DNA of 54,421 nucleotides from Octopus bimaculoides (GCF_001194135.2 NC_068994.1:53998208-54052628), one strand, 5' to 3'; shown: positions 1 to 54,421, counted from the stretch's first letter. Notes: a model not told the origin generated them from the letters alone. A program made the numbers and translations.

Positions 1-31653: not shown

Positions 31654-33286
31654 GTTTTAAGCAGACACTTTAAAAAATAAAAGAGAAAACAAAATCACTT
31701 AATGGTTACGTAACATCATCATCAATCTATCTTTACCATGCAGGTTTGGGTGGGAGAGGTTTTCTGACTGGATGCCCTTTCGGATGCCAACCCTTATAGT
31801 TGCCTCTTGTGACATGCAGGGACACAGTGCACCTATTCAACAAAAATATGAATCAATTTACTATGTGGCTTCAGGTTCAATCCCACTGTATGGCACCTTG
31901 GGTGTCTTCTACAACAGCCATGGGCCAACCAAAGCCTTGAGTGGATTAAAACAACGATAACGACCTCAACAACAATAAGACACCAAATCATCATCATCAT
32001 CATTTAATGTCTGTTTTCCATGCTGACATGGACTGGATGATTTGACAGGGGCTGGTAAGGCCAGGATCCACACCAGGCTCCTTTGTCTGTTCTGGCATGG
32101 TTTCTGCAACCGGATGCCCTTCCTGATGCCAACCACTAAATGTGAATAAATAAATAAGCAAAATTGAATATATCTGCCACCTATTTGTGTGTGTATGTAT
32201 GTGTGTATGTAGTGAATAATGCATATGTTGGAGGGCGAAGATATTGATTCCAAGAAAGAAAGACGGTGGCCGAAGGGTTAATAATATATAGTTTAACTTC
32301 TGGTCACCAAAAAAAAAAAAAAAGTCTAATAGGTTTTAAAAAATGTGTAGAAGACGAATATGAAAACAAAAATTCTCTCAAACGAACGGGGTGGGGGTGA
32401 TGAGAGGACTTTCGGAAAATTCACAAGATTCGATGGCAGAAAGAATGCAGATCCGATTTTTCCCCTCATAACTTTCTTGGCCCTCCAACATATGCATTAT
32501 TCACTACATACATACATATGTGTGTGTGTGTGTGTGTGTGAGCTTCATTAAAGTTGTTGGGTGTGGCATGAATCTCACTTCTTCGACATAAACAGACCAG
32601 AATCAGATTAAGTGAATGGAAATAACAAACAGAACAATACAAGAGCTACAAGCCTCGGAAATACAAATCGTGATGGTTCGAATTCCTAGAAAGAACAGCC
32701 AAATCTCCGTTAGATCCCACCTCACGGATTTAAACAAAGAAGAACTCATTTGGATAAAATAGTCTGAGATAAACTAGGCCTGAAAAATATATAGGATAGA
32801 CAAGACTGAACCACTTTGGGCTATAAGTTTGGTTGATCAGTTAACTAGACATTAAAACAGGACACACAAAAACGAACCGATGGAGGAAATACTGTTTTCT
32901 CCGACTGATAAAAATATTTCCCTTAAAGTACACAACCTACGGTCTTGATCAAGATAATGTATATTGAATAATGTATAGTCTTAGATACTCTTAAAAAGAC
33001 GGGATGGTCACGATTGCAAAGCCTTTGATCATAGGCGTGTTCCATACAGTTTGGCCTAGGGTTAAACAAATTTGAAAATTAAGCTGAAACTGACAGAGCA
33101 CCTAATCAAATATTAATAAAAAGGGAATAGCTTTCACTACATTCAGAAAGTTTGTCAAATCTTAATATCGCAGTGGCGATACGTTAAATGTGATATAAAA
33201 GAAATTAAATAAACTAATTATTGTTTACTAACCTTATTGATGAATTAATTAAAAAATATGTCAACAAGCAACGATCATTAAAAGAC

Positions 33287-33302
33287 TTTGAAGTTTGCGC
33301 CA
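33287..33302 (-). promoter_or_regulatory. CDE-CHR-type cell-cycle element TGGCGC-AAAC-TTCAAA, candidate NCAPH promoter
   Basis: Matches BSSSSS-N4-TTYRAA in NCAPH orientation; strong AG|GTTAGT donor about 55 nt downstream (33233) would close a non-coding exon 1. Confidence 0.55.
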
Positions 33303-33419
33303 GGAGTGAAGTCTCGCAACTTCTCGTTTACAAATGCGAGAATTAAGCGAGATATCGTTCGGATTGTCATTAATCTTCTTTCTTCCATTTTAATATTTCT
33401 TATTAAATTAGTGGAGATT

Positions 33420-34200
33420 TTTAGTGCAGTTGAAGTCAACTTTGTCTTTTATTTCATCGGTGTCAGTTTTATCTTTCACCCTTCCGATATCGACAAAATA
33501 AAGCACCAGTCAAGTACTGGAGAGAATAGTGTTTACTAACTTCCTACCTTCAAGATTATTGGCCGAGAGTTTTAATTAGAAGACATTAACTAAGGCGATA
33601 TATTGGCAGAATCGGTAGAGTGTGCGACAAAATGCCTGGGTTATTTGTTCCGGCTCTGTATATTCCGAGTTCAAATCCCGCCGTGGTGAACTTCCTTTCT
33701 CTCCTACCTGGGATGGATTAAACCCCTCACTTCAATATTGATTGCCTTATGCCTAAATCAGAAACGAAATATTCTTATTAATTAAGGCGGAGGAGTGAAA
33801 GAGTCGGACAAAATGTTTTGTGATATTTATTCCGGCTCTTTACGTTCTGAGTTGAAATCATGCTGAGGTCAACATTGCCTTTCATCCCTCCGTTATGAAT
33901 ACTATAAAAAGTACGGGAGGCTGGTTTAATCGGCTACTCTCCTCCCCTGAAATTTTAGGCTTTGAAACGATTCTTGGCAGGTGGCGGCGAGATGGCAGAA
34001 CTTTTAGCACACTGGACAAAATGCTCGGTGACATTTCGTCTGTTTTTATTCTGTGTTCAAATTTCACCAGGTTCGACTTCGCTTTTTATCTTTTCAGAAA
34101 TCATAGAAATAGGTACCAGTTGAGCAATGGGACCGATGTAATCGATTTACCATTCAGCGTCCTCCAAAATCGCTGCCAAAAAATCGGAAAGAATTATTGT
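33420..34200 (+). mobile_element. Head-to-tail array of about four family-A SINEs
   Basis: Repeated AAGGCG...GGCAGAA heads at about 33594, 33784 and 33975, plus a headless copy from about 33420. Confidence 0.75.
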
Positions 34201-34287
34201 TTATTTGTTTTATTTTTATTTACAAAACTTAGAGTGAGACAGACGGGCAGTACTCTTAACCTTTGGGAATGTAAGGAGAAAGTTGAC

Positions 34288-34300
34288 TTCAAACGGGAAA
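34288..34300 (-). promoter_or_regulatory. E2F-like TTTCCCG abutting CHR TTTGAA
   Basis: Plus strand TTCAAACGGGAAA, in a CpG-retaining region upstream of NCAPH. Confidence 0.4.
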
Positions 34301-35639
34301 CCTGATAGGAACGTTTGAGTAGACCTCTGTTACGTTCATGTGTAGGGTTTATGGTGGAGATTAAGACCCGAGGAGAAAATATATTATGAAGATTGTCAGT
34401 TGTGTTGTTTTCTTTACTGTTGTTATTTAATCTCAAGATAATTCTCATCAAGCAGACCCATGACCAAAATGTATTGCAGCTGTGACCAATTGATTTTTTT
34501 ATTTACTTATTCATTCAGCCATTCATTCCAGATACATTATCCACCTGTACAAACTAAATTCTAATAACGGAATCGATAAAATAAGTATCAAGTATCAAAC
34601 TCTAATCGATTCTCCGACTTCTCATAAAATGTGTTACCTTGTGCCTATGTAAAAGAAGAAAATAAGAAAGAAAACTGAATGCAAGATCGATCCTCTACGT
34701 GGTCGCTCAGCTTTCTAGAAATAGCAAACAAATCAACCTGAAATCACACTCTACTGTTTTACATAAAGAAAAGATATAAGATAACATGGTCCCCACATAA
34801 CCTTAGAAAGAACGGTCGGTCAAACTATAGGGTTTGACCCGAGCAAAAAAAGAAAAAATATTCCGAGTCGTCTCACCATAGCCCCCCCCCCCAATTTTTT
34901 AAAATAGCGTAATAGGTGTACATGTAGTAAACGAATATGAAAAAAAAATGTGCACTGGCGAACATGGGGTGTATATGCGTACACACACATATGTCTGTGT
35001 GATTTGCATGCAATGTACGTATAGAGAGAGTGGGCTAGAAATAATAATAATATAAATAAATATATATCGCTTGACAACCGATGCTGGTGTGTTTAAGTCT
35101 CCATAACTTAACGGTTCGGCCCAAAAGACCGATAGAATAAGTACTAGGCTTCCAAAGAATAAGTCCTGGGGTCGATTTGCTCGACTAAAAGCGGCGCTCC
35201 AGCATGGCCGCATCTCGAGAGAAAAAAAAAGAATGGAAAGAGTAAAGTTACGGAAATCAAGGGTAAAAAACCGGGGAAGGAAGGAGTGAAAACAACCCGA
35301 AACTTCTCCCTCGCCAATTTATTTTTTTGTTATAAGTTTTACCAGCATAATTGTAATCTATACCCCCGTAAATGTATCTCTACAAAATTTCATTAAAAGT
35401 TATGTACTTTCAGAAAATTACGAGGTAAACAAAGTTCTGTGTGGTGCACCAATCTGTAGTTATGACACAACATCGACTTAAACAGTTGTGATGCCATGAA
35501 GAATGGCAGACAATAACAAGAATTCTTGCCAACGAAGGAGCTTTTACGTAATCGCACAACTTTCAGAATTACCAGCAAAATGTTCACAACGATTTAGCTG
35601 ATTGGGAAAGAGGGAAGACCATCAAGTGCAACACCGAGC

Positions 35640-35810
35640 CCCTGGTCGTTCGGTCTGCTTGTATAGGTGGCCAAATCACGCCTTACTTTCTCTTATAAAA
35701 GGAAAGGGATGTGGATATTTGTAGTCTTAGATACACTACGTCTAATAAATTGATGGGATGGTCACAGGTTGAATACTTTCGAGCTTAAGGATGATCTGGA
35801 GTTAAACGAC
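35640..35810 (+). mobile_element. Interspersed repeat family E (also about 24495, 32660, 32900, 34680, 37705, 44225, 47690)
   Basis: Recurring CCAAATC...GTAGTCTTAGATAC...GGGATGGTCAC. Confidence 0.6.
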
Positions 35811-36744
35811 AACTTTGGTACCACGCTACACCGAGTTGCTGAGAATTGGAAAAACAATCAGTTTGGAATACTGTGACATGCAACGTTGAACAAATTAATT
35901 TAGGTTCTTTAATACAATAAAAAAAATTTTAAACCCAGCTATCAATAAATAAAGATGGATGAGGGATGGATAAAAGAAATTTTACTCAATGGGAAGGAAT
36001 TTAAAAAGTAATGAACACTCCAAGGGAGGTAACTCACCAACATTGTTGGCCACAGACGTTTGAAAATGTTTTCAAGAAATTATTTTATTTGGCGAAAATA
36101 TATATTTATCCTTTATTAATTTATCTGACATGATATAAATATTTCTTGATTTCAGAAGAAACAGAAGTCTTACAGCGTTAAAAAGATAATGAACGCAGAT
36201 ATGATTTATCTACGGAGTTGTTTAAGAATAACCTTTTATGGTTATAACATTTTGCAAAGGAAAGTTTATATTTGTATGAATACGTTATTATAAGTAATTG
36301 TTTTATTTGTCTATGGAGAACATAAAGCACATTGTACGATTTGGACTCAGGATTGTAAGAAAAAATCCCAAACAAGGCGATAGCAAGAATAAAAAAAAGC
36401 ACTTGAATATCTCGTTTTTAATGAGTGTATGATAAGCAATGAGCTTGGCAGAAACCATCACCTTTCAAACAACATCGGTTCTGCTAGTGTTTGGGTAAAT
36501 TTGAACTAAGCGCTACAAGTTAAGGAAGTATAACAGCATTAAGTTGCACTAATCAATGATACTCATTCGCATCTATGCAGGCTTTTATAAGGAAATACCC
36601 TACAACTAATCACCAGCCATTTGCCTTACAACTTTGTATGTTGCAGACAGCTGTGGCTTTCTATTGAAGGTCTCACTGAATGTGATGCTACACATTTTGG
36701 ATCTAGTATAATATGGGTAAGTCTAGCGTTACTGCCTGGTGTAA

Positions 36745-37085
36745 CAACACTGTCAACTCTCTTGACTATGCCCCATATGGAATAGTCCAGTGGATTGACG
36801 TCTGGTGAGCTAGGAGGCCATGTATCTGGGAGAACACCATGAAGAAGATCAGTATGTATCCATGCTTGGGTTTTCCTAGCCTTATGAGATGGTGCAGAGG
36901 CTTGTTGGAAGACATAGTGTTCTGTTGCATACTCTGTCTATCTGGGGCCTCACAACTTTTTCCAACATCTCTGTGTAGACAGCAGCATTGATTCTTAAGC
37001 CCTGTGATAAAATGTGAAGAGGTATGACATCATCCTCATTGTGGATGGCTCCCAAAACCATCACAGTTGCTGGGAACATCATTCA
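36745..37085 (-). pseudogene. DD37D/maT-type transposase relic
   Basis: FPATVMVLG...GLRINAAVY.EMLEKVVRP and HKARKTQAW...WPPSSPDVNPLDYSIWG. Confidence 0.8.
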
Positions 37086-37327
37086 GGTCTCTTCATAACC
37101 ATCTGTTGTTCTTTTGGTTTACCTTTTCATCTTGATTAAAGTTTCCTAGTCTCTTGGTGTTTTAACTTGTTTAGCAAGCATTTTGCATGGATTGAAAGAT
37201 TCTTTTTTTTCACATCTGACATAAACATACATACTCTGCATCACATACAACTTGTCCCAGACGTCCTCATGTACAGCTCTTCTGATAATACATTCTAGAA
37301 GCTTGAGGGCTTTTGTAATGGCTCTGA

Positions 37328-37552
37328 TTAACTTTCTAAGGGATTCTTATTATCTCTTGGACTTTTGGTATTATGTGTTCTGATGGAATAAGAATCCTGT
37401 GCATGCATTTTGAATTTAGTTGTTGATGTTGGATCCCTGTTAGTCGTTTCCAGCTCCTTTTGATCTTTGACAACAAAGGACCTGGCAACTTTCAGGAAGT
37501 CAGTTATTTCTGTGTCACTATGGAGAGTGCTTCCAAATGTCAGAGTATATTC
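37328..37552 (-). CDS. Possible terminal exon (EYTLTFGSTLHSDTEITDFLKVAR...NPLES*), perhaps of the octapeptide-repeat gene
   Basis: TTTCTCAATTATTACAG acceptor; only phase 0 is open (75 codons), compatible with CAG|GTATAT at 41389. Confidence 0.3.
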   Translation of the reverse strand, partial: EYTLTFGSTLHSDTEITDFLKVARSFVVKDQKELETTNRDPTSTTKFKMHAQDSYSIRTHNTKSPRDNKNPLES

Positions 37553-38213
37553 CTGTAATAATTGAGAAATTACAGAGTTTGGTAAGTACAGGAACAAGTT
37601 CTGTGGTGCAAGGCATGTGACCATGGGGGGCAGTATGGGATCATGAAAAGAGGAGACCATTTTAATTGTGATAGCAAGAGACAAAATGGGAAAATTGTAT
37701 GCTTGTGCCCAGGAGGCTCAGCCGAATCTTCCTCAAATCAGTCCATCATCTTAGAAAAGAAAAATGAGTGGTGCACTTAGATATGATGGTCCTAGATGTC
37801 CTGTTGAGGAAAAGATAGGATGTTCATGGCTAGAATCCATTAATTGGTAAAGGTCTATGCCAGTGGTTCTCAACCATTTTTTGCTTGTGAACCCCTTAGA
37901 TTTCTATTTTACTCATTTAGCCATTCAATGTATATAAATAAATTCTGCTGTATTTTTATAATTAAAAATGGATGACAAGACTGGCTTTTGAAAGTGTGAT
38001 CTAACCATAGACAAGTGAGGTCATATTTAGACCCTCTTCTATCATAAAGAACTTCAACTGCTACATATCATCATCTTTTTGGTATGTTTACAATGGTCAG
38101 AAAGAATTTGTTGAGACAAAATTTTTTGTGGCTGGATGCTCTTTATGTCACCAACCCTTGCCTGCTTTCAAGTAGGTTAATATTTCCCCTCGACTAGATA
38201 TGTTTGTCTAGAA

Positions 38214-38412
38214 CAGTGATTCTCAACCATGTCTTGCCTATGGATCCCTTTGATTCCCATTTTACAAAACAAAACACTATTATATTTTTATAATTATTGT
38301 TAGAAACTGTATAAAAAAAGAAATTGTTAAAATTTATTGCAGATAAATTTTTTTAACATATTCTTATATGGATCCCTAAGGTTCATATGGACCCTAGAAG
38401 AGAACCCCTAGT
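38214..38412. mobile_element. hAT/Charlie-like MITE (related ends at about 37861 and 30475-30495)
   Basis: CAGTGATTCTCAACC start and GGACCC...GAGAACCCCT end, typical of Charlie-type non-autonomous elements. Confidence 0.5.
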
Positions 38413-38774
38413 CTAGAACACTGGAAACAAATGACACCACTTGTATGATGGTGACACTTGTTTACAATAATCACAAGCACATATATTTGTACATCATCTT
38501 TTAACGTCCGCTTTCCATGCTAGCATGGGTTGGATGATTTGACTGGGGACTGGCAAACCAGATGGCTACACCAGACTCCAATCTGATCTGGCAGAGTTTC
38601 TACAGCTGGATGCCCTTCCTAATGCCAACCACTCCGAGAGTGTAGTGGGTGCTTTTTACGTGCCACCGGCATGAGGGGCAGTCCGGCGGTACTGGCAACG
38701 GCTACGCTCAAATGGTGTCTTTTACGTGCCACCTGCACAGGAGTCAGATATATACAAATACATATGTGTTAGGC

Positions 38775-39005
38775 ATAGGAGGAATTTGTTGTTATGTGCA
38801 AGAGAGAAGACTGCGCTGGTCTGGTCATGTGATGTGGATGGATGCTGACAGTTCCATAAAGAAGTGCTGATCTCTCAAAGTGGATGGAACATGCAGAAAT
38901 GAGAGGCCCAGGATGACATGGGATGAAGTATTGCAGAACCTTTCAGGTGAGATGAAAAAAGGAGATACCTGGCACCTGGCCATATTCAAGAAGACCCATA
39001 ACCCG
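38775..39005 (+). mobile_element. RTE-like LINE 3' relic
   Basis: VQERRLRWSGHVMWMD...RPRMTWDEV. Confidence 0.75.
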
Positions 39006-39989
39006 CAGCAGGTGTTAAGACCAATCCTTCTGGTTGTGTAAAGCACCCATGGTGGTACCACATGAAAGAGCCCATGTGGCGACAAGTAAAGGTGCCTGTG
39101 CAATGCCACATAAAAGCCTCCATCACACTCTGTAAAGTGGTTGGTATTATGAAGGGTATCCAGCTGTAGAAACCTTGCCAAAGCAGACTGGAGTCTGGTG
39201 CAGCCCCCCCCCAACCAACCAACTTGCCAGCTCTGGTCACACCATCTAACCAATACCAGCATGGACAACAGACATTAAATGATGATGATGATTATATATA
39301 TACATATATATACACACACACATGTACATGTATATGTGTATCAGGAAGGATGATAGCATTAGTTGTGATATGGATATGAATAAAATTAGAGAAAATACCA
39401 CCACTCTGGTGTTAGATTATGTCCCTTTGTGTCCAGGTTGTGTTTTGCCTCTCCTCTTTCTGAGATCAATAAAATAATGTACTGGGCCAGAGGTTTCAAT
39501 ACTCAATTACAAGACACACACAAAGTAACAGTGCCTCAGTATGGCTTCAATCCTAAATGGTTGCAACCATCAAGAGAATGACATGAATTCTACAGTTGAC
39601 CCAGCTGTGGTTGACAAATATAATACAAAACAGGTGTTACATGTTGCATGGATTAAAGATCAAAAACAATGATTTAAAATAATGCAAAATAAATTCTGAA
39701 CTAAATTTATTCAAGAGTAATCTGAATACAGTCTATCACAACAATTGTTAGTTAAAATTTTTTTTGTCCTTTAGTAAGTTTTGTCGATAAGTTTTAAAAC
39801 AAAAATAAAATTTAAAAAAGAAAAAAATTGGTCAGTATATTATTTCTTGCCTCTTTCGGTCAAGAGGGAGGGAAAAATAAAGACTGATATACAATTTTTC
39901 TTTTCTCATTTTTTTTTGGGGGGCAATTTAAAAAAAAAAGATCTCTTAGGGATTTCTGATTTCATATATATAAAAAAATTAAACAGCAT

Positions 39990-40143
39990 TAAAAAAATAA
40001 AGAGAAAAAGGCAAGCAAAACAACCAAACTATATATGTGTGTGTGTATATATATATATAAATGTATGTGTATACATACATGTGTATATATATATACATAT
40101 ATGTATACATGTGTGTGTATATATATACTTATGTGTGTGTATG

Positions 40144-40179
<36 letters not shown>

Positions 40180-40344
40180 TAATATATATACACATATGTA
40201 TATATATACACATAAGTATATATATATATATATACATATATGTATATATATATATATATATATACATATATATCCACACATGTATATATACATACATGTA
40301 TATATATATATATATACATACATATATGTATATATATATATACA

Positions 40345-40376
<32 letters not shown>

Positions 40377-40534
40377 CATATATATATACATATATGTATA
40401 TACACATATGTATACATATATATATATATATACACATGTATATATACATATATATATATACACACATATATACATATATGTATATCCATATATATACATT
40501 ATATATATATATATATATATCCATATATATACAT

Positions 40535-40566
<32 letters not shown>

Positions 40567-40625
40567 CATGAATTTATATATACATATGCATATATATTCA
40601 TATACATATATATATATATTATAAA
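39990..40625. repeat. Long compound (TA)n/(CA)n/(TATG)n microsatellite
   Basis: Directly visible; source of the IYIY pseudo-ORFs. Confidence 0.95.
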
Positions 40626-41097
40626 CATCTTAATACATGTGTTTGTGTGTGACTATGTCTTGGATACTATTATATGTGTGTTTGTATGTGTGTGCGCGTG
40701 CATGTAAATACATGTTCTGTATCTATATATGACATATATAAATATAATTGTATGCATGAATGCGTTTATATTGATAATACATTTCAATTGTAACTTCAGT
40801 ATTACAGAGTTGTTAGGTTTTGGTGAAGTGAGAAAGCAAGATATGTTTAGTGTAAACGTGTACATATTTTAAAAAATAGGGTCCTTACTTCATTAAAAAA
40901 AAAAGAGAATAAAAAAAAGAATCAGCCAAAATTGTTGTATGGAAACAGATCAAAGATAGATAAGAGAAAAAAAAAACCCCAAAAAAACATCTCTTCTGAT
41001 TCCTTGTCATTACAACAATTTTGTTGTTTCTTCATTTTCTTATTTCGTTGTATTTTGCTGTATGTATACACGCACACACACACATATATATAGATAA

Positions 41098-41225
41098 TAT
41101 GCATATTTTATATATATATATATGTAAAATGCATATATTTTATATATATATATATATGTAAAATGCATATATTTTATATATATATATATATGTAAAATGC
41201 ATATATTTTATATATATATATATAT
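41098..41225. repeat. Minisatellite, about four copies of AAATGCATATATTTT(AT)nGT
   Basis: Directly visible tandem units of about 30-35 bp. Confidence 0.85.
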
Positions 41226-41358
41226 ACACATAATACACACACATATATATATATATAATATGCATATAATATATATAAACGATGCTCTAAGCACAGAACT
41301 TTCTTTTGTTAATACTCTTTTTCCATGTCTAGTAACAGACTGGGAAGTATCATTTTTA

Positions 41359-42489
41359 CTATAAGCCTGGCTGTAAAGTACCATATACCTGAGGCGCCTG
41401 AGAGAGAGCATATCTCTGGGCGTGTGCTGTACTGTATTCCTGAGCCTGTGATTTGGAGTAAGCAGTAGATTGTGGTGTGCTGTACAGCTGAGGTTGTGTC
41501 ATGTTGTTCAACTGCGACATTGGCGAGGTGTTGTACAGCAAAGGAGAGCTGTACAGCTGTGTTGGTGGCGTGTTGTACAGTGGTGACTGTAGCATGTTAT
41601 ACCGCTGTGAACACTGCATCTTGTAGACATCTGACTGTGACAAACTGCACATTTGCGTCTCCGGTGTACCAAAGACGTCAGGCTGCTGTCTGTTATAAAC
41701 CTGCAATGGTGGTGTGCTGCACTTTGCCGACTGAGGTGTATTGTACAGCTCTGATGGCAATGTGCTGCTCAATAAGGATTGCGATGATTTGTACATTTTT
41801 GACAGCGGTGAAGTACATTCAGCAGTTGGTGGAGTACTGTATTTTGGTGACAACGGTGAAGAACTTTTTGGTGACTGTGGACTGGTGTACTTCTTGGGTA
41901 GAGATCCACTGCTTTCTGGCAATTGTGCTGCTTTGCTTATTTGCTGTTCTTGTTTGTCGTATTGTGCAAGTGGTAGGCTGTTCATCTGTGAAGGTGGAGT
42001 ACTGTACATTTTGGCGAGCTGCGAGCCATACATTTGCGACTGGGGAGTAGCATACATCTGTGCCTGAGGAGAGGCATACATTTTAGACAATTGACTACCA
42101 TACATTTGCGCCTGTGCTGCACCATGCATCTGAGTCTGTGGTGTACCATACATTGATGATTGTGGTGAGCTGTACATTTGAGACGGCTGAGAGATGTACA
42201 CCGATGACTGGTGTGGAGAATTGTACATGTCTAGCTGTGGTACATTGTACATCTGTGAAGGGGGTGTGCCATACATCTGCGACATGTTGTAGCGTTGTGC
42301 TGCCTGAGCCCTACTGTACATAGGTGACAGTGCACTTTTATTCATTTCAGACAGCTGTGTGTTATATTTTTGCAACACAGGTGTACAGTACATGTCTGGC
42401 TGTTTAGAATTCAATGATTGTGGTTGTGAGCTGCTATACATTTTTGATGGTGGCGTGCTATATATCTGCAGCAATGATGTATTGCTCAT
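41359..42489 (-). CDS. Uncharacterised 376-aa low-complexity protein of about 45 tyrosine-anchored octapeptide repeats (YSTPQSQM-like)
   Basis: Long ORF in a stop-rich genome; T-tract acceptor TTGTAAAG (exon starts 42530) with in-frame TGA just before the ATG; 24-nt periodicity with varied codons; 33 Tyr, no Trp. Confidence 0.85.
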   Translation of the reverse strand: MSNTSLLQIYSTPPSKMYSSSQPQSLNSKQPDMYCTPVLQKYNTQLSEMNKSALSPMYSRAQAAQRYNMSQMYGTPPSQMYNVPQLDMYNSPHQSSVYISQPSQMYSSPQSSMYGTPQTQMHGAAQAQMYGSQLSKMYASPQAQMYATPQSQMYGSQLAKMYSTPPSQMNSLPLAQYDKQEQQISKAAQLPESSGSLPKKYTSPQSPKSSSPLSPKYSTPPTAECTSPLSKMYKSSQSLLSSTLPSELYNTPQSAKCSTPPLQVYNRQQPDVFGTPETQMCSLSQSDVYKMQCSQRYNMLQSPLYNTPPTQLYSSPLLYNTSPMSQLNNMTQPQLYSTPQSTAYSKSQAQEYSTAHAQRYALSQAPQVYGTLQPGL

Positions 42490-45400
42490 TTGTCAGAGAC
42501 GTCTCAAAAAGTTTGTCAAAGTAGTAGCGCCTTTACAACAAAAAAAAAAGAGTTTGTATTTTAAATAGTATATTTACCAAAACACTTGATTTGGGCAGGC
42601 CAATAAGATATCCAACTCTGTTAAAATATTTCAATTTCTTGCCAACACTACTTTGGGTGTCAATTACATAATTTGACCCTATTCCAGATACTGAATTTAA
42701 CAGCAGGATCTATTTTTCTTTTCTTTTTTTTTTCACAGAATATATTTCCTTTTTTTTCTTTTTCAAATATTTCGTGTTGAATTTTCACAAAAATCGTTCC
42801 AATTAGTTTTTTTTGTTTTTCCTTTTTGATTTAGAAAGAAAATCTTTCTGATATAATTGTGAAATGATTTTTTTTTTCCTTTGTGTCAATTTCGTCAAGA
42901 AATATAATAAAAATTATAAAGTATATATGTACAACAAATGTATAAATTCCTTTAAAATAATTTCAATTCGCCAGCAAAATTAATTAGTGTAAATTGCATC
43001 AGAATGAACCAGATGTGATCTATTAGCAAGATTTTGTTTTCCTTATTTTAAAAATTTTATAGACTCAACGTATATTATTTTAACAGATTCGATTTTTTCC
43101 TTCCATTTAAATCATTTATATAAGTTATGTTTAAGTAGTAGGAACTTAAACGAAAATAATAATAATGATGATGGTTTCTTTATAATAAAATAATAATNNN
43201 NNNNNNNNNNNNNNNNNNNNNNNNNNNNNNNNNNNNNNNNNNNNNNNNNNNNNNNNNNNNNNNNNNNNNNNNNNNNNNNNNNNNNNNNNNNNNNNNNNNN
43301 NNNNNNNNNNNNNNNNNNNNNNNNNNNNNNNNNNNNNNNNNNNNNNNNNNNNNNNNNNNNNNNNNNNNNNNNNNNNNNNNNNNNNNNNNNNNNNNNNNNN
43401 NNNNNNNNNNNNNNNNNNNNNNNNNNNNNNNNNNNNNNNNNNNNNNNNNNNNNNNNNNNNNNNNNNNNNNNNNNNNNNNNNNNNNNNNNNNNNNNNNNNN
43501 NNNNNNNNNNNNNNNNNNNNNNNNNNNNNNNNNNNNNNNNNNNNNNNNNNNNNNNNNNNNNNNNNNNNNNNNNNNNNNNNNNNNNNNNNNNNNNNNNNNN
43601 NNNNNNNNNNNNNNNNNNNNNNNNNNNNNNNNNNNNNNNNNNNNNATTCCAAATTTAGCCGAAATCTTGATGGGAAAACTCGCTTTATTTCTTCAACAAA
43701 GCGCATCCAATATTTCTAAGAATGGAGTTCTCATCATTGTTCGCAATTACATCTTACCTATTCCCTCACTCTATTATTGCGGTCTTGTAATTCTATCCAA
43801 TATTAAAAATTTCTGATTCCTTAATTATTATTATTATTATTTTTTTTTCGTTTAGCTTAAAAAGAATTTTTCAATTAAAACGAATATTCAAAAAGAGAGA
43901 GACAATGTGTTTTTTTTTTTTTTTAAGTATAAATTCTACAATGGGTAGCGATGGTGGATACCGAAGTTAATTGTTAAGAATAAATAAATAATAAATAACA
44001 ATATTATATGTTAAAAAAAAAAAATAACCAACTTAATTTAAGAATAATTCAATATTTCCTGTGCATTGTTGTCTGTCAGAAATAAATGTCATAGAGTCCT
44101 TTCCTTATTGCTAGTCTTGGGGCTTGCAAGCATTTAGGTTAATGAGAGAAAATGTATTAAAAGTTGTTAGGAATTAAACCTAAAAGAGACAATAGACCAA
44201 CAACTATACCATCATCATCAACTCATAAGGAAATATATACCAACGAGGGAGTCTCGACTTGCTAGATATAATAGCCAAATCTCCTTCGAATCATACTAAT
44301 AGTGTTTTAATAAAATGAAGGACACACTGAATAATGTAGTCCAAGATATACTGCTTCAGCGTCTTTTGATCGATCGCAGTACGGATCGATCTGGATTGAG
44401 CTGGGGTCTTTACAAAAAATACAAAAATTGTGGGTCAATACAAGGCGAGAAGAGAATATATGAAAAAAAAAAAAAAAACAGTAAAAGAGATAAGAAAACC
44501 GGCAAATTGATTGCTTTTTTTTTTTGTTATTTTGTTATTTTTTTCCCAATACTTCTTTTTGAGATATAAATGTGTGTGTGTATGCTATTGTTTTGTTTTT
44601 CTTCACAGCTTTTCGTTGTCTCTCCAGCTCCCAGACAGAAATCGGTAAAAATTCCCTGTCCCTGTCAGACGTCGTCGACAGCCAACAATAAAAATTAATC
44701 CATCCGAGAGTTGTTGAAACAAGAAATCAAATAAAAATCAAATAAAATGAAATCTTCAGTCGAGATGGCTACGAGAGCGGTAAAAGAAAAAAAAAAGAAA
44801 GAAAAATGCCCCCAAAAAAGGGACCTCGACAAGAGATACTACACAACGGCAATAACAAAAGAGTAATTAATAATAATAATAATTAATATAACTTTTGCTG
44901 CAGTTATTGTTTTAGTTGTTGCTATTGGCAGGATAAACACTTTAACCCTTTCTCTACTGTCACGTCATCAGAGTCTCGTTTTCTTCTATCTCTCTTCTTT
45001 TAAGCAACTTTTCTAACAGAACAAAGCACTGGATGTGTCTGATGTCTGGCGACTCCTTTCTTTTCACCCCTATTTTTTTTTTCTTAAAAAAAAAAATAAT
45101 AATCCTTGCTTTTCTTCTTATGTTAAATTTTTTTGCGGGGAGAAGAAAATAAAAGCACCAGTAATAGTATAGAGGCTTGATCCCTTTTTAAGGCATATAT
45201 ATGTGTATCAAATATATACACACACACACCAGATAGATAGATATAATATATGAGATATATAATATATATATGTATGTGTGTGTGTGTGTATAGTCAGTTG
45301 TCAGCCTATCACAGTTCACCTTCGTAGCAAATAAAACATTTCTAAATTAATGTCAACGCAAAGAGTCCTGCCAACAATTGGCTGGCTTATTGCGGACGGC

Positions 45401-45679
45401 AAGGGAGATAACTGCCGACGACTCTCATATCTCTTACTCTCTCTTACTTTCACTCTCTCTCTCGTCTTACTTTCTCACTGTTTCATTCTCTGTCTCACAT
45501 TCTCACTTTCTCGTTTTACTGTCTCCCTCTCCCTCTCACTCTCACTTTCTATATTCATCTCACACAAACTACGAAGAACAGGCACACACACAAACAGCAC
45601 GTACACACACAAAAAATAAAAAACACAAACAAATAAAATAATTATATATATATATACATATAAAACAAAAGCTAGAGCG

Positions 45680-45723
45680 ACGCGTTGATGACGTCACGCC
45701 AAAGCGGTGTCTTGTCACGTGAC
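45680..45723. promoter_or_regulatory. Compact promoter-like motif cluster: ACGCGT, CRE TGACGTCA, CGCCAAA, E-box GTCACGTGAC
   Basis: Motifs at 45680-85, 45689-96, 45697-703 and 45714-23 within 44 bp, in a CpG-rich patch in AT-rich DNA. Confidence 0.65.
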
Positions 45724-46619
45724 CGGTGTTAGATGATGGCCTCTACCACTGGCTACTATTTTTTTTCCCATTAGAAAGCAACTTCTTTCTGCTTCAAAAA
45801 AAATAATATCCACGTTTATATTTTACTTTCTATTTGATCTTTACTTTTTCTATACTGTTGATATATTGAGATTATAACGTCAAACGGAATTACCTTCTTT
45901 TTTTCCACCTGTCTGCTGTTTTAATAGTGAGTTTTCATTTGTTAATTTCTGTTTCCCTTGCCTGCAGTGAAAGGATCTTTCATAAATATACATCGTAGCA
46001 ACACCCCTATATATTTATATACGTATATATATATGTGTATATGTATTTCCCCAGTGTCCTATCTATTGATTATTATTGTTCTTTCTCGCTTTTTTTCTTT
46101 AAAAAAAGAAAGGAAAACGAAAATTTGCTCTGTCCTTATATTTTAATTCTTTAAAGTAAACAAATTTTTTCAGCTTCTACTTTTGCCCATTCCATTAAAA
46201 CGTTCCTTGGAACGATTTCAAAATAACAAATTGACACAACTCAAATATTGAATATCGGTCTCTAAGTAAATTTACTTATATATATAGTATGTGTTTATAC
46301 ATATATATAATATATACACTGATTTAGCATGTCTCTTTACAACTGCTATTGTTCCATATAGTTGTTGAATAAGTTGTATGCCTTAAGTAAGGAGGTCAGA
46401 GCAATTTAACACACATTTTAATACATATATATATTATGTATGTATATATATATGTATATATATTATGTATGTATCCTCAGGTTGTTATATACCTAGCCAA
46501 CGCCTTCTATGTTACTTGTGTCAATGGTCCCACGTCTGCAGCAATATTTACAATAGCCAACACTATGGAACATATGAAAGCCTTATATAAGTTGTACTTT
46601 TCCATTTTTATTTACTGTA

Positions 46620-46694
46620 TTACGTTGAATTTGTCGTGTCTGTTTGAATATTGTTGTTGCTTTCATTTTCGTAAAATTTTGCAAACCGGGATTT
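46620..46694 (-). CDS. Candidate orphan gene last exon (KSRFAKFYENESNNNIQTDTTNST*)
   Basis: TTCTTTCACAG acceptor, phase 0; TAA followed 8 nt later by AATAAA (46607-12). Confidence 0.45.
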   Translation of the reverse strand, partial: KSRFAKFYENESNNNIQTDTTNST

Positions 46695-47273
46695 CTGTGA
46701 AAGAAGTACAAAGGCCAGTATAATTTAAAGGATATATATATATATATATCCCAGTGTATTACTGGTACTTGTGTACTTGTTTTTTCAATCCTCAGTGGGG
46801 TGAAATCGAAAATCAATGGTAGTGGTATACGATCTTAGTATCGTACAGCTTGTATCGATATAAATAAACCACCACCACCACTGGTTTCGTTAGCAACAAT
46901 GTATCCACATTTTTTCCTCTTTTTGTATCCTGTAGTAACAAGTGAGCTGTATTAGTTGCGATTGTGGATTGAGAGATGTGATCCGTTTCGTTCCGTTTCT
47001 CCCTGCCATGACCTCAAGGTTACGGGCTCGTGTCCGTAAAATGGAAAGAAGCGGGTGTAAAGGTCCGTTACCACAGACGCAAACAGAACTGAAAAATCGA
47101 AGACGCGCCAAAACATCTTTTAGCCAAACTTGTAACCCTCCCGAGACCACGTGGTTTGAACACAAACCGATAGATTTGAAGAAAAAACTTCGTCTTTCTT
47201 GCAACTTTCTTTACTTCTCATCACCATGTTAAATGTGTTTCTGTTTTTGGTTTGAAAGTAGCTTATTACCCAC

Positions 47274-47365
47274 CTGTTCTCGAATGAAACTCGTGTTTCT
47301 GAGGAGCCAAACGAGGGAGGGAACCTTCCTCTCTACGTAGACACTCAACCTGCTGTATAACGAAT
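47274..47365 (-). CDS. Candidate orphan gene exon 2 (HSLYSRLSVYVERKVPSLVWLLRNTSFIREQ)
   Basis: TCTTTTTCCCAG acceptor, CAG|GTGGGT donor, 92 nt, phase 1 to 0, matching both neighbours. Confidence 0.5.
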
Positions 47366-47516
47366 CTGGGAAAAAGACTACAACAAACATATAAATAAGC
47401 ACACACACACACACACACATAACGAGAGAGAGGTATTCAGAAAGTTTTGATCTTGACCATGAAATTATTGTATATTCGCAGTCAATATTATGTTCGACTC
47501 AAAACTTTTGGAACAA

Positions 47517-47559
<43 letters not shown>

Positions 47560-47999
47560 ATTATATAAATAGTGTTGTGTACAAATCATTGTCAGTTAAT
47601 AAGTCACTTATAATATTTATTTCAAAATTAAATACGGCATTGTACTATACTAGCTGGAATTGTGAATTTATTTCCGTTCACTGATCTAACGGTCATATAT
47701 TTTTCAAAGCATATCCTATCGTCTTTATATGTAAGATGAAGGTAGTACAGATAAGATAATATAGTCTCAGATACGCTATATCTGAAAACAAGATTGGAAT
47801 GGGGTCACTTTTGAACGTAGAGCTGACTGATTCGGGAGTGGGTGTACCAAGCAACATAAACTAACAAGGAAGTTTGAAATCTCTCTCAAATAACACTGCA
47901 CCATCGTCAGACGGAAAGGAAATAACATATTAAATAGTGTTCCAGTCCCTCATTGCATAAGCTGGGATTGTCGCGTTTGAGTTTATCTTTACATCTCAC

Positions 48000-48150
48000 G
48001 GATGTTCTGGGATGCATAGTCAATGACGTTTCTGTGGTTTCGAAGGGGTTTCGGGTCTTTCAAGTCCCCGCTTGCATTCCTGCGGCAGGAAACCACTGGT
48101 TTGTCCTCTTTATCCAAAGCCACGTAAAGTTGTCCCGGTCTTAACAACAT
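48000..48150 (-). CDS. Candidate orphan gene exon 1 (MLLRPGQLYVALDKEDKPVVSCRR...DYASQNI)
   Basis: GC-enriched open frame (open from 48237); C|GTGAGA donor, phase 1. Confidence 0.45.
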
Positions 48151-48613
48151 ATAGAACGAATGGTTTATAGAATCGTAGTCACCCAGCCAGTATAACGCTT
48201 CTCTCAGTCTTCTTTTTCTTTTATGAGCTGAGACCACTTATCAGATATTTCAACTCTGTTGTACCCCCAAACAACATCTGTTTATTATCTGACTAATGGA
48301 AGTAACTGGTTTCTGGTTTAAACACAAACAAGCTATATACGTGTGCTTATGTATATGTACAGACGCACACACACACACAAAATACATGTAGTGTGTGTAT
48401 ATATACATATATAAAATAATATAAGTATGTGTAAATGAGTTAAGGGAAGTAACGGAGAGTTGGCTCGTGGCATGAATATAAAAGCAATAGACAAAAGTAT
48501 ATCGGATAACAAACAACATAAGTGATATAAAAGTATATCAGATATCATACAACATTTATGAAATTATTTTCTCTCTGAGAGGAAATAAACAAATGCCTTG
48601 TGGAAATTGCAGT

Positions 48614-48810
48614 CAACTCCAAATGAAAAGGGGTAATAATCACAAGAATCAGGAATTTCTGTGAAATTGCCATGCCATGAAGGAAAAGTCAGTCTAAATT
48701 GTCTGATCTTTGAGTATGTGTTTTCTGCCACAATAAGCATCTCCAGACAATCAAGACCGTCTTTTGCGATGGTGATTCTTGTGATTATCTCCCCTTCTCA
48801 TTTGGAGTTG
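48614..48810. mobile_element. MITE with 37-bp TIRs
   Basis: 48614-48650 vs 48774-48810, near-perfect reverse complement. Confidence 0.7.
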
Positions 48811-49548
48811 AAAGCTGTTGTTTATTCTCTTGAAGGGAAGACAATTAAATCCAGAATTTCTCTTGTATTTGATCTACCTTTATTTGTGTGTGTGTGTGTG
48901 TGTAATGTGCACACACACACACCTGTATATTTATGCATAAAATATATACTTGTGTGTGTATTATTTGTTTGCTTGTTTTATGTCTATTTCCCATGGTAGC
49001 ATGGTTAGATTAACCGTTATTATTGAGGCATTGCTTTACAGCCAGATGCTCCTGCAGTCACTAATTGTTACCTGTTTTTCCATATATGTGATATCTTGCT
49101 GTACATATTTCTGAAGGTGTGAAGACTCTGAATGAAGCCATTGATAGGGGGAGATGATAGCAACGTCACCTGCCATAGCTGTGCAGTTGAGTGTATGTTG
49201 AAACAAACGTGTGTATATGTGTGTCTGTGTATATATATATATGCACACACACATATAGATATGATGTTTCCTTCTACCAAATCCACTCACAAGGCTTTTT
49301 GCTAGGTTCAAGGCTGTAGTGGAAGACAATTATCCAAAGTGCTGTGCTGTGTTCTCCTCATTATAGGTACAGGGATGGCTCCGTGGTTAAGAACTTCACT
49401 TCCCAACTCCCCAAGTACATGATCTTGAAATCAGTTCCACTGTACAGCATTTTGGCTAATTGTCTTCTACTACAGCCTTGAAGCTAGCAAAAGCCTTGTG
49501 AGTGGATTTGGTAGAAAGAAACATCATATATAAGTATGTGTGCATGTG

Positions 49549-49588
<40 letters not shown>

Positions 49589-50253
49589 GTATTTAAAGTG
49601 TGTGTATAAATGTATTTTTTCATCTGTCATTTTGTGATGCATCAGGACATATTGTCAGTGAATGTATCTGTGGTCATTGGGTGTTTCATTTTTTTTCAAC
49701 CATCAAATACCCCAACTTGGGTCTAAATAGTGTTGCCTTCTTCAGGGTTCACATCTATTCCACAGACCACCATGAAGCAACCCTTGCTACCCAACATGAT
49801 AACCTTCCATGTACCGACCCTCAGTGATGCCCAGCATGTTGCAGGCTCTGAAGTGAGACTATATTGCAAACCCTTTGCTTCCCACCTCAATAAGATCACA
49901 CCTTGCTAACCACTGAGCCAGCCCTGATTAAACTGTCCAACCCATGCCAGCATGGACAACGGACTTGAGTGATGATGACGACATATACATACACACATAC
50001 ACACTCTAAATTATGTATATGTTTATACATATGTAATATATAATAAATCTATAACATTTTTATGTATTTGAATGACAAAAGAATAAGTATTGCATAATCA
50101 CTTAAAAAGTGATTATGTAATTCCTGTTCGTTTGTCGTTTCATTTATTGATAAACATTACACTTGCTACTGACCTGATGGTTTACAGTGAGCTACATTGA
50201 GTTCAGACAGTTGTTTATTAGTATTGCCATGGTGAAGCAGATCAATATATATC

Positions 50254-50501
50254 TAAAACATAAAAAGGAAATGAATGCTCAGGATGTTGTTAATCCATTT
50301 ATATCATGAAGGTCCTCTACATACGTTTTGATGGGTGCACTCCAAAATCTCATGAACCTCCTGAAGAGATTGGTGCACTGCTGACCGTTATTTATCCTGC
50401 CAGACATTTTAGAGTGCACCCGTTGAAAAATATATGTAGAGGACTTCATGATATAAATGGATTAACAACATCCCGAGCATTCATCTCCTTTTTATATTTT
50501 A
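50254..50501. mobile_element. Fold-back element, arms about 95 bp, carrying the hammerhead; probably Penelope-like-derived
   Basis: 50254-50348 is an imperfect reverse complement of 50406-50501. Confidence 0.7.
50350..50451 (+). ncRNA. Near-complete type I hammerhead ribozyme motif
   Basis: Stem I TCATGAA-CCTC / GAGG-(AC)-TTCATGA; core CTGAAGA 50361-67; stem II GATTGGTGCACT/AGTGCACCCGTT (11 of 12 pair); GAAA 50425-28; GTA triplet 50436-38; stem III degenerate. Confidence 0.7.
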
Positions 50502-50630
50502 ATATTTTCTACTAAATAAGTTTTATTATCCTGGGATTATTTCCTGGGACATTTAAGCAACTTTTAGCTATATTCTAATTGTCCTCTTGGATTTCTCCTA
50601 TTAATTGTAAACTATATATTATCATCATCA

Positions 50631-50673
<43 letters not shown>

Positions 50674-51479
50674 TGTGATGGTTTTGCAGCTTTAATAATA
50701 ATAAAGTATATTATATATATATATATGCATGCACATATAACGTTCATGTGTGTATTTGTTTAACATCTGTTTTTTCCATCCTGGCACAGGTTGGGGAGAG
50801 ATTTACTTGAAGTAGGATTTTATGGTTGGATGCTCTTCCTGTTGCCAACAGTTACTCTTCTTTTAATATGAGAGATTTTGTTTTCTACATCTCACAGGTT
50901 GCTGAAAAATGTAGAGTAACTGGTTTTGATGCCAGTAAGGAATATAAACAGTGACAAACACGCCAAATCAGATTGGAACCTGGTACAGCTCTCCGGCTTA
51001 CCAGTTCCAGTCTAACCTATGCCAGCATGGATGTTAAATGACGATGATGATGATGGTGAGAAAGGATCTTCAGACTTTTGGCCTCACAGGAAATGACAAG
51101 GGACCGAGACTTCTGGCAGTTTGCTGTGGTTGAGAAGACACATCAGGCTAAGTAAAACTGTGGCCATCCATACATACAGGCATGTCCTCGCCATCCCTCT
51201 CTCAGCTGAAAGGGTCTTGCTCTGAAGGCTTGCAGGTGCTGGTGTCACGTAAAACACTCATGGCGGTACCACATAAAAGCACCCTTACTGGTACCACGTA
51301 AAAAGCACCCAGTACACTCAGTGAAGTGGTTGGCATTATGAAGAGCATCCAGCCGTAGAAACCATGTTAAGGTAGACAATTGGAACCTTGTCAGCTCTTC
51401 TCAAAGCATTCAACCCATGCCAGCATGGATAAAAAGATGTCGATGATGATAGTTAAATACTTATAGGCAAGACATTCCA

Positions 51480-53150
51480 GGCATGTCAAAGAGAACCTGT
51501 ACAAATAGCAATGGATGTAAAACAGTTCCCTAAAGGACACCCCTCAAAATTATTTCCTTTGAGAAAGTAAATTGGGCTGCAATTTCCTGACTTCGTATTT
51601 TTTAAAACGTTTTGTAGTTCCCACTCCAGGTTTTCCAATTATTCTAACGCTGCACTGTTTGCAACATATCATACCACCATCAACTTTATTATCTTCACAA
51701 TGTCAAGACACATCATATACATGTCTGAATGGTTGAGCAGCTGTTTCAACATCCTGTAATAATTCTGTAGAAGCCGTGTGAGGTGGAAGCTTCCTGGACA
51801 GAGAAGCCATGCTGTGTGTTGTTTAGCAAGTAATTTCCTTCTTCTAAGTCCATGGTCAGTTTCCCTCTAATAATTCATCCCACAACTTCATTTATATGTG
51901 AAATCAAAGGGATGGGGCAGATTATGCTTTCTTTTGATCTTTTTGTTTTTGAATTTGCTATGTGCAAGGAAGTTTTGGGAAAGTTTCTCAACTGGTTTTC
52001 CAAAACCTGTTCACGTGTTTTTAAGAGAACTGATGATGTAATGCTTATATATTCACATTGTTTTGAATTAATCATGCATTATCTTGTAGCTTTGCGATTT
52101 CAATTGACTGACTCTATATTTTTAAAACTAACATTGTAGGGTAGGTGTGAGAGGCTGGATCTGGCCAGTTTTAACATAAAACAAGAAGAATAATTGGGCT
52201 GGGTTTGGCCAGTTTAAATGCTAAAAGGTTAAATTGTTCATTCAAAATTTAATTTATCATTTTGGGGTCTGCTCTCTGTGATCTATTTCTTTGGAATAAT
52301 GCCCTTATTTTGTAATGTACTGAGGGGAATTCTTTTGCATACAAGTTTTTAGAATTGGTTGTTAAATTTTCTACAGGTTTGGTTGTTTTTTTTTTCTAGT
52401 TTCTTAATTTTTGGGGAGTGGCAATTTGTTCTCAGTTTCTAGGAATGTCCTTTTTAAATCAGATTTTTCACTGTCCTTGAGTTTTTCATTTAAGCAATTT
52501 CAAACCTTTGTTCTTTGTCTCATAACAATTTTTCTGTCTCTGGGAATTAAATTTTTGTATGTGTTGATCTTCCTTTCTGGGACATGTTTAATGCATATGG
52601 CTTGCATTATTGACATAGATTGCTCAAGCTTTTTGTTATTATTTTTGCATTGAGGAACATTCGTGCTAGTTTTGTTTAAGCATCTCATTTTTAATCAAAT
52701 TCCAGTTGGCTTTGTGGAAGTTAAAAAACAGGATAGTGATCTGGAGCTTTGTGTGGGGTGAATATCTCTAGTTTTCATTGGCCCATGCATTCTAAGTTCT
52801 GTTATTTTATATTTGACATGACTTGAGTTTCTTATCGTTTGTGAAACTGAGATCCAAAATGTCCTTGGTTGGGGCTACAGTATTACATGTCCCAAGAACA
52901 GCATATTTGAAAGGTCAAGTAGAAATTTTGCTTGTCTTTGTTGTTGCAGTGACAGACCTAAAGTGAATATGGCTTTTGGGCCATTTGGCATTGAGGAAGT
53001 TGATATCATTCGCTAAAAGCAAACTGGAGTGTCAGTCTAGTTTGCTGAAAAGCTCTTCTGCCTTTCTGAAGCTAACCTCAGGTCCTACCGTCATATTTTA
53101 AAGCATCTGGTGGATAAATGCTGTGGATATGTTTATAACTACATAGTTGC
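51480..53150 (-). pseudogene. Decayed CR1-like LINE ORF2 (endonuclease to reverse transcriptase)
   Basis: Degenerate ILDLSFTND, SDHYP, FHKANW, KHVPERK..IPRDRKIVMR, NSKNLYAK, PIPLISHI, QHGF, GVPxGTVL.PLLF; split by a TTAA-type MITE end near 52130-52230. Confidence 0.8.
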
Positions 53151-53276
53151 TTTATGTGTAATTATAGTGCATCACAAACTGTGTTTAAGTGTGACAGCAT
53201 GATTGTGTTATATTTTTACAAATGCACCTCATGGTAACTTCTTCATGGCTTCCCTGTCATGAGAAAATTTAGTGTA

Positions 53277-53868
53277 CAGTAGTAATCCCTCAACTATTGC
53301 AGGTGTTCTGTTCTCAAACCCCCCGTGATAGGGGAAAATCCCCTAAGTAGAAACAGTTCTGTAATTTTTATTCTTTTATTTGCTTGTCATTTGACTGCGG
53401 CCATGCTGGAGCACTGCCTTTAGTCGAGCAAATCGACCCCAGGACTTATTCTTTGTAAGCCTAATACTTATTCTATTGGTCTCTTTTGCCAAACTGCTAA
53501 GCTACGGGGACGTAAACACACCAGCATCGGTTGTCAAGCGATGTTGGGGAGACAGACACAAACACACACATATATATATGTATATATATATATGACGGAC
53601 TTCTTTCAGTTTCGTCTACCAAATCCAATCACAAGGCTTTGGTTGGCTTGAGTAGAAGACACTTGCCCAAGGTGCCATGCAGTGGGACCGAACCCGGAAC
53701 TATGTGGTTGGTAAGCAAGCTACTTACCACACACCCACTCCTGCATACTGCATATTTTAAAAAATTATTTTTATAATTTGTATATATTTTATTATAAATG
53801 CAAAACAACACCACGGAGGAATCGACATAAGCTTAAATAATAAACCGCAATATGGCGAGGGAATACTG
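53277..53868. mobile_element. pogo/Tigger-like MITE interrupted by a SINE
   Basis: TA-flanked ends CAGTAGTAATCCCTC...ATTGCAGG and CCGCAATATGGCGAGGGAATACTG; SINE at about 53378-53745 inside. Confidence 0.55.
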
Positions 53869-54421
53869 TATACACATACATATAGACACTCACATACATA
53901 TATATATATATATAAATAAACACGTGCGCACGACAGACTTTTTTTAAGCTTCTGTTTACCAAAACCACCCACAAGGCTTTGGGGCTATAGTAGAAGACAC
54001 TTGCACAAGGTGCCATGCAGTCGTTAGTTTGAACCCAGAACCAAGTGGTTTTGAAGCTCCCGCCTCTGTGGGTGTGTATATTATATATATATATATATGT
54101 CTACGTTTTGTTTGCAATGTCCTGTACCCAGATATGCACCTATATATACAGGTAGACGTAGGTATGCACATACCTGTACGTATATATGCATATACTCATT
54201 TATTATTTGTTTTACATGATCGAACGCCTGCGTCATCCCTGTTGTAAGTAGTTTTTTCAACTTTATATTTTCTGACGCGACTCTATCTCTTTCTCTATCA
54301 CTTTTTCCCCCTCTCATTCTTCCTCTGTTACTACTACGTATCTCTCTTTACCCCTCTCGTTCTTCTTTCTGTTACTACTATATCTCTCTCTTCCTCTCTT
54401 TCTTTCGTTGCTCACCTATTC

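What the first reader, a model, noticed from the sequence alone, without database searches (positions are those of the whole stretch)
41359..42489. Unrecognised protein made almost entirely of about 45 Tyr-anchored octapeptide repeats, like a Pol II CTD with period 8
Seen: 376 codons with units such as YGTPPSQM, YSSPQSSM, YATPQSQM and YNTPPTQL; TACAT recurs exactly every 24 nt from 42005 to 42197 while other positions diverge, pointing to an old expansion kept under protein-level selection; 33 Tyr, no Trp, many S/T-P sites, no signal peptide, TM segment or folded domain; a QMY-rich N-half, an S/P/K-rich middle and an LY-rich C-part. Known: evenly spaced Tyr in Q/S/G/P tracts drives phase separation (FUS/EWS-type domains, Pol II CTD), and cephalopod reflectins are Met/Tyr-rich self-assembling proteins, though the reflectin motif is absent here. 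Inference: a lineage-specific intracellular condensate or structural protein switchable by proline-directed kinases, lying just upstream of NCAPH.
Basis: partly seen in the sequence, partly recalled or inferred. Interest (0 to 1): 0.85.

Follow-up and report, generated by a model that had tools for sequence, protein, structure and literature searches.

The report
Conserved octopod tyrosine octad-repeat orphan protein
The open frame is a real, single-exon octopus gene for a fully disordered protein made of 46 ancient eight-residue Tyr-anchored repeats; its sequence is kept almost unchanged between Octopus and Argonauta, it has no detectable relatives elsewhere, and its function is not yet known.

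Summary
Window 41359-42489 (minus strand) is a 376-codon ORF in Octopus bimaculoides. It parses into 46 units of about 8 residues, consensus Y-[S/N/G]-[S/T]-P-[Q/P]-S-Q-M. It has 33 Tyr, 24 Met, no Trp, 24 S/T-P sites and no hydrophobic segment.

It is a gene, not a decaying minisatellite. Argonauta hians has a syntenic single-exon orthologue 8.5 kb upstream of NCAPH. The two proteins are 84% identical, with three one-codon indels and the same unit order. dN/dS is about 0.05, and that signal is specific to this frame. All 33 Tyr, 22/23 Met and 17/17 Lys are conserved. The neighbouring NCAPH is only 58% identical between the same species.

It is not part of NCAPH, which has its own start exon 9.7 kb downstream. 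It is single-copy. Pfam, PDB sequences, 5.8 billion proteins (word search) and 1.84 billion representatives (HMMER) gave no homologue. AlphaFold2 gives pLDDT 38.

The function is inferred only. I read it as a multivalent Tyr/Gln/Met "sticker" array with phosphorylatable S/T-P turns, which self-assembles or serves as a docking scaffold. Expression, localisation and spread beyond Octopoda could not be tested.

The parts
41359..42489 (-). Complete coding sequence of the octad-repeat protein: 376 codons plus a TAG stop, in a single exon.
   Evidence: The ORF is listed. The syntenic Argonauta hians orthologue is 84% identical with dN/dS 0.05. The gene is single-copy in its own genome.
42442..42489 (-). 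First 16 codons (MSNTSLLQIYSTPPSK). Whether they are translated is uncertain.
   Evidence: In A. hians the homologous codon 8 is a stop (MSNISLL*MYSTPPSK). The first ATG that is in frame and usable in both species is O. bimaculoides Met17, at 42441-42439.
41962..42462 (-). N-terminal part, residues 10-176: 21 units, mostly M-Y-x-[S/T]-P-x-x-Q, with Tyr in nearly every unit.
   Evidence: Unit table. dN/dS is 0.05 in this part.
41698..41961 (-). Middle part, residues 177-264: rich in K, S and P (SPK/SPLSPK). Tyr-units and Ser/Cys-units mostly alternate, giving a 16-residue super-period.
   Evidence: Unit table. The lag-16 autocorrelation (0.25) is about as strong as lag 8. dN/dS is 0.055. All 17 Lys are conserved.
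41362..41697 (-). C-terminal part, residues 265-376: [L/V/R/E/A]-Y units that still keep the octad register.
   Evidence: Unit table. dN/dS is 0.044.
41359..41361 (-). TAG stop codon, at the same position in both species. Nucleotide similarity to Argonauta ends here.
   Evidence: The blastn alignment runs from window 42689 to 41354 and stops there. The C-termini are QPGL* and QPGM*.
42490..42689 (-). Conserved 200 nt directly upstream of the ATG. It is a putative proximal promoter and 5'UTR, with an AT-rich TATA-like stretch and a conserved GGGTCAnATTATGTAATTGACACC element.
   Evidence: The region is part of the 76.5%-identical block shared with A. hians. Reading it as a promoter is inference from consensus motifs.
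42690..43196 (-). Patchily conserved upstream region, for example CTGATGCAATTTA and AACACnnGAAATATTTGAA. It is probably cis-regulatory. It is bounded by the assembly gap at 43197-43650.
   Evidence: Alignment A4. Small syntenic blocks are listed.

Best explanation
This is a genuine single-coding-exon gene of octopods. It is separate from NCAPH and encodes a protein of about 360-376 aa. The protein is intrinsically disordered as a monomer and consists of 46 ancient, individually conserved octads.

Each octad reads as a short conserved segment, Q5-x6-Q7-M8-Y1, in which Gln, Gln and Tyr fall on one face and Met on the other. This is followed by a variable three-residue S/T-Pro turn or spacer (x2-[S/T]3-P4).

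I propose that the protein works as a multivalent array. The regularly spaced Tyr (with the preceding Met or Leu) and the Gln pairs would act as stickers. They would drive reversible self-association (condensate or labile cross-beta-like polymer) and/or repeated docking of a partner. The roughly 24 conserved S/T-Pro sites, and the Tyr residues themselves (14-17 of them in a [M/L/I/V]-Y-x-x-P context), would allow phosphorylation to tune the assembly. The Met residues might add redox sensitivity.

Shown here: that the gene is real, its anatomy, the selection on it, that it is predicted to be disordered, and that it is distinct from NCAPH.

Inferred only: self-assembly, phospho- or redox control, and an intracellular location.
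For: Gene reality:
- A. hians has a called 361-aa single-exon gene in the same place and orientation relative to NCAPH.
- The two proteins are 84% identical over 375 aligned residues, with only three single-codon indels.
- pN is 0.08 and pS 0.67, giving dN/dS of about 0.05 in all three parts of the protein. The same alignment read in shifted frames gives 1.6 and 5.1.
- Nucleotide similarity ends at the shared stop codon.

Old, frozen array:
- The positional orthologue is the best match for 41 of 46 units. Orthologous units are 78% identical at the nucleotide level; non-orthologous ones are 44%.

Sticker and spacer pattern:
- Substitution frequency by unit position is: 1 (Tyr) 3%, 5 5%, 7 5%, 8 10%, against 21-33% at positions 2, 3, 4 and 6.
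- Tyr is conserved 33/33, Met 22/23, Lys 17/17, and S/T-P sites 22/24.

Disorder and cytosolic type:
- AlphaFold2 gives mean pLDDT 38 and pTM 0.13 with no secondary structure.
- No Pfam family matches at E<=10.
- No hydrophobic segment is present.

YxxP motifs:
- There are 16 in Octopus and 20 in Argonauta, against a shuffle mean of about 4 and a maximum of 11.

Yardstick:
- NCAPH is only 58% identical between the same two species.

Separate from NCAPH:
- NCAPH has its own Met exon ([10 protein letters not shown]...) at window ~31653. The annotated NCAPH proteins of both species start there.
Against: - There is no expression, localisation or biochemical evidence of any kind. The own-genome records are withheld, and no transcript carrying this product was found.
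- The A. hians model comes from a pipeline that mixes ab initio, RNA-seq and homology evidence, so it does not prove transcription (PMC12682272).
- The AlphaFold2 run used only two sequences, so a low pLDDT cannot exclude a fold that forms on assembly.
- Generic phase-separating tracts usually conserve composition rather than exact sequence. The near-invariance here may therefore mean a more specific mechanism than sticker-spacer condensation.
- [S/T]-P-x-[K/R] full CDK sites are absent.
- Only one orthologue could be examined.
Confidence: 0.45

Rival explanations
1. It is a tyrosine-kinase substrate and docking scaffold that works like the substrate domain of p130Cas. The disordered array of [M/L/I/V]-Y-x-x-P sites would be phosphorylated by Src/Abl-type kinases and would then recruit many SH2-domain adaptors (Crk/Nck type). 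Assembly would be driven by those adaptors, not by the protein alone.
For: - There are 16 (Octopus) and 20 (Argonauta) YxxP motifs. Of these, 14 and 17 have a hydrophobic residue at -1, far above shuffled expectation.
- Tyr is 100% conserved and the -1 residue 90% conserved.
- The Cas substrate domain is likewise a roughly 300-residue proline-rich disordered YxxP array (PMC3983058). It phase-separates with its adaptors once phosphorylated (PMC8791637).
- The Abl preference for I/V/L-Y-x-x-P is from my own knowledge.
Against: - There is no SH3, Src-binding or C-terminal domain to bring the protein to a kinase or an adhesion site.
- Pro at position 4 is among the less conserved positions (21% changed). 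Q5 and Q7, which are irrelevant to pYxxP docking, are nearly invariant.
- Units that lack Tyr are conserved just as well.
Confidence: 0.2
2. It is an intracellular structural precursor that becomes covalently cross-linked, in the manner of vertebrate small proline-rich proteins and involucrin. Transglutaminase would link the many Gln and Lys residues, and peroxidase or tyrosinase the Tyr residues, to harden a tissue such as sucker lining, skin or beak-forming cells.
For: - Gln makes up 14% of the protein and is 88% conserved. All 17 Lys are conserved.
- The protein has a proline-rich octapeptide periodicity, no signal peptide, and its whole ORF in one exon behind a TATA-like promoter. This resembles the gene layout of SPRR and involucrin, which I cite from my own knowledge.
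Against: - Cross-linked envelope precursors evolve fast and vary in repeat number (my own knowledge). Here the unit number and sequence are frozen, with dN/dS 0.05.
- No tissue data are available.
Confidence: 0.1
3. It is a free-standing mimic of the RNA polymerase II C-terminal domain. It would be a nuclear array of Y-S-T-P-type units that binds or titrates CTD-reading and CTD-modifying factors.
For: The unit composition (Y, S, T, P, S, Q) and the dense S/T-P sites resemble the heptad. The tight conservation is CTD-like.
Against: - The period is 8, not 7.
- There is no YSPTSPS and no Y-[S/T]-P at all.
- The Pfam Rpb1 repeat model does not match even at E<=10.
- No nuclear localisation signal is evident.
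- Conserved Met and Gln have no counterpart in the heptad.
Confidence: 0.07
4. It is not an independent gene. It would instead be a non-coding 24-nt minisatellite with a chance open frame, or an alternative 5' exon giving NCAPH a long N-terminal tail.
For: - Low-complexity repeats can leave long open frames. For example, the 24-nt minisatellite at L002 is open in all six frames.
- The ORF is on the NCAPH strand, upstream of it.
Against: - Purifying selection is frame-specific, and the start region and stop are conserved across octopods.
- The other five frames are closed.
- The stop codon is conserved in position, with similarity ending there.
- NCAPH has its own start exon, and annotated proteins in three species begin with it.
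Confidence: 0.03

Closest known systems
FET-family (FUS/EWS/TAF15) low-complexity domains
   Same: Disordered and S/Q/Y-rich, with regularly spaced Tyr acting as stickers. They have no charge blocks and are regulated by phosphorylation.
   Different: There is no [G/S]Y[G/S] or SYGQ motif and only 2.4% Gly. There is no RRM or zinc finger, because the whole protein is the repeat. The strict period is 8, with Met before Tyr. Residue-level conservation is much tighter.
RNA polymerase II CTD heptad array (and Spt5 C-terminal repeats)
   Same: A long tandem array of a short Tyr-anchored, S/T-P-rich unit that is highly conserved unit by unit. The unit is a plausible platform for a combinatorial phosphorylation code.
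   Different: The period is 8, not 7. The heptad consensus and Y-[S/T]-P are absent. It is not attached to a polymerase or elongation factor. The Pfam Rpb1 repeat model does not match.
p130Cas/BCAR1 substrate domain
   Same: A disordered, proline-rich stretch of about 300 residues with about 15-20 YxxP motifs (PMC3983058).
   Different: It has no SH3 or C-terminal targeting domains. The units here are evenly spaced octads with conserved Gln and Met, which Cas lacks. There is no sequence similarity.
Methionine-rich low-complexity domain of yeast Pbp1 (ataxin-2), from my own knowledge
   Same: A Met-rich disordered tract whose self-association could be melted by Met oxidation. Here there are 24 Met, 14 of them directly before Tyr.
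   Different: Pbp1 is not a tandem repeat and has folded Lsm/LsmAD domains. The relevance is purely by analogy.
Cephalopod reflectins
   Same: Cephalopod-restricted, Met/Tyr-rich, self-assembling and phosphorylation-controlled.
   Different: No reflectin motif is present and there is not a single Met-Asp pair. The protein contains abundant Ala, Leu and Lys, which reflectins lack. No Pfam hit was found.
Other octapeptide-repeat proteins found by the search, for example Hyalella azteca XP_018014219.1 (FNTPQSAR units) and bacterial YGSSSAEL-repeat proteins
   Same: Period-8 repeats with an aromatic anchor. These gave the weak HMMER matches, with E from 1e-9 to 1e-3.
   Different: The matches are confined to the repeats and to composition. 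These proteins carry unrelated N- or C-terminal domains. They show convergence, not homology.

Membership tests
Condensin kleisin NCAPH (Pfam Cnd2, PF05786) | Match to the Cnd2 profile, or being an exon of the NCAPH transcript. | tested here: not met
   The ORF gives no Pfam hit. Cnd2 matches lie only at window 15117-29195. NCAPH starts with its own Met exon at ~31653, and annotated NCAPH proteins lack the octads.
RNA polymerase II CTD-type heptad repeats | Tandem Y-S-P-T-S-P-S heptads (Pfam PF05001) at the C-terminus of Rpb1. | tested here: not met
   The period is 8. YSPTSPS occurs 0 times and Y[ST]P 0 times. No Pfam hit at E<=10. The ORF stands alone.
FET-type (FUS/EWS/TAF15) low-complexity domain | Degenerate [G/S]-Y-[G/S]-Q repeats joined to an RRM, RGG and zinc-finger module. 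| tested here: not met
   [GS]Y[GS] occurs 0 times and SYGQ 0 times. No RRM or ZnF was found.
Reflectin | Reflectin motifs [M/F]-D-x5-M-D-x5-M-D, and near absence of A, I, L and K. | tested here: not met
   The motif count is 0 and the MD dipeptide count is 0. The protein has A 22, L 31 and K 17.
Cas family scaffolds (p130Cas/NEDD9/EFS) | An array of multiple YxxP motifs in a disordered substrate domain. | tested here: met
   There are 16 and 20 YxxP in the two species, against a shuffle mean of about 4. The protein is predicted disordered.
Cas family scaffolds (p130Cas/NEDD9/EFS) | An N-terminal SH3 domain and a C-terminal Cas-family homology/FAT-like domain. | tested here: not met
   No Pfam domain of any kind was found. 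The ORF is bounded by in-frame stops on both sides.
Phase-separating or self-assembling low-complexity protein (a functional class, not a homology family) | Demonstrated concentration-dependent condensate, hydrogel or fibril formation that depends on aromatic residues. | not testable with these tools
   Only the sequence grammar could be shown: evenly spaced conserved Tyr, polar spacers and predicted disorder.
Lineage-restricted (orphan) gene of Octopoda | Orthologues in octopods and no homologue outside them. | tested here: inconclusive
   An orthologue is present in A. hians. No hit was found in the protein libraries or in the Sepia pharaonis NCAPH locus with its 10 kb upstream. However, the libraries also lack the A. 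hians protein, and no squid, vampire squid or Nautilus genome could be scanned.

The most novel reading that the evidence does not exclude
Octopods carry a previously undescribed class of protein: a free-standing, ultra-conserved array of 46 'strand-turn' octads (a Q-x-Q-M-Y face plus an S/T-Pro turn). The array would fold only on assembly into an ordered polymer, such as a two-octad, 16-residue-per-rung beta-roll or a cross-beta stack with Gln and Tyr ladders. It would be switched by a combined Ser/Thr-Pro and Tyr phosphorylation code. In effect this would be a new structural repeat with its own 'code', not just another sticky low-complexity tract.
Probability: 0.2. Interest if true: 0.8.

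Novelty: new variant of a known kind. Interest (0 to 1): 0.6.

Why it matters
Tandem-repeat disordered proteins are usually thought to be constrained in composition and to change quickly in sequence and repeat number. This one is the opposite. It is a whole protein made only of short repeats, and every unit has been held nearly fixed between two deeply diverged octopod lineages, more tightly than the essential condensin subunit next door.

That makes it a clean natural test case for what is actually selected in Tyr-sticker repeats: spacing, neighbouring Met and Gln, and phospho-sites. It is also a candidate cephalopod-specific component of some cellular assembly.

The protein has no domain and no homologue, so domain-based annotation says nothing about it. 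The conservation evidence gathered here is what shows that it deserves experimental work.

Tried and rejected
Searches that found no homologue:
- Pfam at E<=10 gave nothing.
- The PDB sequence search gave nothing.
- Word-indexed searches of 5.8 billion proteins, with the single sequence and with the two-species alignment, gave nothing.
- The exhaustive HMMER search of 1.84 billion representatives gave only 25 weak matches (best E 1.6e-9). All were to unrelated period-8 repeat proteins and were rejected as convergence.

Own-genome and look-up searches:
- The own-genome search found one extra locus (L002). It is a near-perfect 24-nt minisatellite open in all six frames, and I rejected it as a paralogue.
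- Exact-sequence look-ups of seven alternative start variants were not on record.
- A look-up of the 369-aa Argonauta form was not on record.
- The own-genome NCAPH record is withheld.

Other species:
- O. vulgaris and O. sinensis NCAPH loci were fetched. The 10-kb upstream flank ends inside a shared retroelement at the point equivalent to window 35067, so the expected orthologue position was out of reach.
- Searching those genomes by handle is not possible.
- The Sepia pharaonis NCAPH locus gave no tblastn hit.

Other checks:
- Rfam on the whole window gave nothing.
- Literature searches for octad peptide strings and for cephalopod octapeptide repeats found nothing relevant.

Ideas considered and rejected: an NCAPH N-terminal exon, the antisense Cys-rich ORF 41469-42050 as the real gene (the codon-position pattern contradicts it), reflectin, and a secreted matrix protein.

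Full report
**What is there.** The window is from Octopus bimaculoides. Its NCAPH exons match XP_014768156, and the window maps to G000:C14:53998208-54052628 in a 2.34-Gb assembly. On the minus strand, 41359-42489 is a 376-codon ATG-to-TAG frame. An in-frame TGA lies two codons upstream of the ATG.

The product has 33 Tyr, 24 Met, 68 Ser, 53 Gln, 42 Pro and no Trp. Tyr spacing is 8 residues or a multiple of 8 in 26 of 32 intervals. I parse 46 units, of which 39 are exactly 8 residues. The consensus is Y-[S/N/G]-[T/S]-P-[Q/P]-S-Q-M. Residue autocorrelation peaks at lags 8, 16, 24 and 32, at 0.19-0.26 against about 0.07 elsewhere.

There are 24 S/T-P sites and no hydrophobic segment; the maximum 19-residue hydropathy is -0.21.

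**Is it coding?** Internal evidence already pointed that way.
- The other five frames of the region carry 5-30 stops.
- The ORF is 46% GC in a 36% GC window.
- Across the 39 regular units, codon position 3 is much less conserved (0.48 bits) than positions 1 and 2 (0.74 and 0.78 bits).
- Units are only about 47% identical to one another at the nucleotide level.

The decisive evidence came from synteny. The NCAPH protein of Argonauta hians was retrieved, and its genomic locus was fetched. That locus shows a called, single-exon, 361-residue gene with no Pfam family, 8.5 kb upstream of NCAPH on the same strand. Its translation is plainly the same protein. tblastn gives 83% identity over the full 376 residues.

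In a global alignment the two proteins are 84% identical, with three one-codon indels and the same unit order. Differences by codon position are 53/23/157. Nei-Gojobori estimates are pN 0.08 and pS 0.67 (near saturation), giving dN/dS of about 0.05. The three parts of the protein give the same value, and the bootstrap range of pN/pS is 0.09-0.15. Reading the same alignment in the two shifted frames gives ratios of 1.6 and 5.1, so the constraint belongs to this frame only.

Nucleotide similarity between the species starts about 200 nt upstream of the ATG and stops within five bases of the shared stop codon. Most of the surrounding intergenic DNA does not align. The positional orthologue is the best match for 41 of 46 units, at 78% against 44% identity. 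The array was therefore complete before the Octopus-Argonauta split and has not been homogenised since.

As a yardstick, NCAPH is 58% identical between the same species. The fossil minimum used for this split is about 29 Ma (PMC12682272). The saturated synonymous sites suggest a much older divergence.

**It is not NCAPH.** NCAPH has its own first coding exon ([14 protein letters not shown]...[15 protein letters not shown]...) at window ~31653-31459, which is 9.7 kb downstream of the ORF's stop. Annotated NCAPH proteins of O. bimaculoides and A. hians begin with that exon, and the O. vulgaris gene model starts at it. The Cnd2 profile matches only exons at 15117-29195.

**Start and promoter.** In A. 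hians, codon 8 of the homologous frame is TAA (MSNISLL*MYSTPPSK...). The first ATG usable in both species is therefore O. bimaculoides Met17, at 42441. The N-terminal 16 residues are uncertain.

The 200 nt upstream are conserved about as well as the CDS. They contain an AT-rich TATA-like stretch and a GGGTCAnATTATGTAATTGACACC element. Patchy conservation continues for about 700 nt, up to the assembly gap at 43197-43650. I read this as a local promoter, which is inference. A short non-coding upstream exon cannot be excluded, because both species have pyrimidine-rich AG sites 20-55 nt before the ATG.

**What kind of protein.**
- No Pfam family matches at E<=10, and no PDB sequence matches.
- The two word-indexed searches of 5.8 billion proteins found no homologue.
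- The exhaustive HMMER search of 1.84 billion representatives found only weak hits, all to unrelated period-8 repeat proteins.
- The gene is single-copy in its genome.
- AlphaFold2 on the two-sequence alignment gives mean pLDDT 38 and pTM 0.13 with no secondary structure. This is consistent with disorder, although the alignment is too shallow to exclude a fold that forms on assembly.

The protein libraries also lack the A. hians protein. Absence from them is therefore weak evidence for lineage restriction. The Sepia pharaonis NCAPH locus, including 10 kb upstream, has no match. In O. vulgaris and O. sinensis a shared retroelement pushes the expected position beyond the 10-kb flank I could fetch.

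**Pattern of constraint and mechanism.** Substitution frequency between the species depends strongly on position within the unit:
- Tyr1 3%, position 5 5%, position 7 5%, position 8 (Met/Leu) 10%.
- Positions 2, 3, 4 and 6 are 21-33%, and mostly S/T/G/A/P exchanges.

All 33 Tyr, 22/23 Met, 17/17 Lys and 22/24 S/T-P sites are conserved. Read along the chain, this gives a conserved five-residue segment, Q5-x-Q7-M8-Y1. Gln, Gln and Tyr sit on alternate positions, and so on one face if the segment is extended. A variable x-[S/T]-P turn follows. The middle part shows a 16-residue super-period in which Tyr units and Ser/Cys units mostly alternate.

My best reading (inference) is a multivalent sticker array. 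It would self-associate and/or dock a partner repeatedly. The S/T-P sites, and possibly Tyr, would act as phospho-switches, and the Met residues as possible redox sensors.

The conservation is much tighter than composition-level constraint. I therefore give real weight to an ordered assembled state or to specific readers.

A notable alternative is a Cas-like tyrosine-kinase substrate. There are 16-20 YxxP motifs, 14-17 of them with a hydrophobic residue at -1, against about 4 expected (PMC3983058, PMC8791637). However, Pro4 is less conserved than Q5 and Q7, and no targeting domain exists.

A cross-linked structural precursor (SPRR/involucrin-like) fits the Gln/Lys content and the gene layout, but not the slow evolution. 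A CTD mimic fails the motif tests.

**Novelty and verdict.** Its inference of protein-level selection is now demonstrated. Its functional idea remains a reasonable but untested hypothesis.

The gene is a new family, with no detectable homologues. It belongs to a known general kind: Tyr-anchored low-complexity repeat proteins. It has unusual properties: the whole protein is the repeat, the period is 8, Met-Tyr pairs recur, and every unit is conserved individually. Expression data and a wider cephalopod survey are the obvious next steps.

Noticed in passing
window 45660-45960 (minus-strand orientation), matching L005:628-960: A 334-nt block is 80% identical between O. bimaculoides and A. hians, with a nearly invariant core of about 115 nt. 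The core contains GGTCACGTGAC (an E-box/CLEAR-like site) and TGACGTCA (a CRE). It lies 3.2 kb upstream of the ORF in Octopus and 9 kb upstream in Argonauta. It is probably the promoter of a divergent neighbouring gene, or a distal promoter or non-coding first exon of this gene. There is no Rfam match.
   Followed up: partly
L002 (G000:C17, around 9015971-9016279): A near-perfect 24-nt minisatellite is open in all six frames. One frame reads YSSPSTFL units, and this gave a weak match (E 3e-5) to the octad protein. It is a chance resemblance. It does illustrate how a 24-nt satellite could seed such a protein.
   Followed up: partly
L005:9953-10000 (A. hians), homologous to window 42442-42489: The Argonauta copy keeps the first ATG but has TAA at codon 8, followed immediately by ATG. 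This gives either a 7-codon upstream ORF with re-initiation or a shifted start. The annotated model starts at the next Met.
   Followed up: yes
L003:1-2670 (O. vulgaris) and L006:1-2720 (O. sinensis): Both species share a retroelement between NCAPH and the point equivalent to window 35067. Its pol ORF (RT-RNaseH-integrase-like) is 525 aa and open at the locus edge. O. bimaculoides lacks this element at that point. It kept the expected orthologue out of reach.
   Followed up: partly
window 36629-37082, minus strand: A Tc1/mariner-type transposase remnant (…PSSPDVNPLDYSIWG…) lies in the intergenic region between the octad gene and NCAPH.
   Followed up: no
window 41084-41277: A TA-rich 34-nt tandem repeat (4.3 copies, 93% matches) starts about 80 nt downstream of the stop codon. 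It carries the only TATAAA-type hexamers. No canonical AATAAA is seen in the first 450 nt, so the 3' end of the transcript is undefined.
   Followed up: partly
window 43197-43650: An assembly gap (run of N) sits 700 nt upstream of the ORF. Argonauta sequence aligns on both sides of it (43747-43651 and 43046-42978), so some regulatory sequence is probably missing from this assembly.
   Followed up: no
L003:10001-73710 (O. vulgaris NCAPH model CAI9732690.1): The O. vulgaris NCAPH gene model spans 63.7 kb but encodes only 363 aa. The other octopods have 651-722 aa. It looks like a truncated annotation.
   Followed up: no
P0012 (Hyalella azteca XP_018014219.1): This amphipod protein has a roughly 240-aa N-terminal region followed by about 17 F-N-T-P-Q-S-A-R octads. 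These closely resemble individual octopus units such as YNTPQSAK. It is likely convergence, but it is the nearest look-alike found.
   Followed up: partly
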